A stretch of 60,231 nucleotides of DNA, the filler included. It is 7 parts of 7 records of this genome, joined end to end, with 100 filler letters (N's around TTAATTAATTAA, not from the genome) between each part and the next. Parts side by side here need not be neighbours in the genome. Positions count along the whole stretch, not along the records: positions 1 to 9,543 come from SRR31156797_6387; 6 more parts are not named here. The stretch is one strand, 5' to 3'. The notes below the pieces were generated by a model. It was not told the DNA's origin, ran no database searches, and worked only from the letters and a program-made list of their open reading frames with translations. Numbering within the stretch: position 1 is the stretch's first letter; the number at the start of each line of letters is the position of its first letter. Position numbers and translations under genes: made by a program. This document shows positions 1 through 60,231 of this stretch, in pieces.

Positions 1-168
1 ACCAAATTGACCACAAAATGCCGCATATAAGCTTACTCTTTTTCGATTTCTCTTCGTTGAAAATTTTAAACGTAGTTATGGCTATGCTATAATTTTTTGC
101 CATGATAAATCAAAAAACAATTGTTGCATCCAATGCAACATTTTATAATCAAATTGGAATTAGACAGA

Positions 169-501
169 CTATAGCTCATCTCCACATTGCCAAACCACAA
201 CAGGACGGTATTTATTCTGATCAAAATCGGCATGATCAACATCTCCATCCCAGGTAATTAAGGTCCCTTCAGCATTATAAACATGGCAATCTAAACACGA
301 CCAATGCAAACAATAGATAATGTAATAATATTTTTCATTGTAGGTCCAACGCTGAACTTTACAGCCCTCGCAAGTACCCAAATTTTTCAATTCCAACAAC
401 TCGGGAGTCATCCATACAGGTACAATAACAGGCTCTTGTTCCCGGTCCTCGCAGCCAAAAACACATATGGCCAAAAGACTTATGAGTATAAGTTTTTTCA
501 T
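169..501 (-). CDS. Small lipoprotein, unknown function, last gene of the pilus-like cluster
   Basis: Lipobox-type signal MKKLILISLLAICVFG-C; two CxxC motifs; starts 9 nt after the upstream stop. Confidence 0.7.
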   Translation of the reverse strand: MKKLILISLLAICVFGCEDREQEPVIVPVWMTPELLELKNLGTCEGCKVQRWTYNEKYYYIIYCLHWSCLDCHVYNAEGTLITWDGDVDHADFDQNKYRPVVVWQCGDEL

Positions 502-510
502 CCCATTAGG

Positions 511-1026
511 TTAATCATCATAAATAGTAAAAACAACATCCGTTTCAAAGTCCTGTGCTCCCATCGAGATAGACAAACCACTAATTCTAAACGCAATAGG
601 GATATTTGAGATAAAATCTCTTCCACGAAAAAAATACGCTGAATTATTGGTTACGGTCGTAAAAACAGTTCCATCGTGAATATTCGGTTTCTTTTTACCA
701 TTGTTCTTTTTCCCTTGTACGGTTCCGGTTCCGGTTCTTTTTACTTCCAAAACAAGATTGTTGTTCCAGCTCACATCTACCTTATTAACTTCAATTCGCC
801 ATTTCCTGTTTGGGTGTATTCTTCTGTCCCAGTAGTTTCCAGAACTTATGGAAACAAAGGTTGTGGCTTCACTTAATATGTTAGGAGAAAAATCTTCTCC
901 GGCTTCAGTAATTATAAATGATGAATTATTAAAAATTACAGATCCCTGAACATCGATTTGCATACCCTGAGCAAGCGAAAAATAACTCAAAAACACCAAA
1001 ATTATTATTATTGAAAAGTGTCTCAT
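511..1026 (-). CDS. Secreted pilin-like subunit (divergent minor/tip subunit)
   Basis: Signal peptide; TEAGED motif and C-terminal strand DVVFTIYDD match the paralogs upstream. Confidence 0.6.
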   Translation of the reverse strand: MRHFSIIIILVFLSYFSLAQGMQIDVQGSVIFNNSSFIITEAGEDFSPNILSEATTFVSISSGNYWDRRIHPNRKWRIEVNKVDVSWNNNLVLEVKRTGTGTVQGKKNNGKKKPNIHDGTVFTTVTNNSAYFFRGRDFISNIPIAFRISGLSISMGAQDFETDVVFTIYDD

Positions 1027-1028
1027 TT

Positions 1029-1595
1029 TTAATTATCACTAATTGTGTACAAAATAGTTAACTGCATTTCTCCAACTGCTCTTAATTTTGAGAAGTCTCC
1101 TAAATCCAGAGAAAAAGATAATGCATGCCCGTTGTTAATCCCATTGCCCGTAAAGCTATTCCCAATATCAAATATAATTGTTTTCGGAACTCTATCGAGT
1201 TGCACTTTTCCCTGCGATTGCCCGTGTGCTCCTAATCCGATCCCCGAAAAGACAGAAGCCTCAACACTTAGGGTAATCCCATCGGGCAAATTACCACCTG
1301 CTATCTCTGCCGCAATACTACGGGAACTTTGCCCATAAGGAAGTGCCGAGCTATAATTTATCCATAAAGTTTGAGATGAAGCTTCCTGCACCCCAGGCTC
1401 TTCCCCTGATTCTGTTGTAGGATCAAACTGAAAATTGATACTGTTATTCCCGTCAGGTTCAATATCAATTAATGCTATGGAAGGAATCCTAAGTGTAACA
1501 TCAGCATAATCGTTCTGAAACTGGGCATTTGAACGCATCCCCAAGATTACAAACATTAAAAAAATTGATACTTTTAACTGCTGACTATACTTCAT
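1029..1595 (-). CDS. Secreted pilin-like subunit
   Basis: Signal peptide; IPSIALIDIE, LWINYSS, IGNSFTG and LTILYTISDN motifs shared with 5725, 6511 and 7224 ORFs. Confidence 0.7.
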   Translation of the reverse strand: MKYSQQLKVSIFLMFVILGMRSNAQFQNDYADVTLRIPSIALIDIEPDGNNSINFQFDPTTESGEEPGVQEASSQTLWINYSSALPYGQSSRSIAAEIAGGNLPDGITLSVEASVFSGIGLGAHGQSQGKVQLDRVPKTIIFDIGNSFTGNGINNGHALSFSLDLGDFSKLRAVGEMQLTILYTISDN

Positions 1596-1602
1596 AAAAT
1601 TC

Positions 1603-4600
1603 TTATTGTACAGGTTTTATTTTGCCATTCTCGAAAATAACTACAAATGGATTCCGGTAATAGCGGCTTAATTGGGTACGTAATTTTCTGGCATCCTCAA
1701 TATTCTTAAACTTTCCAATAAAATATTTATTCAAGTTATTAGAATATCTTTCAAATTCAAACGGATAATCGCTAAAATACCTCGATTCGTTGGTCTTTTT
1801 TAGTCTGAATGCCCCGACCTGAACTGAATAAAATACTTCTTCCACACGATATTCAGTGGATTTTGTTTTCGGAATATAAGTATCGTACGACTTAACAATA
1901 AAGGGATTACGATAATTTTTACGCACTACCTTTAAATAGTCCTGGGCCTGGGCTAGTGTTTCAAATCGACCAATAAAGTATTTATAATAACCATCTTTAT
2001 AAGTCTCTTTATCAAACGGATATTTTTCAAAAAACCTTGATTCTTTGCTCTTCTTTCTTTTGAACGCACCTACCTGAATTGTATAATACAAGGCTCCACC
2101 TATTACCTCTTCAGACTTTTCATTTTCATCCTCCTCTGATACAATATTACTATTGGTCTTAGGAGTTAAAACAAAATTATTGGAACTAAAAATTATATTT
2201 CTTTTTTTCTTAATTAATTCAATTTCTAACTCTTTCTGTTCACCCGGCCCCAAATTAACACTATACTCCTTCAGCTTAACCGAAAATCCTTCAGGGATTG
2301 AATTCGGATAAATTTTAAAACGATACTTCCCGGGGCGTACTAAAGGAAAAGAAAAGTTTCCTTTGCTATCTGAAGCAATCCTAAATTGATCAAATTCATT
2401 TTTTAACTCAATAACGATATTGCTAGCATTTGCCGGATCGGCATCATTGGAAATTTTAAATCTTCCGGCCAAACGGGCACCTTTTGTGATATTAACATGT
2501 AGGGAAGTTTCCTGGTTGCCTATAATCTCAATCTGAGCTGGCAAAGGAATACTGCTTACTTCATCAATTTCGAACTTGTCGCGGTTAACAAATAACAAAT
2601 GTGTTCCGGGTTGAAGATCGGTAAAAGCAAACTCGCCGTTTTTATTTGTTATTGCCTTTCTGTTAAGAATATTAAGAATAACATTTTCGGCCGGTCGCCC
2701 ATCTTCGTATGTTATAGTACCAACTAAATCACCAGCCTGAATAACCTGTTTTAGCGGAATACCTATATTACAGGTATATGTTATTGAAGCAGATAAGTCA
2801 GGATCTTCTGTCTCTTGTTTAAATAAGGTATAAAAACTTCTCAACGAGATTTTATGATTTTTAAGAAATGTATAATCCAAACTTGTCTGCATCAGGTTCC
2901 TGTTCTGATAATAATCTTCTATGTTGTATGCATTCTGAAAATAGAACATGGCCTGAAAATTTTTCGAAAATATTGTACTTGCAGAAATCCCCCATGTTAG
3001 GTTTCGCTGATCATCAGTAATAAAACTATTAACATTCGACCAACTCCCAAAAAATTGCACAGAGTGTTTTCCTTTGTAGTGATAACCAAAATTACCCGAC
3101 ACCCTATATGTATTTTGCTGGTTTTCGATTTCACTCGACTGATAATCTGTAGTTTTACCGTATTCACCAAACAAACTATAATCGTACGATTTAAACTTGT
3201 GTGTAAACTGCGAGTTTAACGACTGGGTTTCGTAATGAAACTTTTCCGTACTTAAACGATCTTTACGTTCATATTTTCTCCAAAAGATTTTAAAATTCGC
3301 CTTACGAGCCAAACTATAATTCAGAATAGCCTGGTAGGATTTTGAATAAGGTGCTGTTACAAAAAAGGTATCCAATTGCGCGTTCTGAAAATCTTCTTTC
3401 GCGTAAAATCCAACGTTCATTTTTTTTGATAACCGGGCAGATATATTCGCAGAATAAAATTTTGAATTGCTGTAGTAGCCCGGATACTTTTCTCCTGTTA
3501 AAGAATAGTTACCTGCCAACTGAAAAATAGAGAATTGTGTATTCAAGTTCACCCTGTATGCCTTATCCCAATACCCATCGATGTGGCCACCGGAAACTTC
3601 AAATCCCACAGAAGTACTTTCAAAAGGAATTAAGTTCCCACTTAAACTCAAAAGGTGAATATAGTTGTCAGATTGGTTGGAATTTTTTGCAATATAAAAT
3701 AAATCAAGCCAGTTATCTTTGGTAAACTCAAAACCGGTATAGCCGGCAAATTCATTCTTAATTTCTTCATAAAAACGAGGCTGCACATAAATTGCTCCAA
3801 ATTTGAGTCCACTATTGGTTTTAATCCTTGTTTCTGCTCCCATACCGAAACGCGACATTTCAGTAAGTTCGGTAAACTGATAGGTTTGTTCACCAAAAGT
3901 CGCGTACAGATTGTTGTTTTGGTAAGTAATGTAATATTGATCGTATAATCCCATAAAACCCATATCCTGATTATCAGGAACTCGCGCCAAAATTTCCAGG
4001 AAATGTTTATTATCGACATCAAGATACCCACTTCCAAAAACTTCAAATTGGTAACCCGACACAGGCTCACCGGTAGTATTTGTATAAATGTACGTAGCTG
4101 AAGACTTAAGCGGGTACCTGAAAAACAGATCCTTTTTATGCTTTTCCTGGGGAAAAACGATAAATGAGTGATGAATGTTTTCATATACCTTTTCGCCCAC
4201 CACGGCTCGTACACTTAAGTATGTATTATTGGTTTCTTTAATCTCAATATTGGTTTTTGATAGTGCTGTAACTTCAACAGATTGTCCGGGTTTCACTTCC
4301 ACCTCTTCCCCCCCAACAACTTCGCAATTAACGGTCTCCAGGTATACCTTTTTAGTTGTGTTACCATTGTTTTGCACCAAAAATAAAGCTTTTACATCTT
4401 CTCCGGCAATAACATGTTTTCGGGACTGTACCATCAACATTGAAATATCTTCAAGTTCCTTTATTTGTATGATAGTTGACAATGTTCCTATCTTGTCTTT
4501 TGTATCACTTTTCCAAATATCGGCTATTATCTGAAAATCACCTACAACAGCTTTTCCTGACGACTGAATAGAGAAAAAGAGCATCTTCTTCTCTCCTGCT

Positions 4601-4845
4601 TTTAAAGATTCTTTTCGCTTATTTATAATTGCTTTCCACCCCAGCGGAACTTGTAAAACAATATCAACTTCAAAACTATTTTCAGAGGTATTTTCAATTG
4701 AAACAGGCAGATTAACCACCTCTCCGGGAAAAATTCTGATATTCTGTTTTAGAAAGCCTGCTTTTAGACCACCAGTATTCTGCCCATAAACTTTACCAAA
4801 AATTATGGATATAAATAAACCAATAAATAACAGGTTTTTAAGCAT
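1603..4845 (-). CDS. Large outer-membrane usher-like protein: N-terminal Ig-like domains, beta-barrel-like core, CnaB/carboxypeptidase-like domains, two C-terminal SPOR domains
   Basis: 1080 aa with signal peptide; aromatic-rich alternating strands; YYTIQVGAF and FYSVQVGAF SPOR signatures, each with YFIGxF and NPFxV. Confidence 0.65.
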   Translation of the reverse strand: MLKNLLFIGLFISIIFGKVYGQNTGGLKAGFLKQNIRIFPGEVVNLPVSIENTSENSFEVDIVLQVPLGWKAIINKRKESLKAGEKKMLFFSIQSSGKAVVGDFQIIADIWKSDTKDKIGTLSTIIQIKELEDISMLMVQSRKHVIAGEDVKALFLVQNNGNTTKKVYLETVNCEVVGGEEVEVKPGQSVEVTALSKTNIEIKETNNTYLSVRAVVGEKVYENIHHSFIVFPQEKHKKDLFFRYPLKSSATYIYTNTTGEPVSGYQFEVFGSGYLDVDNKHFLEILARVPDNQDMGFMGLYDQYYITYQNNNLYATFGEQTYQFTELTEMSRFGMGAETRIKTNSGLKFGAIYVQPRFYEEIKNEFAGYTGFEFTKDNWLDLFYIAKNSNQSDNYIHLLSLSGNLIPFESTSVGFEVSGGHIDGYWDKAYRVNLNTQFSIFQLAGNYSLTGEKYPGYYSNSKFYSANISARLSKKMNVGFYAKEDFQNAQLDTFFVTAPYSKSYQAILNYSLARKANFKIFWRKYERKDRLSTEKFHYETQSLNSQFTHKFKSYDYSLFGEYGKTTDYQSSEIENQQNTYRVSGNFGYHYKGKHSVQFFGSWSNVNSFITDDQRNLTWGISASTIFSKNFQAMFYFQNAYNIEDYYQNRNLMQTSLDYTFLKNHKISLRSFYTLFKQETEDPDLSASITYTCNIGIPLKQVIQAGDLVGTITYEDGRPAENVILNILNRKAITNKNGEFAFTDLQPGTHLLFVNRDKFEIDEVSSIPLPAQIEIIGNQETSLHVNITKGARLAGRFKISNDADPANASNIVIELKNEFDQFRIASDSKGNFSFPLVRPGKYRFKIYPNSIPEGFSVKLKEYSVNLGPGEQKELEIELIKKKRNIIFSSNNFVLTPKTNSNIVSEEDENEKSEEVIGGALYYTIQVGAFKRKKSKESRFFEKYPFDKETYKDGYYKYFIGRFETLAQAQDYLKVVRKNYRNPFIVKSYDTYIPKTKSTEYRVEEVFYSVQVGAFRLKKTNESRYFSDYPFEFERYSNNLNKYFIGKFKNIEDARKLRTQLSRYYRNPFVVIFENGKIKPVQ

Positions 4846-5648
4846 TAGCTAAGCTCAAATGACACATTGGTCCCAAAAATATTATCGCCACCACAATCGG
4901 CAACCAAAACCCCGGAATAAGTTCCTGGCTTAATCCCTTCCAGTCTTATATTTACAAGTATTGATGTTCCGGGTAGAGTTTTCCTGGGGTCTGCAACTAA
5001 AGTACCAACAGAGTTCCCATTACCGTCAAAAAGCTCAATTGACATAGCAGGTTTTAGAAGGCGTTCTCCAACATTTTCAAGAATCACCTGCACAACCGAT
5101 GTCTCTGCATCTCTTGCCAACTGAAGTCCCAGAAAATTCAAATTACTTACTCCTGTATTTTCAATATTTGAAATGACCTGTATAGCATAACGCAAAGCGG
5201 TGTTAATAGACACTCCTGCTCTCTGGGTAGTGTCGGGGGGAACTACACCTTCAACCATTAGCACGCTCCAATACGTTCCGATAAGGACGTCCTTATCTGG
5301 AACTTTAATTTCTACATTTATGGTTGTTTTTTCATTAGGAGCCAGGTTAATCAGGTCAGAAGGAAATGAAATCCAGTGAGCATTTGATCGATCTAATGTA
5401 CCTGGTTCATCATGTCGCGATTCTCCTTTATAGTTATACCAGTAATCTTTTAAATAAATCCTAACCGACTTTTCAACATCAGTAACATTCTGAAGCTCTA
5501 TTTGCGTTCGATAAGTCTCTCCTTTTTGAATGGTATTTTCGTGTGTTAGGCCATTTAAAATTACAATGCTGGCCGACGAATTAAAAGTCGTAAAAAGAAT
5601 AATTACAATTAACACGAACAAAGCGTTGAATGGAATATTGCGTTTCAT
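4845..5648 (-). CDS. Periplasmic pilus chaperone-like protein (two Ig-like domains)
   Basis: Signal peptide, 267 aa; WISFPSDLINLAPNE, YWSVLMVEG and RYAIQV resemble PapD/EcpB/DUF916-like chaperones; stop overlaps next start. Confidence 0.6.
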   Translation of the reverse strand: MKRNIPFNALFVLIVIILFTTFNSSASIVILNGLTHENTIQKGETYRTQIELQNVTDVEKSVRIYLKDYWYNYKGESRHDEPGTLDRSNAHWISFPSDLINLAPNEKTTINVEIKVPDKDVLIGTYWSVLMVEGVVPPDTTQRAGVSINTALRYAIQVISNIENTGVSNLNFLGLQLARDAETSVVQVILENVGERLLKPAMSIELFDGNGNSVGTLVADPRKTLPGTSILVNIRLEGIKPGTYSGVLVADCGGDNIFGTNVSFELS

Positions 5649-5724
5649 ATCTGATGATCATTTATTATGGAAATCCAGCCCATAAAATTATTAATCTTTT
5701 CAGATTTTACAAGATCACCCGGGC

Positions 5725-6291
5725 TTAATCGGTTAAAGTATATACAACATTAAAAGTAATTTCTTCTTCTTTCAGGTCAGCAAAGCTCAACACAGCCTCA
5801 TCCACCTCCAGGTTGTAAATCAAATTATGACCGTTGCTTACTCCAACTCCGGTGTAACAACTTCCAATCTCTGAAATAATCTCTGTTGCCTGGGTAGTAA
5901 GCAAGGTAGTTCCAACAGGTTCTCCCAATCTTCCTTTTCCCGATCCCTGAGCTGGCATGGCAGTAACAATCAGGTTTAATCCATCACGTACTTCACCTTC
6001 GATAAAAGCAGTAACTGTTCTTGTGTGCTGCTGGTAACGTTTGATGGATGAATAATTTAACCAGATTGAATTATTGGTTTGTTCTCCCTGAAAAACTAAA
6101 TTACTACCCGCTTCCTGGTTCGAGAAGGGCTTAAAATTGATACTGTTGGGATTGTCACTTGATAAAGACAACACTGCAATTTCCTTAATTTCTATAATCA
6201 CCTGGTGACTTGCAGTATTATTTTGAGAATAAACCACTCTTGAACAAACAAGAAATATTAGTATTAATCCTATTTTTATTCGGTGGTGCAT
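5725..6291 (-). CDS. Secreted pilin-like subunit
   Basis: Signal peptide; IWLNYSS, IGSCYTG, NVVYTLTD motifs. Confidence 0.7.
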   Translation of the reverse strand: MHHRIKIGLILIFLVCSRVVYSQNNTASHQVIIEIKEIAVLSLSSDNPNSINFKPFSNQEAGSNLVFQGEQTNNSIWLNYSSIKRYQQHTRTVTAFIEGEVRDGLNLIVTAMPAQGSGKGRLGEPVGTTLLTTQATEIISEIGSCYTGVGVSNGHNLIYNLEVDEAVLSFADLKEEEITFNVVYTLTD

Positions 6292-6510
6292 CCTCTACAA
6301 GTTATGAATATTAAGTTTAAAACAAAACTATTTGATAATGAGGATGTATTCAAAGTCCAAGTGCTGAACATAAGCTTTTAGAATACTGATTTTTATTCAG
6401 CAAATTTCACCATATGTGGTAATTTTAGATGAAAACATTTGAAGGTAATTGATTTGAAGAATATCCTTTTTTACAGAAATGCCCCTTTCCTTGTCCAAGA
6501 ATTAATATCA

Positions 6511-7068
6511 CTACCGATCAAACAGAGTATAGGTAATCGTTACAGAAGCACTGAACTCTGATAACCGATCAAAACGCCGCTCGTTGAACGTAAGATAATA
6601 GGTTAATTGGCTTCCTTCACCTACACCATTATTTGTATAGCAGCTTTCAATTCTATTGATTACATTTCGCGGAGTGGTTCGAAGCCGTAGGGGACGGTTT
6701 CGTGCATCACCAACATTCCCTTCCCCTGTTGGCTCAGCAACTGTTAACCATAACCTTAGTCCCTGAGGTAAAGCAGTATTATCCATTTGTACTGAAATAC
6801 TCCTTCTATTTACAGAGCCAGGTAAAATTGATGTATAGTTTAACCATAAACTATTGTCACTAGCCCCTGAAAAGTCAAGAGGATCTCCAGCCTCGCCACT
6901 AAACGACGGTGATAATGTTATTGAGTTCCCACCTGGACCTTCAACATCCAGGATAGCCACTTCCGGGATCGAGATATTTGCACTATGCGATAGATTGCTT
7001 ATATCCTGAGCAAAAGAAAGCCTTACAATAATCTGAACTAAGAATAATATTGTAATTAATTTTTTCAC
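6511..7068 (-). CDS. Secreted pilin-like subunit
   Basis: GTG start; IPEVAILDVE, LWLNYTS, ESCYT, VTITYTLFDR motifs. Confidence 0.7.
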   Translation of the reverse strand: MKKLITILFLVQIIVRLSFAQDISNLSHSANISIPEVAILDVEGPGGNSITLSPSFSGEAGDPLDFSGASDNSLWLNYTSILPGSVNRRSISVQMDNTALPQGLRLWLTVAEPTGEGNVGDARNRPLRLRTTPRNVINRIESCYTNNGVGEGSQLTYYLTFNERRFDRLSEFSASVTITYTLFDR

Positions 7069-7149
7069 TATTTGTGTTTAAATTAAACACCTTATAAATT
7101 TATACAAAACAAATACTTATGCTCGCAGAAGATGAATAATGGTTAATAC

Positions 7150-7194
7150 AAAAAAAACAAAGAAAAGCAGACTACCTTACAGGGTAGTCATGCT
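7150..7194 (-). terminator. Intrinsic terminator/attenuator after the first pilin gene
   Basis: Stem GACTACC/GGTAGTC extended by AGCA/TGCT, followed on the minus strand by a T-rich tract. Confidence 0.65.
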
Positions 7195-7223
7195 AAGTAT
7201 CTTTCGAATCAAGTAACTGATTT

Positions 7224-7784
7224 CTAGTTATCAGAAATTGTATAAGTAATTGTAAGATCTGTACTGGTTTCGGTTAGGTTGGCAAATGAACCAGAAGTTT
7301 CAGATAATGAATAGGTTAAATTACTTCCTTCACCATGTCCATCATTTGTATAACAACTTCCTATACTGGAAATAACCGTTTGACTTGTTGTCGATGATAA
7401 GGTAATTGCAGAGCCGGCAGAACCCAATGTTCCAACACCAGTTGGCCCAGCAGCAAGAAGATTTACCTCCAAACCTGTTGGAACAGTTCCGGTTGTAATT
7501 TGTACAGATATCGTACGACTTGCATCAGAAGCTGAAGTTACAGATGTGTAATTCAACCATAGATCGCTGTTTGTAGCTCCGGTATAATTTAAACCTTCAC
7601 CTGCCTCAGTTGGAGCAGTTGCAGTCAAACTAATATTTTCACCTGTCGCAGGTCCCTCAATATCTACTATAGCGACCTCAGGAATACCAACAGTTACAGT
7701 ATGAGTAGCCACTTCTGAATCCTGTGCGTTAGTTACTCCAAAAACTAATAAACTAATTGCTAATAATAATAATAACTTTTTCAT
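7224..7784 (-). CDS. Probable major pilin-like subunit
   Basis: First gene of the cluster; Ser/Thr/Gly-rich; IPEVAIVDIE, LWLNYTS, IGSCYT, LTITYTISDN motifs. Confidence 0.7.
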   Translation of the reverse strand: MKKLLLLLAISLLVFGVTNAQDSEVATHTVTVGIPEVAIVDIEGPATGENISLTATAPTEAGEGLNYTGATNSDLWLNYTSVTSASDASRTISVQITTGTVPTGLEVNLLAAGPTGVGTLGSAGSAITLSSTTSQTVISSIGSCYTNDGHGEGSNLTYSLSETSGSFANLTETSTDLTITYTISDN

Positions 7785-7870
7785 GATGTTTGTGTTTTAT
7801 AAATGTTTGTAAATAAATAATTCTTCAAAAAGCTGTTGTATCCTCTTAGGGATGGATACACTCTATGTTT

Positions 7871-7887
7871 AGCAAGTCGCATGCCAA
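7871..7887 (-). promoter_or_regulatory. sigma54 (RpoN) -24/-12 promoter
   Basis: Minus strand TTGGCATGCGACTTGCT, exact GG-N10-GC spacing, about 87 nt upstream of the start codon. Confidence 0.7.
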
Positions 7888-7942
7888 ACGACTTATCTTT
7901 CTCACATTCAACACATAACAACTTTTTCAACATTTCAACACC

Positions 7943-7979
7943 TGCACCATTTCGGGACACAACTACCCGAATACGGACA
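7943..7979. promoter_or_regulatory. Putative tandem enhancer (UAS) sites for a sigma54 activator
   Basis: Imperfect palindromes TGCACCATTTCGGGACA and TACCCGAATACGGACA about two helical turns apart, upstream of the sigma54 site. Confidence 0.45.
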
Positions 7980-8336
7980 CTTCCCCAAATTGAACCTGTT
8001 TTTTTCAGGCTTATTTGCACAATCTTCTTACAAGTTGGTATGTATATATATATCTTCATATTGAGCCAATATCTGCATTACATTAATTACACAGAATTAA
8101 CTGTTTGCACAATTCCTTTATGTCAAAAATAAATCCAGATAAATTTGCCTTGGTATTAAAGCTCGTTCATTCTTTAACATAAGGCCATGATAAAACAAAC
8201 GTCCATTTAATGTTTCATCTCCCAATTTTGAAGTCGGTTCAAAAATAGAATAAACATCCAATTTAACAATATTTACCAAACATGTTTTATAACACATTTT
8301 GCAAATTATTTATAAAAAGTTATTAAGAGTGCCGGA

Positions 8337-8912
8337 TTATCTTCCTGAGCTCATATAATTTGAGGCAAGTTCCAGCTCTTTGTACCACTCCTCCCCGTAT
8401 TTTCTAATCAGTGGTTCTTTTAAAAATTTAAACAATGGTAGTTTTTCTGAGTTGCCACATTCCCGACCAGGCTTACAGATGTCCAGTTCCTGGTAATTTA
8501 ACGCATCAAAGCGTTTGTACTCAGTTATCCGGATAGGAAAAAGATGACATGAAATAGGTTTGCGGAGTTTCGTTTTTCCACTAAAATATGCTTTCTCTAT
8601 GGCACATTTTAGTATTCCCTGATTGTTATAATATGAATACGCACATTGCCGGTTATTTATAAGCGGTGTCACTAAATCACCATCACTATCAATGAGCGAG
8701 TAACCTTGTTTTTCAACTTCTCTTTTGTGATTTTCAGGAAGCAGATTCTCAAATTCCGGGTATTCTTCTTCAATCAAGACGGCTTCTTCATCGGTGAGAG
8801 GTGCTCCTGAATCACCTTCAATACAACACGCTCCTTTACATTTTAGAATATCACAAAGAAAGTGTTTTTCAAAAACATCATCACTTATTAATGTTCTTCC
8901 GATTTCAACCAC
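8337..8912 (-). CDS. DUF3109 family Cys-rich protein
   Basis: FLCDILKCKGACCIEGDSGAPL, CAIEKAY and KPISCHLFPIR motifs typical of this Bacteroidota family. Confidence 0.85.
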   Translation of the reverse strand: MVEIGRTLISDDVFEKHFLCDILKCKGACCIEGDSGAPLTDEEAVLIEEEYPEFENLLPENHKREVEKQGYSLIDSDGDLVTPLINNRQCAYSYYNNQGILKCAIEKAYFSGKTKLRKPISCHLFPIRITEYKRFDALNYQELDICKPGRECGNSEKLPLFKFLKEPLIRKYGEEWYKELELASNYMSSGR

Positions 8913-8928
8913 AGCGTAAAAACAAAAG

Positions 8929-8990
8929 TGTCATCTCTTACATAATGAGAGATCCGTTACAACAGATTCCTCATTATGTTCGGAATGACA
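8929..8990. repeat. Degenerate palindromic (REP/MITE-like) intergenic element
   Basis: TGTCAT..CATAATGAG..GATC and GATTCCTCATTATGTTCGGAATGACA arms are mutually complementary. Confidence 0.55.
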
Positions 8991-9005
8991 CATTACAATC
9001 AAAAA

Positions 9006-9543
9006 TTATTTAATCAAGTTCTTCCCTGTCATTTCGGAAGGAACTACTAATCCCATTACATTTAACAAGGTTGGCGCCACGTCGGCCAGAATACCGTTCT
9101 CCAGTTTTATACCTTCTTTCTCTGAAACGAAGATGCAAGGAACGGGATTTAATGAGTGAGCTGTATTTTCTGATCCATCCTCGTTAACTGCATTATCGGC
9201 GTTACCGTGATCAGCAATTATCATTACATCGTAACCTCCCTTTTGAGCTGCAGTAACCACTTTCTCCACACAGCTATCCACAGTCTGTACCGCCTTGTAC
9301 ACAGCATCATAAACCCCGGTATGACCTACCATATCGCCATTGGCAAAATTCAAACAAACAAAGTCTGCTTCACCTTTTTCCAATTTCGGGACAATCGCTT
9401 CAGTAACCTCAGGAGCTGACATTTCTGGTTGATGATCGTATGTGGGCACTTTAGGAGAAGGTATCAAAATACGACTTTCACCTTCAAATTCAGCTTCTTG
9501 TCCACCACTAAAGAAGAAAGTAACATGCGCATATTTTTCTGTT
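9006..9543 (-). CDS. gpmI: 2,3-bisphosphoglycerate-independent phosphoglycerate mutase, 3' part (contig edge)
   Basis: EKYAHVTFFF, PSPKVPTYD, NFANGDMVGHTG, ADHGNAD, TAHSLNPVP. Confidence 0.95.
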
Positions 9544-9643
9544 NNNNNNNNNNNNNNNNNNNNNNNNNNNNNNNNNNNNNNNNNNNNTTAATTAATTAAN
9601 NNNNNNNNNNNNNNNNNNNNNNNNNNNNNNNNNNNNNNNNNNN
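9544..9643. other. Artificial contig linker
   Basis: N-run + TTAATTAATTAA + N-run; composition and taxon change across it. Confidence 0.98.
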
Positions 9644-10060
9644 ATAGAACCTTTGGCCCGTTATTTTCTCAACAGAAAAGCCCGGGAAATTGGCCGCCGC
9701 CACCTGCCGGAAATTTTACCTGGATCTTTCAGCCGCCTGCAGCAGTACGATTGGCCGGGGAATGTCAGGGAACTGGAGCACGCGGTTGAAAGGGCCCTGA
9801 TTCTAAACCAGGGCGGCCCGCTCATGTTTGACGAATTTAAAATAGCCGGGGCCGGCGACCGCCTCAATAACTTTCATGGCGATGAAAATAAAAACCGCAC
9901 TATCAATGAAGTAGTCGCCGGTCACATCAGGAATGTTCTTGAATCAACGGGCGGCCGGGTGGAAGGAAAAAACGGCGCCGCCGTAATTCTGGGATTAAAT
10001 CCCAGCACCCTGCGCTATAGGATGAGAAAGCTGGGCGTTCCCTATGGCCGCAAGGCCTGA
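9644..10060 (+). CDS. sigma54-dependent Fis-family activator, C-terminal part
   Basis: YDWPGNVRELEHAVERA; C-terminal HTH GAAVILGLNPSTLRYRMRKLG. Confidence 0.9.
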   Translation: MEPLARYFLNRKAREIGRRHLPEILPGSFSRLQQYDWPGNVRELEHAVERALILNQGGPLMFDEFKIAGAGDRLNNFHGDENKNRTINEVVAGHIRNVLESTGGRVEGKNGAAVILGLNPSTLRYRMRKLGVPYGRKA

Positions 10061-10079
10061 ATCCCGGCATAATAAATCA

Positions 10080-10099
10080 GGGGGCCATTGGCGGCCCCC
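10080..10099. terminator. GC hairpin between convergent genes
   Basis: GGGGGCC-ATTGGC-GGCCCCC. Confidence 0.55.
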
Positions 10100-10119
10100 G
10101 AAATGTTAATTAAAAAGGA

Positions 10120-10743
10120 TTATAAAATCAGGTCCTTTAATCCTCCGGGCGCAAGCCCGACATCCGAACCGGATTCCAGAATGGCTTCAGCCATGGCTTG
10201 TCCATAACCCCGGGAAAATGAAAAGAAAATCATTGCCGACTTTCCTTCCCTCGAAAACAGAACCGACTGGGCCGGGATGTGCATGACCGGGCCCTGGATC
10301 AGGCAAGGACCGGTCAATCCCGGAGCGGAAAAATCCAGACTAGAGATGCGATCCATCACATCCAGGGCGCCTGGTCCGCTGACCGCCATAAGGCAAAGTC
10401 CGTCCGTTGTCTCTGTATATTCCTTTTCCTCGGGAGGATTGACCATTCCCGGGTCTATGTTCCATATGGCGCACTGGGTTCGATTCATCCTGTTTATCAG
10501 GATGCCGTTTTCATAAACGCATTGGCCCGGCGATTCGGGAATTTCAATCCCCCAGGGTTTAAAGCGCCCCAAGTCGGAATCCTGCAGATCGTATTTCAGG
10601 CAATGGCTCAGGTCGATAAGCCGGGGCCCCTCTTCCTGTTCGCCGTATTGTAGGGCGGCTTCGAATCCATTAATCGTTTCGGTTTCGACCGGCTTTAGTC
10701 CGAAATCCACCGGAGACCGACGAATTATATTTTCACCTGTCAT
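10120..10743 (-). CDS. soxG: Sarcosine oxidase-type subunit gamma
   Basis: GcvT-like fragment (LIDLSH, SFSRGYGQAM); last gene of a BDAG operon. Confidence 0.75.
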   Translation of the reverse strand: MTGENIIRRSPVDFGLKPVETETINGFEAALQYGEQEEGPRLIDLSHCLKYDLQDSDLGRFKPWGIEIPESPGQCVYENGILINRMNRTQCAIWNIDPGMVNPPEEKEYTETTDGLCLMAVSGPGALDVMDRISSLDFSAPGLTGPCLIQGPVMHIPAQSVLFSREGKSAMIFFSFSRGYGQAMAEAILESGSDVGLAPGGLKDLIL

Positions 10744-10747
10744 TTTA

Positions 10748-13672
10748 TTAACTCCTCAACCGCTCGCCTTCAGGGTCGTAAAAAGGCATGGGCGTTACAG
10801 CGGCTTCAAACCGTAGAGGTTCATTGGAATCGTTCTGGTAGATGTTCAACCGGCCTTCCGGTTTGGCCAGCCTTTCCCTGACCAGGGCCATGCCGATGGT
10901 TTTGCCCAGTGTCGTCGACTTTCTGCACGTGCAGACAAAACCCAGTATGGTATCGCCTTCGTAGACAACCGATCCGTCGCCCGGAACCGATTCCGTATTC
11001 TTCATTTCAAATCCGACAAGCTTAAACCGGCCTTCCTGTTCCCTGGTAAATTCCAGGGCCGGGCCGCCGATTTTACCGCTTGTTTTATCTTTTTTGTCCC
11101 ACAAAAAGCCCATGCCCAGGTCCAGCAGGTTGACCCGCTGCTCGCTTTCCTGGCCGATAATTATATGTCCTTTTTCCAGGCGGAGAACGGATTGGGCTTC
11201 CAACCCGAACGGCTGTATCCCGAAATCCTTGCCCGCTTCCAGCAGCATGTTCCAGACAGCCGATCCATACGAAGCCTGGAAGTGGAGCTCATACGACAAT
11301 TCGCCCACAAAACCCACGCGCAGCGCCCGGACCGGGACCTCGCCCTTGAGCTTTAATTCCCTGTAGCCCATGTAAGGAAAGGCTTCATTGGATATATCCG
11401 CGTCCGTAAGGCGCGATAGAACGTCTCTGGCCTTGGGGCCGGCAAGATTAATCGCGGCCAGGGAATCGGTAAGGTTGATCATGTGAAAGTCCCAGCCGTC
11501 ATACCTGCCGTGATACCGGAACCACTCAATTGTTCCTCCGGCCCGGCCCGTGGACGCGGTGAAATAATAATCGTTTTCACCAACCCGGGCGACCACTCCG
11601 TCGTCAACAATCATGCCGTCGTGGTTCAGCATGGCCGAATACTTGAGCTTGTCTTCGGTCATGCGGCTCATGTTGGAAATGTAGCATCTTTGCAGGGCCT
11701 TGAGCGCATCCGGTCCGTGGATGCGGAACTTGCCCAGGGTGGACACGTCTATTAGGCCGACATTGGTTCTCACGGCCTTGATTTCGTCGGCGCTGGAAAA
11801 ATCCCTGGAAAAATAACGGGCGCGTTTCCAGACGCCGACCCGCCTGAACACCGCATTTGTTTTTTCCTGCTCGCCGTGAATGGGAGTGCGTTTGTAAATG
11901 TCATGTCCGGGACCGACCAGCGTTGCCATTAATGTCGGCGTGATCGGAGACCTGCTGGTTGTCGGGAGCATGGTTTCCGGGCTTTCTCCCTTGATTTCGG
12001 CCAGGACAAGAGGCAGGTTATGACCGGGAACACCGGCCTGGCCCGGCCCCAGTCCGAATCCTCCGAACCGCTTGGCCAGCTCAGGAACGTCAAAGGCCTG
12101 ATCAACCGATTGCGCGGCGGTCTTGTACGTGCCGTCTTCGTCAAAGCAGATGAATGATTTTCCGCCCTTGCCGATTCCCGGGCCGTGGACGATTTTACAG
12201 CCCGCTTTTATTCCGGCCGTATTGGACAGCCTGATTTCCGCGCTTTTGATATCAACCTGCCTGCCGGAATCGGCCGCGGCTTTCAATCCGGCCAGAGCGC
12301 CGGAAGCTTCGATAGCTTCGGGGGCGGAATATCCCAGCATACGCCCGGCGGCGTGCACTCGAGGCGGCATTTCCTTGGGCATGTACCAGCCGGTATGTTC
12401 GTCAAAAGCAAACTTTGCGTTTAGCGAAGCCAGGGCGCCGGCCAGCGGGGTCAATCCCGCCGATGCAACCAACAGGTCGCAGGCAAAGCTGCTGGTGGAA
12501 CCGGACTGATCCCCGAGAACCGCTCCTTCGACCCATTTCTTGCCTTCAGCCCTGGAAGCGGCCCAGCCCGGCAGGAAGGCAATGCCGGCATCCTGAATTT
12601 TTTCCAGGAGCAGCCGGTCATGCCCGTCTTTTCTGGCATCAGCCACTGCCAGAACATTTACGCCTGCAGCGGTTAAATCCAGGGCCGCTTCCAAACCCAG
12701 GTCGTCGCCCACGCTGAATACGGCTTTCTTCCCCGGCGACACCGCCCAGGTCCGGGCCAGCCTCAGCGCACAGCCGGCCTGCATTACACCCGGCCGCTCA
12801 TTGTTTTCAAAAATAAGCGGCCTTTCAATGCAGCCGGCGGCGACAATCACGCTGGTCGGCCTGACCTGGATGTAGCGTTGAACAAAGGAATCGTTTTCAT
12901 TTCCGACCTGGATCGCCGTTACCAGGTTGTCGCCGTTTGTATAATTGACCGGCGTATGGGTGAACACCCGAATATTTTCATGGTTCAAGACTTGGTCAGC
13001 CAGCTCATTGCATCTTTTATAAAGAGGCCGGCCTTCGTTGTCCGGTCTGTGCCGCCAGTCGTAAAAGCCTCCCAGCCAGGGGCGGGCTTCAAACAGTATG
13101 ACCCTTAAATCCTGGTCAGCGGCATTGAGCGCCGCGGCCATGCCGGCCGGGCCTCCGCCGATGACGCAGACTTCGGCATTGGGATAATATTCGGGAAAAT
13201 CTTCTGTCCTGTAAACCTTGTCCGGATCCACCACCCCGGTTCCGGCCATGTCGCGTATCCGTTTGACGGCCATGGGCCAGATAGCCGCGGGTTTGTGGAA
13301 CCTGCGATAGTAAAAGCCGGCCGGCATGAAATAATCCATTTTATCAATAAAGCCGAAACGGTCTTTTTCCACCGAGCCTGAAAAATTCTGGGCTGTGACG
13401 CGCATGCCTTCCCTGAGCAAAGTCAGTTCGGCCTGAACATTGGCTTCCCCGTCCACGTTGACGAGGGTGTTGCCGGATTCACCGTCAAGGCTGTAAAGCC
13501 CCCTGGGGCGATGATACTTGAGGCTGCGGCCGATTATCTTTTCAGATCCCGCGTGAAGGGCCGAAGCGATGGTGTCGCCGGCCAGACCTTTCATGGGTTT
13601 GCCGTTCCAGGTGAAATTGATCTTCCGTTCCCGATCGATCTTTTCCATGGGTGTTTTAGGGAGTCTGCTCAT
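10748..13672 (-). CDS. soxA: Sarcosine oxidase-type subunit alpha
   Basis: GDTIASAL, RSLKYHRPRG, GGGPAG Rossmann motif, C-terminal aminomethyltransferase domain (DVSTLGK, FVGELSYEL, LRLEKGH). Confidence 0.9.
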   Translation of the reverse strand: MSRLPKTPMEKIDRERKINFTWNGKPMKGLAGDTIASALHAGSEKIIGRSLKYHRPRGLYSLDGESGNTLVNVDGEANVQAELTLLREGMRVTAQNFSGSVEKDRFGFIDKMDYFMPAGFYYRRFHKPAAIWPMAVKRIRDMAGTGVVDPDKVYRTEDFPEYYPNAEVCVIGGGPAGMAAALNAADQDLRVILFEARPWLGGFYDWRHRPDNEGRPLYKRCNELADQVLNHENIRVFTHTPVNYTNGDNLVTAIQVGNENDSFVQRYIQVRPTSVIVAAGCIERPLIFENNERPGVMQAGCALRLARTWAVSPGKKAVFSVGDDLGLEAALDLTAAGVNVLAVADARKDGHDRLLLEKIQDAGIAFLPGWAASRAEGKKWVEGAVLGDQSGSTSSFACDLLVASAGLTPLAGALASLNAKFAFDEHTGWYMPKEMPPRVHAAGRMLGYSAPEAIEASGALAGLKAAADSGRQVDIKSAEIRLSNTAGIKAGCKIVHGPGIGKGGKSFICFDEDGTYKTAAQSVDQAFDVPELAKRFGGFGLGPGQAGVPGHNLPLVLAEIKGESPETMLPTTSRSPITPTLMATLVGPGHDIYKRTPIHGEQEKTNAVFRRVGVWKRARYFSRDFSSADEIKAVRTNVGLIDVSTLGKFRIHGPDALKALQRCYISNMSRMTEDKLKYSAMLNHDGMIVDDGVVARVGENDYYFTASTGRAGGTIEWFRYHGRYDGWDFHMINLTDSLAAINLAGPKARDVLSRLTDADISNEAFPYMGYRELKLKGEVPVRALRVGFVGELSYELHFQASYGSAVWNMLLEAGKDFGIQPFGLEAQSVLRLEKGHIIIGQESEQRVNLLDLGMGFLWDKKDKTSGKIGGPALEFTREQEGRFKLVGFEMKNTESVPGDGSVVYEGDTILGFVCTCRKSTTLGKTIGMALVRERLAKPEGRLNIYQNDSNEPLRFEAAVTPMPFYDPEGERLRS

Positions 13673-13929
13673 GATATCCTCCCTTCTTCATCCGTTTCCC
13701 GGCCGGTCAATGGGTTGCGCCAAACCGTGAACCAGACGCCGCATCCATCCCTGTGACACCACCACTCCTTCTGAGGCCCGGGGGCGGTTACGTGCATCTG
13801 GACCGCTTCGGAATACGTCCGGGGAGTAAGTCCTTCCTGTTCCGGCGCCGGGCCTGACTCTTCATTGCCAAACCTGAATTCATAAAGATCGCGTTTCCCG
13901 CATATGGGGCAGGTAATGGTATAGGACAT
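13669..13929 (-). CDS. soxD: Sarcosine oxidase-type subunit delta
   Basis: CPICGKR..EF..EWWCHRDGCGVWF zinc-binding pattern. Confidence 0.9.
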   Translation of the reverse strand: MSYTITCPICGKRDLYEFRFGNEESGPAPEQEGLTPRTYSEAVQMHVTAPGPQKEWWCHRDGCGVWFTVWRNPLTGRETDEEGRIS

Positions 13930-13943
13930 TGTTCATCCCTCCA

Positions 13944-15155
13944 TTAATTCCAGGGCCCGTAAGAAAACGCGCCGGCGGTTTCGCCGGTGGGACGGTATTC
14001 TTCAAAGCGCCTGAGAGAAAAAGGTTCAAGAATTTTGGGCCGCTGGGCCTCGGCCATGTATTGGGCCATGTACTTGCCGGTTACGGGGCCGGATTTAAAA
14101 CCGAAATAACCCCAACCCACATCCAGGTACAAGCCTTCAACCGGGTCGTTGCCGTGCATTATCGGAGCCATATCCGGCGTCATATCCGCCAGTCCCGACC
14201 AGTGGCGCATGAATTTTACGCCTCTTAAGAACGGCAGGAGCTGGGTTATGGCTTCGGCCTGGTGCTTGAAATAATGGGCCGTGGTATTGGTCGTATAGTT
14301 GGGCCAGGGATCCATGTGGGCGCCTGTGGCGATTTCGCCCTTCAACGTCTGATTGGCGTAAACATGGTAAGCACCCGAACTGATTACATGATGTAGTATC
14401 GGCTTAAGCGGCTGAGTAACCATGGACTGGATGGTCAGGGGATGCAAGGGGAGTTTTATGCCGGCCATTTGGGCCATTAAAGCGCCGTATCCGCCCGCGC
14501 AAACCAGGACCTTGGGGCTCTTTATCGCTCCTCTGCTGGTTTGGACGCCTGTAATCCGTCCGTTGTCAATATCAAGGCCGGTTACTTCGGTTTTTTGATG
14601 AATATGAACGCCCAGGCTCGCCGCACCCTTGGCCAGACCCCAGGTCACGCCGTCATGACGCAGTATCCCGCCGGGAGGATGATACATGCCGCCGAAAACC
14701 GGGTAGGTGATGTCCCAGCTTAAATTAAGCTGCGGTATCAATTCCTTGCACTGCTGCCGGTCCAGAAGCTCGCTTTTGACCCCGTTGAACTGGGCCGTGG
14801 AAACAGCCAGCCTGGCCGCGGACAGGGCCGCCTCGGAATGGGCCGTGTTAAGGTTTCCGCAGTTGAAAAACATCATGTTGTAATCCAACTCGGAAATGAG
14901 CTTTGGCCAGAGCTTTAATCCTTCATCATAAAGCCTGACGTTGTCCTGGGTCCGCTGGTTGGCACGGACAATGGCTGTATTTCGTCCGGAACCGCCGAAG
15001 CCGATGTAGTTCCGCTCTATAACGGCTACATCCTTGATGCCGTGTTCCTTGGCCAGAAAATATGCCGTGGCCAGGCCGTGAATGCCGCCGCCGATCATGA
15101 CCGCGTCATAAGACGACTTGAATGGCGATGGGCCCCACAGGCGTTCGAGTTTCAT
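13944..15155 (-). CDS. soxB: Sarcosine oxidase-type subunit beta (FAD oxidoreductase)
   Basis: IGGGIHGLATAYFLA, GSGRNTAIVR, GGILRHD, DMTPDMAPI, GWGYFGFK. Confidence 0.9.
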   Translation of the reverse strand: MKLERLWGPSPFKSSYDAVMIGGGIHGLATAYFLAKEHGIKDVAVIERNYIGFGGSGRNTAIVRANQRTQDNVRLYDEGLKLWPKLISELDYNMMFFNCGNLNTAHSEAALSAARLAVSTAQFNGVKSELLDRQQCKELIPQLNLSWDITYPVFGGMYHPPGGILRHDGVTWGLAKGAASLGVHIHQKTEVTGLDIDNGRITGVQTSRGAIKSPKVLVCAGGYGALMAQMAGIKLPLHPLTIQSMVTQPLKPILHHVISSGAYHVYANQTLKGEIATGAHMDPWPNYTTNTTAHYFKHQAEAITQLLPFLRGVKFMRHWSGLADMTPDMAPIMHGNDPVEGLYLDVGWGYFGFKSGPVTGKYMAQYMAEAQRPKILEPFSLRRFEEYRPTGETAGAFSYGPWN

Positions 15156-15226
15156 GAATGAACCTCCTTAAATAAAAGCGCCGCTGACAATGGCTATGGT
15201 TCGCAATTTTATATTGTCTACAAAAA

Positions 15227-15264
15227 TGAAAAGAAAAATATCACGATGAAATTAATTTAGTCAA
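15227..15264. promoter_or_regulatory. Tandem 17-bp TGAAA..TCA boxes overlapping a candidate soxB promoter; probable RpiR operator
   Basis: TGAAAAGAAAAATATCA and TGAAATTAATTTAGTCA, 20 bp apart; minus-strand TTGACT -35 overlaps the second box. Confidence 0.4.
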
Positions 15265-15490
15265 ATGGTTTGTTTTAAGGCGTGAGTTTAACTAAACGGT
15301 CTATATCTGAATTATATTATATAATACAATATATTATAGAAAAAGAGCCGACAAGGGCTTTTCCAGGATTCACTCGATAAAGCTGCGTTTGCTTGACTTT
15401 TTTATTATGCCAAGTTAGATTATTGGCCTGTTTTGAAATAAAAACATGCAAATATATTCTCTTTTTGACCATTTTGAAAAGATTTACATC

Positions 15491-15960
15491 ATGAATGAAA
15501 CAAAAAGCCATCCTCTATTATCCAGAATTGCTAAACATCGTTCTTCACTTACTCCCAAGGGAGCGGAACTGGCCGATTTTGTGGCCGGCAATCCCCGGCA
15601 GGCGGTATTCATGCGCATCAGGGACTTGGCTGAAGCCTGCGGCGTCAGCGAAGCTACAGTTGTGCGTTTTACCGCCCAACTTGGTTACGAAGGTTATTCC
15701 GATTTTATTCAGGACCTGCGGGATTTTGTTGACGCGGAACTCACCCTGGTCGACCGGGTGGAGTTGACCAATGCGGCCGCGCCGGGGGCGGAAAGGCTGC
15801 ATCGGGTGGTTAATGAGGAAATAGACAACCTTAAGCAGTTTTACGAAAACATGGACCCCGAATTGATCGGTCGGGCCGCGGAAATGCTGCTGGAATGCTC
15901 GCGGATTTATTCGGTCGGATCGAGGCTCAGCTATACCTTTGCCTATTATTTCGGCTGGTC
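15491..15960 (+). CDS. MurR/RpiR family regulator, 5' part
   Basis: IRDLAEACGVSEATVVRFTAQLGYEGYSDF HTH followed by the start of a SIS domain. Confidence 0.9.
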
Positions 15961-16060
15961 NNNNNNNNNNNNNNNNNNNNNNNNNNNNNNNNNNNNNNNN
16001 NNNNTTAATTAATTAANNNNNNNNNNNNNNNNNNNNNNNNNNNNNNNNNNNNNNNNNNNN
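15961..16060. other. Artificial contig linker
   Basis: N-run with TTAATTAATTAA. Confidence 0.98.
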
Positions 16061-16061
16061 T

Positions 16062-16136
16062 CTGAAAGACGCCATGGTCGGTATTTCTGCAGCGGCTCTT
16101 GAAGAAAAAGAAAAAATGGCTAAACGCGGTTGGTAA
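16062..16136 (+). CDS. pdxS: PLP synthase lyase subunit, C-terminal end
   Basis: Translates LKDAMVGISAAALEEKEKMAKRGW*, the PdxS terminus; directly before pdxT. Confidence 0.85.
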   Translation: MKDAMVGISAAALEEKEKMAKRGW

Positions 16137-16150
16137 GTAGCGGAGTTTCA

Positions 16151-16756
16151 ATGTCCGGAATTACTATCGGTGTGCTCGGTATTCAAGGCGCGTATGAAAA
16201 ACATGCGCAAGCGGTTGAACAAGCCGGAGCAAGATCAAAAATAATAAAATATCGTGAACAGCTTGAACATATAGACGGCCTTATTCTCCCGGGCGGGGAA
16301 TCTACGACCATGACGAAAGTTCTGGGCTTTCGCATTTCCTATGGCGACATTCTAGCTTTTGCAAAGAAAAACCCGGTTTTCGGAACATGTGCGGGATTGA
16401 TCCTGTTAGGTAAAGGAATCGGAGATCCCCGGGTTGAGCAATTTGAATTATTGGATACCGCTGTTTCCCGCAATGCTTACGGTTCGCAAAAGGATTCATT
16501 CATTGACAATATTGAGCTCACGTTTGACAAGGGCGAACTTTTTCATGCCGTGTTTATTCGCGCACCCAGGATCGATGATATTGGAGAAAATGTTCGTGTG
16601 CTTGCCAGCTGTGAGGGAAAACCTGTTTTGATCGAGTCGGGTCTTTATCTTGGTGCCACATTCCATCCGGAGCTGACACCGGATATCAGGATCCATAAAT
16701 ATTTTATTGAAAATATCGTGGAGGTTAAACATGGAAAGAAGATCGCACAAACATAA
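16151..16756 (+). CDS. pdxT: PLP synthase glutaminase subunit
   Basis: GVLGIQG, PGGESTT, GTCAGLI, FIRAP, FHPEL. Confidence 0.95.
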   Translation: MSGITIGVLGIQGAYEKHAQAVEQAGARSKIIKYREQLEHIDGLILPGGESTTMTKVLGFRISYGDILAFAKKNPVFGTCAGLILLGKGIGDPRVEQFELLDTAVSRNAYGSQKDSFIDNIELTFDKGELFHAVFIRAPRIDDIGENVRVLASCEGKPVLIESGLYLGATFHPELTPDIRIHKYFIENIVEVKHGKKIAQT

Positions 16757-17450
16757 TCTGTTCCGTATTATCCTTGCTTTGGTTTTTGTTTCATTCGGAT
16801 TAGTTGCCCTGGGCAATAACCTTGGGTGGTGGAATATTGACGACCTTTTCCTCGAATGGTGGCCGATGATCCTTGTCTTGATCGGACTTGTTACCATCTT
16901 TGCGCCGGGCGGCTCCTGGGGCGGTGGAATATTTTTGATCTTTCTTGGTGTTGTTTTTCTCTTACATTCTCATGGGATATATGATATATCAGATCTTATT
17001 TGGCCGGCAATGCTGGTTATGGTCGGTTTGATGATCTGGCCGCGTAAACGACAAATTCGTGAAGGCGAAAAGGACGGCAATGATAATAGTGACAAGCATT
17101 ATCACCATACCAATGCTGACCATGTATTCAATATCAATACCATATTCAATTCCCGCCGAGAGATCATTCGAGATGACCAACTTGCAGGTGGCCACGGAAC
17201 GGTCGTGATGGGAAATCTTGAACTTGACCTGAGAAACACAACGCCAAAGGAAAACGCTTACCTGGAAGTAACGGCAGTTTTTGGAAATATCCGCCTTACG
17301 GTACCGTCAGATTGGAAAGTTGTGATACATGGCGGCCCTGTCTTTGGAAAAGTAAATGATAAGCGGGTCAATATTCCGGAAAGTGGCTTTTCAAAAACCG
17401 TTACCATTGAAATGAATGCGATATTTGGCTCTGTTGACCTCGTGAATTGA
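16731..17450 (+). CDS. LiaF-like membrane protein
   Basis: Four TM helices (WWPMIL, IWPAML) and C-terminal beta-rich domain (VMGNLELDL, VFGNIRLTVP); GGAGG RBS. Confidence 0.8.
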   Translation: MERRSHKHNLFRIILALVFVSFGLVALGNNLGWWNIDDLFLEWWPMILVLIGLVTIFAPGGSWGGGIFLIFLGVVFLLHSHGIYDISDLIWPAMLVMVGLMIWPRKRQIREGEKDGNDNSDKHYHHTNADHVFNINTIFNSRREIIRDDQLAGGHGTVVMGNLELDLRNTTPKENAYLEVTAVFGNIRLTVPSDWKVVIHGGPVFGKVNDKRVNIPESGFSKTVTIEMNAIFGSVDLVN

Positions 17451-17476
17451 CACACCCATAACATTAAGAATATATT

Positions 17477-20050
17477 GTGAAATTATTTAAAACCCTCATA
17501 TTGTCATTTTGCATATTTATTGCAGCACATGCGTATGTCTGGAATGTTCCGGATAGCGTATTAACCATTCAATCCGCTATTGATACGGCCGCCAGCGGCG
17601 ATACCGTTATGGTAAAAAATCCGTTCCAAAACGATGGCTCTATCGAGATCATCAATAAACAGATCGCCCTGTTATCAAAATCATATATCAATAATCCCTC
17701 CGCCTATACCATTGCCTCGGGCGCCGCAATTTATAACTCGGATAATACTGTCCCCCTCGTCAAGATCAATAACGCGGGTGGGTCTGAGATCCGGGGTTTT
17801 CTTTTTGATGATAATGATTTGCGAAGTGGGGGTGGAATAATAATTGAAGGTTCTGATAATATCATCATTGACGGTGTTCATTTTCAAGGCAATTCTCTTG
17901 TTGTAGACAACGCTTCGCTTGAGATAAACAATGCAGCATTTTACAGTAATGATACTGCAGATTATTCACTTATTTCCATTATTAACGGCAGTGTCGATAT
18001 GTCAAATACCCAATGGAGAGACTCCGAAGTAGCCAGTTTATTGGTTATGGGGGCTGAATCTGAATTTCGCGCAGAGAACCTTGCGGTCTATAATAATGAT
18101 TGTACAAATGATATGTATATTATTGGTTCAACATCAGCTGACTTTAACTATTTCACGTCATACGGCAATACAACATCGGCTTCGGCCTGGACATTAAACT
18201 CCACCTGGTTAAATATCTCAAATTCTGTTCTTGAAAATGCGCCACCTGTAGATATCTCTCAATGCGAGATCACCTACTCTGCAGTCCCGGGTTCTTATCC
18301 GGGCACAGGGAATATTTCCGAATATGCCGAAGTTGACACTAGCGGCTCTTATCCCGCATTACTTGAGACCTCGCCCTGTATTTCTGCGGCCAACCCCGAT
18401 ACAACCGAGATTCCAAGAACAGATATTCTCGGCAATGCACGTCCAAATCCGGAATGGGCACCACCCGATATGGGCGCCTATGAATCAGAACGACATATGT
18501 TGTTAAATGATGATACCCGACTTTGGATAAGTAAAACCGGCCACGACATCTGGGGTAATGGAAGTGACGAATATCCTTTCGCCTCTATTCAGGCCGCTAT
18601 CGATTACGCTCTTGAAGCGGATACCCTTTTACTTCTCCCGGGAACCTACGCAAGCAATGTTTTGATTGAGGGTAAATCTTTAACCATTGCTTCAGAATTT
18701 ATTCTCAACCAGAATGGAGCTTATAAAGATTCTGTTATTCTTGTTCCGGATACATCAATAGCTGATCCCATACTCCTTGTGCGCAATACCGATTCTCTGC
18801 TTATTTCCGGCATGACGCTACGTGAAGGGCGGGGACGACAATTCTATAATAATTATTCTTTTGGCGGGGCGATCTATTGTGAAGATTCGGGCTTAAGGCT
18901 GGAGTATTCGGACCTCGAAGAAAACACATCCGAATATAGCGGCGGTGCTTTGTATGCTCTTAATTCTGAAGTGTTTGCATCAGAGGTTCGCTTTATGGAT
19001 AACCTTTCATATCTTGGTGGAGCAATTTCACTTTCGGCCAGCACGGGATATTTCGCCAATGTAACAATTCGTGACAACATTGCTTCCTCCGGTGGAGGCA
19101 TTTATCTTGAAGACGAATCAATGCTGATCGCTTATTATGCAGAGATCTCGGAAAATTTTGCAAATAACGACTCTCTGGATGATGGCTTTGCAAAACCTGC
19201 TGCTATTTCGCAATATGGTGCAGGAATCTATGCGGTTGGCTCTCATCTTCGTTTACATAATTCGCTGATCTCAGCTAATCGCTCTGTAAATCAAGGGGCC
19301 GCGCTTGCATTAAAATCGGGGGCTCTCTATCTATTGCAATCGACTATTGTCGATAATTATTCTTCCGCAGATTCCACAGCTTCAATCTATCTTGACCAAC
19401 TTTCGGAAGATGCTCTTATTGTTAATTCTATTCTTTATGATCAAAACGAAGACGAGTTGATATTGAAAGATAGTGACCTATTGACAGATCATTCATTTAT
19501 CTCGGGTGGTGAAGATGGGATCATTCACATTGGTTCTGAAAATATCGTTATATTCGATTCTGTATTGACCGGAGATCCGGACCTGGATGAAGATTACAAT
19601 TTAACGCTCGGATCTCAATGTTTGAATGCCGGTTTGTCATCTTTCCTTCTTGATGACGAGTATCTAATTAATTACGATGAATCCGAATATGACGGAACGG
19701 CTCCCGACCTTGGACATAATGGCGCTTATCCGGAAATTCCCTTTTTAATTGAGCCGGTTGAATCATCCATCGAAACTGTTCCGGAAAGTTATGAACTGCT
19801 GAAAGCCTATCCCAACCCCTTTAATCCGATATGCACTATTGAATTTAATCTGGATACTCCGGGTAAAACGAATTTAAGTGTTTTTGATATTAGCGGCCGA
19901 CGCGTTTCAACGCTCGTAGACCGGGATATGTCCAATGGAAATTATAAGCTTGTATTTAATGCTCATTCATTGCCATCCGGCATATATATCGCTAGATTAA
20001 CACAGAAAAGTAAGGTTCTTTCAACAAGTAAACTTTGTCTGGTGAAATAG
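17477..20050 (+). CDS. Secreted beta-helix/Pmp-repeat protein with C-terminal YPNPFNP sorting-type domain
   Basis: Signal peptide; TIQSAID and SIQAAID; GGAI repeats; SPCI..PDMGAYE; C-terminal AYPNPFNP..LPSGIY. Confidence 0.8.
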   Translation: MKLFKTLILSFCIFIAAHAYVWNVPDSVLTIQSAIDTAASGDTVMVKNPFQNDGSIEIINKQIALLSKSYINNPSAYTIASGAAIYNSDNTVPLVKINNAGGSEIRGFLFDDNDLRSGGGIIIEGSDNIIIDGVHFQGNSLVVDNASLEINNAAFYSNDTADYSLISIINGSVDMSNTQWRDSEVASLLVMGAESEFRAENLAVYNNDCTNDMYIIGSTSADFNYFTSYGNTTSASAWTLNSTWLNISNSVLENAPPVDISQCEITYSAVPGSYPGTGNISEYAEVDTSGSYPALLETSPCISAANPDTTEIPRTDILGNARPNPEWAPPDMGAYESERHMLLNDDTRLWISKTGHDIWGNGSDEYPFASIQAAIDYALEADTLLLLPGTYASNVLIEGKSLTIASEFILNQNGAYKDSVILVPDTSIADPILLVRNTDSLLISGMTLREGRGRQFYNNYSFGGAIYCEDSGLRLEYSDLEENTSEYSGGALYALNSEVFASEVRFMDNLSYLGGAISLSASTGYFANVTIRDNIASSGGGIYLEDESMLIAYYAEISENFANNDSLDDGFAKPAAISQYGAGIYAVGSHLRLHNSLISANRSVNQGAALALKSGALYLLQSTIVDNYSSADSTASIYLDQLSEDALIVNSILYDQNEDELILKDSDLLTDHSFISGGEDGIIHIGSENIVIFDSVLTGDPDLDEDYNLTLGSQCLNAGLSSFLLDDEYLINYDESEYDGTAPDLGHNGAYPEIPFLIEPVESSIETVPESYELLKAYPNPFNPICTIEFNLDTPGKTNLSVFDISGRRVSTLVDRDMSNGNYKLVFNAHSLPSGIYIARLTQKSKVLSTSKLCLVK

Positions 20051-21411
20051 TGCCCGTTTACGATCACAAAGATACCATTGCCGCGATCTCAACTCCGCCG
20101 GGAGTTGGGGGAATTGCAGTTATTCGTCTTTCGGGTGAAAATGCCCGTGAGATTGCACTGTTGGGTGTTGAATTAAATGAGCTCAAAGTTCGTTATGCTC
20201 ATTTCTCGCGTGTTGTAAATCCTGAAAATACCGAGGCCATTGATGATGTTGTGATCACCTATTTTAAAGCGCCCGCATCGTACACGGGTGATGATACGGT
20301 AGAAATTTCCTGCCATGGCGGTTATGCCGCCGCACCGGCTATTCTTGAATTGTACTATAAACTTGGTGCTCGCCCTGCGCTGCCCGGCGAATTCACGCGT
20401 CGCGCATTTTTAAATGGTAAAATGGACCTTCTTCAGGCAGAGGCTGTTGCCGATCTTATCCATGCGGTTTCGGATAGTGGCAAAAAACTGGCGACAAGGA
20501 CCCTTGAGGGCAAATTGTCCAATAAGGTTTCAGCTCTAAGACAAGAATTGACCGATATCGCCTCTATTCTGGAGCTTGAGCTGGATTTTGTAGAGCAAGA
20601 GATCAACACACTAGATCACCGTGAGGTTCTCGCGAAAGTCGTTCGGGCAAAAGAACACCTTCTTGCGCTGTACAATTCATACTCGGGTGGCAAGATCTTA
20701 CGCGAAGGTGCTTTGGTTTCTATCGCAGGAAGACCCAATGCCGGAAAATCTTCTCTCTTAAATGCCCTGCTGGAAGAAGAGCGAGCTATTGTTTCACATA
20801 TACCCGGAACAACCCGTGATACCATTGAAGAATCCTTTGTTCATGATGGCGTCGTATTCAGATTAGTAGATACTGCCGGTTTGCGAGAAACAAATGATCT
20901 TATTGAAAAGATCGGAACAGACAGGGCAAAAAATACGCTTCAAAATTCAAATCTTATCCTTCTTGTCGTTGATCCCGAAAACAAGGAGGAGCCTGCTTTT
21001 GAAAAAGCATTTATTGCCGAGTATGCCAATAAAGAGATCATCGTAGTTTATAACAAGAACGATCTTAGACAAAACACTCCGAACTTGGAGTGCAAACATT
21101 CCATCTCAATCTCGGCTCTTCACAAAACGGGCATTACAGATCTTTCAAAATTAATGTCCAATATCATTAAAGATCATTTCCAGCTTGGTGGGGAGACGAT
21201 CGCTATTACCCGCCAGCGCCATAAACTGGCCCTGCAAGATTCGCTTTCGGCACTTCGTCGAACCGAAGAAGCTTTGCAAAACCAAATGTCCAACGAATTT
21301 CTTGCTCTGGATATCCGCGAAGCCATTTCTGCCTTGGACGACATTACAGGACACACAACATCGCAAGATGTTCTAAATAATATTTTTGATCAGTTCTGTA
21401 TTGGAAAGTAG
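20050..21411 (+). CDS. mnmE: tRNA modification GTPase MnmE
   Basis: DTIAAISTPPG, GRPNAGKSS, GTTRD, DTAGLR, terminal FCIGK. Confidence 0.97.
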   Translation: MPVYDHKDTIAAISTPPGVGGIAVIRLSGENAREIALLGVELNELKVRYAHFSRVVNPENTEAIDDVVITYFKAPASYTGDDTVEISCHGGYAAAPAILELYYKLGARPALPGEFTRRAFLNGKMDLLQAEAVADLIHAVSDSGKKLATRTLEGKLSNKVSALRQELTDIASILELELDFVEQEINTLDHREVLAKVVRAKEHLLALYNSYSGGKILREGALVSIAGRPNAGKSSLLNALLEEERAIVSHIPGTTRDTIEESFVHDGVVFRLVDTAGLRETNDLIEKIGTDRAKNTLQNSNLILLVVDPENKEEPAFEKAFIAEYANKEIIVVYNKNDLRQNTPNLECKHSISISALHKTGITDLSKLMSNIIKDHFQLGGETIAITRQRHKLALQDSLSALRRTEEALQNQMSNEFLALDIREAISALDDITGHTTSQDVLNNIFDQFCIGK

Positions 21412-21564
21412 TATTTGACCTTGTCTCCTTGACAGGATCACAAGATGATCTTTGTTGTTTTTGACCAGATTACATGATTACGTGTTTTTCAGCATTTCAT
21501 CGCTTCAACAAACATAATTTATAATTCGTTTAGTCTTTTGTTTTCAATATCATAAATTTATCAT

Positions 21565-21882
21565 ATGGCAAAATTTTACGACATTGTGGTGGTTGGCGGT
21601 GGTCATGCCGGGGTGGAGGCAGCACTTGCGGCTGCGCGCAGTGGCAAAAAAACCGCATTGATCACGATTGAAAAATCCTCTATCGCCCGTATGAGCTGTA
21701 ACCCGTCTATCGGTGGATTGGCAAAAGGACATTTGGTTCGCGAGCTTGATGTTCTGGGTGGAGAAATGGGTAAAGCAATTGATGCAACCGGCATACAATT
21801 CAAATTACTCAATCGCTCCAAAGGCCGTGCCGTTTGGTCCCCCCGCGCCCAGGCCGATAAGATCAAATATGAAAAATACATG
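21565..21882 (+). CDS. mnmG: tRNA modification enzyme MnmG, 5' part
   Basis: [26 protein letters not shown]. Confidence 0.97.
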
Positions 21883-21982
21883 NNNNNNNNNNNNNNNNNN
21901 NNNNNNNNNNNNNNNNNNNNNNNNNNTTAATTAATTAANNNNNNNNNNNNNNNNNNNNNNNNNNNNNNNNNNNNNNNNNNNN
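21883..21982. other. Artificial contig linker
   Basis: N-run with TTAATTAATTAA. Confidence 0.98.
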
Positions 21983-21984
21983 TC

Positions 21985-22392
21985 GACGGGACCGGGACGC
22001 AGGAAGAGGCGGCGGAAGAGGTGGCGGAAGAAGCGGCGCAAGTGGGGATGGAAGAGGCGACGGAAGAAGCCCCGGCCGAAGACAATGCCGCGACCATCGC
22101 AACCGACGACGCCGAACCGACGGACGATACGGAAAACGGGGAAATTTTCGCGGAAGCGGAAACGGCCGAGACCCCCCATATGAACGTCGAGCCGGACGAC
22201 AGCGGTGCCGACACAGGATTCGACCCGACGACAGCCGAAAATTCGGAAGACGCCGTCGCCGAAGCCGATGCCGGTGTCGCCGAGTCCGAAAACCAGACCG
22301 AGGACGCCTCCGAGCCGACGACGGCCGAGGCCGAAGACAATCCGGATGGGGATGAATCGCCGTCCGACGAAGATTCGAAACCGACGAATTGA
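21985..22392 (+). CDS. Very acidic low-complexity C-terminus of the gene before fliN (FliH by position)
   Basis: Open frame from the contig edge, E/D/A/T/P-rich; identity inferred from synteny only. Confidence 0.5.
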   Translation, partial: DGTGTQEEAAEEVAEEAAQVGMEEATEEAPAEDNAATIATDDAEPTDDTENGEIFAEAETAETPHMNVEPDDSGADTGFDPTTAENSEDAVAEADAGVAESENQTEDASEPTTAEAEDNPDGDESPSDEDSKPTN

Positions 22393-22415
22393 GATCTGAT
22401 CGATAGGAGAGATCG

Positions 22416-22802
22416 ATGGCTGAAGATCAGAACCTGGACTTGACCGAATTGGAGGACGAGTTCGCCGCGGCAGTCGCGGAACAACAAGCCGACAGCGCCG
22501 CCGCCACGGTCGGCGATAGCGGTGCCTTGCCGGATCTCGGCGATTTGACACAGGGCGCGCAGGAACTGGGGGCCGTATACGACATTCCGGTTCAGGTTTC
22601 CGCCGTTCTCGGCAAAGCGACCATGCAGGTCAGCCAGTTGTTGAAACTGGGTCGCGGCGCCGTCGTCGAACTCGACCGCAAGGTCGGCGAGGCAATCGAC
22701 ATTTACGTCAACAACCGGCTGGTCGCACGCGGCGAGGTCGTCGTCGTCGAAGACCGGTTGGGCGTGACCATGACTGAAATCGTCAAGACCGACCGGTCGT
22801 AG
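22416..22802 (+). CDS. fliN: Flagellar motor switch protein FliN
   Basis: DIPVQVSAVLG, VELDRKVGEAIDIYVNNRLVARGEVVVV. Confidence 0.95.
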   Translation: MAEDQNLDLTELEDEFAAAVAEQQADSAAATVGDSGALPDLGDLTQGAQELGAVYDIPVQVSAVLGKATMQVSQLLKLGRGAVVELDRKVGEAIDIYVNNRLVARGEVVVVEDRLGVTMTEIVKTDRS

Positions 22803-22813
22803 AGGATCCGACA

Positions 22814-23629
22814 ATGGCGGACGGCCGTTCTGACGTTGCTGTTGGTCGTGCCAAATCAGGCCTGGATGCCGCGACAGTCGTCGGACTTGTTTGCGGCTTC
22901 GGCCTGATCGGTGGGGCCATCTTCTTGGGGGGACAACCGGCGAGTTTTGTCAACCTGCCGGGTATAATGATCGTCATCGGCGGCACCTTCGCCGTTACCA
23001 CCATGTGTTTTTCAATTTCGGAAGTGGCGCGGACGGCACGCATTCTGTCTAAAACCGTGTTTTATACGGGGCGTGATTCGTCGGAAGCCGCAATCAATGT
23101 GCTTCGGGTCGCCGATATGGCGCGCCGCCAGGGTGTCTTGTCGCTGCAGGGGGTTATGGACGCCCTGAGGTCGGAACCGTTCCTGCACAAGGGCATCTCG
23201 ATGGTGGTCGACGGCACACCCGGCGAAGAGGTCGAACTGATCCTGCACCGGGACATCCAGGCGACCATTCTGCGCCATCAAAGCAGCACCAACGTTCTTC
23301 GCAAGGCGGCCGAATTCGCCCCGGCAATGGGCCTGATCGGCACGCTGATCGGACTTGTCCAGATGCTCGGCAGCCTCGACGACCCGACGACCATCGGCCC
23401 AAGCATGGCGGTGGCGCTTCTCACCACCTTCTACGGTGCGGTTTTGGCGAACCTGGTGTTTTCGCCCTTGGCGGCGAAACTCGAACGCAATTCTTCCGAA
23501 GAAACCCTCATCAATAACGTCTACGCGATGGGTGTGGCCTCGATCGGCCGGCAGGAAAACCCCCGTCGCCTCGAAATGCTGTTGAACAGCGTCCTCCCGC
23601 CAATGAAGCGGGTCCAATTCTTCGACTAA
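22814..23629 (+). CDS. motA: Flagellar stator protein MotA/PomA
   Basis: APAMGLIGTLIGLVQML, AVALLTTFYG. Confidence 0.88.
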   Translation: MADGRSDVAVGRAKSGLDAATVVGLVCGFGLIGGAIFLGGQPASFVNLPGIMIVIGGTFAVTTMCFSISEVARTARILSKTVFYTGRDSSEAAINVLRVADMARRQGVLSLQGVMDALRSEPFLHKGISMVVDGTPGEEVELILHRDIQATILRHQSSTNVLRKAAEFAPAMGLIGTLIGLVQMLGSLDDPTTIGPSMAVALLTTFYGAVLANLVFSPLAAKLERNSSEETLINNVYAMGVASIGRQENPRRLEMLLNSVLPPMKRVQFFD

Positions 23630-23654
23630 CGGCGCGGCGCAGGAGACAAAAACG

Positions 23655-25001
23655 ATGCATTTGCTGATTATCGGATCAATGGATGGCCAAATCGGGGCGG
23701 CAAGTCAGATTGCCATTTCCCGTGGGGTCAAGGTGCTTCAGGCCGGGTCGGTCGAGCGCGGCCTCGACATCCTGCGCTCGGGCAAGGGCGCCGATCTGGT
23801 GATGATCGACGCGACACTGAACGTTTCCGATCTCGTCTCGTCCCTTCAATCGGAGCGCATTACGGTTCCCGTCATCGCGTGCGGAACCGGGACCGACGCC
23901 GATGTCGCCGTTCGCGCCATCAAGGCGGGCGCCAAGGAATATGTGCCGCTTCCGCCCGACGCCGAATTGATCGCCGCCATTCTGGCCGCCGTCGTCGAAG
24001 AGGACTGCGCGCTGGTTCATGCCGATCCGCGCATGGAAGAGGTGCTGAAACTGGCCGGACAGGTGGCGCCGAGCGAAGCCAGCATCCTGATCACCGGGGC
24101 ATCGGGCACCGGCAAAGAGGTCATGGCCAAACACATCCACGCCAAAAGCCGGCGCGCCGACCACCGTTTCGTCGCCGTCAACTGCGCGGCGATCCCCGAA
24201 AACCTCTTGGAATCGGAACTTTTCGGTCACGAAAAGGGATCCTTCACGGGTGCCGTCGCGCGCCGCATCGGCAAGTTCGAGGAAGCCACCGGCGGGACGC
24301 TTCTTCTCGACGAAATCAGCGAAATGGACCCGCGCATGCAGGCCAAACTGCTGCGCGCCATCCAGGAACGCGAGATCGACCGGGTCGGCGGCAAGAAACC
24401 GATTTCCGTCGATGTCCGGATCATCGCCACCAGCAACCGCGACATGGAAAAAGAAGTCTCTACCGGGGCCTTCCGCGAGGATCTGTTTTTCCGTCTGAAT
24501 GTGGTCAATATCAACCTGCCGCCGCTGCGCGACCGGCCGCACGACGTGATGATTCTGGCCGAACATTTCATAAAGAAATATTCCGAGGCCAACGGCACCC
24601 CTGCCCTGCCTCTGTCGAAAGAGGCCCAGACCCAGCTGACGTCTCACGACTGGCCGGGAAACGTGCGCGAACTGGAAAATACCGTGCACCGCGCGGTGCT
24701 GCTGTCAAGCGGACCGGAAATCGAACCCGAAGCCTTCGGCCTGACGGTGCGCACCCGCACCGACCCGGCGGCGCACATGGACGGCGCCGAGCCCGGTACC
24801 GCCGGTTTGGTCGGACGTACCGTTTCCGAAGTCGAGCGCGAACTGATCATCGATACGTTGCAGCATTGCCTCGGAAACCGTACCCACGCGGCAACCATTC
24901 TGGGCATTTCGATCCGCACGCTTCGCAACAAACTGAAGCAGTACATGAACGATGGCTTCTCCGTGCCGATGCCCGGCGAACACGAGCAAACGACGGCATG
25001 A
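23655..25001 (+). CDS. flbD: sigma54-dependent flagellar activator FlbD
   Basis: Receiver + AAA+ (GASGTGKE, ESELFGHEKGSFTGA) + HTH (GNRTHAATILGISIRTLRNKL); between fliN and flhA. Confidence 0.9.
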   Translation: MHLLIIGSMDGQIGAASQIAISRGVKVLQAGSVERGLDILRSGKGADLVMIDATLNVSDLVSSLQSERITVPVIACGTGTDADVAVRAIKAGAKEYVPLPPDAELIAAILAAVVEEDCALVHADPRMEEVLKLAGQVAPSEASILITGASGTGKEVMAKHIHAKSRRADHRFVAVNCAAIPENLLESELFGHEKGSFTGAVARRIGKFEEATGGTLLLDEISEMDPRMQAKLLRAIQEREIDRVGGKKPISVDVRIIATSNRDMEKEVSTGAFREDLFFRLNVVNINLPPLRDRPHDVMILAEHFIKKYSEANGTPALPLSKEAQTQLTSHDWPGNVRELENTVHRAVLLSSGPEIEPEAFGLTVRTRTDPAAHMDGAEPGTAGLVGRTVSEVERELIIDTLQHCLGNRTHAATILGISIRTLRNKLKQYMNDGFSVPMPGEHEQTTA

Positions 25002-25046
25002 GCCGCCCCGCAGCCCAACCGGAAATACTGACGGATAACGACTGAA

Positions 25047-27170
25047 ATGGCTGAGGCATCCTCCGAAACGACGCAGGCGGAATTTACCGGCGAGGATCTC
25101 AAGAATCGCCTGATCGATATTTCGCGTCGCGGCGACATCGCCATGGCGCTTGGCGTCGTCGCCATCCTGGTCGTGCTGATCCTGCCGCTGCCGCGTTGGA
25201 TGATGGACGCCGGCTTGGCCGTGTCGATCACGATGTCGGTCTTGATCCTGATGACGGCGCTGTTCATTCACAGGCCGCTTCAGTTCAATTCCTTCCCGAC
25301 GGTTCTGCTGCTGGCAACCATGCTGCGGCTGTCGCTCAACCTGGCCTCAACCCGGTTGATCCTGGCCCACGGACACGAGGGAACGAACGCCGCCGGCGCC
25401 GTCATCGAAGCCTTCGGCGGCTTCGTCATGGGCGGCAATTTTGTCATCGGCATCATCGTTTTCGCCATTCTCATCATCGTCAACTTCATCGTCATCACCA
25501 AGGGCGCCAGCCGTATCGCCGAGGTCTCGGCCCGCTTTACCCTGGACGCCATGCCCGGCAAACAGATGGCAATCGACGCCGATCTCTCGTCCGGTCTGAT
25601 CAACGAGGACGAGGCCAAGCAGCGGCGCAAGGATCTGGAAGACGAAAGCACCTTTTTCGGGGCCATGGACGGTGCCGCCAAGTTCGTGCGTGGCGATGTC
25701 GTTGCCGGCCTATTGATCACCTTCATCAACGTCGTCGCCGGCATGATCATCGGCGTCGCCCAAAACGACATGAGCTTCGGCGACGCCGCCGACGCCTATA
25801 CGCGTCTGACCGTCGGCGACGGCCTGGTCACCCAGATCCCGGCATTGATCGTTTCAACCGCGGCCGGCATGGTGGTGACCAAGGCCGGCCTTTCCGGGGC
25901 AACGGAAAAGGCCCTGTTCAAGCAGTTGGCCGGACAGCCGCGGGCGCTCGGGCTAAGCTCGTTCCTGCTCGCCTCGCTGGCCCTCCTGCCGGGCATTCCA
26001 TGGGCCCCCTTCCTGACCATTGCCGGTATCCTGGGCGGCATGGCCTTTTTCACGCATAGCCAGGAAGCAAAGGTGCGGGCGGAGGAGCGCGCTGCCGTCG
26101 AAAAGGAGATGATCGACGCCGTACCGGTCGCCGAGGAACCGATATCGACGGCGCTTCGCATCGATTATCTGCGGCTCGAACTGGGGTACGGTTTGTTGCC
26201 GATGATCAATAACCCGCGCGACGGCCAGCGCCTCACCGACCAGATCAAGGCCCTGCGCCGGCAGATGGCGTCGGATATCGGTTTTGTCATGCCGAGCGTG
26301 CGCATCCAGGACAACATGCAATTGCCGGCGAACGCCTACGTCGTGCGCGTCAAGGAAATCGATTCCGGGCGCGGCGATCTGCGCCCGAACATGCTGCTGG
26401 TCATGGACCCGCGCGGCGAGGAAATCACCCTGCCCGGCGAAAAGACCAGCGAACCGACCTTCGGGCTGGCGGCCATGTGGATCGACGAATCGAACCGCGA
26501 GGAAGCGTTGTTCCGCGGCTATACCGTGGTCGATCCGGCGACCGTAATCACGACCCATCTGACCGAGGTGATCAAGGACAACATGGCCGAGCTGCTGTCC
26601 TACGCCGAAACCCAGAAGCTTCTCGACGAGTTGGACAAAGAGCACCAGAAGCTGATCACCGACATGATCCCGAACCAGATTTCAATCGGCGGCGTCCAGC
26701 GGGTCCTACAGAACCTGTTGTCCGAACGGATTTCCATCCGCGATCTGCCGACCATTCTGGAAGCCGTTTCGGAAGCCTGCGGCCACACCCGCAACGTCAT
26801 GATGATCACCGAACACGTACGGGCCCGGCTGTCGCGCCAGATCAGCGACGGCAACGTCAACGACCAGGGCTTCATTCCGTTGGTCACGCTGTCGCCCGAA
26901 TGGGAACAGGGCTTCGCCGAAGCGCTGGTCGGCCAGGGCGAGGAACGGCAGCTGTCGATGGCGCCCAGCAAACTGCAGGATTTCATCGGGTCGCTGCGCA
27001 AGACGTTCGAACGCCAGGCGATGATGGGCGAAACCCCGGCGCTTCTGACCAGTCCCGGTATCCGACCCTATGTCCGGTCCATCGTCGAGCGGTTCCGTCC
27101 GTCGACCGTCGTCATCTCGCAGAACGAAATCCACCCGAAGGCCCGCATCAAGACCGTCGGCCAGATTTGA
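25047..27170 (+). CDS. flhA: Flagellar export gate protein FlhA
   Basis: RIAEVSARFTLDAMPGKQMAIDADL, FFGAMDGAAKFVRGD. Confidence 0.97.
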   Translation: MAEASSETTQAEFTGEDLKNRLIDISRRGDIAMALGVVAILVVLILPLPRWMMDAGLAVSITMSVLILMTALFIHRPLQFNSFPTVLLLATMLRLSLNLASTRLILAHGHEGTNAAGAVIEAFGGFVMGGNFVIGIIVFAILIIVNFIVITKGASRIAEVSARFTLDAMPGKQMAIDADLSSGLINEDEAKQRRKDLEDESTFFGAMDGAAKFVRGDVVAGLLITFINVVAGMIIGVAQNDMSFGDAADAYTRLTVGDGLVTQIPALIVSTAAGMVVTKAGLSGATEKALFKQLAGQPRALGLSSFLLASLALLPGIPWAPFLTIAGILGGMAFFTHSQEAKVRAEERAAVEKEMIDAVPVAEEPISTALRIDYLRLELGYGLLPMINNPRDGQRLTDQIKALRRQMASDIGFVMPSVRIQDNMQLPANAYVVRVKEIDSGRGDLRPNMLLVMDPRGEEITLPGEKTSEPTFGLAAMWIDESNREEALFRGYTVVDPATVITTHLTEVIKDNMAELLSYAETQKLLDELDKEHQKLITDMIPNQISIGGVQRVLQNLLSERISIRDLPTILEAVSEACGHTRNVMMITEHVRARLSRQISDGNVNDQGFIPLVTLSPEWEQGFAEALVGQGEERQLSMAPSKLQDFIGSLRKTFERQAMMGETPALLTSPGIRPYVRSIVERFRPSTVVISQNEIHPKARIKTVGQI

Positions 27171-27238
27171 CCGTGGAGGCAATTGTACATGACACCAACC
27201 CGTAAGCGCGCGGTCCTCCGGCTGGATGGCAACAAGGA

Positions 27239-27659
27239 ATGGTGACGCGACAGACCCAGGCTTCGGTTCCGGCGCAATCGGCCACCCAGACCAAGGCTCA
27301 GAACATGATCGCGGTTGCCTCCGGCAAGGGCGGTGTCGGCAAAACCTGGTTCGCCATTTCGCTGGCCCACGCCATGGCCAAGTCGGGCACGCGGACGCTT
27401 TTGTTCGACGGCGATCTGGGGCTGGCCAACCTGGACATCCAGTTGGGTTTGATGCCGAAACGCGACCTCGGCGGCGTTATCGCCGGGCGCCTGACCCTGA
27501 ACCAGGCCGTCGTTCCGTTCGAGGAAGGCGGCTTCGACATCGTCGCCGGCCGCTCCGGATCGGGCAGTCTGGCCAACATTCCGATCAACCGCCTGCGCAC
27601 CCTGGGCGAGGACCTGACCCTTCTGGCGCCGACCTACGGCCGCGTCATCATCGATCTCG
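27239..27659 (+). CDS. fleN: MinD-like flagellar number regulator FleN/FlhG, 5' part
   Basis: ASGKGGVGKT, DGDLGLANLDIQLG; follows flhA. Confidence 0.8.
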
Positions 27660-27759
27660 NNNNNNNNNNNNNNNNNNNNNNNNNNNNNNNNNNNNNNNNN
27701 NNNTTAATTAATTAANNNNNNNNNNNNNNNNNNNNNNNNNNNNNNNNNNNNNNNNNNNN
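27660..27759. other. Artificial contig linker
   Basis: N-run with TTAATTAATTAA. Confidence 0.98.
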
Positions 27760-28531
27760 AAAGTACGTGGTCTATCCCTGGATGATCAACCTTGTAGACA
27801 GAAGGACTGTCAAATGCAAGGTCTGCGTTTGTGACCTTTGCCTCTATTTTCATGGTACCGATATCCTCTCCTCTGGGAGTTGCTTCCTTTATTTGTTCCC
27901 AGTCACGGACAAAGAGTAGGTCAAAATATGTACCATCTACCATTCCACGGTTGCCTTTTCTTTTCTCATGGAGTATGAATTCCTCGAATGATATCTCAGG
28001 GATACGCTTGTTGTATATCTTCTCCCACATCTTCATGTCGATATCTTCTATGGGACCCGGCTCTGCCTTTGCCTTTGCGATGGCATCCCTGGCAATAAAC
28101 CACTGCTTCCCGTAGACTACAAAATCAATGTCGGAGCTTTCGATCTGGAGTCCGGGCAAAAGAGAGCCTGTAACTCCCATCATATCTCTGGGAATGCCTG
28201 CTTTCTCAAGCACGTCGACCACTGCTTTTACCCTGTGGTCCGTGTCATAGAACTTTTCAATAGCACTGTTTGGAGGGAGAACTTTTTTGATCTGGTTCTC
28301 AGGCACCACATGGACATCCTCTACCCATTCCGGTCTATTCTCGCGCATGAAGTCAAAAGCCACATCAAAATCATATTTCTTGTAGCGTTTTCCATTGAGT
28401 TCACGCTCCCCATTCTCATCGGGTACGTATCTCATTGTTGACCTGATGCCATTTGGGTGAAAATAATCAGAAACTGCAAATATCCAGTCATCTTTTGTAA
28501 CAAGGAAATCCCTGAGTCTTGTTTTAATCAT
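27760..28531 (-). CDS. Archaeal nucleotidyltransferase-domain protein, 5' part
   Basis: GVTGSLLPGL..SDIDFVVYG pol-beta-type motif. Confidence 0.8.
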
Positions 28532-28760
28532 GTTTAGTCTTCCTGGTGATTATCCGGTATTTTAAATTGTTTTTATTGATCGGTTTTAGTTTTCGGCAGA
28601 TATTTCTACAGGTAAACTTCCTTTTTACATAAAAATAGTGCTAAAATCATCTCTGTACTATAGAGCCCTAAATCACTTTGTTATCAAATCCGATATATAC
28701 TTCCGGCTACATGAGCTATTGTATAATTAACAGCTATTTGTCCTTGTAAGGTGAAATGAT

Positions 28761-29957
28761 TTGCAATCCTTAGAAAAATGGGTAAGGAATGTCCGCCGTG
28801 AGTTCCACAAGCACCCTGAAATGAGTTTTCAGGAATATGATACGCAGTCCCGGATTATGTCAATTCTGGAAGAACTTGGAATAAAATGCCGTAAGATAGC
28901 TGACACGGGCGTGCTTGCCGAGGTTCATGGCAGGGCCCCTGGTCCGTGTATAGCGATCCGTTCCGATATTGATGCACTGGCTGCATATGAATCTCTCACG
29001 GAGCACAATGAGGAATATATTTCTCAGAATCCGGGAGTAATGCATGCATGCGGTCACGATGGGCATATGGCAATTGTTCTGGGGGTTGCCCGTCTTCTCA
29101 AGGAGCAGCGAAAAAGCATCTGTGGTACTGTAAGATTCATTTTCCAGCCTGCTGAAGAAGTGCCTCCGGGAGGTGCGATAATGGTAATAGATGAAGGCGG
29201 ACTGGAGGGTGTTGACGCTGTCATAGGTCTGCATATCTTCGGTGATGTGGATATCGGTGCCATAAATGTACGTGCAGGTCCTTTTATGGCAAACTCGAAT
29301 CGGTTTGCCGTGAATATATTCGGGAAGGGTGGTCATCACTCGACACCTGCGCTGTGCATCGATCCTATCATGATAGCTTCCGAGTTCATATCCTCTCTTA
29401 AAACAAGTGTCTCTCAAAAGGTGTCTGCTTCGGACCATGTGCTTGGATTTGGTACCATCCACGCCGGTAAGCAGTTTAACAGGTCATCGGACGAGGTTGA
29501 GATCGTCGGCAGTTTCAGGACCTTTGACGATAATGATACTGAGATAATCGAGGGGACTATGCGTTCAATCCTTGATTCACTTATGGATTCCTATTCAACG
29601 GAGGGCATAGAAGGGCTTCCTTCCTATGATCTTGATGTCCTGCACGGTTACCCTGTTCTTTTCAATGACCCTGTTTTCACGGAAACAGCTTCTAATCTAT
29701 TGAAAAATAAGTTCGATACTGTCAATACCCATGCTGAGTCTATATTTGGTGCCGAGGACTTTGCTTATTATCTGCAGGAGGTTCCTGGTATGTATGCGAT
29801 TATCGGGACAAAAAATGTGGAAAAAGGTATAGTTGAGATTAATCATTCAGCGAGTTTTGATATAGATGAAGACGTACTGGTCATGGGTGTCGAGCTGCTT
29901 TATTCAATAGCAACGGATTTTCTTGCGAACTCAGGAGCATACCTTGAGGGGGAATAA
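28761..29957 (+). CDS. M20D amidohydrolase
   Basis: HKHPEMSFQE, RSDIDAL, MHACGHDGH, FQPAEE, GAEDFAYY. Confidence 0.9.
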   Translation: MQSLEKWVRNVRREFHKHPEMSFQEYDTQSRIMSILEELGIKCRKIADTGVLAEVHGRAPGPCIAIRSDIDALAAYESLTEHNEEYISQNPGVMHACGHDGHMAIVLGVARLLKEQRKSICGTVRFIFQPAEEVPPGGAIMVIDEGGLEGVDAVIGLHIFGDVDIGAINVRAGPFMANSNRFAVNIFGKGGHHSTPALCIDPIMIASEFISSLKTSVSQKVSASDHVLGFGTIHAGKQFNRSSDEVEIVGSFRTFDDNDTEIIEGTMRSILDSLMDSYSTEGIEGLPSYDLDVLHGYPVLFNDPVFTETASNLLKNKFDTVNTHAESIFGAEDFAYYLQEVPGMYAIIGTKNVEKGIVEINHSASFDIDEDVLVMGVELLYSIATDFLANSGAYLEGE

Positions 29958-29962
29958 CCTGG

Positions 29963-30400
29963 ATGGGCATAGTTCCTTTTTCACCTGAGTCTTCTTCCGT
30001 GACGAAGTCCTTTGTTCTTTCTGTTCTTGCAGGTGAAGGATTTGACTATGATCCATTGAAAGACTCGGACCTTGATTATATAGAAGCTGTCTATCTCAGG
30101 GATGGTGGGGCATTCTTCCTGTTTCTTGACAAAGACAAGGTTGTCGGCACGTCTGCTGTAAAGGCCCTGGCCTCCGGTGCATGTGAGATAAAAAGGATCT
30201 ATGTCAGAAAAGAATGTCGTGGAATGGGTATTGGGTCTGCAATGTTTGAAGCTGCCCTTAGACATGCAGAGAAGAGATTCTCCCGTATAATGCTCAAGAC
30301 TGATGGCTCACTTGAAAGGGCAATATCGATGTATCTCAAAAGCGGCTTCACAGTGGTAAAAGAAGAGAATGAAGTAATGTATTTTGAAAAGGTCCTATGA
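29963..30400 (+). CDS. GNAT N-acetyltransferase
   Basis: EIKRIYV..RGMGIG; AISMYLKSGF. Confidence 0.85.
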   Translation: MGIVPFSPESSSVTKSFVLSVLAGEGFDYDPLKDSDLDYIEAVYLRDGGAFFLFLDKDKVVGTSAVKALASGACEIKRIYVRKECRGMGIGSAMFEAALRHAEKRFSRIMLKTDGSLERAISMYLKSGFTVVKEENEVMYFEKVL

Positions 30401-30420
30401 CTCTGTTCTGATACGTATTT

Positions 30421-30873
30421 TCATATGGTCCTGATCATTGCGACCTCGTCGCAGTTAGGGAATTTAGGACAGTTTATACATCCGGTCCATACTTTATGCG
30501 GGAGCATCTGTTTGTCTATTACTTTAAAACCCTGTTTCTTGAAGAAGGGTACTGCATAGGTCAGGGTGAACACGTCTTTGACTCCAAGATCCTTTGCCTC
30601 TTCAATGCAGGCGTTCACCAGTTTTGTGCCAATTCCTTTGTCCCGGTATTCTGCTTTGACTGCAAAGGACAGCACTTCTGCCATATCCTCCCAGCTTATC
30701 TGAAGGGCACAGCAGCCGATAATCTCACCGTCGTTCTCACAGACGTAGAAACTGCGTGTGAACTCATAAAGTTCACTCAATGATCGCTGGAGCATCATCT
30801 CCTGCTTTGCATAAGTATCAATGATACTCTTGATTGCTGGTATATCTTTGACCGTAGCTTTCCTTATTATCAA
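30421..30873 (-). CDS. Short ArgA-like amino-acid N-acetyltransferase
   Basis: MLQRSLSELYE, LPHKVWTGCINCPKFPNCDEVAM. Confidence 0.85.
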   Translation of the reverse strand: MIIRKATVKDIPAIKSIIDTYAKQEMMLQRSLSELYEFTRSFYVCENDGEIIGCCALQISWEDMAEVLSFAVKAEYRDKGIGTKLVNACIEEAKDLGVKDVFTLTYAVPFFKKQGFKVIDKQMLPHKVWTGCINCPKFPNCDEVAMIRTI

Positions 30874-30909
30874 TTATGCATCACCGGTAATTATTAGAAT
30901 GAGAAATAG

Positions 30910-30984
30910 CGAGCGTGAAGGGATTTGAACCCCCGGCTTGCAGCTTAGGAGGCTGCCGCCATATCCTGACTAGGCCACACGCTC
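30910..30984 (-). tRNA. tRNA-Arg(CCT)
   Basis: Cloverleaf GAGCGTG..; anticodon arm GCAGC-CTCCTAA-GCTGC; T-arm GGTTCAAATCC; CCA not encoded. Confidence 0.95.
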
Positions 30985-31096
30985 ATGTTGCGCTACTCAC
31001 GTAATAACATTCAATATCTTAAAGTTATTGGTGAAAAAGCTTTCTTGAAGGGAATTTCTCTGTGTTTTATGCTTATTTTCCGATAAATCAAGAATA

Positions 31097-31993
31097 TCAG
31101 GATTCTATTTGTGAATCCAGCAGATCTATTAGTTTCTTATTTTTTTCAACGGAAGCATCAATACCAAGCATTTCAGCCGGAAATCCCAGGGCAAGTCCCA
31201 TTAGCTGTGTATAGTGCAGTACAGGTATGTCAAATTGGGTTCCGCTTGATTCATTAATCTCTTCCTGGCCACTGTCAAGTTGCATATGACAGAATGGGCA
31301 GGAATTAACAATGCAATCCACTCCGGCTTCTGTGATCCTGACCAGTTTTGCTTCAGTCATTTTAAGGGATTTGTCCTTCATGGAAGAGCGGACTCCTCCA
31401 CCAGCCCCGCAGCACGCGGCTTTGTCAGGGTATTCTATGCTTGTTGCTCCGAGTGCCGTGACAAGCTCGTCAAAGAACGTTGGTCTTTCAAAGCCACCAA
31501 GTCCTCTCTCCTTTGTGGGTTTTATAAGGTGGCATCCGTAATGGACAGCAACCCTGATGTCCAGTTTTCTTTCAACATGGGAGCTAATTTCTTCTGGCCC
31601 AAACTCTTTGTGGAGGTATTCTATAATGTGTCTGACATCAATATTGCCTTTGAATTCCTTTTCCACTTTTTTAAGATGAGCGTTGATGTTATCTCTGTTT
31701 TTTTCATTTTCTTTTAAGCTGCGGTTTGCATCTTCAAGAGTGCTGAAACATCCATTGCAGATTGTCAGCATATCCCTGTCCATCTCCTCTGACAACACAA
31801 TATTGCGGCTTGCCAATGTCAACCATGTTGTCCTGTCAAAGGACCGGAAAACACCGGGTGCAGGACAGCAGGAAGCACCTGGAAGGTCAGTGCAGTCAAT
31901 ATCCAGTTTTGCAAGACAGAGTTTTGTTGCCATTTCGATTTCGGGATATCTGTTGGGTATTAGGCATCCCATGAAGAGTGATAGTCCTTTCAT
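31097..31993 (-). CDS. hdrB: Heterodisulfide reductase subunit B
   Basis: Two CCG domains: SCCPAPG/ICNGC and HYGCH/CCGAGGG/CPFCHMQ. Confidence 0.93.
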   Translation of the reverse strand: MKGLSLFMGCLIPNRYPEIEMATKLCLAKLDIDCTDLPGASCCPAPGVFRSFDRTTWLTLASRNIVLSEEMDRDMLTICNGCFSTLEDANRSLKENEKNRDNINAHLKKVEKEFKGNIDVRHIIEYLHKEFGPEEISSHVERKLDIRVAVHYGCHLIKPTKERGLGGFERPTFFDELVTALGATSIEYPDKAACCGAGGGVRSSMKDKSLKMTEAKLVRITEAGVDCIVNSCPFCHMQLDSGQEEINESSGTQFDIPVLHYTQLMGLALGFPAEMLGIDASVEKNKKLIDLLDSQIES

Positions 31994-32520
31994 ATTTTTT
32001 CCTTCGCACTGTTTTTTTCTTTTTGCTGGAATATGAGTTCCTCAAAACCACAGGATGTGATAAGCGTCTTTACTTCTTCCAGCCCGTCTTTATATTTGTG
32101 CACGGTCTCAGGGAGTTCTTCCAGTCCTATCTCTGTTCTCTTCTTTTTGTTTTCACCATTAATGGGTACGGCATGTCCGTATTCAAGAAGCATCATGCAG
32201 ACTTCCCTGTGTTCAGGAAGAATTCTTCCATGGCTGGCAGCTATGGCCCTGATGTCCAGCAAAAGATCTACTATATTAATATCTCTGGGACATCTTTCCT
32301 GGCAGTTATAGCAGGTTGTACACATCCAGAGTTCTTCACTGTCCAGAATATCGCTGGTTTTGCCGGCTGTTTTTATGATTTTCCGTATATTCAGGCTGGT
32401 GTGCCTTCCAGAGGGGCAGCTACCGCTGCAAATTCCACATTGCATGCATCTAAGAGCATCGGCAGAAACATTTCTGAGCCTGTCATGAATGCTTAAATTA
32501 ACTGCATTTTCATCTTCCAT
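31990..32520 (-). CDS. hdrC: Heterodisulfide reductase subunit C
   Basis: CMQCGICSGSCP and LWMCTTCYNCQERCPR. Confidence 0.93.
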   Translation of the reverse strand: MEDENAVNLSIHDRLRNVSADALRCMQCGICSGSCPSGRHTSLNIRKIIKTAGKTSDILDSEELWMCTTCYNCQERCPRDINIVDLLLDIRAIAASHGRILPEHREVCMMLLEYGHAVPINGENKKKRTEIGLEELPETVHKYKDGLEEVKTLITSCGFEELIFQQKEKNSAKEKI

Positions 32521-32816
32521 GTCGTATTCCCTCTAATAAAATCAGTATTTTTGCAAGAATGATAAACTTTCCGCAGGCAATCATGAAAGGCGCGGCAACC
32601 CTGGACACAACCATCCGTTTTCCTATAGCTTTAAGCTTTCCAGAATATGCTGTTTATGGATTGTATAAATTATATATATTATATGTATCCTTACAAATGT
32701 TCTCTAGAATAATGATTTTCTTGAATTTTATATCATTTTAGAGGCAAGTTTAAATAAATATATGGTTTGTTTTTCTTTGAGAAGTGGGTTGCGAATCTCT
32801 TGCTATAATCGATAAG

Positions 32817-32848
32817 TATAAATACTACCTAATAGGTAATGGGATACC
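32817..32848 (+). promoter_or_regulatory. glnA1 TATA box and palindromic operator GGTA-N6-TACC (NrpR-like)
   Basis: TATAAATA 32817-32824; GGTAATGGGATACC 32835-32848 has the geometry of the NrpR box GGAA-N6-TTCC. Confidence 0.55.
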
Positions 32849-32879
32849 ACACCCCCTACTGAATAGAGGAGTAGTCAAT

Positions 32880-34220
32880 ATGACAGACGTAAATCCAGTA
32901 ACAAAGGAAGAAGTATTAAAGGCTGTAGCCGAGAACGATGTTAAATTCATAAGAATCCAGTTCACTGATACCATGGGTATGATCAAGAGCTGGGCAATCC
33001 CAGGAGAGGATCTCGAGGGAGCATTCGAAAATGGTGTGATGTTCGATGGATCATCCATCGAGGGATTCACAAGGATCGAAGAGTCCGATATGGTCCTTAT
33101 GCCAGATCCAACTACTTTCAGGATACTCCCATGGAGACCACAGGAAGGTGCAGTTGCTCGTATCATCGGCGATGTATACAGACCTAACGGTCAGCCATTT
33201 GAGGGTGACCCAAGGTATGTTCTCAAGAAGTCTATCGCAAAGGCAGAAGAAATGGGATACACAATGAACATCGGCCCTGAGCTTGAGTTCTTCCTCTTCG
33301 AACTTGATGATAAAGGTCATCCAACTACAAACCTCACCGACCACGGTGGATACTTCGACTTTGCACCTCTTGACAAGGCACAGGACGTCAGAAGGGCTAT
33401 CGACTTCGCTCTCGAAGAAATGGGCTTCAAGATCGAAGCATCCCACCACGAGGTAGCTCCATCACAGCACGAGATCAACTTCAGATTCGGTGATGTACTC
33501 ACCACATGTGACAACATCGTGACATTCAAGTATGTCGTAAAGTCCATTGCAGCACACATGGGCTACTATGCAACATTCATGCCAAAACCACTCTTTGGTG
33601 AGAATGGTTCAGGTATGCACTCTAACCAGTCACTCATGATGAACGGAGATAATGCATTCTTTGATGAAAACACACCAGATCAGCTCTCGGCAACTGCAAA
33701 GCAGTACATTGCAGGTCTCCTTTCACACGTTCGTGAATTCGCAGCAATCACAAACTCAACAGTCAACTCATACAAGAGACTTGTACCAGGATACGAGGCA
33801 CCTATTTACTGCACATGGTCTGCATCAAACCGCAGTTCCCTTATCAGAATCCCTGCATCAAGAGGAAAGGGTACAAGGGTAGAGCTCAGATGTCCTGACC
33901 CTGCATGCAACCCATATCTTGCATTCGCTGCAATGCTCAGTGCAGGTCTTGACGGTATTGAGAAAGGAATGGAAGCACCAGCATCAACCGATGTCAACAT
34001 CTTCAAGCTTACTGAGGAAGACAGAAAGACAAGAGGTATCGACTCCCTTCCTGGAAACCTTAAGGAAGCAATTGACCTCATGGCTGCCAGTGAATTCGTC
34101 AAGGACGTAGTTGGAGAACATGTATTCGAGAACTACATCGAAGCTAAGAACGCTCAGTGGGACGACTACAAGGCACAGGTTCACCAGTGGGAAATCGACA
34201 AGTACCTTAGCGTACTCTAA
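32880..34220 (+). CDS. glnA: Glutamine synthetase type I (GlnA1)
   Basis: FDGSSIEGF, SHHEVAPSQHE, ATFMPKP, NGSGMH, YKRLVPGYEAP; RBS AGAGGAG. Confidence 0.97.
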   Translation: MTDVNPVTKEEVLKAVAENDVKFIRIQFTDTMGMIKSWAIPGEDLEGAFENGVMFDGSSIEGFTRIEESDMVLMPDPTTFRILPWRPQEGAVARIIGDVYRPNGQPFEGDPRYVLKKSIAKAEEMGYTMNIGPELEFFLFELDDKGHPTTNLTDHGGYFDFAPLDKAQDVRRAIDFALEEMGFKIEASHHEVAPSQHEINFRFGDVLTTCDNIVTFKYVVKSIAAHMGYYATFMPKPLFGENGSGMHSNQSLMMNGDNAFFDENTPDQLSATAKQYIAGLLSHVREFAAITNSTVNSYKRLVPGYEAPIYCTWSASNRSSLIRIPASRGKGTRVELRCPDPACNPYLAFAAMLSAGLDGIEKGMEAPASTDVNIFKLTEEDRKTRGIDSLPGNLKEAIDLMAASEFVKDVVGEHVFENYIEAKNAQWDDYKAQVHQWEIDKYLSVL

Positions 34221-34250
34221 GTAAGGGATTTTCCCTTACTTTCACTTTGC
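34219..34250 (+). terminator. Hairpin plus T-rich tract after glnA1
   Basis: AAGTAAGGG-ATTTT-CCCTTACTT. Confidence 0.5.
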
Positions 34251-34423
34251 ATTTCAATAACTTTCAACTTATTTCAACAGGCGGAAATTTTGGGCCGCTA
34301 AAACGTGAATAGAAGTTGTTCACGAATATCCGGGCTTTTCCTGCATGGATTTTTGCATGGTTAAATTCATATCAGGTAAATACTATCTCATAGCCCCAAG
34401 ACTAAATACTTATAGTGATCAAC

Positions 34424-35476
34424 ATGTGCGGAATTATAGGCGTAATCGATCGGACAATGTCCAGAATGGACGGCTCCAGTATAAAGGAAGCCCTGAGTCT
34501 GATGGATGAAAGAGGAAGTGGAGAAGGCGCAGGATACGTAGCCTATGGCATCTATCCTGATTATGCAGACTGCTATGCTATCCACGTATTTTTTGATAAT
34601 CTGTTAGAACCAAAGACCAGGGTAGATGAAATACTGAAACAGTGGGGAAGGATAGTTCATCAGGAAGAGATCCCTACATACGAACAACCCGGTCTTAAGA
34701 AGGAGCACATCTCCTGGAGATATTTCTTCAAACCATATACTGACCTTATGGTAGGTACCACAGACCCTGACGATGATAATGTCAAGCGTCTTGTGATGAA
34801 TGTCAATGCGAATGTTGAAGGTGCACTTATTTTTTCATCCGGCAAGAATCTTGGTGTATTCAAGGCATCAGGCTGGCCTGAGGATGTAGCCAATTACTTC
34901 AGAATCGAGGATTACAAGGGTTACATATGGCTTGCACACAACCGTTATCCAACCAACACATCAGGATGGTGGGGCGGAGCTCATCCGTTCAATCTGCTTG
35001 ACTGGTCAGTTGTGCACAACGGTGAGATCACCTCATACGGGACCAACCGTCGCTATGTGGAAGGTCACGGTTACCAGTGTACAATGTTAACTGATACTGA
35101 AGTTGTAGCATATCTCTTTGATCTTCTCGGCAGAAGACACGGTCTTCCATCTGAGATGGTTGTCGAAGCACTGGCACCACCTTTCTGGGATGAGATCGAT
35201 GAGATGCCTGAAAAGGAAGAAGAGTTCATGCGTACAATGCGTCTGACATACGGTCCGGCTCTGATGAACGGTCCTTTTGGCATCGTTGTTGCAACAAAAG
35301 ATGGAATAGTAGGTTTTACTGACAGGATAAAACTGCGTCCTCTCATCGTAGGAGAGAACGGACCGCGTCTTTACATCTCAAGTGAAGAGGCAGCTATCCG
35401 TACAATGGACCCTGAAGTAGAGACGATATACATGCCAAGGGCAGGCGAGCCTGTCATCGGGAGGGTTATAGAATGA
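34424..35476 (+). CDS. Glutamate synthase amidotransferase subunit (GltB1)
   Basis: Ntn start MCGIIG; AHNRYPTNT, VHNGEI, TDTEV. Confidence 0.9.
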   Translation: MCGIIGVIDRTMSRMDGSSIKEALSLMDERGSGEGAGYVAYGIYPDYADCYAIHVFFDNLLEPKTRVDEILKQWGRIVHQEEIPTYEQPGLKKEHISWRYFFKPYTDLMVGTTDPDDDNVKRLVMNVNANVEGALIFSSGKNLGVFKASGWPEDVANYFRIEDYKGYIWLAHNRYPTNTSGWWGGAHPFNLLDWSVVHNGEITSYGTNRRYVEGHGYQCTMLTDTEVVAYLFDLLGRRHGLPSEMVVEALAPPFWDEIDEMPEKEEEFMRTMRLTYGPALMNGPFGIVVATKDGIVGFTDRIKLRPLIVGENGPRLYISSEEAAIRTMDPEVETIYMPRAGEPVIGRVIE

Positions 35477-36981
35477 GCCTCGGAAGTGTTCCACTCAAGT
35501 ACAAGATCAGCATCGACCGTGACCAGTGTATGAAGTGCATGCGCTGTGTCGACAACTGTTCCTATGGTGTTTATCGCATAGAAGATGACAAGATCCTCAT
35601 AGACTCACGCAAATGTACTGCATGCCACCGTTGTATCTCCATGTGTCCAAGGGATGCCATAATGCTACAGGAAAGACCGGTTGACTATCGCAGCCACCCA
35701 CTCTGGACAGTAGAGGCACGTGAAGATGTCATCAACCAGGCACGTTCAGGAAAGATTATCCTGGCGGGAATGGGCAATGCAGTTGATTATCCTATTATAT
35801 TTGACAGGCTCTTACTTGACGCATGTCAGGTTACTAATCCAAGTATTGATCCTCTCAGGGAACCAATGGAGCTGAGGACATACATTGGAAAGAAGCCTTC
35901 AAAGCTCGAATTTACAAAGAACAATGGGGATATTGATCTCCAGACAAAGCTGACTCCAAACCTTAAGCTTGATACCCCGATCATGGTGGGTCACATGAGC
36001 TATGGTGCTATCAGCCTTCCTGCCCAGCTCAGTATTGCAAAGGCAGTAAAAGAGACCGGAACCTTCATGGGAACCGGTGAAGGAGGAATGCACGAGGCGA
36101 TCTATCCATATCAGGACCATTCTATAGTCCAGATCGCATCAGGACGTTTCGGTGTCGATATCGACTATCTGGAACGTGGTGCAGCTATTGAGATTAAAGT
36201 AGGACAGGGAGCAAAGCCAGGTATCGGCGGTCACCTTCCAGGAGAGAAGGTATGTGCGGATGTATCCTGCACCCGTATGATTCCATTGGGTTCAGATGCC
36301 ATCAGTCCGGCTCCTCATCATGATATTTACAGTATTGAAGATCTTGCTCAGCTTGTACGCAGTCTTAAGGAAGCCACAGATTGGGAAAAGCCGGTCTTCG
36401 TGAAGATAGCTGCAGTACACAACGTTGCTGCAATTGCCGCCGGTATCGCAAGATCAGATGCAGATGCAGTTGTGATCGATGGTTTCAAGGGTGGCACAGG
36501 CGCGGCACCAAAGGTGTTCAGGGACAATGTAGGTATCCCGATCGAAGCAGCTGTTGCTGCAGTCGACCAGAAGCTCAATGACCAGGGTATCAGGAACGAA
36601 GTATCCATCATAGCCAGTGGTGGCATACGCAACAGTGGCGACCTTGCAAAGTCCATAGCACTTGGTGCAGATGCGATCTATATCGGAACTGCAGCATTGA
36701 TAGCACTCGGATGTCGTGTTTGTGGTAACTGCTATCGTGGACTATGTCCATGGGGTATCGCGACCCAAAAACCTGAACTTGTAAGCCGTATCGATTCGGA
36801 TGTCGGTGCTGAGAACATTGCAAACCTTATCCATGGCTGGACACTTGAATTGAGCGAGCTCATGGGTGCAGCGGGTCTTAACAGTATTGAGAGTCTTCGC
36901 GGCAATCGTGAACGTCTGAGAGGGTACATGCTTGACCAGGGATTGCTTGATGTACTTCAAATCGAATCCATGGGGGCCTGA
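35473..36981 (+). CDS. Glutamate synthase FMN subunit with 2x[4Fe-4S] (GltB2)
   Basis: Two ferredoxin motifs; MSYGAIS, EIKVGQGAKPGIGGHLPGEKV, CRVCGNC..CPWGIATQ. Confidence 0.92.
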   Translation: MSLGSVPLKYKISIDRDQCMKCMRCVDNCSYGVYRIEDDKILIDSRKCTACHRCISMCPRDAIMLQERPVDYRSHPLWTVEAREDVINQARSGKIILAGMGNAVDYPIIFDRLLLDACQVTNPSIDPLREPMELRTYIGKKPSKLEFTKNNGDIDLQTKLTPNLKLDTPIMVGHMSYGAISLPAQLSIAKAVKETGTFMGTGEGGMHEAIYPYQDHSIVQIASGRFGVDIDYLERGAAIEIKVGQGAKPGIGGHLPGEKVCADVSCTRMIPLGSDAISPAPHHDIYSIEDLAQLVRSLKEATDWEKPVFVKIAAVHNVAAIAAGIARSDADAVVIDGFKGGTGAAPKVFRDNVGIPIEAAVAAVDQKLNDQGIRNEVSIIASGGIRNSGDLAKSIALGADAIYIGTAALIALGCRVCGNCYRGLCPWGIATQKPELVSRIDSDVGAENIANLIHGWTLELSELMGAAGLNSIESLRGNRERLRGYMLDQGLLDVLQIESMGA

Positions 36982-36983
36982 AG

Positions 36984-37727
36984 ATGCCGGAACCTTTGGT
37001 TATAGATGTAAAAGGAATGCACTATACTCCGCTTAACAGGCAGATACGTGAAGCAGTGGCTTCTGGTGTAAAAGAAATAGTGCTCAATAATGTCCTTGGA
37101 CAGCGTTTTATTGGAAATGGAGTAAGGGGCGATGCAAAGATCACCATCAATGGTGTTCCGGGCGGAGACCTCGGAATGTTCATGAGTGGTCCGGAATGTG
37201 AGATTTTCGGTAATGCAGAGCATGCTCCCGGTAACACGATGGACAGGGGATCATTGATCATCCACGGAAGCGCCGGAGATGCAGTCGCGCACAGTATGCG
37301 TGGCGGAAAGGTCTTCGTAGAAGGCAATATCGGCTACCGTGGTGGAATTCACATGAAGGAGTATGAGGGCAAGCGTCCTATACTTGCAGTAGGTGGAACA
37401 ACTCATGCATTTCTTGGAGAATACATGGCTGGCGGACTTATCCTTGTTTTTGGTATAGGTCATGACCCGGTAATGGAGGATCGTGGTATCGGTAGTGGTA
37501 TACACGGCGGAGAGATCGTTATCAGGGGTGATGTGAGTGATAAGCTGCTTGGTGTCGGAGCCAAGAAGGTCGATTTCACTGAAGATGATCTGAAAAGGCT
37601 TACTCCTGTGATTGAAGAGTTCTGTGGAAGGTTCGACATAGACCCGTCCCCTTTCCTGGATACGAACTATTCAAGAATAGTCCCTGCAAGCGCCAGACCA
37701 TTTGCAGGTAAGTACACATGGGAGTGA
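36984..37727 (+). CDS. Glutamate synthase GXGXG beta-helix subunit (GltB3)
   Basis: GQRFIG, GNTMDRG, GEYMAGG repeats. Confidence 0.9.
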   Translation: MPEPLVIDVKGMHYTPLNRQIREAVASGVKEIVLNNVLGQRFIGNGVRGDAKITINGVPGGDLGMFMSGPECEIFGNAEHAPGNTMDRGSLIIHGSAGDAVAHSMRGGKVFVEGNIGYRGGIHMKEYEGKRPILAVGGTTHAFLGEYMAGGLILVFGIGHDPVMEDRGIGSGIHGGEIVIRGDVSDKLLGVGAKKVDFTEDDLKRLTPVIEEFCGRFDIDPSPFLDTNYSRIVPASARPFAGKYTWE

Positions 37728-37732
37728 TCATT

Positions 37733-38758
37733 ATGGCAGGTAAGAATTATCTTGATCTTAAGGCAGAAATCTGGGACACAGACAAATGTGCAGCATGTGG
37801 TGCATGTGTAGCTGTATGCCCGGCAGACGCTATTTACTTTGAAGAAGGTGAGAACTCCACACATCCTCTTAACAGTGGTTACTGTAAGGAAGTGAACGAT
37901 GGGGTTCCATGTGGTGCATGCTATGAGGTATGCCCCAGAAATGAAAAGCCATCATCTGAGGTTCTTGGAGAGTACATCAGCATCGCATCTGCAAAGGCAG
38001 AAGTGGCTGTTCCAAGAAAACAGAGCGGTGGAGCTGTGACAGCAATACTGACCAATGCCCTTGATGAGGGTATGATCGATGCAGTGGTAACTGTTGTGGA
38101 AGATCCCTGGACACTCAAGCCTTCATCCGCAGTGATAACTTCCTCAGATGTACTTGTTCACCAGGCAGGAAGTCGCTATAACTGGTGGGTTCCACTTGTT
38201 GCATCACTAAAAGAAGCTGTCATGACACGCAAGTACACCAACATAGCAGTTGTAGGTGTTCCATGTGTCACACAGGCTATGAAACAGATGCGAGAAAGTG
38301 ACCTTGATCTGTTGCGTCCGTTCAGGAAGAACATTCGCCTGGTCGTAGGACTTTTCTGTACCGAGACATTCGACTATGAGAAACTCGTGCAGGATAAGCT
38401 CATTGCAGAGCGCCAGATAGATCCTCTTGACATCATACACTTTGATGTGAAGGGCAAGCTTGAGATCACACTCAAGGACGGCAGCATGACTATCATATCC
38501 CTGAAGGATGTCGATGATTGTGTACGTCCGGGATGTCATATATGTACCGATCTCACAGCTCTGGATTCAGACATATCAGCAGGTTCCATTGGTAGTGAAA
38601 AGGGTTACACGACTCTTATAGTACGCAATCCTGTTGGCAAAGAGTTCGTCAACAGTGCAGTAAACAATGGAAAACTTTCACTTAAAGAAGATGATATTAA
38701 TCTGGAATTGGTGGAAAAGCTCTCCAACAAGAAGCTTGCACGAATGCCAGAGGAGTAA
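37733..38758 (+). CDS. FrhB/FdhB-family F420-binding subunit with ferredoxin domain
   Basis: CAACGACVAVCP, QSGGAVT, VGVPC, GLFCTETF, DISAGSIGS. Confidence 0.88.
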   Translation: MAGKNYLDLKAEIWDTDKCAACGACVAVCPADAIYFEEGENSTHPLNSGYCKEVNDGVPCGACYEVCPRNEKPSSEVLGEYISIASAKAEVAVPRKQSGGAVTAILTNALDEGMIDAVVTVVEDPWTLKPSSAVITSSDVLVHQAGSRYNWWVPLVASLKEAVMTRKYTNIAVVGVPCVTQAMKQMRESDLDLLRPFRKNIRLVVGLFCTETFDYEKLVQDKLIAERQIDPLDIIHFDVKGKLEITLKDGSMTIISLKDVDDCVRPGCHICTDLTALDSDISAGSIGSEKGYTTLIVRNPVGKEFVNSAVNNGKLSLKEDDINLELVEKLSNKKLARMPEE

Positions 38759-38784
38759 CAAAAAACAGAAAATATCACGTTTAT

Positions 38785-38853
38785 GGACACGGTACCTACC
38801 ACTTCCTCTATTCTTCCTAACCATGCGATAGGTACTCGTGTCCTGTCTTTTTT
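38785..38853 (+). ncRNA. Candidate 3'-end hairpin sRNA with a CU-rich loop antisense to nitrogen-gene leaders
   Basis: 14-bp stem (one bulge), 30-nt loop CCACTTCCTCTATTCTTCCTAACCATGCGA, T6 tract; loop complementary to four leaders in this contig. Confidence 0.55.
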
Positions 38854-38975
38854 CACTCAAAGCGGGTAAAATCATGAGGATATGGCATATCCTGCAAAGT
38901 TTTCCGCAATGAATGTGAAGTTAAGAAAAAGACTCTTTTACCGATAATCTAATCTTATATTATTGTTTTGCATAA

Positions 38976-39485
38976 CTATATGTTGATGTTCTTTTTGTAG
39001 TATATCGTATCAACACCATTTCCTCTGTCATCAAGGACGACCACATATGCTTTATATCCTCTATCTTCATAGAATTTCATTGCAGCAGGGTTGCTCGACC
39101 AGGTACAAAGGTATATTTTCCTTATATTCTGCTCTGCCATTATTTCCTCATATCTGGTCGTCAGTCCTTTGCTAACTCCATGGTTTCTGTGCCTGGGATG
39201 TGTGGCAAGGAAATTCACATAAGCACTGTCCTTACCTTTCCAGTCCCTGGTGCATCCGATCATCCCTATAATACCACCAAGGGAGTCAGATAGGTCTGGT
39301 TTGTTTAACCTAGCAATAAGGTAATTAGCCTCAGGTGTGTCAAGACATTTCTGTACTCTTTCAGGAATACCTCCTCCCCTTTCACTCAGGGGGGGATAAA
39401 AATCAGTATCTACAAGTTCAATGAATCTCTTCACATGTAGATAGTCTGTTCTTTTAGCTTCTTTTATAGTAAACTCTGTACTCAT
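38976..39485 (-). CDS. GNAT N-acetyltransferase, downstream of glnA2
   Basis: FLATHPRHRNHGVS, TWSSNPAAMKFYEDRGY; 3 nt after glnA2 stop. Confidence 0.85.
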   Translation of the reverse strand: MSTEFTIKEAKRTDYLHVKRFIELVDTDFYPPLSERGGGIPERVQKCLDTPEANYLIARLNKPDLSDSLGGIIGMIGCTRDWKGKDSAYVNFLATHPRHRNHGVSKGLTTRYEEIMAEQNIRKIYLCTWSSNPAAMKFYEDRGYKAYVVVLDDRGNGVDTIYYKKNINI

Positions 39486-39488
39486 GTC

Positions 39489-40817
39489 TCAGATGGTATT
39501 CAGGTAGCGCTGTATTTCCCAGTCATGTACCTGGGTCCTGTATGCGTCCCACTCTGCCCTTGCAAGTCTCAGTATATTATCGTGGACATGTTCTCCAAGT
39601 GTATCTTTGAGAAGTTCATCATTCTCCAGATGGTCTGCACTCTCGCTGATAGTAGCTGGTAGTGTATCGATTCCGCGTTCGATACGCTCCTTTTTGCTAA
39701 GGTCAAATACATTGTAGTCCATTATCTTTCCCGGATCAAGCCCGTTCTTTATTCCGTCAAGCCCGGCAGCAAGGATCGCTGCGAAGGTAATGTATGGATT
39801 GCATGATGGGTCGGGGCTTCTCAGTTCTACCCTCGTACTTTTCCCTCTTGCGGAAGGTATGCGTATCAGGGAGCTTCGGTTTGCGCCCGACCATGTGATA
39901 TAGACCGGAGCCTCATATCCTGGTATGAGTCTTTTATAGGAGTTCACCAGTGGATTTGAAATGCATGAAATAGCTTTGATGTGTTTTAATACACCGGCTA
40001 TGAAATGTTTTGCGTTCTCGCTTATCTCCATCTCTGTGTCAGGGTCATAGAATGCATTCTCCTCCTCCCTGGAAAGTGACAGGTTAATGTGCATGCCGGA
40101 ACCGTTCTCAACAGCAATGGGTTTTGGCATGAAGGTTGCATGCAGGCCGTGAAGCTTTGCAATGGTCCGTGTGACATATTTGAATGTCATGACATTATCT
40201 GCTGTTGCCAGTGCATCCCCGTATTTAAAATCGATCTCATGCTGTCCGAAGGCAACTTCATGGTGAGATGCTTCTATATCGAAGTTGAGTTCTGTGAGGG
40301 TCAGGACAATATCTCTTCTGATATCTTCTGCAAGGTCAGTGGGGGCGAACTCAAAGTATCTTCCATAGTCATGTGGTGTTGTCGTAGCTTTACCATCTAC
40401 CTTTTCGAAAAGGAAGAATTCCAGTTCAGGGCCAACATTAAGTGAGTATCCCATCTCTTCGGCTTCTTTCATGACCTTTTTAAGGACATAGCGGGGGTCC
40501 GCCTCGAACTGTCTTCCATCTGGCATGTGTATGTCACATATCAACCTTGCAACACCACCTTTATCCTTGCTCCATGGGAGTATCGCAAATGTTTTGATGT
40601 CCGGTTTTAAGACCATATCCGATTCATCGATCCTGACAAATCCTTCAATGGATGAACCATCAAAGGATATTCCTGTTGTAAGGGCCTTTTCTATCTGTGT
40701 GGCCGGAATCTCGACATCCTTGACCACTCCCTGTATGTCCGTGAACTGTAAACGTATGAATTTTACGTTATTCGTTTCAATGGCTTTGATAACATCTTCC
40801 TTATTGCATACAATCAT
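39489..40817 (-). CDS. glnA: Second glutamine synthetase type I (GlnA2)
   Basis: FDGSSIEGF, SHHEVAFGQHE, ATFMPKP, YKRLIPGYEAP; ATG at 40817 after AGGCGA. Confidence 0.93.
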   Translation of the reverse strand: MIVCNKEDVIKAIETNNVKFIRLQFTDIQGVVKDVEIPATQIEKALTTGISFDGSSIEGFVRIDESDMVLKPDIKTFAILPWSKDKGGVARLICDIHMPDGRQFEADPRYVLKKVMKEAEEMGYSLNVGPELEFFLFEKVDGKATTTPHDYGRYFEFAPTDLAEDIRRDIVLTLTELNFDIEASHHEVAFGQHEIDFKYGDALATADNVMTFKYVTRTIAKLHGLHATFMPKPIAVENGSGMHINLSLSREEENAFYDPDTEMEISENAKHFIAGVLKHIKAISCISNPLVNSYKRLIPGYEAPVYITWSGANRSSLIRIPSARGKSTRVELRSPDPSCNPYITFAAILAAGLDGIKNGLDPGKIMDYNVFDLSKKERIERGIDTLPATISESADHLENDELLKDTLGEHVHDNILRLARAEWDAYRTQVHDWEIQRYLNTI

Positions 40818-41354
40818 TAAATCGCCTGCTATTCTTCCTTTTTCTTCCTCTATGTTCTGCACATGAAATGCAAAATTGCATTAGGCTATCTAAGTTCATG
40901 AAGTTATAGTTTGCTGTAAAACCATATTTTGAAAGTAACGATCAATGAAATTTTTAACTCGTAGTATTTGGTGAAAAATGAAAAACTTGACTAAAAAAGA
41001 AATATCCATCTTCATTTGATGGTTGGAACTGTTAATGATGTTGTAAAATTTTCGGTATCATGGTGTGTAAACGATTACATTTTTTATTTGGTATGAATGA
41101 AATGCTATAATGTGCGCATATCATTGTGGCCATGATCTGAATGTATACTGTAAATATGGAACATTCATAATGGTATTATATTTACATTATTATTCATCTA
41201 AATAACATACGTTTTGGGAATAGTTATGGACAAATATATATTTCATATTACTATTCTAAATCCATACTCTTCAAATAAACATATATACTAATAGGCAGCA
41301 AAAGGCTGCTGAATACTGTTCCTGTGTCATGCTATACCTTCGGAAATAGCAATC

Positions 41355-41475
41355 TATATATAATTGCACATGCCATCCGTTATCCTACTATTATTTTCCA
41401 AATGGTTAGGGACAGGCGGAGTTAGGAAGGCCGTCTTGTGATAATAGTATTGTAAAATAGAGGAAGTGACAAAGC
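41355..41475 (+). promoter_or_regulatory. TATA box and structured 5' leader of the FMN-GOGAT-like gene
   Basis: TATATATAA at 41355; inverted repeats TACTATTAT/ATAATAGTA and an internal stem; RBS AGAGGAAGTG. Confidence 0.5.
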
Positions 41476-43068
41476 ATGGGCAACCTTAGGCAACCAAATG
41501 CAAATGATGCCACTCGGACCTTTAATAGGTCAAAGAGTGTAGTACCGATGTCAGGACTCTGTACACGTTGTGTGGACGGATGTCGTGGAAACTGTGAAAT
41601 ATTCAAATCAACTTTCAGGGGACGTGAAGTTCTTTACCCGGGACCTTTCGGCGAAGTTACAGCCGGTGCAGACAAAGACTATCCAATAGACTACTCCCAC
41701 CTGAACATACAGGGATATGCCGTTGGAGCCATTGGTATGCCAGATGATATGGTGCCTGGCCCTGAAACAGCAAGATTCCCTAATGTAAGTACCGAAACAG
41801 AATACGGATGGGACAAGAAAGTAAAGATGAAGGTGCCAATATTTACCGGGGCACTGGGTTCCACCGATATTGCAAGGAAGAACTGGGAACACTTCGCTAT
41901 TGGTGCAGCTATTTCAGGTGTCACCATAGTATGTGGTGAAAATGTTTGTGGTGTTGACCCTGAGCTTAAAAGAGATAACAATGGCCTTGTATCCGAATCT
42001 CCTGAGATGGATCGCAGGATCGAGTTATACAAGAAGTATCATGATGGCTACGGTGAAATGCTCGTTCAGATGAACGTAGAGGACACAAAGCTTGGTGTTG
42101 CTGAATATCTTTCCAGCAAACATGAAATGGACACCATTGAACTCAAATGGGGACAGGGTGCAAAATGTATCGGTGGAGAGATCAAGGTAAAGGAGCTTGA
42201 CCGCGCTATCGAGCTTAAGAAAAGAGGTTACATCGTAACACCTGACCCTGAACTTGCATCTGTACAGGAAGCATACAAGATTGGAGCTATAAGAGAATTC
42301 GAAAGACATTCCAGACTTGGTTTTGTCACTGAAGAAGGATTCCATGAAGAATGCGACAGGCTCAGAGAACTTGGATTTGACCGTATCACATTGAAGACCG
42401 GTGCATACTCCATGGCAGAAACTGCAATGGCAATAAAATACAGCTCTGATGCAAAGATCGACCTGCTCACCTACGACGGTGCCCCTGGTGGAACCGGTAT
42501 GAGCCCATGGCCAATGATGGAAGAATGGGGAACACCAACAATCTACCTGCAATCACTTGTCCAGGAATTCGCAGATAAGCTTACTGCAAAGGGCAAGAGA
42601 GTACCTGACCTTGCAATGGCTGGAGGATTCTCAAGCGAAGATGGTATCTACAAGGTTCTTGCAATGGGTGCTCCATACTTCAAGGCAGTTTGCATGGGCC
42701 GTGGCCTTATGATCCCAGGAATGGTTGGTAAGAACATTGGCAAGTGGCTTGATGAAGGAGATCTTCCAAAGACAGTGGCTGAATTTGGCCACAGGAAAGA
42801 AGAGATCTTTGTACACTACGAAGAACTTGAAGAGCGCTATGGCAGTGAAATGGACAATATTCCATTGGGTGCCCTTGGTATCTACTCCTATTCCGAAAAG
42901 ACAAGAGTAGGTCTGCAGCAACTCATGGCCGGTTCAAGAAGATTCAACACAACTACACTCTCACGTAAGGACCTTATGGCACTTACAGAAGATGCAGCAA
43001 AGGTAACCGGAATTTCCTATGTAATGGATGCTTACAGGGACATTGCAGAAGAGATACTTGACGGATAA
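41476..43068 (+). CDS. Stand-alone FMN-binding glutamate synthase family protein
   Basis: CTRCVDGCRGNCE, ELKWGQGAKCIGGE, DGAPGGTGMSP, AGGFSSED. Confidence 0.88.
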   Translation: MGNLRQPNANDATRTFNRSKSVVPMSGLCTRCVDGCRGNCEIFKSTFRGREVLYPGPFGEVTAGADKDYPIDYSHLNIQGYAVGAIGMPDDMVPGPETARFPNVSTETEYGWDKKVKMKVPIFTGALGSTDIARKNWEHFAIGAAISGVTIVCGENVCGVDPELKRDNNGLVSESPEMDRRIELYKKYHDGYGEMLVQMNVEDTKLGVAEYLSSKHEMDTIELKWGQGAKCIGGEIKVKELDRAIELKKRGYIVTPDPELASVQEAYKIGAIREFERHSRLGFVTEEGFHEECDRLRELGFDRITLKTGAYSMAETAMAIKYSSDAKIDLLTYDGAPGGTGMSPWPMMEEWGTPTIYLQSLVQEFADKLTAKGKRVPDLAMAGGFSSEDGIYKVLAMGAPYFKAVCMGRGLMIPGMVGKNIGKWLDEGDLPKTVAEFGHRKEEIFVHYEELEERYGSEMDNIPLGALGIYSYSEKTRVGLQQLMAGSRRFNTTTLSRKDLMALTEDAAKVTGISYVMDAYRDIAEEILDG

Positions 43069-43070
43069 AC

Positions 43071-43109
43071 AAAGTAAGTGTAATACTTACTTTACTTTTT
43101 CCTTTTTTT
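43071..43109 (+). terminator. Hairpin plus oligo-T terminator
   Basis: AAAGTAAGT-GTAAT-ACTTACTTT followed by T-runs. Confidence 0.55.
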
Positions 43110-43187
43110 ATTCTGGATTATAGTCAAAAGCCTGTTACACTTATCTTTTGTCAGGCTAACAGTTGAATTTGACATTGAACGATATCT

Positions 43188-43337
43188 TTATTTTCTGTTG
43201 TAAAGCTCAGTTTGTACAGTCACAGGGATCTCAACATCTTTGACAACTCCCTGTATGTCCGTGAACTGCAAACGTATGAATTTTAGGTTATTCGTTTCAA
43301 TGGCTTTGACAACGTCTTCCTTGTTGCATACAATCAT
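43188..43337 (-). pseudogene. Truncated copy of the glnA2 5' end (49-aa ORF) with duplicated upstream region
   Basis: MIVCNKEDVVKAIETNNLKFIRLQFTDIQGVVKDVEIP nearly identical to GlnA2; DNA similarity extends to about 43432. Confidence 0.8.
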
Positions 43338-43573
43338 TAAATCGCATGCTATTCTTCCTCTATTATTCTGCAAAAATGATGCAAAATCTTTCCTGAATAT
43401 CTAAGTTCAGACAATTATGGTTATTGCTGTAAAAAAGGGTGATTTATAACTGTTATACCAAAACTATAAATGACATTTATATATTAAATAATTAAATCAA
43501 TATTAAAATAAATTCTGAAAAAAACATTAAAAATGAAACAGGGGATATAAAAATAACAACTAAAATAATTGGT

Positions 43574-43910
43574 TTGCTTTTTTTGCTTTTTTTGTTAATA
43601 TTCTCCGAGCAAGCTCTTTGCAAGGAAGATGCACCGGATTCATGGACTCTCAATATCACCGCTCCTAATTCTATTCAGAATTTGACTATTGGTTTTAATC
43701 CTTCTGCCACTGAAAAACTTGATTCTTTTGATTGTTGGGCTCTTCCCCACTACCCGTTTGGTAAAACATTTTTGCTGTTGGATTACTGTTATTCAAAAAA
43801 TATAAAACAGAACGAAAATGGTGCGAGTTGGAGTCTTATAATGAGGGTCCCGGACGATCAGACCACAACTTTAAGATGGGATTCCAGTTCAATACCTGGT
43901 GTAAGCGTGC
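43574..43910 (+). CDS. Secreted/cell-surface protein, 5' part; start uncertain
   Basis: Hydrophobic signal-like N-terminus followed by a beta-rich region. Confidence 0.5.
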
Positions 43911-44010
43911 NNNNNNNNNNNNNNNNNNNNNNNNNNNNNNNNNNNNNNNNNNNNTTAATTAATTAANNNNNNNNNNNNNNNNNNNNNNNNNNNNNNNNNN
44001 NNNNNNNNNN
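43911..44010. other. Artificial contig linker
   Basis: N-run with TTAATTAATTAA. Confidence 0.98.
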
Positions 44011-44047
44011 ATAAATGCTCATAGTTCTAGTCTCTATACAACGAAAT

Positions 44048-44422
44048 TTGAAACTAATAAAGTTATTCATATGTGTTGGTTTAGCTACGGCAATCGTAAG
44101 CGGTTGTGAAGATTCGCAAGTAAAAACATTGATGACAAACCGCCCTTCAAATTTACAGGATGTAGTCAATTCGCCGATTAGAAAGCCAACGAATGAGAGA
44201 ATTCACCAACGAGTCAACGAAAATTGTTTAGATCATGTTCAACCAATCACTATTGGAGCACTGGGCGTAGAGTTTGGGAAAACTCGATACGAAATCGAAC
44301 ATAATCTTCCAGATCCTAAACCTATTCAGCAGGGGGATGAGGAGGGGTTCTTAGCGTGTAATCTTGATCCACAAAATATAGCGGATGCTCACTTAGAACT
44401 TTCCGTGGAACTGAGTGGTTAG
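44048..44422 (+). CDS. Hypothetical lipoprotein
   Basis: LKLIKLFICVGLATAIVSG-C lipobox; TTG start uncertain. Confidence 0.5.
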   Translation: MKLIKLFICVGLATAIVSGCEDSQVKTLMTNRPSNLQDVVNSPIRKPTNERIHQRVNENCLDHVQPITIGALGVEFGKTRYEIEHNLPDPKPIQQGDEEGFLACNLDPQNIADAHLELSVELSG

Positions 44423-44530
44423 CGTTGTGAATAGATAAAGAAACGTTTGCCGCTGAGCATTGCATATAGAGCCGATCTTTTCTGCATTGGGTTAGGGCAA
44501 TAGGCGAAACAAATTAATTGAGAACCTTGT

Positions 44531-44863
44531 ATGAAATTTTTATCAAATCCCTTACTTCTAGTTTTTGTCGGAGTATCCGCATTATTCTTACCTAAAGTGT
44601 ATGCAGACGTAAATCACATAGACAGTGTTAATGAGTCGGAAGAATTGACCGTTGAACTTCATGGTGACTTTGACGAGGACAGCCGTGTGGTTGATATTGA
44701 TATTATTCTGATAGAACACGTACAAATTGAGGAAGGTCTGCTCTGCAAAGAAGCTGAGAAAGTGTTTGCTAATGTGTTTAATAGAGGTGTGACAGGTAAT
44801 ATCTCGGTTTCAGCCATTGACGTTAATGGTCAGCCTGTATTTTGTGGAGATTTTACAGGTTAA
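44531..44863 (+). CDS. Hypothetical exported acidic protein
   Basis: Signal peptide ending VYA; 110 aa. Confidence 0.55.
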   Translation: MKFLSNPLLLVFVGVSALFLPKVYADVNHIDSVNESEELTVELHGDFDEDSRVVDIDIILIEHVQIEEGLLCKEAEKVFANVFNRGVTGNISVSAIDVNGQPVFCGDFTG

Positions 44864-45020
44864 GGTCATATCTCTCTACGCTCCTATGCCTATATTCGAA
44901 ATATTCTCATGAGGTTACTAGACGGCGGTTTATAGGCTCATTTCGATACTATTGATTGAGCTAATGTAGTTAATGGCTAATGATGCCTCATATTGTGGGT
45001 TAGCTGAGACTGCTTGAGTT

Positions 45021-45162
45021 TCAACCAAATTCAAAAGTCGTTTTTAGGTATTGATGTATACAAACCACATCGGTATCAATACATGCTAATCGATGAATTC
45101 TTCTACTATTGCGATGTAGATAAACACATTCCGCGATGTGTGAAATAGAACCTTCAAGTCAT
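45021..45162 (+). repeat. Direct-repeat copy of 48629-48769 (3' end of the ToxS-like gene)
   Basis: 117/128 nt identical up to the stop codon by manual alignment. Confidence 0.95.
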
Positions 45163-45186
45163 TTTTCATATTATCCTCCTATCGCA

Positions 45187-45780
45187 CTAGGCAGTTTCTT
45201 TTATCTGTATCAGCTCAACAATCGAATCAACATTACATTTATTCAAAATGCGGCTTTTGTATGTGCTTACCGTTTTATTGCTTATAGCAAGCAGCTCTGA
45301 AATACGTTTATTGCTAAAACCTTTTACTAAATAGTTGTAAACGATGGCTTCGCGCTTCGTAAGAGCTGAAAACTTGTTGTTAATATCGTGTCTAAATACA
45401 TCGAACCCAAGAACAATGCTTGATACCGCATTCTCGATGACTTCAATAGCTTCTGTTTTTGAAACATATCCGTTAGCACCGAGTTTTTTCGCAGTATCTG
45501 AATACATTTCGTGGGTACTACTCGAGACAAACAGAATTTTTCCTGAATACTGCTTTGCACGCATACGGCGTAAAAACTCGAAGCCATCAGAGTCCGTCAA
45601 TTGAATATCTAAAATAATTAAGTCTATTTTATTTTCTTTTAATACAGAGGAAGCTGAAAAAGTATTATTGGCAATAAAAACTGTCTCAAAACCATGGCGA
45701 CTTAGAAGCATTTCTTCCATCGCTTTCTGGACTATTGGAAAGCTATCGAGGACTAGTGCAGAAGAACTTTTAATTGACAA
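45187..45780 (-). CDS. NarL/EvgA/FimZ-type response regulator (no kinase nearby)
   Basis: Receiver IILDIQL..DGFE..GYVSK; LuxR HTH LTKRE..ISNKTVSTYKSRI. Confidence 0.88.
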   Translation of the reverse strand: MSIKSSSALVLDSFPIVQKAMEEMLLSRHGFETVFIANNTFSASSVLKENKIDLIILDIQLTDSDGFEFLRRMRAKQYSGKILFVSSSTHEMYSDTAKKLGANGYVSKTEAIEVIENAVSSIVLGFDVFRHDINNKFSALTKREAIVYNYLVKGFSNKRISELLAISNKTVSTYKSRILNKCNVDSIVELIQIKETA

Positions 45781-46121
45781 AATATTTTCCTTATAAAAAA
45801 TTTGAGTATCACCAGATTGCTAACTAGCCGTTAGTTAACGACTGAATTGCCCTGCGATACGGGCTTTGATGCGTAATTCCAATGGAATGCGAAAATGCCT
45901 AAAATTGAGTGATTATTAAACAGTGCACCGAAATTTGGGAAACCCACTTTTAATTATTACATCGTAAGTGTTTTTTTGTTCATTCTCCAAGCGTTCATTA
46001 TCTGTTCTTGGGGGTTAATATGATCAACATACCTAGTATTAGTAGTATTATTTTAAATGTAATAGTGCTGTCCATTATTTCACCTGATATTCACTATGAC
46101 TCAATGGCTATAATTGAATGG

Positions 46122-46379
46122 TTAATAGTTTTCAATCGTGATGTTGAATAAACTTTTAATGGTATTTTTTAGCCCAAAACTCCCAAGGTTGTGTTTATCA
46201 ATATGCACATGCAATAACACCTGCTTAGCCTGAGACCTGTAATAGGTATTGCTCTGGAGGACTGAGAGTCTGCTATTACCTTCGGTTATTACTCGCTCAA
46301 CGGTAAAGATCACGTTCTGAAGTTCAAGGAGTACGAGAAGTAATCTGTTCTCGGTGGTATCTTCTAGCTTTAAAATCAT
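46122..46379 (-). CDS. Hypothetical protein
   Basis: 85-aa ORF with AGGAA RBS; no recognised motif. Confidence 0.45.
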   Translation of the reverse strand: MILKLEDTTENRLLLVLLELQNVIFTVERVITEGNSRLSVLQSNTYYRSQAKQVLLHVHIDKHNLGSFGLKNTIKSLFNITIENY

Positions 46380-46605
46380 ATTGTATTCCTAGCAGTGTAA
46401 ATATTATCGTTACTGTTACTCACGTATAATTAGTCATTTATTCCTTGTTTTTGTGAGTAAATATATTCAATTGCTTTGTAGGCTGATCTGCGGCAGTAAT
46501 ATATATCACCGCACTTTTGTGGAGTCCGTGTAGGCATTTGTTGCGTAGAATAAAGGGAAACGTTTCATCTTAACGTTCATTTATTATGTTCTTAAGGAGT
46601 AACGT

Positions 46606-47109
46606 TTAGCGACACCCAGAAACTTGCCTATATTGATCGTTGATAAGTCGCATCGTTTCCTGATTGCCGCCTTTATCCGGATGAAATGCAGCACAAAGTA
46701 GTTTGTAGCGTTTCTTTGTTTGTTCAAGAGTCTGCAAGTCCGCAAAAAAGTTGAAGCAAAGTCTTTGACTCGGTTTATTTAATCCCGCTGAAAGACAAGC
46801 AATACGCAGATTGGCGCTTTTAATCGCTTGAGTGGCTTGCGCCACCTTTTTCTTTTCATACTCGTATTGCTTGTTTAGCGATTCTAAACGCGCGCAGTAT
46901 GATTTCACTAGTCTGTATGCTTCGACCTTATCATTCCTAAACCTGGAGGTGCGTTTATGATTTACGTACACACCAACTCTGTAAAATAACCAGGCGATCA
47001 TCATGATCGTGGGAATGATAAGTATCAAATAGAGTTCCACTTGAGTATCTGAAAAATAGTACATTAGTGCCGCCAATACAGTAGATGAAAATGTTAGGAA
47101 GGAATCCAT
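46606..47109 (-). CDS. Membrane-anchored protein with coiled coil and C-terminal J-domain
   Basis: Two N-terminal hydrophobic segments; KKRYKLLCAAFHPDKGGNQETMRLINDQY. Confidence 0.75.
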   Translation of the reverse strand: MDSFLTFSSTVLAALMYYFSDTQVELYLILIIPTIMMIAWLFYRVGVYVNHKRTSRFRNDKVEAYRLVKSYCARLESLNKQYEYEKKKVAQATQAIKSANLRIACLSAGLNKPSQRLCFNFFADLQTLEQTKKRYKLLCAAFHPDKGGNQETMRLINDQYRQVSGCR

Positions 47110-47461
47110 TAAACATTTTCATTGCCAAACTTTTATACTGATGAATCGCTGTTCATCACCGATAGCGTTAGACTAATTCTCGGTTCAATAAAACGCATAT
47201 AATTAAAATTAATAATATTAATCGTTAATAAAATCATGTGGTTAATGTAAAGTTGTATTTACCTGAAGCGGTCGCGTTTTATCCATCACTGTATTTTGGG
47301 GATTTTAAGTTTTTACTAGACTATGATTTAGACAGAGACTGCTATGTTATTGATTGACCTAATTTAGTTAATGATTAATGATGGTTTGTGTCACAGACTT
47401 GTAGAAGTAACTTTAGCTTCTATTAAGTCACTATATGAAATGGAAGAGAGACGAGATCTAA

Positions 47462-48271
47462 ATGGACGTTAATGCAATCAAAGTCAGTTGTGGTGAAGAA
47501 GGGGGAAGTTATTCTATTACTGTCGACGAGGTTAGGTATAAATGTTCGTATGCTGACTCGGCAATCTTGAGCCAGTTGTTACAGAACAAGGGACAATTCT
47601 TCTCTCGTGATGACTTGGCAGCGATCGGCTGGCCTGGAAAACTCGTTTCAAAAAACTCAGTTCCGGTCTCTATCGCTAACCTGAGAAAAATATTTAAAAA
47701 CCATACCAAATTAGATGTTATCTCCAATGAGAAGAACAAAGGCTATGTTGTTCAGGTTGATAAAATCAAATTGGTGAGTGTAGAGGCCAATCAAGAAAAA
47801 TCTCACGAAACTGCCGGCAATGAAGAACCCACCGAGTTAGTGGAGGCCGTAAGCAAATCCAAGATAAACAGAACCAAACTGTTTGTATCTAAACTGTCAT
47901 TGTACCCACTTCTTATCGTTAATATTGCTCTGCTCATAACCGTACTTTTTTATAACCGTACAGCGTTAGAGCCTTCCAAAGTAAAAGTAATCAATAGTGA
48001 TAATTATGTTGCTGTTTTCACAGGCGATAACCAATTACTGTCTCACCTAGAAAGTGTGAAAAGTAGCCAAGAATCAACACTTCGCGGATTTCAGGATATA
48101 GAAGAAGAACTTAAGTTAGCAAAACAGGAAAATAAGAACATTTATTTTATTAACTCATCAGGAGAGAGGGTTGTTATAGATTGCTTGGTCAATGATCAAT
48201 TGGTTTCTTTCTCAGGAGACGATATCGAAAAAATTATTGGTGAGTTGAATGAAAAGGGGTGCAAGTTATGA
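47462..48271 (+). CDS. ToxR/CadC-like transmembrane winged-helix regulator
   Basis: wHTH (SRDDLAAIGWPG..SVPVSIANLRK..KGY), one TM, periplasmic domain with two Cys. Confidence 0.85.
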   Translation: MDVNAIKVSCGEEGGSYSITVDEVRYKCSYADSAILSQLLQNKGQFFSRDDLAAIGWPGKLVSKNSVPVSIANLRKIFKNHTKLDVISNEKNKGYVVQVDKIKLVSVEANQEKSHETAGNEEPTELVEAVSKSKINRTKLFVSKLSLYPLLIVNIALLITVLFYNRTALEPSKVKVINSDNYVAVFTGDNQLLSHLESVKSSQESTLRGFQDIEEELKLAKQENKNIYFINSSGERVVIDCLVNDQLVSFSGDDIEKIIGELNEKGCKL

Positions 48272-48756
48272 AGTATTTAAAATGGCTGAACGTAACTTTC
48301 TTTGTCGTTATCGTTGCATACCTGTTGTCCCCTTTAGATAAAAAAGCTTCACCTGTTGACGGTTACTTTAAAAGGAATGAAGTGATTGTGACTCAAGGAG
48401 AAGATCGAATAGAACTGAATACCAATATTGATGTTCTAGCGAAAGAGATGAAATACACTTCTATCATTACCGTGACGGACGTAGATAAAGAAAACCAATA
48501 TAGTTCGTTTTCTGTTAGCGGTGAAATGTATCAAAAAAATGGGCTTATAGTCGCTAAAACATACGAAATTGAAGAAACCGATCATATTAATAAACAAGTT
48601 GTTTTTACCGCTTCTACCTCGCCACTTGTCAGCCAAATTCAAAAATCATTTTTAGGTATTGATGTATACAAACCACGTCGGTATCAATACATGCTAATCG
48701 ATAAATTCTTCTGCTATTACGATGTAGATAAACACATTGCGCGATGTATGGAATAA
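48268..48756 (+). CDS. ToxS/TcpH-like periplasmic partner
   Basis: ATGA overlap with the regulator; N-terminal TM, beta-strand-rich body, C-terminal Cys pair. Confidence 0.65.
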   Translation: MKYLKWLNVTFFVVIVAYLLSPLDKKASPVDGYFKRNEVIVTQGEDRIELNTNIDVLAKEMKYTSIITVTDVDKENQYSSFSVSGEMYQKNGLIVAKTYEIEETDHINKQVVFTASTSPLVSQIQKSFLGIDVYKPRRYQYMLIDKFFCYYDVDKHIARCME

Positions 48757-48769
48757 CATCTTAAGTCAT
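48629..48769 (+). repeat. Second copy of the 141-bp direct repeat (matches 45021-45162)
   Basis: Manual alignment. Confidence 0.95.
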
Positions 48770-49240
48770 CAATGGGAGCGAACATTCCAGCCGTTCCCTA
48801 TAAAAAAGTATGCCAGTTCCTCTCTCAAAGTTTTGGTACTGAACTCAATTTCAGGCTGCTCTGACGTATCGCTTTTCCATTTCTTTGAGTGTTTATGCGA
48901 ACGCTGAAAAAGCGAATAAAGTCGTAATTGTCACGAGTAAAAACACCTGTTGCATATGTTCTGTTCTCCTGTCGGGCTCGTTCAGTTGATCTCATTAACA
49001 ATGAGCTGCGTGTTGTTGGTATGCGCATTGTGTAGTTATTGTTATGTTTACCCCAATTATAAAAATTAATTATCGATTTAATCTCTCAAGGCATTGTTTT
49101 TTGTGATTAAAAAAATAAAAAACAAATGAAATAATAGTATTAGCGTTTTTCTGTGTTTGAGGATTATTAAGTTTAATTAAGTTATTAATTTTGTGTTTCG
49201 AAGGATAGTAACCCTGTCTATTTTATAGGGGCACCTAGAA

Positions 49241-49639
49241 ATGAAATTAACAAACTTATTTACAGTGACGACTTTAACCGTTTCGATCTTGACTGGTTGT
49301 GGTGGGGGAGAAGGAGATACATCTCAAGAGAATAAAAGCTCAACTTCAACATCAAGTTCAGAGTCTGTTGTTACGGCAAGTCCTCAGGTAGACGCAAATG
49401 ATCAATCAAGTATAAACAAAACGGATACTAAGTATTCGAAAGCCAGTGTTATAAAAAGTAGTCAATTTAACATTCCAACAATCTCAACGAAGGCTATCAG
49501 AATCACTCAGCAGCCACAGCGAATTCCCGTAATGTCTGTTGAACGTCCTGCGGCTCCCAAACCCGTGATGGAATCTAGCCCAGTGTTAAATGAACAGGTA
49601 ACACCGGATCTGTTAAGCTCAATGACAGTGATGACTCCA
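49241..49639 (+). CDS. Lipoprotein, 5' part
   Basis: ILTG-CGGGEG lipobox followed by a Ser/Thr/Pro-rich linker. Confidence 0.75.
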
Positions 49640-49739
49640 NNNNNNNNNNNNNNNNNNNNNNNNNNNNNNNNNNNNNNNNNNNNTTAATTAATTAANNNNN
49701 NNNNNNNNNNNNNNNNNNNNNNNNNNNNNNNNNNNNNNN
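49640..49739. other. Artificial contig linker
   Basis: N-run with TTAATTAATTAA. Confidence 0.98.
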
Positions 49740-50210
49740 AATACAAAAAATGAAGAAGAGTATTTTGGCAAAATTATTGATAATGAAATAAAAATAAATG
49801 AAATCGGTAAAATCGCACAGGAAGAATGGTTGAAAACACCGGATATACGTCCGGATATGAATATTTTATTAGGGAAATTCATTATAATGCCCAATCATAT
49901 GCATGCATTGATCAAAATAGGTAAGAATCCATATAATAGTAGCGACGCGATGCATCGCGTCGGTACTATAATTGAGATACGGAAAAATATTGAATATGAT
50001 GATAAACATGGTCATGAATTTGCTTCACAAAAAAAGAATTTGTCATCAATCATTAGAGGATTCAAATCCAAAGTCACAATAAAAGCAAGAATAATCAATA
50101 AAGAATTTGCATGGAAGCCACGTTTTAATGATCAAATTGTATTTGATGATGAGCATTATAGAAATTGTAAAATGTATATCCAAAATAACCCATTCAATTG
50201 CAAAATATAA
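49740..50210 (+). mobile_element. REP-associated tyrosine (Y1/HUH) transposase, 3' part
   Basis: Frame open from the contig edge; IMPNHMHALI, LSSIIRGFKS, WKPRFNDQIV, YIQNNP. Confidence 0.85.
49939..49966. repeat. GTAG-type REP palindrome inside the RAYT gene
   Basis: GTAG-CGACGCGATGCATCGCGTCG-GTAC. Confidence 0.75.
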
Positions 50211-50252
50211 TTCATATATTACTCTCACAAACTTTAATTTTGAAGCGAATTA

Positions 50253-50765
50253 ATGATAGAACAACAAATCACAATCAGACAAGCATTGATCGAGGACCTT
50301 CCCGCTATGACAATGATCTATAATGAAGTCATAATGGAAGGAAAATATACTGCTGATCTGAACCAGTTCAGTGTGAAAAATCGAAAAACCTGGTTTGATG
50401 CTCATGATCAATATCCTTATCATATCTTTGTGCTGGAGATGAACCAGAAAATTATAGGCTATTTTTATTTCTCACCATGGCGGGCAGGACGTGAAGCCCT
50501 GAAGGGAGTAGCTGAAATATCTTTTTTTCTGGCAAAGGAAGCCAGGGGAAAGGGGATAGGTGATCTGATCATGGAGAGATCCATCCTTATAGCTAAAGAA
50601 CTCGGTTTTAAACATTTGCTTGCCATACTTATGGATGTGAATTTGCGTTCAGCCAATCTTCTGAAAAAGTGGGGTTTCAGGGTTGTTGGGGAAATGCCTG
50701 AGCTACTAGAATTACCGGATATGATCGCCGGGCAGCTGATCATGTTGAAGAAATTAGCGGAATAG
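50253..50765 (+). CDS. GNAT acetyltransferase (phosphinothricin/YncA-like)
   Basis: IYNEVI..TAD, ARGKGIG, NLRSANLLKKWGF. Confidence 0.85.
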   Translation: MIEQQITIRQALIEDLPAMTMIYNEVIMEGKYTADLNQFSVKNRKTWFDAHDQYPYHIFVLEMNQKIIGYFYFSPWRAGREALKGVAEISFFLAKEARGKGIGDLIMERSILIAKELGFKHLLAILMDVNLRSANLLKKWGFRVVGEMPELLELPDMIAGQLIMLKKLAE

Positions 50766-50925
50766 TGCAATATTTCAACAGTCAAATAAATACTTGTTAA
50801 ACTAAGCAAAAAATTGCATATTATTTTACGATAGAACTGATTTACAGTTATGGGTTTGAGAGAGATACAAACCAATCACATTAAATAAGTATGAATTACC
50901 CTCTAACTTAGATAAGGAGAGAAAG

Positions 50926-51537
50926 ATGAAAAAAGTACTCATTTTTTCACTGACCGTCTTGATGATGCTGGTATTAAGCGGATGCGGTGAAAGTATCATG
51001 TCTGTGGAAACTGATGTTGACGATGTTCCGGTTTTAGCAAAAGCCGGTGGCGCTGTTGATGATTATGGTTATAATTACACTGCCCGCATGTTCAACGGTT
51101 CATATTTCAATGCTTATGCAAGAGCTGCAGGCTTGCCGGCATGGGAAGGTGATGATGATGAATATTTGGCTGAAAATCCAACAGCTGTCAATCATTGGGC
51201 ATGGCCATATCGTGAAACGACCCTAATGATGAAATGGAATAATGCCTGGATGAACAAAGACAAGATCCGTCATGAAGGTTATGATACTTACATCGGCTCT
51301 GGTGCCTGGCTGACCAATCATCAATCTGGTGGCAAAGGTAAAGAGCATTGGACATATTTCACCAAGATCGTTGCAGCTCCAGCTGATGCTGTAAAAGATG
51401 CCGGTGTTTGGTACACGGCTGACGGCATAGAGATCGGTCCGGTTATTTGGGGTTCATTTGCCACGATCCAGGAAGTTGAAAGTGGATCAGGTGCTTATTA
51501 CGTAAGTCCTTATGGTCCCGGTTTCGGTAAATTCTAA
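50926..51537 (+). CDS. Hypothetical lipoprotein, Trp/Tyr-rich
   Basis: LVLSG-C lipobox; AAGGAG RBS. Confidence 0.75.
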   Translation: MKKVLIFSLTVLMMLVLSGCGESIMSVETDVDDVPVLAKAGGAVDDYGYNYTARMFNGSYFNAYARAAGLPAWEGDDDEYLAENPTAVNHWAWPYRETTLMMKWNNAWMNKDKIRHEGYDTYIGSGAWLTNHQSGGKGKEHWTYFTKIVAAPADAVKDAGVWYTADGIEIGPVIWGSFATIQEVESGSGAYYVSPYGPGFGKF

Positions 51538-51559
51538 ACAGACTGGAAAACTAATAATT

Positions 51560-51587
51560 AAGGGCGCTTCGGTGCCCTTTTTTGTTT
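51560..51587 (+). terminator. Intrinsic terminator
   Basis: AAGGGCGC-TTCG-GTGCCCTT-TTTTT. Confidence 0.85.
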
Positions 51588-51671
51588 CTATTAATTTGCA
51601 AATGTCTGATAATCAAACTAAAATATATTAAGATACTAACTATTAAATTGTCGATATGAAAGGCCGGGAAG

Positions 51672-51892
51672 ATGAAAGAAAAGCATATAGAAATTCTTGA
51701 ACCGATCATTATGTCTACGCTCATGTGTTTTTCATGTCACTTATCATGACATGGGTACACTTAGGTTTCAGTGAACACTTTATTACTGCTGTTATTAAAG
51801 CATTCTTACATGGTATTGTTGTTGCTCTGCCAGTGGGTTTATTCATTGGTCCGCTTATAAAACGTATGTTGGATAAGATTCCTAGAGATTAA
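51672..51892 (+). pseudogene. DUF2798-like small membrane protein with a 1-nt frameshift
   Basis: Adding one T to the run at 51728-51732 gives a 73-aa ORF (..MSTLMCFFMSLIMTWVHLGFSEHF..VVALPVGLFIGPLIKR..). Confidence 0.65.
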
Positions 51893-52002
51893 GAGCTGAG
51901 AAAGTGTGCGCTGAGCACTGAGAGGGAGAGCACTGCGATAAAATATCTTATTTCTTGTAGCGGTCTATATTAATTCTCACCTTCCCCGTGCCCCGTATAT
52001 TT

Positions 52003-52030
52003 CTTCACGTTTTACGTCTTACAATTTACG
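52003..52030 (+). repeat. Degenerate heptamer tandem array (TTTTACG-like x4)
   Basis: CTTCACG TTTTACG TCTTACA ATTTACG. Confidence 0.6.
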
Positions 52031-52090
52031 AATTATATTGGCTAAGTGCCGAAAACATAGTAATTTGCCTGATGAAAAATAAGGCAGAAA

Positions 52091-53167
52091 ATGATCACTG
52101 ACATATTAAATAAATCTCAACTCTCAAAAGATGATATCATCACCTTGTTGAAAACGCAGGGAGAAGATCGTCAGGAATTATTCGAATATTCGGCGAAGAC
52201 AAAAGAGACATACGTAAAAAATAAAGTATATCTTCGCGGGTTAATAGAGCTATCGAACATCTGCGCTAAGGATTGTTATTACTGTGGTATCCGCAGATCC
52301 AATTCCAAAGTCAAGCGTTATGATCTGAGTGATGAAGATGTTTTGAATGCTGCATATTATGCCTATAAACAGCGTTATGGCTCATTGGTCATTCAGTGCG
52401 GTGAATTAACGTCAAAGAAATTCACTGAAAGAATTACGCGCTTGCTGGAAGAGATCCGGAAAATGTCCAATGGTGAGATGCGTGTCACCTTATCTATGGG
52501 AGAACAAAGCAAAGAGGTTTTCAAGGAATGGCGTAAAGCCGGAGCTCATCGCTATCTTCTTAGGATTGAGGCCTCCAATAGAAAGCTGTACGAAAAACTG
52601 CACCCTAATACACTTTTGCATTCGTTTGATAGGCGTTTACAGGCTTTGAAAGATCTTCGGGAAACGGGTTTCCAGGTTGGTACAGGGGTCATGATAGCTT
52701 TACCATTCCAGACCATGGATGACCTGGCAAGTGATCTGATGTGGATGCAAGAAATTGATATCGATATGGTGGGTATGGGTCCATACCTTGAGCATCATGA
52801 TACACCGCTTTATAAATACATAGACATGCTTTTACCTAAAGAAGAGAGGTTCGATCTTTCCCTGAAGATGATCGCCATTCTCAGGATCATGATGAAGGAT
52901 ATTAATATTGCCGCATCAACAGCGATGCAGACTATCGATCCTCAGGGCAGGGAAAAAGCCATTGCTGTGGGAGCGAATGTTTTCATGCCGAATATTACAC
53001 CTTGCTATTATAGAGGTGAGTATAAGCTATATGAAGATAAACCCTGTACGGATGAAGGTCCGGAAGACTGCCAAGCCTGTGTAGAAAATCGTATTACCTC
53101 TGTCAGCAATGATGTGGCATATGGAGAACAAGGCGATTCATTGCATTACGTAAAACGTAAAACGTAA
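52091..53167 (+). CDS. hydE: [FeFe]-hydrogenase maturase HydE-like radical SAM enzyme
   Basis: RGLIELSNICAKDCYYCGIR, RYLLRIEAS, GMGPY, GANVFMPN, YKLYEDKPC. Confidence 0.85.
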   Translation: MITDILNKSQLSKDDIITLLKTQGEDRQELFEYSAKTKETYVKNKVYLRGLIELSNICAKDCYYCGIRRSNSKVKRYDLSDEDVLNAAYYAYKQRYGSLVIQCGELTSKKFTERITRLLEEIRKMSNGEMRVTLSMGEQSKEVFKEWRKAGAHRYLLRIEASNRKLYEKLHPNTLLHSFDRRLQALKDLRETGFQVGTGVMIALPFQTMDDLASDLMWMQEIDIDMVGMGPYLEHHDTPLYKYIDMLLPKEERFDLSLKMIAILRIMMKDINIAASTAMQTIDPQGREKAIAVGANVFMPNITPCYYRGEYKLYEDKPCTDEGPEDCQACVENRITSVSNDVAYGEQGDSLHYVKRKT

Positions 53168-53183
53168 GACGTGAGTAGTAAGT
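53149..53183 (-). repeat. Heptamer tandem array, inverted relative to 52003-52030
   Basis: CGTAAAA CGTAAAA CGTAAGA CGTGAGT AGTAAGT. Confidence 0.6.
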
Positions 53184-53295
53184 AGGTAGATATATGTTAA
53201 AGTCGTGAGTTTCGCGGCTTTTTTGATATTATTTATTAACTATTTCGTTGTCAGTGTGTCATCACAGTGTTGAAGATTATTAACATGGAGAAATT

Positions 53296-54096
53296 ATGAA
53301 ACGAATTATGATCCTGATGAGCGCATTGATCCTGTTAGTTGGATGTGCCAGCCTTCCCGTTATTATGAGTAATGATATTAATGATGAACAAACGGCAGCA
53401 AAATACTATTTTGATGTTGACAGTAATATTGCTTATAAGATCGAACATGATGATGAATATCTATATCTTCATTTAAAAACAGATGACCAGACAGCCATCA
53501 AAAAGATCATGATGCAGGGTCTTTTCATCTATTTTGATGAAAAAGGCGGTAAAAGTAAAAAAGTTTATTACAATTATCCTACAAAACCTGCTCGTGGACA
53601 AGGACAGATGTCACCTGATATGATGAAGCAACAAATCGGCGGTCAACAGGAAAGTTTTAAAAGAGAATTTGACGTAAACCGCTTTTTTGATCTTTTATCG
53701 ATGGAGGCCATTTATTCAAAAAACGATATGGCTGAGAAGATCCCGGTATTTTCCAGTGCAACTGAATTTCAAGTTGAATTGACAGCTCCGAATCAAAATA
53801 TTCTTGAGTATGCCCTGCGTATTCCTTTAAATGAAGTATGTGACAATGATGTTGATGAACTGTCTATTGGCATCATGACGGGAGAATTTGAAATGCCTTC
53901 CAGAAGTGGTGGCGGCGGCGGTCAAGGAGGTCCCGGTGGTGGTGGCCAAGGAGGCGGCATGGGTGGTGGAAGATCCGGCGGTGGTCCAGGTGGTAGCCAG
54001 GGTGGAGGAATGCAAGGAAGTGGCATGGATAGGGAAGCCATGACCGAGCAGCTATCAGTATGGTTCAAAGTATCACTGAAGGGTGAAGCAGAATAA
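53296..54096 (+). CDS. Hypothetical lipoprotein with Gly-rich low-complexity segment
   Basis: LLVG-C lipobox; GGGQGGPGGG tract before the terminal WFKVSL strand. Confidence 0.75.
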   Translation: MKRIMILMSALILLVGCASLPVIMSNDINDEQTAAKYYFDVDSNIAYKIEHDDEYLYLHLKTDDQTAIKKIMMQGLFIYFDEKGGKSKKVYYNYPTKPARGQGQMSPDMMKQQIGGQQESFKREFDVNRFFDLLSMEAIYSKNDMAEKIPVFSSATEFQVELTAPNQNILEYALRIPLNEVCDNDVDELSIGIMTGEFEMPSRSGGGGGQGGPGGGGQGGGMGGGRSGGGPGGSQGGGMQGSGMDREAMTEQLSVWFKVSLKGEAE

Positions 54097-54154
54097 TACT
54101 TTCAATTTTATTTGAAAAATCGTATGCTATGATGAATATGAATAGAGGTATAAA

Positions 54155-54379
54155 ATGAGAATAGGAAAAATCATATTACATTTTTGTGTTGTTTTCGCCA
54201 TTGCTTTTTTGTCAACGGCGGTAGTAACAGCTTTATATGGGCGTATTTTTCATGGAGCTTGCGGAGTAAGCTGGGAAAATGCGATCATTTTCGGCTTAAT
54301 ATTCGGGATTGTCCTTACTTGGCAGGAAGCTAGACGTCTTGATCGTGATGAAGACGAAGAAGATAATCCTTACGATTAA
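54155..54379 (+). CDS. Small two-TM membrane protein
   Basis: GAGG RBS, two hydrophobic helices, acidic tail. Confidence 0.65.
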   Translation: MRIGKIILHFCVVFAIAFLSTAVVTALYGRIFHGACGVSWENAIIFGLIFGIVLTWQEARRLDRDEDEEDNPYD

Positions 54380-54399
54380 TCAATATATTAAAATAGAGC

Positions 54400-54442
54400 A
54401 ATAAAGCAAGAAAGGGAATAATTTCCCTTTCTTTTGCTTTAT
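54400..54442. terminator. Bidirectional terminator hairpin
   Basis: ATAAAGCAAGAAAGGGAA / TTCCCTTTCTTTTGCTTTAT between convergent genes. Confidence 0.7.
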
Positions 54443-54486
54443 AAAGCTTATTCTTAAAATGTTAAACGATCATGTTATTACGATCG

Positions 54487-54774
54487 TTATTCACCTAAAA
54501 ATGATTTGATCATATCAACTACTTTGTCTTCATCAACGATGCTGTAGTAGATATACGTACCTTTACGTTTCTTGGTTACGATACCGGCATAACGGATCTT
54601 AGTCAAATGCTGAGATACCGTCGCTGTCGGAACTTCGATGCAAGTTTCCAGATTGTTTACGTTTGTCGGGCCATTCTTGATCAAACCTCTCAGGATCGCT
54701 AATCTGATAGGATGTGCGATGGCCTTGAGAATTTCTGCTTTCCGCTGCAGGTAGTTATAGTCGCTTTTGCTCAT
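54487..54774 (-). CDS. ArsR/SmtB family regulator
   Basis: LKAIAHPIRLAIL, TVSQHLTKIR..RKGTYIYY. Confidence 0.9.
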   Translation of the reverse strand: MSKSDYNYLQRKAEILKAIAHPIRLAILRGLIKNGPTNVNNLETCIEVPTATVSQHLTKIRYAGIVTKKRKGTYIYYSIVDEDKVVDMIKSFLGE

Positions 54775-54954
54775 GACATTCTCCCTTCCTGTTATGAATT
54801 ACTATAAAATATAAGCTATATCCATCTATAATCATCATTAATATTGTGTTAAGAAATAATTAAGGAATAATATGTGATAGAATGGATAATGATTGTTTAA
54901 TTGTTTTTGTTTTATTAAAAAATAATAAAGAGAAAAAAAGTATGAAAAAATTAC

Positions 54955-54983
54955 TTGCCAAGAGAAACAAATGTAATTAAATT
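54955..54983 (+). promoter_or_regulatory. Candidate sigma70 promoter for the TonB-dependent receptor operon
   Basis: TTGCCA-17 bp-TAAATT; AT-rich context lowers specificity. Confidence 0.4.
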
Positions 54984-55157
54984 TGTATGACATATTATAA
55001 ATAGTGTGCATTTTTACGGAGAGCTTGATATGAAAATCATATCAGAGCAATAGTAGATTCCGTATCATGTGTTGATATAAGAATTGGTAACGCCGATCCA
55101 TTATCCATTGAATACTAAGCAATACTGAGGCAATGACCTATATCGGGAGGTAAGTGA

Positions 55158-58082
55158 ATGAGGAAAAGATTAATCCTTTTAACAGTAGTTATTTGTTTGT
55201 TTGGCACAAATTTATTTGCCGGCAATACAGGAAAGATCAGCGGAAAGATACTTGATGCTGCCAATGGCGAACCCTTGCCTGGTTCAAATGTGATCATTTC
55301 ACATCGCTGGATCAATGGTGAAGAAGTTCCTGTAAGTACACCTCAGGGAGCCGCAACAGATGCTGACGGCGTATACTATATATTAAATGTAGAACCGGGT
55401 GAATATAGTGTTACGGTAACTTATATAGGTTACAGCACGTACAGAAAGACAAATATCAAGGTTTATGTTGATAAAACGGTTTATTTGGATATTCCGCTTG
55501 AAGCACAAGCCATTCAAGGTGAAAATGTCACGGTCGTTGCTTTTAAAGAGAACGCTGTTGAAGTTGATCTTACTGCAACGAAACAAGTATATAATATGAG
55601 TGAAGTCACAGATATGGCCGGAGTTTCGGATATTTCCGATATTCTGAACATGCAGGCTGATGTTGTAGACGACCACTTTCGCGGTGGTCGTTTAGGTGAA
55701 TCGCAATATATTCTTGGTGGTGGCGCCATTGTTAATCCATTGAATAACTCGCGGGCATTCAAACCCATGGTCAATGGATTGGAGCAAGTTGAAGTTTATA
55801 CCAGTGGTTTCAGCGCAGAATATGGTAATGCTCAGTCCGGTGTGGTCAATATGGTTGCTAAAGAAGGCCAGGATGTGTGGGAAACACAGATCGAGATCTC
55901 CGGAACAGCACCTTATTATAAGACATGGCTGGAAGTCGATGATGGGGAAGGTGGATACGACTATATTGGCGGAAGTCCTTATGATGAACGTGCAGTCGAT
56001 CATTATGCTTTATTGAGTGATGACGACGAATGGCTAAAAGAAAACCCCACTCAACCGGGTAGAATGCTTTATGACCCCGGTTACAGTTTCGGTACGACCT
56101 ATTTGGTACAAAGGGTTACCTGGCCACCAAATCCCCTGACTTATGCCGATTCAATTCAGGTTGCCCGTCTGGGTTTGGCTGAATGGTATCAGGCAGCACG
56201 ACGTGTTGGGTTGGAATATGGCGATAAAAGTGATTATAGAGTCAGTTTCAGTACCGGAGGTCCATTGGCGGAAAACTTGAAGATGTTCGTGGCTTTACGC
56301 CAGGAAGTAACTCAAGCTGTTATTCCTACCACTCAGCCCGATATGAACCGCCAGGTGGTATCTTCATTGGTATATGAACCGACAAGCAACAATAAATTCA
56401 AATTGACAATGACCTTGGATAATACTTTTGAGAATTACTTCAATTCATCATGGCGTTATTGGTTATTTGATCCCACACTGAGTGGAAGCCGCAGAAATTA
56501 TAGCAATGCACAATATGGCGGAAACTGGACTCATGTGGTTTCACCGGCAACTTATATGGATCTTAAATTGAATTTCTTACAAACGGAATTCACCGAAACT
56601 ATAGATCTTATTGCCGATGGGGAATATACTAGCATTTATCGTGCAATGTCATCCTGGACAGATTATACATCTCCGGCAAATATGAGAACAGGTTATATAT
56701 ATAATGACCCGAAAGATGAAAAAACGCAGACCTATCAGTTGAATTACAGTATTAATTCACAGATCGATAATAACAACTTGTTGAAATCGGGAATTCAATT
56801 TTCTTATTATAATGTAGAGGTTAATAATCAGCTGGATATTAATAGTGATGCTGATGTTACCATCTTGGATTTTACGGCAAACCCATATGAGGGAGCTATA
56901 TATATTCAGGATAAAATGGAGTTTGAAGGCCTGATCGCAAACATCGGTCTTCGTGGTGATTTTTATCAATTGAATACTCATTATTTCTCCGATATATATT
57001 CTCCTTTGAGAAACCCAAATTATGATCCCAGTTTACCATACCTGGAAAGAGGACCTTATTATTCATTAGATTCTGCAGAAACAGAATTTACCAGTACATA
57101 TTTTCATCTTCAACCCAGGATCGGAATATCATTCCCGGTATCAGATCAAATGGTTTTTCATTTGAATTACGGTACCTTCTCACAGCGACCTAATTTCAAT
57201 CAATTGTTTTACAATGAAATTAATGTTAATGAAGAAGTTAAAGTGCTTGGTAATCCTCGCTTGAAACCTGAAGAAACGAATTCATATGATATCGGTATTG
57301 TAACGGGTCTGCCCTCAATTGGTATGTCACTGGATGTCAGTGCTTATTATAAAGATGTTAAGAACCTTGTTCAGACCGCTTATTACTATGATGAACAGCA
57401 ATCGGTCTATCAAACCTATATCAATCGTGATTATGCTGATATCAAGGGATTTCATATCAGTTTGGAACGCAATACGGGTCAGCTGAGAGGCTATGTCCGC
57501 TATAACTATGAAAGCGCAACGGGTAAGAGTTCAAACGATTTGAATGCTCCTGTAACTTTCTTTGAAGTTGCGGATCCGACCTATGGATACGTTGAATTGC
57601 CTGATCCTGAAGATGTATTTCTTGATTACGACAGAACACACAAATTGGTTTTAAACCTTCGATATAGCACTCCCAAGGATCTTGGCTTTTATATGATGGG
57701 CGGTTATCCTTTGGGCGGTATCTCCTTGAGTGCCACATATAAGTATTATTCAGGTCGTCCCTTTACAGATCCCAGTCAGGGTATCTTGTTTGGAGAAAGA
57801 ACTCCGAACGAATCTGAATTACGTTTGAAGCTTCAAAAACGCGTCAAGGTCAATAATGACGTTGATATGGTAATATATCTTGAAGGCTATAATGTTCTGA
57901 ACACCATCAAATGGAGTTACAGCAGAACATTTGATAACGATTATAACACGACCCGCTGGTTCACCGATCAAGATGAGATCCTGACTTATAAGGAATACGC
58001 ACCTTATTATACAAGTCAGGAAGTGTATATGCTTGACAACGAACCTCGCCACTGGCGTTTTGGCATAAAATTCAATTTCTGA
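55158..58082 (+). CDS. TonB-dependent receptor with N-terminal carboxypeptidase-like domain
   Basis: GKISGKILD..GEPLPG, FRGGR, GFSAEYGNAQSGVVN plug, GNPRLKPE, terminal GIKFNF. Confidence 0.92.
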   Translation: MRKRLILLTVVICLFGTNLFAGNTGKISGKILDAANGEPLPGSNVIISHRWINGEEVPVSTPQGAATDADGVYYILNVEPGEYSVTVTYIGYSTYRKTNIKVYVDKTVYLDIPLEAQAIQGENVTVVAFKENAVEVDLTATKQVYNMSEVTDMAGVSDISDILNMQADVVDDHFRGGRLGESQYILGGGAIVNPLNNSRAFKPMVNGLEQVEVYTSGFSAEYGNAQSGVVNMVAKEGQDVWETQIEISGTAPYYKTWLEVDDGEGGYDYIGGSPYDERAVDHYALLSDDDEWLKENPTQPGRMLYDPGYSFGTTYLVQRVTWPPNPLTYADSIQVARLGLAEWYQAARRVGLEYGDKSDYRVSFSTGGPLAENLKMFVALRQEVTQAVIPTTQPDMNRQVVSSLVYEPTSNNKFKLTMTLDNTFENYFNSSWRYWLFDPTLSGSRRNYSNAQYGGNWTHVVSPATYMDLKLNFLQTEFTETIDLIADGEYTSIYRAMSSWTDYTSPANMRTGYIYNDPKDEKTQTYQLNYSINSQIDNNNLLKSGIQFSYYNVEVNNQLDINSDADVTILDFTANPYEGAIYIQDKMEFEGLIANIGLRGDFYQLNTHYFSDIYSPLRNPNYDPSLPYLERGPYYSLDSAETEFTSTYFHLQPRIGISFPVSDQMVFHLNYGTFSQRPNFNQLFYNEINVNEEVKVLGNPRLKPEETNSYDIGIVTGLPSIGMSLDVSAYYKDVKNLVQTAYYYDEQQSVYQTYINRDYADIKGFHISLERNTGQLRGYVRYNYESATGKSSNDLNAPVTFFEVADPTYGYVELPDPEDVFLDYDRTHKLVLNLRYSTPKDLGFYMMGGYPLGGISLSATYKYYSGRPFTDPSQGILFGERTPNESELRLKLQKRVKVNNDVDMVIYLEGYNVLNTIKWSYSRTFDNDYNTTRWFTDQDEILTYKEYAPYYTSQEVYMLDNEPRHWRFGIKFNF

Positions 58083-58098
58083 GTATAGAGGAAATTAC

Positions 58099-60231
58099 AT
58101 GATAAAAAGAAATATCAAATACTTAGTGCTTTTATTAACCCTGCTTTCGGTATCCGTAAGTTATGGACAGATAAGGGAATACTTCCTGCATAATCGTGGT
58201 ATGCTGCATCAAACCGTTTTCAACACAGGAGAGATCGGTCGTGCATGGCAAACCGGTGAAGCAGGTAACAATACAACCGTTCCTTTAATGGAATGGCCGC
58301 CTTATTCAAAAACCGTTTTAGATGGTATTGAATATGACGGGCAGCACAATATTTTGGGTGCCGGTGTTTATATTGGTGCTAACAAAGACGGTGAACCGGG
58401 TGAAGCCAATCGTCTATTCGCTTTATGCGGAGGTGTCGGAGGTTCCGATCCCGAGGTTGCCATCGGTCGATGGTCTTTTCCGATCTCTTTTGAAAAGGTT
58501 GAAAACTATCCTTTGAATGAAGACGGAACCTTGAACAGTTCATATGATCCGAACGAAGCTGAAGAGATCGTTACAGCTGAATGGGCAACATCAACAGGTA
58601 TCAGTGTTACAAGAACATCACGTTCTTGGTCATATCCGGATTATGATGATCTTATCATATACGAATATGAGTTCGAGTATACCGGAGATATGGATGGTAA
58701 TCCAGCCACGATCGAGATGGATGATCTGTTAAAAGATGTTATGATCTGTTTTAACTATGGCTTTGCACCTTCCATGTACGGTTACCAAAGAACATATTTA
58801 GAATGGAAATACACAGGCGGTATCTATCGCGGTGATCAGAATAACTTCTGGGATGCCGATTACTGGCTGAGCTGGAATCTGAACCTGCGAAACAATATCA
58901 CTGAAACCTCCGGTATGGCTAATCCGGAATTGAATGCCGGTTATTTTCGTGAATTTTCCGAAACCGGAGAACATGGCGGCGGATTGAACTCACCACAGGC
59001 TCCCGGTTATTGCGTATTGTATTACGATACGACGCATCTTGCCAAGATCATTCCTACAGAACTTGATTCCATGGGACTGAATGAATCGGAAGCCCAAAGT
59101 ATTTTAAGAACATCTACATTGTTAACACTTGATGATTACGATGATATTGATATTACCGTTCCCTTGGTAAGCGGTTCATACAGATGGTATTACGAATTGG
59201 ATGAACATTTCAGAGCAAGACAGCCTTGGGTAAACAAAGTTTCTACAGGAAATACAAACAGTATCAAGATGATGTATGAAAAAGATCCTTTTAACCCATC
59301 CACCCGTTGGGCCGGCGTTTATTCTCCGGGTTCAACCACCTGGCCTGAATTGCCTAATAATGATGATCGCTGGATCGGCCGTTCGGCATATCCATACAGA
59401 CAAAGCGCCGACGCAGGTATGAAGCTTCATACATTTGGCCCTTATACCCTGGAGCCCGGTGAAAAGATCAAAATGGCCTATGCCGAAGTTGTAGGCTATT
59501 GGGCTGAAGACAATAAACGCGTTGAAGGTGGACAGGTCGTTACACAATGGGCCAGGATCCCTTCATTGCATCGCGAATACACGGTTGACGGTGAACAGAT
59601 CACAACAGACTATCTTGGTGACTACGGTTACCCGGATTATGTGAATTCTGATACGGTCAGAACTGTACATGAAGTAGCTGAAAAAGCATTCGAAGCTTAT
59701 CTGGGTGCGAAACCTTCTGTACCGGTTTGGCCCGAAGATCACCCTTCAACAGGTAATTATGAGATCCCGGCACCTGTTCCTGCTCCCGTTATTGAGATCG
59801 AGAACTATGGGCAGGCTCAGGTTAGGATGAATTGGCTACGTGCTGTTGAATCTTTTACACATCCGCGCTTGATCGGTGCTCTGGATAAATTCTATATCTG
59901 GCGCGCAGAAGCCGGTATGGGTCCATGGACATTGATCGATAGTATTGCTGTTGGTGAAAGCCTGAATCTTGATAATGAATATGAATATATTGACACCAGT
60001 CAAACCTTTAAGGTTGGTGAGACCCGCTACTATTCTGTAACATCGGTTGATGAATATGGAAACCAAAGCGGTAAAACAAATATTACTCAGTTCCAGAAAA
60101 ATATATCTCCGGTTCCAGTTCTTGGAAAAGTATATGTTGTACCGAATCCTTTTGTGCAGACATCCGGGTTTACTGGGGAAGGTGAAGACCGCCGTATTGG
60201 ATTTTACGGACTTCCCAATACCTGTACGATC
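58099..60231 (+). CDS. Large secreted protein with FN3-like domain and VVPNPF C-terminal domain, runs off the window (absent from the ORF track)
   Basis: Starts MIKRNIKYLV; HNRGMLHQTVFNTG..MEWPP; late YYSVTSVDEYGNQSG and KVYVVPNPF..IGFYGLPNTCTI in the same frame. Confidence 0.85.
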   Translation, partial: MIKRNIKYLVLLLTLLSVSVSYGQIREYFLHNRGMLHQTVFNTGEIGRAWQTGEAGNNTTVPLMEWPPYSKTVLDGIEYDGQHNILGAGVYIGANKDGEPGEANRLFALCGGVGGSDPEVAIGRWSFPISFEKVENYPLNEDGTLNSSYDPNEAEEIVTAEWATSTGISVTRTSRSWSYPDYDDLIIYEYEFEYTGDMDGNPATIEMDDLLKDVMICFNYGFAPSMYGYQRTYLEWKYTGGIYRGDQNNFWDADYWLSWNLNLRNNITETSGMANPELNAGYFREFSETGEHGGGLNSPQAPGYCVLYYDTTHLAKIIPTELDSMGLNESEAQSILRTSTLLTLDDYDDIDITVPLVSGSYRWYYELDEHFRARQPWVNKVSTGNTNSIKMMYEKDPFNPSTRWAGVYSPGSTTWPELPNNDDRWIGRSAYPYRQSADAGMKLHTFGPYTLEPGEKIKMAYAEVVGYWAEDNKRVEGGQVVTQWARIPSLHREYTVDGEQITTDYLGDYGYPDYVNSDTVRTVHEVAEKAFEAYLGAKPSVPVWPEDHPSTGNYEIPAPVPAPVIEIENYGQAQVRMNWLRAVESFTHPRLIGALDKFYIWRAEAGMGPWTLIDSIAVGESLNLDNEYEYIDTSQTFKVGETRYYSVTSVDEYGNQSGKTNITQFQKNISPVPVLGKVYVVPNPFVQTSGFTGEGEDRRIGFYGLPNTCTI

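Follow-up and report, generated by a model that had tools for sequence, protein, structure and literature searches.

The minus strand of positions 511 to 7784 probably encodes a surface fibre of the chaperone-and-usher type, built by donor-strand exchange (DSE) from non-classical protein families; on computational evidence, we give this reading a probability of about 0.7. Five secreted paralogues of 171-188 aa flank the genes for a two-domain protein of 267 aa and a protein of 1080 aa, an arrangement described in an earlier note on this DNA and confirmed by ORF prediction and alignment. A signal-peptide-like N-terminus is present on all seven proteins. No conserved lipobox cysteine was found at the cleavage site in the seven translated ORFs or in the subunit family, which bears out the earlier statement that the subunits lack a lipobox. 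Coordinates (Table 1) count along the window, the whole 60,231-nt stretch of DNA that was analysed, the remainder of which comes from other contigs.

Table 1. Features of the predicted fibre operon, in order of transcription
Feature	Coordinates	Strand	Remarks
Subunit, variable Ux class, position U3, 186 aa	7224..7784	-	First operon gene; candidate major subunit
Terminator-like hairpin, then T-run	7170..7189	-	35 nt past the first subunit gene's stop codon
Subunit, Ux class, position U2, 185 aa	6511..7068	-	Second variable-class copy
Subunit, U1 class, 188 aa	5725..6291	-	Conserved orthologous class, always immediately upstream of the chaperone-like gene
Two-domain chaperone-like protein, predicted periplasmic, 267 aa	4845..5648	-	Signal peptide; without C-terminal membrane anchor
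Predicted usher-like outer-membrane protein, 1080 aa	1603..4845	-	AlphaFold2 model and structural matches
Subunit, D class, 188 aa	1029..1595	-	Conserved class; in every case the next gene after that of the large protein
Subunit, T class, 171 aa	511..1026	-	Pilin-like core without N-terminal extension
Small cysteine-rich lipoprotein, 110 aa	169..501	-	Lipobox VFG|C; accessory last gene
Terminator-like hairpin with T-run	122..140	-	After the lipoprotein gene

Alignment of the first subunit with the other four paralogues gave identities of 44, 34, 30, and 19%. The four closer paralogues share the motifs IPE.A..D, LW(L/I)NY.S, and (G/E)SCYT, the last of which reads G-N-S-F-T in the D protein, and all five subunits end in T-(I/L)-x-D; both the shared motifs and the common ending had been noticed before. 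In the first subunit, the signal peptide extends to A20|Q21 and is followed by an N-terminal extension (residues 21-35) containing H28-x-V-x-V-x-I-P35, while the C-terminal strand reads DLTITYTISDN. A database search retrieved 201 relatives of the subunit at E≤1e-3, and no Pfam or NCBIfam model covers the pilin-like subunits. In the AlphaFold2 model of the first subunit (pLDDT 92.4), the extension is unstructured in the monomer. The nearest folds are CfaB, CS17, CooA, EcpA, CsuA/B, and other donor-strand pilins, among them the pilins that the earlier note had named for comparison.

We examined the conservation of the extension and a model of three copies of the first subunit. Over 199 sequences of the subunit (S) class, H28 is kept in 134 and P35 in 175, and hydrophobic residues occupy positions 30, 32, and 34 in 192, 193, and 197 sequences, respectively. 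The resulting pattern, H-x-hydrophobic-x-hydrophobic-x-hydrophobic-P, is amphipathic, and the C-terminal strand alternates as well. The three-copy model showed head-to-tail strand insertion with an ipSAE of 0.73 (runs 0.73, 0.70, and 0.79; best control 0.00). In the calibration of the tool, which used two copies instead of three, 21 of 30 proteins with structures solved as one-chain pairs came up to the mark, as did none of 23 solved as single chains. This pass comes from ESMFold2, run without a supplied alignment, and may stem from solved donor-strand pilins that the model has memorised. Contact agreement among the runs was at least 93% and partner pLDDT at least 86; the contacts include 28-179, 30-177, 32-177, 34-172, and 36-172, which form an antiparallel register, together with acceptor residues 38-42. 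Covariation between the extension and the C-terminal strand is weak and without a clean register. These models suggest an incomplete Ig-like subunit fold that the following subunit would complete with its N-terminal strand, with residues about 26-35 as the predicted donated strand and the C-terminal strand lining the acceptor groove. [quoted passage not shown]

A different interpretation of the same genes is that no polymer is formed, and that the two-domain protein holds the subunits together in a static complex of the envelope or surface, the 1080-aa protein being a porin or a channel for uptake whose SPOR domains bind peptidoglycan. We regard this as distinctly unlikely, given the head-to-tail insertion seen in the three-copy model but in none of the controls. 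In addition, the amphipathic extension is conserved, is unstructured in the monomer, and is absent in one conserved paralogue, as expected of an ordered polymer. The static model of WxL clusters, which dates from before 2026, has itself been revised to a DSE pilus by cryo-EM, according to the available portion of a preprint (10.64898/2026.10.17.759780).

The 267-aa protein has 234 database relatives. The earlier description of a two-Ig, chaperone-like protein is borne out by Pfam and hhalign, but its family is not that of PapD: PapD_N and PapD_C gave no match for the protein at E≤1 and none in 42 family members at E≤0.01. A PapD-type identity was therefore rejected in favor of homology to the DUF916/DUF3324 chaperones. 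When the chaperone family was compared by hhalign with six Gram-positive and actinobacterial DUF916 proteins, it aligned to DUF916 (WxLIP_PGBD) and DUF3324 (WxLIP_HBD) across both domains (96.5%, E 7.5e-10, 214 columns); against one Enterococcus mundtii WxLIP, the value was 83.6%. At E≤0.01, PF06030 matched 12 and PF11797 3 of the 42 members, and one relative passes the PF06030 Pfam cut-off; the 267-aa protein itself lies below the gathering thresholds (22.0 bits vs. 27.3) and has no PF11797 match. Of 20 plasmid hits in a tblastn search with the chaperone, 12 were from Enterococcus, 10 of these on genes annotated as "DUF916 and DUF3324". In the Enterococcus protein (352 aa), the hhalign match reaches to about residue 278-290, ahead of the membrane helix, and the 267-aa protein extends no further than its second domain (…NVSFELS), lacking a C-terminal transmembrane anchor. 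Its best-conserved segment, residues 124-157, reads G-T-Y-W-S-V-(I/L)-M-V-E-G ... I-N-T-A-(I/L)-R-Y-A-(I/V)-Q and is a candidate donor hairpin.

The 1080-aa protein, which has relatives in 1743 representative clusters, contains a signal peptide, Ig-like domains at about 28-128 and 134-231, and a region of long antiparallel strands at 241-700, followed by two CarboxypepD_reg-type β-sandwiches (705-798 and 811-879), a disordered linker (887-915), and two SPOR domains (919-987 and 1005-1078). The AlphaFold2 model has 26 DSSP strands in the 241-700 region, consistent with a barrel of about 24-26 strands that is flanked on either side by Ig-like domains, so that the label "barrel-like" from the earlier note is upheld. 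Within the barrel region there is a conserved loop, N488..D492-T493..P499, which is modelled with low confidence. The best structural matches by Foldseek and VIA-align were the ushers FimD and PapC, with an alignment that is collinear through the N-terminal domain, the barrel, and both C-terminal domains. The 18-strand Occ porins equal the ushers in Z (about 15.5), but with an rmsd of 8-9 over 270-290 aligned residues. No usher-type plug domain or plug-sized insertion is apparent in the secondary-structure string of the model; Usher, PapC_N, and PapC_C are not among the 11 Pfam families listed for the protein at E≤1, and its family profile found no usher among PDB sequences at E≤1. In silico, the protein has a barrel, and the subunits are not complete Ig domains lacking a groove, the two points on which the earlier proposal could have failed.

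These matches raise the question of whether the locus is a divergent member of the classical chaperone-usher systems, whose barrel would share an ancestor with FimD and PapC and whose subunits would share one with alternate or archaic pilins, the chaperone having been replaced or having diverged beyond recognition. The top-ranking, collinear usher matches speak for it, as do the subunits, whose nearest folds are class-5 (CfaB, CS17, and CooA), EcpA, and Csu pilins and whose nearest ESM-atlas clusters with a Pfam family include SCPU at 0.89. The gene order also resembles that of the fim operon, which consists of major subunit, subunit, chaperone, usher, minor subunits, and tip. The general plan of the Fim, Pap, CFA/I-class 5, Ecp, and Csu systems (classical, alternate, and archaic) is likewise shared, namely Sec-exported, incomplete pilin-like subunits, a two-domain periplasmic chaperone, and a large outer-membrane barrel, here predicted, with periplasmic β-sandwich domains at both ends. 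However, the locus lacks the defining Pfam families, its chaperone belongs to another family, and its phyla are Bacteroidota and Deinococcota; its barrel has about 26 strands in the model and no evident plug, and the C-terminal domains are of the CarboxypepD_reg type with SPOR domains added. We consider membership in the classical superfamily unlikely and favor a chaperone-and-usher-type fibre made from other families.

The synteny survey proposed in the earlier note supports a conserved system. The order S(1-4)-C-L-S-T, where C is the chaperone-like protein, L is the large protein, the second S is D, and T is divergent, is kept in 49 of 50 related loci with enough flank, and no csgEFG link to the locus was seen. 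Given this recurrent order (49/50) together with 201, 234, and 1743 relatives of the three families, the resemblance is not due to chance. The gene for C adjoins that for L in five of seven divergent neighbourhoods, T has an orthologue in 64 of 80 loci, and an orthologue of the lipoprotein lies directly 3′ of T in 16 of 80. The system occurs in 28 of 401 sampled Bacteroidota genomes and on Deinococcus plasmids. Relatives, by which the host lineage is judged to be diderm, are found in cultured genera including Draconibacterium, Mariniphaga, and Maribellus, with Draconibacterium orientale and Mariniphaga anaerophila among the cultured carriers; source names add Chryseobacterium and Elizabethkingia. 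A Deinococcus deserti plasmid carries the S-C-L arrangement (hhalign: S 94.3%, L 99.1% over 752 columns; tblastn: C, E 9e-30).

The five subunits fall into four conserved positional classes, two copies of Ux plus U1, D, and T, which replaces the earlier division into one major and four minor subunits. The U1 subunit scored a median of 125.6 bits in phmmer against U1 proteins compared to 77-79 against other positions, and 58 of 72 U1 sequences lie within one clade of 63. For the D subunit, the corresponding medians were 144.9 and 67-83 bits, and the D sequences form a clade of 66/66 with a support of 0.99. T matches the S family (hhalign, 94.4%, E 9.3e-8), with gaps that fall at the extension, and its C-terminal strand reads DVVFTIYDD. 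Because T lacks the N-terminal extension of about 15 residues, it can receive a strand but has none to donate, and is probably the distal tip or cap; a search for longer fused forms of T found none, which is weak evidence.

The homology of the chaperone places the locus beside the Elr (WxL) pilus known from Enterococcus faecalis and other Bacillota, which has the chaperone ElrE and the WxL pilins ElrC/D and in which DUF916/DUF3324 is the donor-strand-complementing chaperone, as stated in the accessible part of an October 2026 preprint (10.64898/2026.10.17.759780). [quoted passage not shown] The C-terminal strands are also alike (…LTWTLTD in WxL vs. …LTITYTISD in the locus subunit). In contrast, the host of the locus is diderm, its chaperone has no C-terminal membrane helix, an LPxTG anchor protein and a large tip adhesin are absent, and a strictly linked usher-like outer-membrane barrel is present that the Gram-positive system lacks. 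An LPxTG motif with hydrophobic tail and basic residues was found at the end of none of the eight locus proteins. The WxL domain PF13731 was detected in none of three carrier genomes at E≤10 and in none of 62 subunit family members at E≤1, and the subunits matched six WxL proteins at 0.6% by hhalign. The sole link between subunit and WxL is an ESM-atlas lead to a WxL cluster at 0.91, with 160 shared features. As sequence profiles do not connect the subunits with WxL, the system is tied to Elr pili by its chaperone alone. A Pfam-threshold survey of 4,698 genera, as reported in the part of the preprint at hand (10.64898/2026.10.17.759780), placed WxL pili only in Bacillota; the locus proteins fall below the thresholds given there. 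The locus looks like a diderm counterpart of WxL pili with an usher-like pore. A wider proposal, which we put forward tentatively and hold to be doubtful, is that it represents a third, unrecognised chaperone-usher-type lineage, combining the WxL/Elr chaperone family with an usher-like pore in diderms (Bacteroidota and Deinococcota). This lineage would be ancestral to Gram-positive WxL pili through loss of the usher and gain of a chaperone membrane anchor, and would provide the first chaperone-dependent donor-strand pilus of Bacteroidota.

Type V pili (FimA/Mfa1) are Bacteroidota fibres formed by strand exchange between β-sandwich subunits, which are protease-processed lipoprotein precursors and need neither chaperone nor usher; to our knowledge, they are the only characterised pili of this phylum. 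The predicted fibre shares the phylum and the strand exchange, but its subunits have no lipobox and it has a chaperone-like and a barrel protein. FimA/Mfa Pfam families gave no match on the locus proteins or the subunit family at E≤1, and the "FimB/Mfa2" label of a Deinococcus homologue reflects a borderline PF08842 match (21.7 bits vs. a cut-off of 21.2).

It is also conceivable, though very unlikely, that the locus encodes a TasA/TapA-like or cannula-like matrix fibre, in which subunits fold by themselves and self-donate a strand outside the cell, with the two-domain protein as nucleator or anchor and the barrel as a pore for monomers. Neither an usher nor a chaperone dedicated to fold completion is part of TasA/TLP fibres, archaeal bundling pili, or CanA cannulae, according to the portion of the preprint consulted (10.64898/2026.10.17.759780), whereas the locus strictly keeps proteins resembling both. 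This linkage, along with four subunit classes that include one without a donor strand, indicates an ordered, chaperone-fed layout, and C is homologous to a chaperone that, in the same portion, primes subunits by donor-strand complementation (10.64898/2026.10.17.759780).

If the locus builds a chaperone-and-usher-type fibre, the chaperone-like protein would cap the groove of each subunit in the periplasm, probably with the invariant INTA(I/L)RYA(I/V)Q hairpin, and would deliver it to the periplasmic domains of the barrel protein. There, the N-terminal strand of the next subunit would displace the chaperone-like protein, and the fibre would pass to the outside through the barrel, which may be tethered to peptidoglycan by the SPOR domains. 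T would enter first and end at the distal tip, D and U1 may be adaptor, base, or terminator subunits, and the Ux class of the first gene would supply the major repeating subunit. No adhesin domain was seen on T, and the fibre may therefore serve matrix formation, aggregation, or surface attachment rather than lectin-type adhesion.

Chaperone-dependent DSE pili were for a long time a hallmark of Proteobacteria-type chaperone-usher systems, before DUF916/DUF3324 was reported in October 2026 as a second chaperone family with this task in Gram-positive bacteria. The present analysis places a homologue of the DUF916/DUF3324 chaperone in diderm phyla, strictly coupled to an usher-like barrel and pilin-like subunits. 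If the fibre is real, it would be a new surface organelle for Bacteroidota and a test case for the remodelling of pilus machinery across the monoderm/diderm divide, and would give names to three "hypothetical" families with ~200 or more subunit and chaperone clusters and ~1,700 barrel-protein clusters.

Two terminator-like hairpins accompany the operon. The one behind the first subunit gene is a possible attenuator that would raise the major-subunit transcript over the rest, a weak indication because the whole scan yielded nine terminator-like sites compared to 5.1 ± 2.3 in shuffles. The other, past the lipoprotein gene, probably marks the operon end.

The locus at 511-7784 on the minus strand is predicted, at a probability of about 70%, to encode a donor-strand-exchange fibre whose assembly depends on an usher-like protein of the outer membrane and on a chaperone of the WxLIP (WxL-interacting protein) type in the periplasm, its subunits belonging to four specialised classes and its tip lacking a donor strand. 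This would be a known kind of machine, but one assembled from unannotated families. The ORF listing places eight consecutive minus-strand genes within 122-7784 of the window. All eight proteins carry signal-peptide-like N-termini, and a lipobox is present solely on the 110-aa lipoprotein, to which no family could be assigned. The two hairpins listed with the genes come from a terminator scan whose total was just mildly above that of shuffled sequence.

Genes and terminator-like hairpins of the predicted fibre locus
Feature	Position	Strand	Basis and remarks
Small protein, first subunit gene	7224-7784	minus	ORF
Terminator-like hairpin 3' of first subunit gene	7189-7170	minus	terminator scan
Small protein	6511-7068	minus	ORF
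Small protein	5725-6291	minus	ORF
267-aa two-domain protein (C)	4845-5648	minus	ORF; stop overlaps start of the 1080-aa gene
1080-aa large protein (L)	1603-4845	minus	ORF
Small protein, directly after L (D)	1029-1595	minus	ORF
Small protein (T)	511-1026	minus	ORF
110-aa cysteine-rich lipoprotein, last operon gene	169-501	minus	ORF
Terminator-like hairpin 3' of lipoprotein gene	140-122	minus	terminator scan

The sequence motifs that the earlier note had described in the secreted subunits (family S) were borne out by alignment A1, in which the other four small proteins are 44, 34, 30 and 19% identical to the first. The subunits match no Pfam, NCBIfam or PHROG family, NCBIfam giving just sub-threshold 'choice-of-anchor' hits, and the sequence search of solved structures returned nothing meaningful for the first subunit alone or for its profile. 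The name 'DUF4402', given to a relative by one source, did not turn up in the papers searched. The AlphaFold2 monomer of the first subunit (mean pLDDT 92.4, 62-sequence alignment) is a β-sandwich at residues 37-186, preceded by a segment of lower confidence without secondary structure at 21-36. Among 199 S-class sequences, this extension before the first core strand carries H28 in 134 and P35 in 175, and positions 30, 32 and 34 are hydrophobic in 192, 193 and 197, respectively, with polar residues between them; the same sequences show a like alternation in their C-terminal strand. A tree built from the 199 S ORFs no shorter than 150 aa, with the divergent fifth protein T left out, resolved three classes by gene position. 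All 66 copies directly after L (class D) fall in one clade with a support of 0.99, 58 of the 72 copies before C (U1) in a clade of 63, and 56 of the 61 copies further upstream (Ux) in a clade of 60. By hhalign, T is a homologue of S (94.4%, E 9.3e-8, 162 columns), but its mature N-terminus begins at the first core strand, with about 15 alignment gaps opposite the S extension. No longer, adhesin-fused relatives of T were found among 501 candidates, which is weak evidence.

Subunit-subunit contact was assessed by predicting the mature first subunit as a three-copy complex with ESMFold2, without a user-supplied alignment. The median score was 0.73 (0.73, 0.70 and 0.79), compared to 0.00 for the best of three controls, with a contact agreement of at least 93% and a partner pLDDT of at least 86 across the runs. 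In calibration, 21 of 30 proteins with structures solved as one-chain pairs attained the score mark, compared to 0 of 23 whose structures were of single chains, counts that apply only roughly to the three-copy model as they were obtained with two copies; a three-copy pass can also arise when the model has memorised solved complexes of a similar kind. The contacts run from residues 21-37 of one copy to 167-184 and 38-42 of its neighbor, and the error is lowest for the residue pairs 28-179, 30-177, 32-177, 34-172 and 36-172. In the model, the extension is thus paired antiparallel with the C-terminal strand of its neighbor, which is the topology of donor-strand exchange, and it matches that of chaperone-usher pili and of ElrD of Enterococcus faecalis, as the latter is described in the Elr/WxL pilus preprint (10.64898/2026.10.17.759780). 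By mean-field DCA (305 sequences, Meff 243), the extension was coupled just weakly to the C-terminal strand, with no clean register; in the run corrected for gap and signal-peptide artefacts, the pairs 34-185 and 32-177 ranked 11 and 27. The three-copy model, together with the conserved operon and the barrel model described below, supports the interpretation of the earlier note that the locus encodes a donor-strand-exchange fibre.

The chaperone-like protein C gave a single Pfam hit, a sub-threshold match to WxLIP_PGBD (22.0 bits; cut-off 27.3). Among 42 members of its family, PF06030 (WxLIP_PGBD, DUF916) was matched at E≤0.01 in 12 and PF11797 (WxLIP_HBD, DUF3324) in 3, with one match above the cut-off. 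When the member passing the cut-off was compared with plasmids by tblastn, 12 of 20 hits were in Enterococcus, weak and covering 59-76% of the query, and 10 of these 12 lay on genes annotated 'DUF916 and DUF3324'. By hhalign, the C family aligned with a profile of six Gram-positive and actinobacterial proteins (A5) over 214 columns spanning both domains (96.5%, E 7.5e-10), and with a single Enterococcus mundtii protein, to which the two Pfam models give 124 and 168 bits, at 83.6%. The chaperone profile found nothing meaningful among solved structures. The most conserved stretch of C, residues 124-157, aligns with the hairpin-containing region of the Gram-positive proteins. A long hairpin of DUF916/DUF3324 proteins is predicted to insert into WxL (PMC10599100), and residues 124-157 are, by alignment, a candidate counterpart of it.

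In E. faecalis, ElrD polymerizes by donor-strand exchange with priming by the membrane-anchored DUF916/DUF3324 chaperone ElrE; the same preprint reports Bacillota as the only phylum with the system, as judged with Pfam gathering thresholds across 4,698 genera, and stresses that it has no usher or secretion pore (10.64898/2026.10.17.759780). The present locus encodes the same chaperone family, but its C protein, unlike the Gram-positive proteins, has no C-terminal membrane helix, an usher-like barrel is added, and the subunits belong to a different family. No WxL signal was detected in the subunits by Pfam or hhalign, an ESM-atlas search providing the only lead. The predicted fibre would link two pilus pathways previously thought separate. 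Membership of the classical chaperone-usher families was rejected on their Pfam sequence definitions, as were type V pili on theirs, and T9SS cargo was rejected since no locus protein matches Por_Secre_tail. A PHROGs search gave nothing relevant, and the literature searched, covered largely through titles and abstracts, yielded no account of a comparable system from Bacteroidota or Deinococcus.

From N- to C-terminus, the AlphaFold2 model of L (mean pLDDT 86.5, 81 sequences) shows a pair of Ig-like domains (~28-231), a run of 26 long antiparallel strands (241-700), a pair of CarboxypepD_reg-type sandwiches (705-879), a linker that is disordered and two SPOR domains. The barrel anticipated for this protein is well supported. 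The best Foldseek matches were the ushers FimD (3rfz_E, E 4.2e-13, 789 columns) and PapC (7lhh_C, 1.8e-11); the PapC pore alone gave 6.1e-8 and LptD ~3e-7. Arrays of Ig domains, SpyCEP for example, match as well on account of the flanking domains, and the specific likeness of L to ushers rests on the collinear multi-domain architecture. No plug-sized insertion is visible in the model, and strand amphipathicity (face difference >2) is not discriminating, being found in 14 of 26 barrel strands vs. 13 of 20 strands of the Ig domains. The L profile matched just Ig-like and CarboxypepD_reg domains among the sequences of solved structures, and the first Ig domain of L is related to domain 1 of the chaperone (89.5%, E 2e-6). 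Since the strand count is even, both termini should lie on one side, which would fit a periplasmic location of the SPOR domains; SPOR domains bind peptidoglycan. A near-invariant motif at residues 484-503, D-x-x-N-x-x-x-D-T-L-x-x-x-A-P-x-S (N488, D492, T493, P499), sits in the only low-confidence loop/helix of the barrel region (pLDDT <50 at 489-495) and could act in gating or in contact with the substrate.

The window joins seven contigs end to end, and their spacer (N-run/TTAATTAATTAA/N-run) first occurs at 9544-9643; the TTAATTAATTAA linker has six matches vs. 0.01 expected, the others being at 16005, 21927, 27704, 43955 and 49684. GC content shifts at every join (36%, 54-58%, 42%, 61%, 44-49%, 37% and 38-44%), so the contig bin looks compositionally mixed, one example being flagellar FlhA and MotA at 61% GC next to a contig that resembles Bacteroidota. 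Physical linkage to the locus is limited to 1-9543 (GC ~36%); the other blocks, among whose genes are FlhA/MotA and those for sarcosine oxidase at 54-61% GC, are unsuitable as context. The partial genes at 9006-9467 and 9653-10060 were cut off by contig ends. A Pfam scan of ORFs of at least 150-180 aa, which lie on other contigs, gave no sign of the link to csgEFG raised in the earlier note. Promoter scanning gave 30 sites against 28.2 ± 5.5 expected, and an inspection of 7785-8340 by eye revealed no clear promoter. An inverted repeat, GTATCC-N10-GGATAC, is located at 7838-7860 (minus), ~55-75 nt 5' of the start codon of the first subunit; it is a putative operator. The locus contig is placed, by its database relatives, in the Bacteroidota, close to Prolixibacteraceae. 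An 857-aa protein on a different contig (17477-20050, plus) has a Por_Secre_tail T9SS C-terminal sorting domain (E 2.3e-10), which indicates that at least one further contig of the bin is from Bacteroidota.

Database searches at E≤1e-3 retrieved 201 relatives of the first subunit, 234 of C and 1743 representative clusters for L, most L relatives being ~900 aa long and without the SPOR tail. When one genome per species was scanned, 187 encoded relatives of C were identified, and all ORFs of the best 80 of these 187 loci were scored with profiles of the S, C and L families. Carriers in this set belong chiefly to Draconibacterium, Mariniphaga, Maribellus and Tangfeifania, with Saprospiraceae and a few others; among them are the cultured, non-pathogenic Draconibacterium orientale DSM 25947 and Mariniphaga anaerophila DSM 26910 (loci L004 and L024). 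In the synteny survey proposed in the earlier note, 50 loci had flanks reaching at least 2.6 kb ahead of C and 5.2 kb past it; the order S(1-4)-C-L-S-T was present in 49 of them, the remaining locus lacking T. Across the 80 loci, a T ortholog immediately follows the last S in 64 and an ortholog of the 110-aa lipoprotein follows T in 16. An even sample of 401 Bacteroidota genomes contained 28 encoding the chaperone-like protein, and C adjoins an L-family gene in 5 of 7 neighborhoods chosen among the survey's weaker hits. Two divergent variants, L090 (G138) and L088 (G030), have the L-family gene upstream of, or ~1 kb from, the chaperone-like gene, with no subunits detected by the S profile, an arrangement that hints at other subfamilies at a greater distance from this one. 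By tblastn, five Deinococcus plasmids carry the chaperone-like gene. On plasmid 2 of D. deserti, a megaplasmid (NC_012529.1, locus L081, 8393-12780), S, C and L occur in the same order, and S and L are related to the window families by hhalign (S 94.3%; L 99.1% over 752 columns). In D. deserti, the gene for C bears the annotation 'FimB/Mfa2 family fimbrial subunit' on a borderline match (PF08842, 21.7 bits vs. a cut-off of 21.2), probably a mis-annotation.

Follow-up and report, generated by a model that had tools for sequence, protein, structure and literature searches.

To our knowledge, targets have been established for only a handful of archaeal regulatory RNAs. The nitrogen riboregulator sRNA154 of Methanosarcina mazei is described as having CU-rich loops, among them an anti-RBS loop covering the ribosome-binding site of glnA2, and as acting also on glnA1 (PMC5867862, PMC11549558, PMC3177094); the NrpR operator motif of the same organism is given as GGTA-N6-TACC (PMC3177094). 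A second M. mazei RNA, sRNA162, is reported to use distinct domains for its cis- and trans-encoded targets (PMC3510493). Among bacterial RNAs, GlnZ is described as an sRNA derived from the 3'UTR of the enterobacterial glnA mRNA, sharing the terminator of that mRNA and acting by base-pairing (PMC9731577). Archaeal transcription termination is described as U-tract-dependent, with the participation of aCPSF1 (PMC8716108), and the FrhB-linked type of GOGAT has been proposed to be an F420-dependent glutamate synthase, under the name FGltS (PMC3448663).

The locus and its 3'UTR hairpin

We analysed a 60,231-nt stretch of DNA (the window) from a Methanolobus-like methanogen; the top matches to its FrhB were Methanolobus genomes, with 78-86% amino-acid identity. 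A gltB1-gltB2-gltB3-frhB-like operon, a putative F420-dependent glutamate synthase (GOGAT), lies here among GS genes and ends in a hairpin. We propose, with a probability of roughly 70%, that the loop of this 3'UTR hairpin is a base-pairing regulatory module. The relevant features are:

32880-34220, plus strand: glnA1 (ATG at 32880)
34424-38758, plus strand: gltB1-gltB2-gltB3-frhB-like operon, assigned by Pfam and NCBIfam domains (gltB1 ATG at 34424; frhB-like stop codon at 38756-38758)
38772-38784, plus strand: conserved 5' flank ATATCACGTTTAT preceding the stem, kept in most alignment rows and different in the L167-172 group
38785-38798, plus strand: 5' stem arm GGACACGGTACCTA of the 14-bp stem in the window
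38799-38828, plus strand: single-stranded 30-nt CU-rich loop CCACTTCCTCTATTCTTCCTAACCATGCGA, unpaired in the MFE structure
38799-38812, plus strand: loop module 1, anti-Shine-Dalgarno-like, CCACTTCCTCTATT (RNA CCACUUCCUCUAUU)
38814-38828, plus strand: loop module 2, TTCCTAACCATGCGA (RNA UUCCUAACCAUGCRA)
38829-38843, plus strand: 3' stem arm with a bulged T at 38836, followed by TGTC
38848-38853, plus strand: T6 tract, the likely transcript end
38976-39485, minus strand: GNAT gene
39489-40817, minus strand: glnA2 (ATG at 40817)
41476-43068, plus strand: "GltB-like" ("FMN-GOGAT") gene, with PF01645 only (ATG at 41476)

The order glnA1, gltB1B2B3-frhB, hairpin, then GNAT and glnA2 facing the hairpin from the other side, was found in 20 of the 20 neighbourhoods of 20 kb that were fetched. 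At locus L192 (genome G024) the hairpin and GNAT are kept, and glnA2 was not seen in its 20-kb neighbourhood. The window also holds a tRNA gene at 30910-30984 on the minus strand (Rfam RF00005, 61.7 bits), and six pairs of 44-N runs, probably masked stretches, interrupt ORFs at 9544-9643, 15961-16060, 21883-21982, 27660-27759, 43911-44010 and 49640-49739. At 32835-32848, 32 nt 5' of the glnA1 ATG, GGTAATGGGATACC matches the M. mazei NrpR operator; it is the sole match to GGTA-N6-TACC in the window, where 0.39 would be expected by chance, and the near-identical GGTAATGGG(A/T)TAC(C/T) is present in glnA1 leaders of relatives. A further sequence, CCATCCGTTATCCTACTATTA at 41373-41393, lies 3' of a TATA-like box preceding the GltB-like gene (relatives have GCCAACCG(T/A)TATCCTACTA), and a similar CCATCCGTTTTCCTATAGC is found at 32611-32629, about 250 nt 5' of glnA1; the two are a possible shared operator.

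The 14-bp stem, 30-nt CU-rich loop and T6 tract that the original prediction placed at 38785-38853, after the GltB1-B2-B3-FrhB operon, are all present, the stem beginning 27 nt past the frhB-like stop. The plus strand folds with the loop open at -24.7 kcal/mol (z = -2.9), and one of 200 shuffles was as stable. We examined 151 genomes of the family Methanosarcinaceae, of which 43 matched a 221-nt query by BLAST. A covariance model built on 38 distinct sequences gave a single strong match (E <= 2e-13) in each of 42 of the 151 genomes, and three further weak matches that are probably due to chance. Five Methanolobus-type loci reached via FrhB have the hairpin in the same position, and the Methanosarcina loci have just a short terminator hairpin there. 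A metagenome scan with FrhB returned distant relatives alone, at no more than 66% identity, none of them with the loop core.

These alignments establish the structure, the strand and the conservation of the loop. At the 15 modelled pairs, 95.2% of alignment cells are paired, versus 20-56% when the partner column is slid. Double-sided changes occur at four stem pairs, and the covariation score is 0.264 versus 0.175 for shuffled alignments, with none of 500 shuffles reaching 0.264. All 38 distinct sequences carry the loop blocks CTTCCTC and TAACCATG unchanged, an invariance that is inflated because only the first five relatives were found without a similarity search whose query contained the loop. 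Both the stem covariation and the loop conservation to be expected in relatives were thus found. The 15 distinct stems, when read on the plus strand, contain 192 Watson-Crick, 18 G-U and 9 mismatched pairs, versus 192, 2 and 25, respectively, on the minus strand; the G-U pairs therefore place the RNA on the plus strand. The T-run 3' of the stem has at least five T within 16 nt in 29 of the 38 sequences, is a T4 in six, and is weaker in three. We conclude that the hairpin is a genuine RNA family, conserved on the plus strand across the sequences compared.

No Rfam 15 family matches the hairpin (positions 30000-46000, both strands, E up to 10); elsewhere the search returned a tRNA and a chance snoRNA match. 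By eye we saw no convincing internal promoter for the hairpin. It sits in the 3'UTR of an mRNA and shares the operon's terminator, as 3'UTR-derived sRNAs do. Downstream, a second conserved hairpin occupies 38861-38910, with GCGG...CCGC around a variable inner hairpin, and of 16 sequences 13 give it a better fold on the minus strand. Next, at 38953-38972 and directly after the GNAT stop, comes TATATTATTGTTTTGCA, which hardly varies and is BRE/TATA-like if read on the minus strand. A C/D-box reading of the region 3' of the hairpin was dropped by eye, the window having neither CTGA nor proper boxes there.

We also compared the hairpin with sRNA154, which was located by the primer given in PMC11549558 in one Methanosarcina-sized genome, at locus L258, where it comes with a GGTA-N6-TACC operator. 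The hairpin model found no match in this locus at E up to 10. By BLAST on the same 151 genomes, sRNA154 gave 27 strong matches, none of them in the 42 hairpin-bearing genomes, along with three short weak matches (E 5e-4 to 8e-3). The 42 hairpin genomes (2.0-3.5 Mb) and the 27 sRNA154 genomes (3.3-5.8 Mb) are disjoint sets, and about 80 of the 151 genomes have neither RNA. By model and by BLAST, then, the hairpin is not a detectable homologue of sRNA154, and its novelty therefore stands.

Complementary sites at nitrogen-assimilation genes

All of the complementary sites that had been proposed for the loop are present where the original prediction put them. It had missed the strongest partner, gltB1, whose two sites were unlisted. 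The sites in the window are:

34353-34363, plus strand: gltB1 site 1, TTGCATGGTTA, 61-71 nt 5' of the gltB1 ATG, complementary to module 2
34511-34521, plus strand: gltB1 site 2, AGAGGAAGTGG, codons 30-33, complementary to module 1
41402-41410 and 41421-41429, plus strand: GltB-like leader sites of 9 nt each, complementary to module 2
41456-41468, plus strand: GltB-like site of 13 nt over the ribosome-binding site, complementary to module 1
40829-40839, minus strand: glnA2 leader site AGGAAGAATAG (11 nt), complementary to module 2
40844-40853, minus strand: glnA2 leader site ATAGAGGAAG (10 nt), complementary to module 1
43349-43364, minus strand: duplicated glnA2 leader sites, two overlapping 11-mers
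32861-32870, plus strand: glnA1 ribosome-binding-site match GAATAGAGGA (10 nt), complementary to module 1

The whole window (both strands, 120 kb) contains eight perfect matches of at least 10 nt outside the hairpin, and seven of these, lying between 32.8 and 43.4 kb, fall in the 11-kb GS/GOGAT cluster. We ranked the starts of the 54 non-overlapping ORFs of at least 100 aa in the window by their longest perfect match from -80 to +100: the GltB-like gene has 13 nt, glnA2 and gltB1 each 11, glnA1 10, and all others at most 9. By hybridisation energy (25-nt target windows, 53 starts) gltB1 ranks first, at -26.4 kcal/mol, the GltB-like gene 5th, glnA2 8th and glnA1 below 15th. The expectation that the nitrogen genes would outrank other starts thus holds for match length, where they are the top four of 54, and only in part for energy, by which gltB1 alone stands out. 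An unrestricted RNAduplex scan of the window put GC-rich coding stretches on top, with the leaders not prominent in it. Copies of the module 1 complement, ATAGAGGAAGT, are common, with 34 matches in five genomes versus 39 for a reversed control.

Across the relatives, the mean longest match to the genome's own loop is 12.6 nt for the GltB-like gene, 10.7 for gltB1, 9.5 for glnA2 and 8.9 for glnA1, with gltB1 starts taken from an ATG motif and the glnA1 start offsets approximate. The control starts gltB2, gltB3, frhB and GNAT have means of 5.9-6.5, the same as the 5.8-6.3 given by shuffled loops, and none of their roughly 40 loci reaches 9. The two loop words are contiguous in the hairpin, and at the targets they lie 45-150 nt apart in antiparallel, colinear order. 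From this complementarity we infer that the loop pairs with the first genes of nitrogen-assimilation units.

The gltB1 sites flank the start codon in the antiparallel, colinear order needed for simultaneous pairing with modules 2 and 1. TTGCATGGTT, 60-70 nt 5' of the gltB1 ATG, is invariant in 41 of 41 loci, one from the window and 40 from further genomes. The 11-mer TTGCATGGTTA has 15 copies in total in a set of five complete genomes, of which 5 are at gltB1, 4 are the antisense of the loop and 6 are scattered at non-orthologous positions; the reversed control has 3 copies, and gltB1 is the sole genome-wide location at which the 11-mer is conserved. Within the gene, codons 29-34 read GAA (A/C)GA GGA AGT GG(A) GAA in 41 of 41 loci, with a variant third position of Gly in two of them. 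Silent positions are frozen across these codons, and the adjoining Gly and Ala codons vary freely. Hairpin-less taxa (Methanosarcina and others) keep the peptide ERGSG(E/D)GAG in 17 of 17 loci with varying codons (GGC/GGT/GGG, CGC/CGG); at these 17 loci AGAGGAAGTGG is absent throughout, as is the upstream motif from positions -85 to -45. The frozen silent sites in gltB1 amount to an RNA-level constraint on coding sequence.

One clade has changed its loop from CTC-T to CTC-G. The paired gltB1 Arg codon is CGA in 9 of the 10 loci of this clade and AGA in 31 of 31 others; the exception, L182, has a G-type loop and AGA. Other loop variants (GCGA, GTAA and CCGC) are wobble-compatible with invariant targets, and a CCTC variant is uncompensated, its wobble pairing not kept.

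The upstream gltB1 site may lie ahead of the promoter, and would then be outside the transcript that starts there; conserved hairpins further upstream weakly suggest that the site is transcribed. These hairpins, at 34280-34345 in the glnA1-gltB1 spacer, consist of a variable-sequence stem with a T-rich loop, followed by GTGAATA...GTTCAC with G-U variants. They suggest a long structured 5'UTR, and alifold gives no double-sided covariation for them.

The GltB-like gene was found in 52 of the 151 genomes, and 47 of its leaders could be read. A match of at least 9 nt to the genome's own loop occurs in 27 of the 32 leaders from hairpin-bearing genomes versus 1 of the 15 from hairpin-less genomes; that lone match is a 9-mer across the start codon, and the other 14 leaders have no sites. 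The usual sites are ATGGTTAGGAA near -75 and AATAGAGGAAGTG over the ribosome-binding site. They are lost in 5 of the 32 hairpin-bearing genomes. How far the gene is from the hairpin varies widely, and both sites are kept even at 400 kb (G082). Of 23 genomes with a U-type loop, 21 have A as the base 5' of GAGGAAG at the GltB-like site. Among genomes with a G-type loop this base is C in two, U in four and A in one, one leader having no readable site, so that six of the seven readable sites carry a changed base (C or U). Since this base shifts with the G-type loop, a second target tracks the same loop change as gltB1. What had been proposed from one leader and its ribosome-binding site is supported: the sites are conserved, covary with the loop and are absent where the hairpin is absent, as far as these leaders tell.

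At glnA2, both proposed leader sites exist, and a match of at least 9 nt to the own loop is conserved in 32 of 40 loci (22 of 23 in group A, 5 of 5 in B, 4 of 10 in C and 1 of 2 others). The mean match is 9.4 nt; shuffled loops average 5.75, and none of 300 shuffles exceeds 6.2. Loops of the own group match better than swapped loops. All five complete genomes have AGGAAGAATAG in the glnA2 leader; its 22 matches comprise 5 in the leader, 5 to the hairpin itself and 12 elsewhere. The site is lost in 6 of 10 group-C loci, as well as in L005 and L273; in four group-C genomes it lies at codons 2-6 instead, pairing with clade-specific loop bases. On this record of complementarity, glnA2 appears to be a good target.

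The sites proposed in the leader of a glnA fragment are also present, and they are not independent of the glnA2 sites because they lie in a duplicated glnA2 leader. The minus-strand segment 43188-43385 repeats glnA2 from its promoter through the leader to codon 40, with a 49-codon ORF at 43188-43337 (GlnA N-terminus, E = 4.8e-6). This duplicate was seen only in the window among 24 sources checked, and could be a remnant, encode a small protein or serve as a decoy.

The case for glnA1 fared less well: the proposed 10-nt match at its ribosome-binding site is there, but a match of at least 9 nt to the own loop occurs in only 25 of 38 loci, it consists mostly of the Shine-Dalgarno sequence plus AAUA, and its energy rank is low. 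We regard glnA1 as the weakest of the candidate targets.

Other readings of the hairpin

A possible objection to the base-pairing interpretation is that the hairpin is a mere terminator or stability element, the loop being kept by a bound protein (Lsm/SmAP, a nuclease or a nitrogen-signal protein) and the matches to ribosome-binding sites arising from anti-Shine-Dalgarno-like composition. The position of the hairpin and T6 tract soon after a stop codon would suit it, as would the generic nature of the module 1 complement and the unremarkable energy ranks of glnA1 and glnA2. This reading nevertheless leaves much unexplained, namely the frozen silent sites of gltB1 and their restriction to hairpin lineages, the switch from AGA to CGA and the altered ribosome-binding site, both in step with the change in the loop, the partners of module 2, and the null result at the gltB2, gltB3, frhB and GNAT starts. 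We consider it unlikely.

The original prediction had itself allowed that the functional RNA might be on the minus strand, as a sponge. Such an RNA, either the 3'UTR of a GNAT-glnA2 transcript or an sRNA with the BRE/TATA-like motif at 38953-38972 as its promoter, would act as a Shine-Dalgarno-like decoy. The strand does fold well (-32.3 kcal/mol, z = -3.7), the downstream hairpin 2 favours it in most sequences, the conserved A/T-rich motif lies upstream in that orientation, and T-runs follow the hairpin on the minus strand in the window. The stem variants speak against it: they form G-U pairs on the plus strand and A-C mismatches on the minus strand (G-U 18 versus 2; mismatches 9 versus 25). 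Moreover, a plus-strand tract of T4 or more is present in 35 of 38 sequences, and the loop transitions are wobble-compatible with sense-strand targets only when the loop is read on the plus strand. The sponge is disfavoured on these counts, and we hold a minus-strand RNA to be very unlikely.

We give still less credence to the view that the shared words at gltB1, glnA2, the GltB-like gene and inside the hairpin are double-stranded DNA operators for a nitrogen regulator. A covarying stem is an RNA feature; one partner lies within a coding region and others over ribosome-binding sites; the words are contiguous in the loop and well separated, in antiparallel colinear order, at the targets; and the C-to-T and A-to-G loop changes keep RNA wobble pairing, not the DNA word. 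Operators would account for the location of TTGCATGGTT about 15-20 bp 5' of an A/T-rich, TATA-like block at gltB1, and for the recurrence of TTTTGCAT(GG) at the glnA2 promoter region.

It is scarcely credible that the element is a diverged sRNA154, despite the resemblance in CU-rich anti-RBS loops and glnA2 targeting to what is described in PMC5867862, or a small protein from the 28-codon ORF that starts at ATG 38783 in the window, since the sRNA154 locus gives no match to the hairpin model, no strong sRNA154 match falls in a hairpin-bearing genome, the hairpin has no GGTA-N6-TACC operator, and the ORF is shifted out of frame among relatives by a 1-nt indel before a loop whose bases are identical, and lacks its ATG in the L167-172 group.

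Proposed regulation and comparison with known RNAs

The base-pairing reading thus seems to us the best account of the hairpin. The mRNA of gltB1-gltB2-gltB3-frhB would end in the conserved stem-loop and U-tract carrying a two-module loop. On its own 4.4-kb mRNA this loop would pair with two sites that bracket the gltB1 start, at about -65 and at codons 30-33, as a 5'-3' contact or as feedback by a released 3' fragment. In trans, its partners would be the GltB-like gene and glnA2, at their leaders and ribosome-binding sites, with glnA1 as a less certain one. A duplex over or beside the Shine-Dalgarno sequence would block translation initiation, and thereby, we propose, transcription of the GOGAT operon would be coupled to the amounts made of the GS isoenzymes and of the alternative, GltB-like enzyme. 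Pairing in vivo, blocked ribosome-binding sites at the GltB-like gene and glnA2, and contact or feedback at gltB1 are what the co-conserved and partly covarying sites lead us to expect. Weighing against a base-pairing role, the covariation is essentially one clade-level loop change, with exceptions.

Our searches on sRNA154, on Methanolobus sRNAs, GS and GOGAT, and on archaeal UTR-derived RNAs gave no description of this element; the TSS and sRNA tables for M. psychrophilus (PMC5378194) may list its transcript. Nor did we find an archaeal regulatory RNA described as embedded in an mRNA 3'UTR with covariation-supported targets. The hairpin combines a conserved single-stranded seed with conserved complementary candidate targets, as a 3'UTR-derived base-pairing sRNA would, and its sequence suggests an RNA regulator of nitrogen use that had not been described before. 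It offers a defined seed, four candidate target mRNAs, natural compensatory variants and a phylogenetic contrast with sRNA154, so that the coordination of GS and glutamate synthase in non-Methanosarcina methanogens becomes directly testable. More tentatively, we suggest that one 3'-end loop may do two jobs, making a 5'-3' contact at the start of the first gene and acting in trans on GS/GOGAT mRNAs, as the Methanolobus-branch counterpart of sRNA154. If that were true, evolution would have equipped the same nitrogen circuit with unrelated RNAs in the two branches of the family.

Among the known systems, the U-tract terminators of archaea share with the hairpin the T6 tract directly 3' of it; unlike the hairpin, they need neither a covarying 15-bp stem nor an invariant 30-nt loop. 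The M. mazei sRNA162 is likewise an archaeal RNA with two distinct domains and with cis and trans targets; it is, however, an independent gene unlinked to GS/GOGAT, and neither Rfam nor the model links its sequence to the hairpin. GlnZ, which depends on Hfq and RNase E, resembles the hairpin as a regulator within the 3'UTR of a nitrogen-assimilation mRNA whose terminator it shares, with base-pairing a candidate mode of action for the hairpin too. It differs in being bacterial and in targeting carbon-metabolism mRNAs, whereas the hairpin has partners on its own mRNA as well.

The likeness to sRNA154 is broader: both RNAs are nitrogen-related, belong to the same family of organisms, have CU-rich anti-RBS loops and share glnA2 as a target, which for the hairpin means complementarity. 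In contrast, sRNA154 stands alone as a gene of about 130 nt that has its own promoter and NrpR operator, and the hairpin is a 3'UTR element without an operator whose best partners are the GOGAT-type genes. Expression restricted to nitrogen limitation is a further mark of sRNA154. Taken together, these comparisons suggest that the hairpin would work in the manner of sRNA154 and of bacterial 3'UTR sRNAs such as GlnZ, while constituting a separate RNA family.
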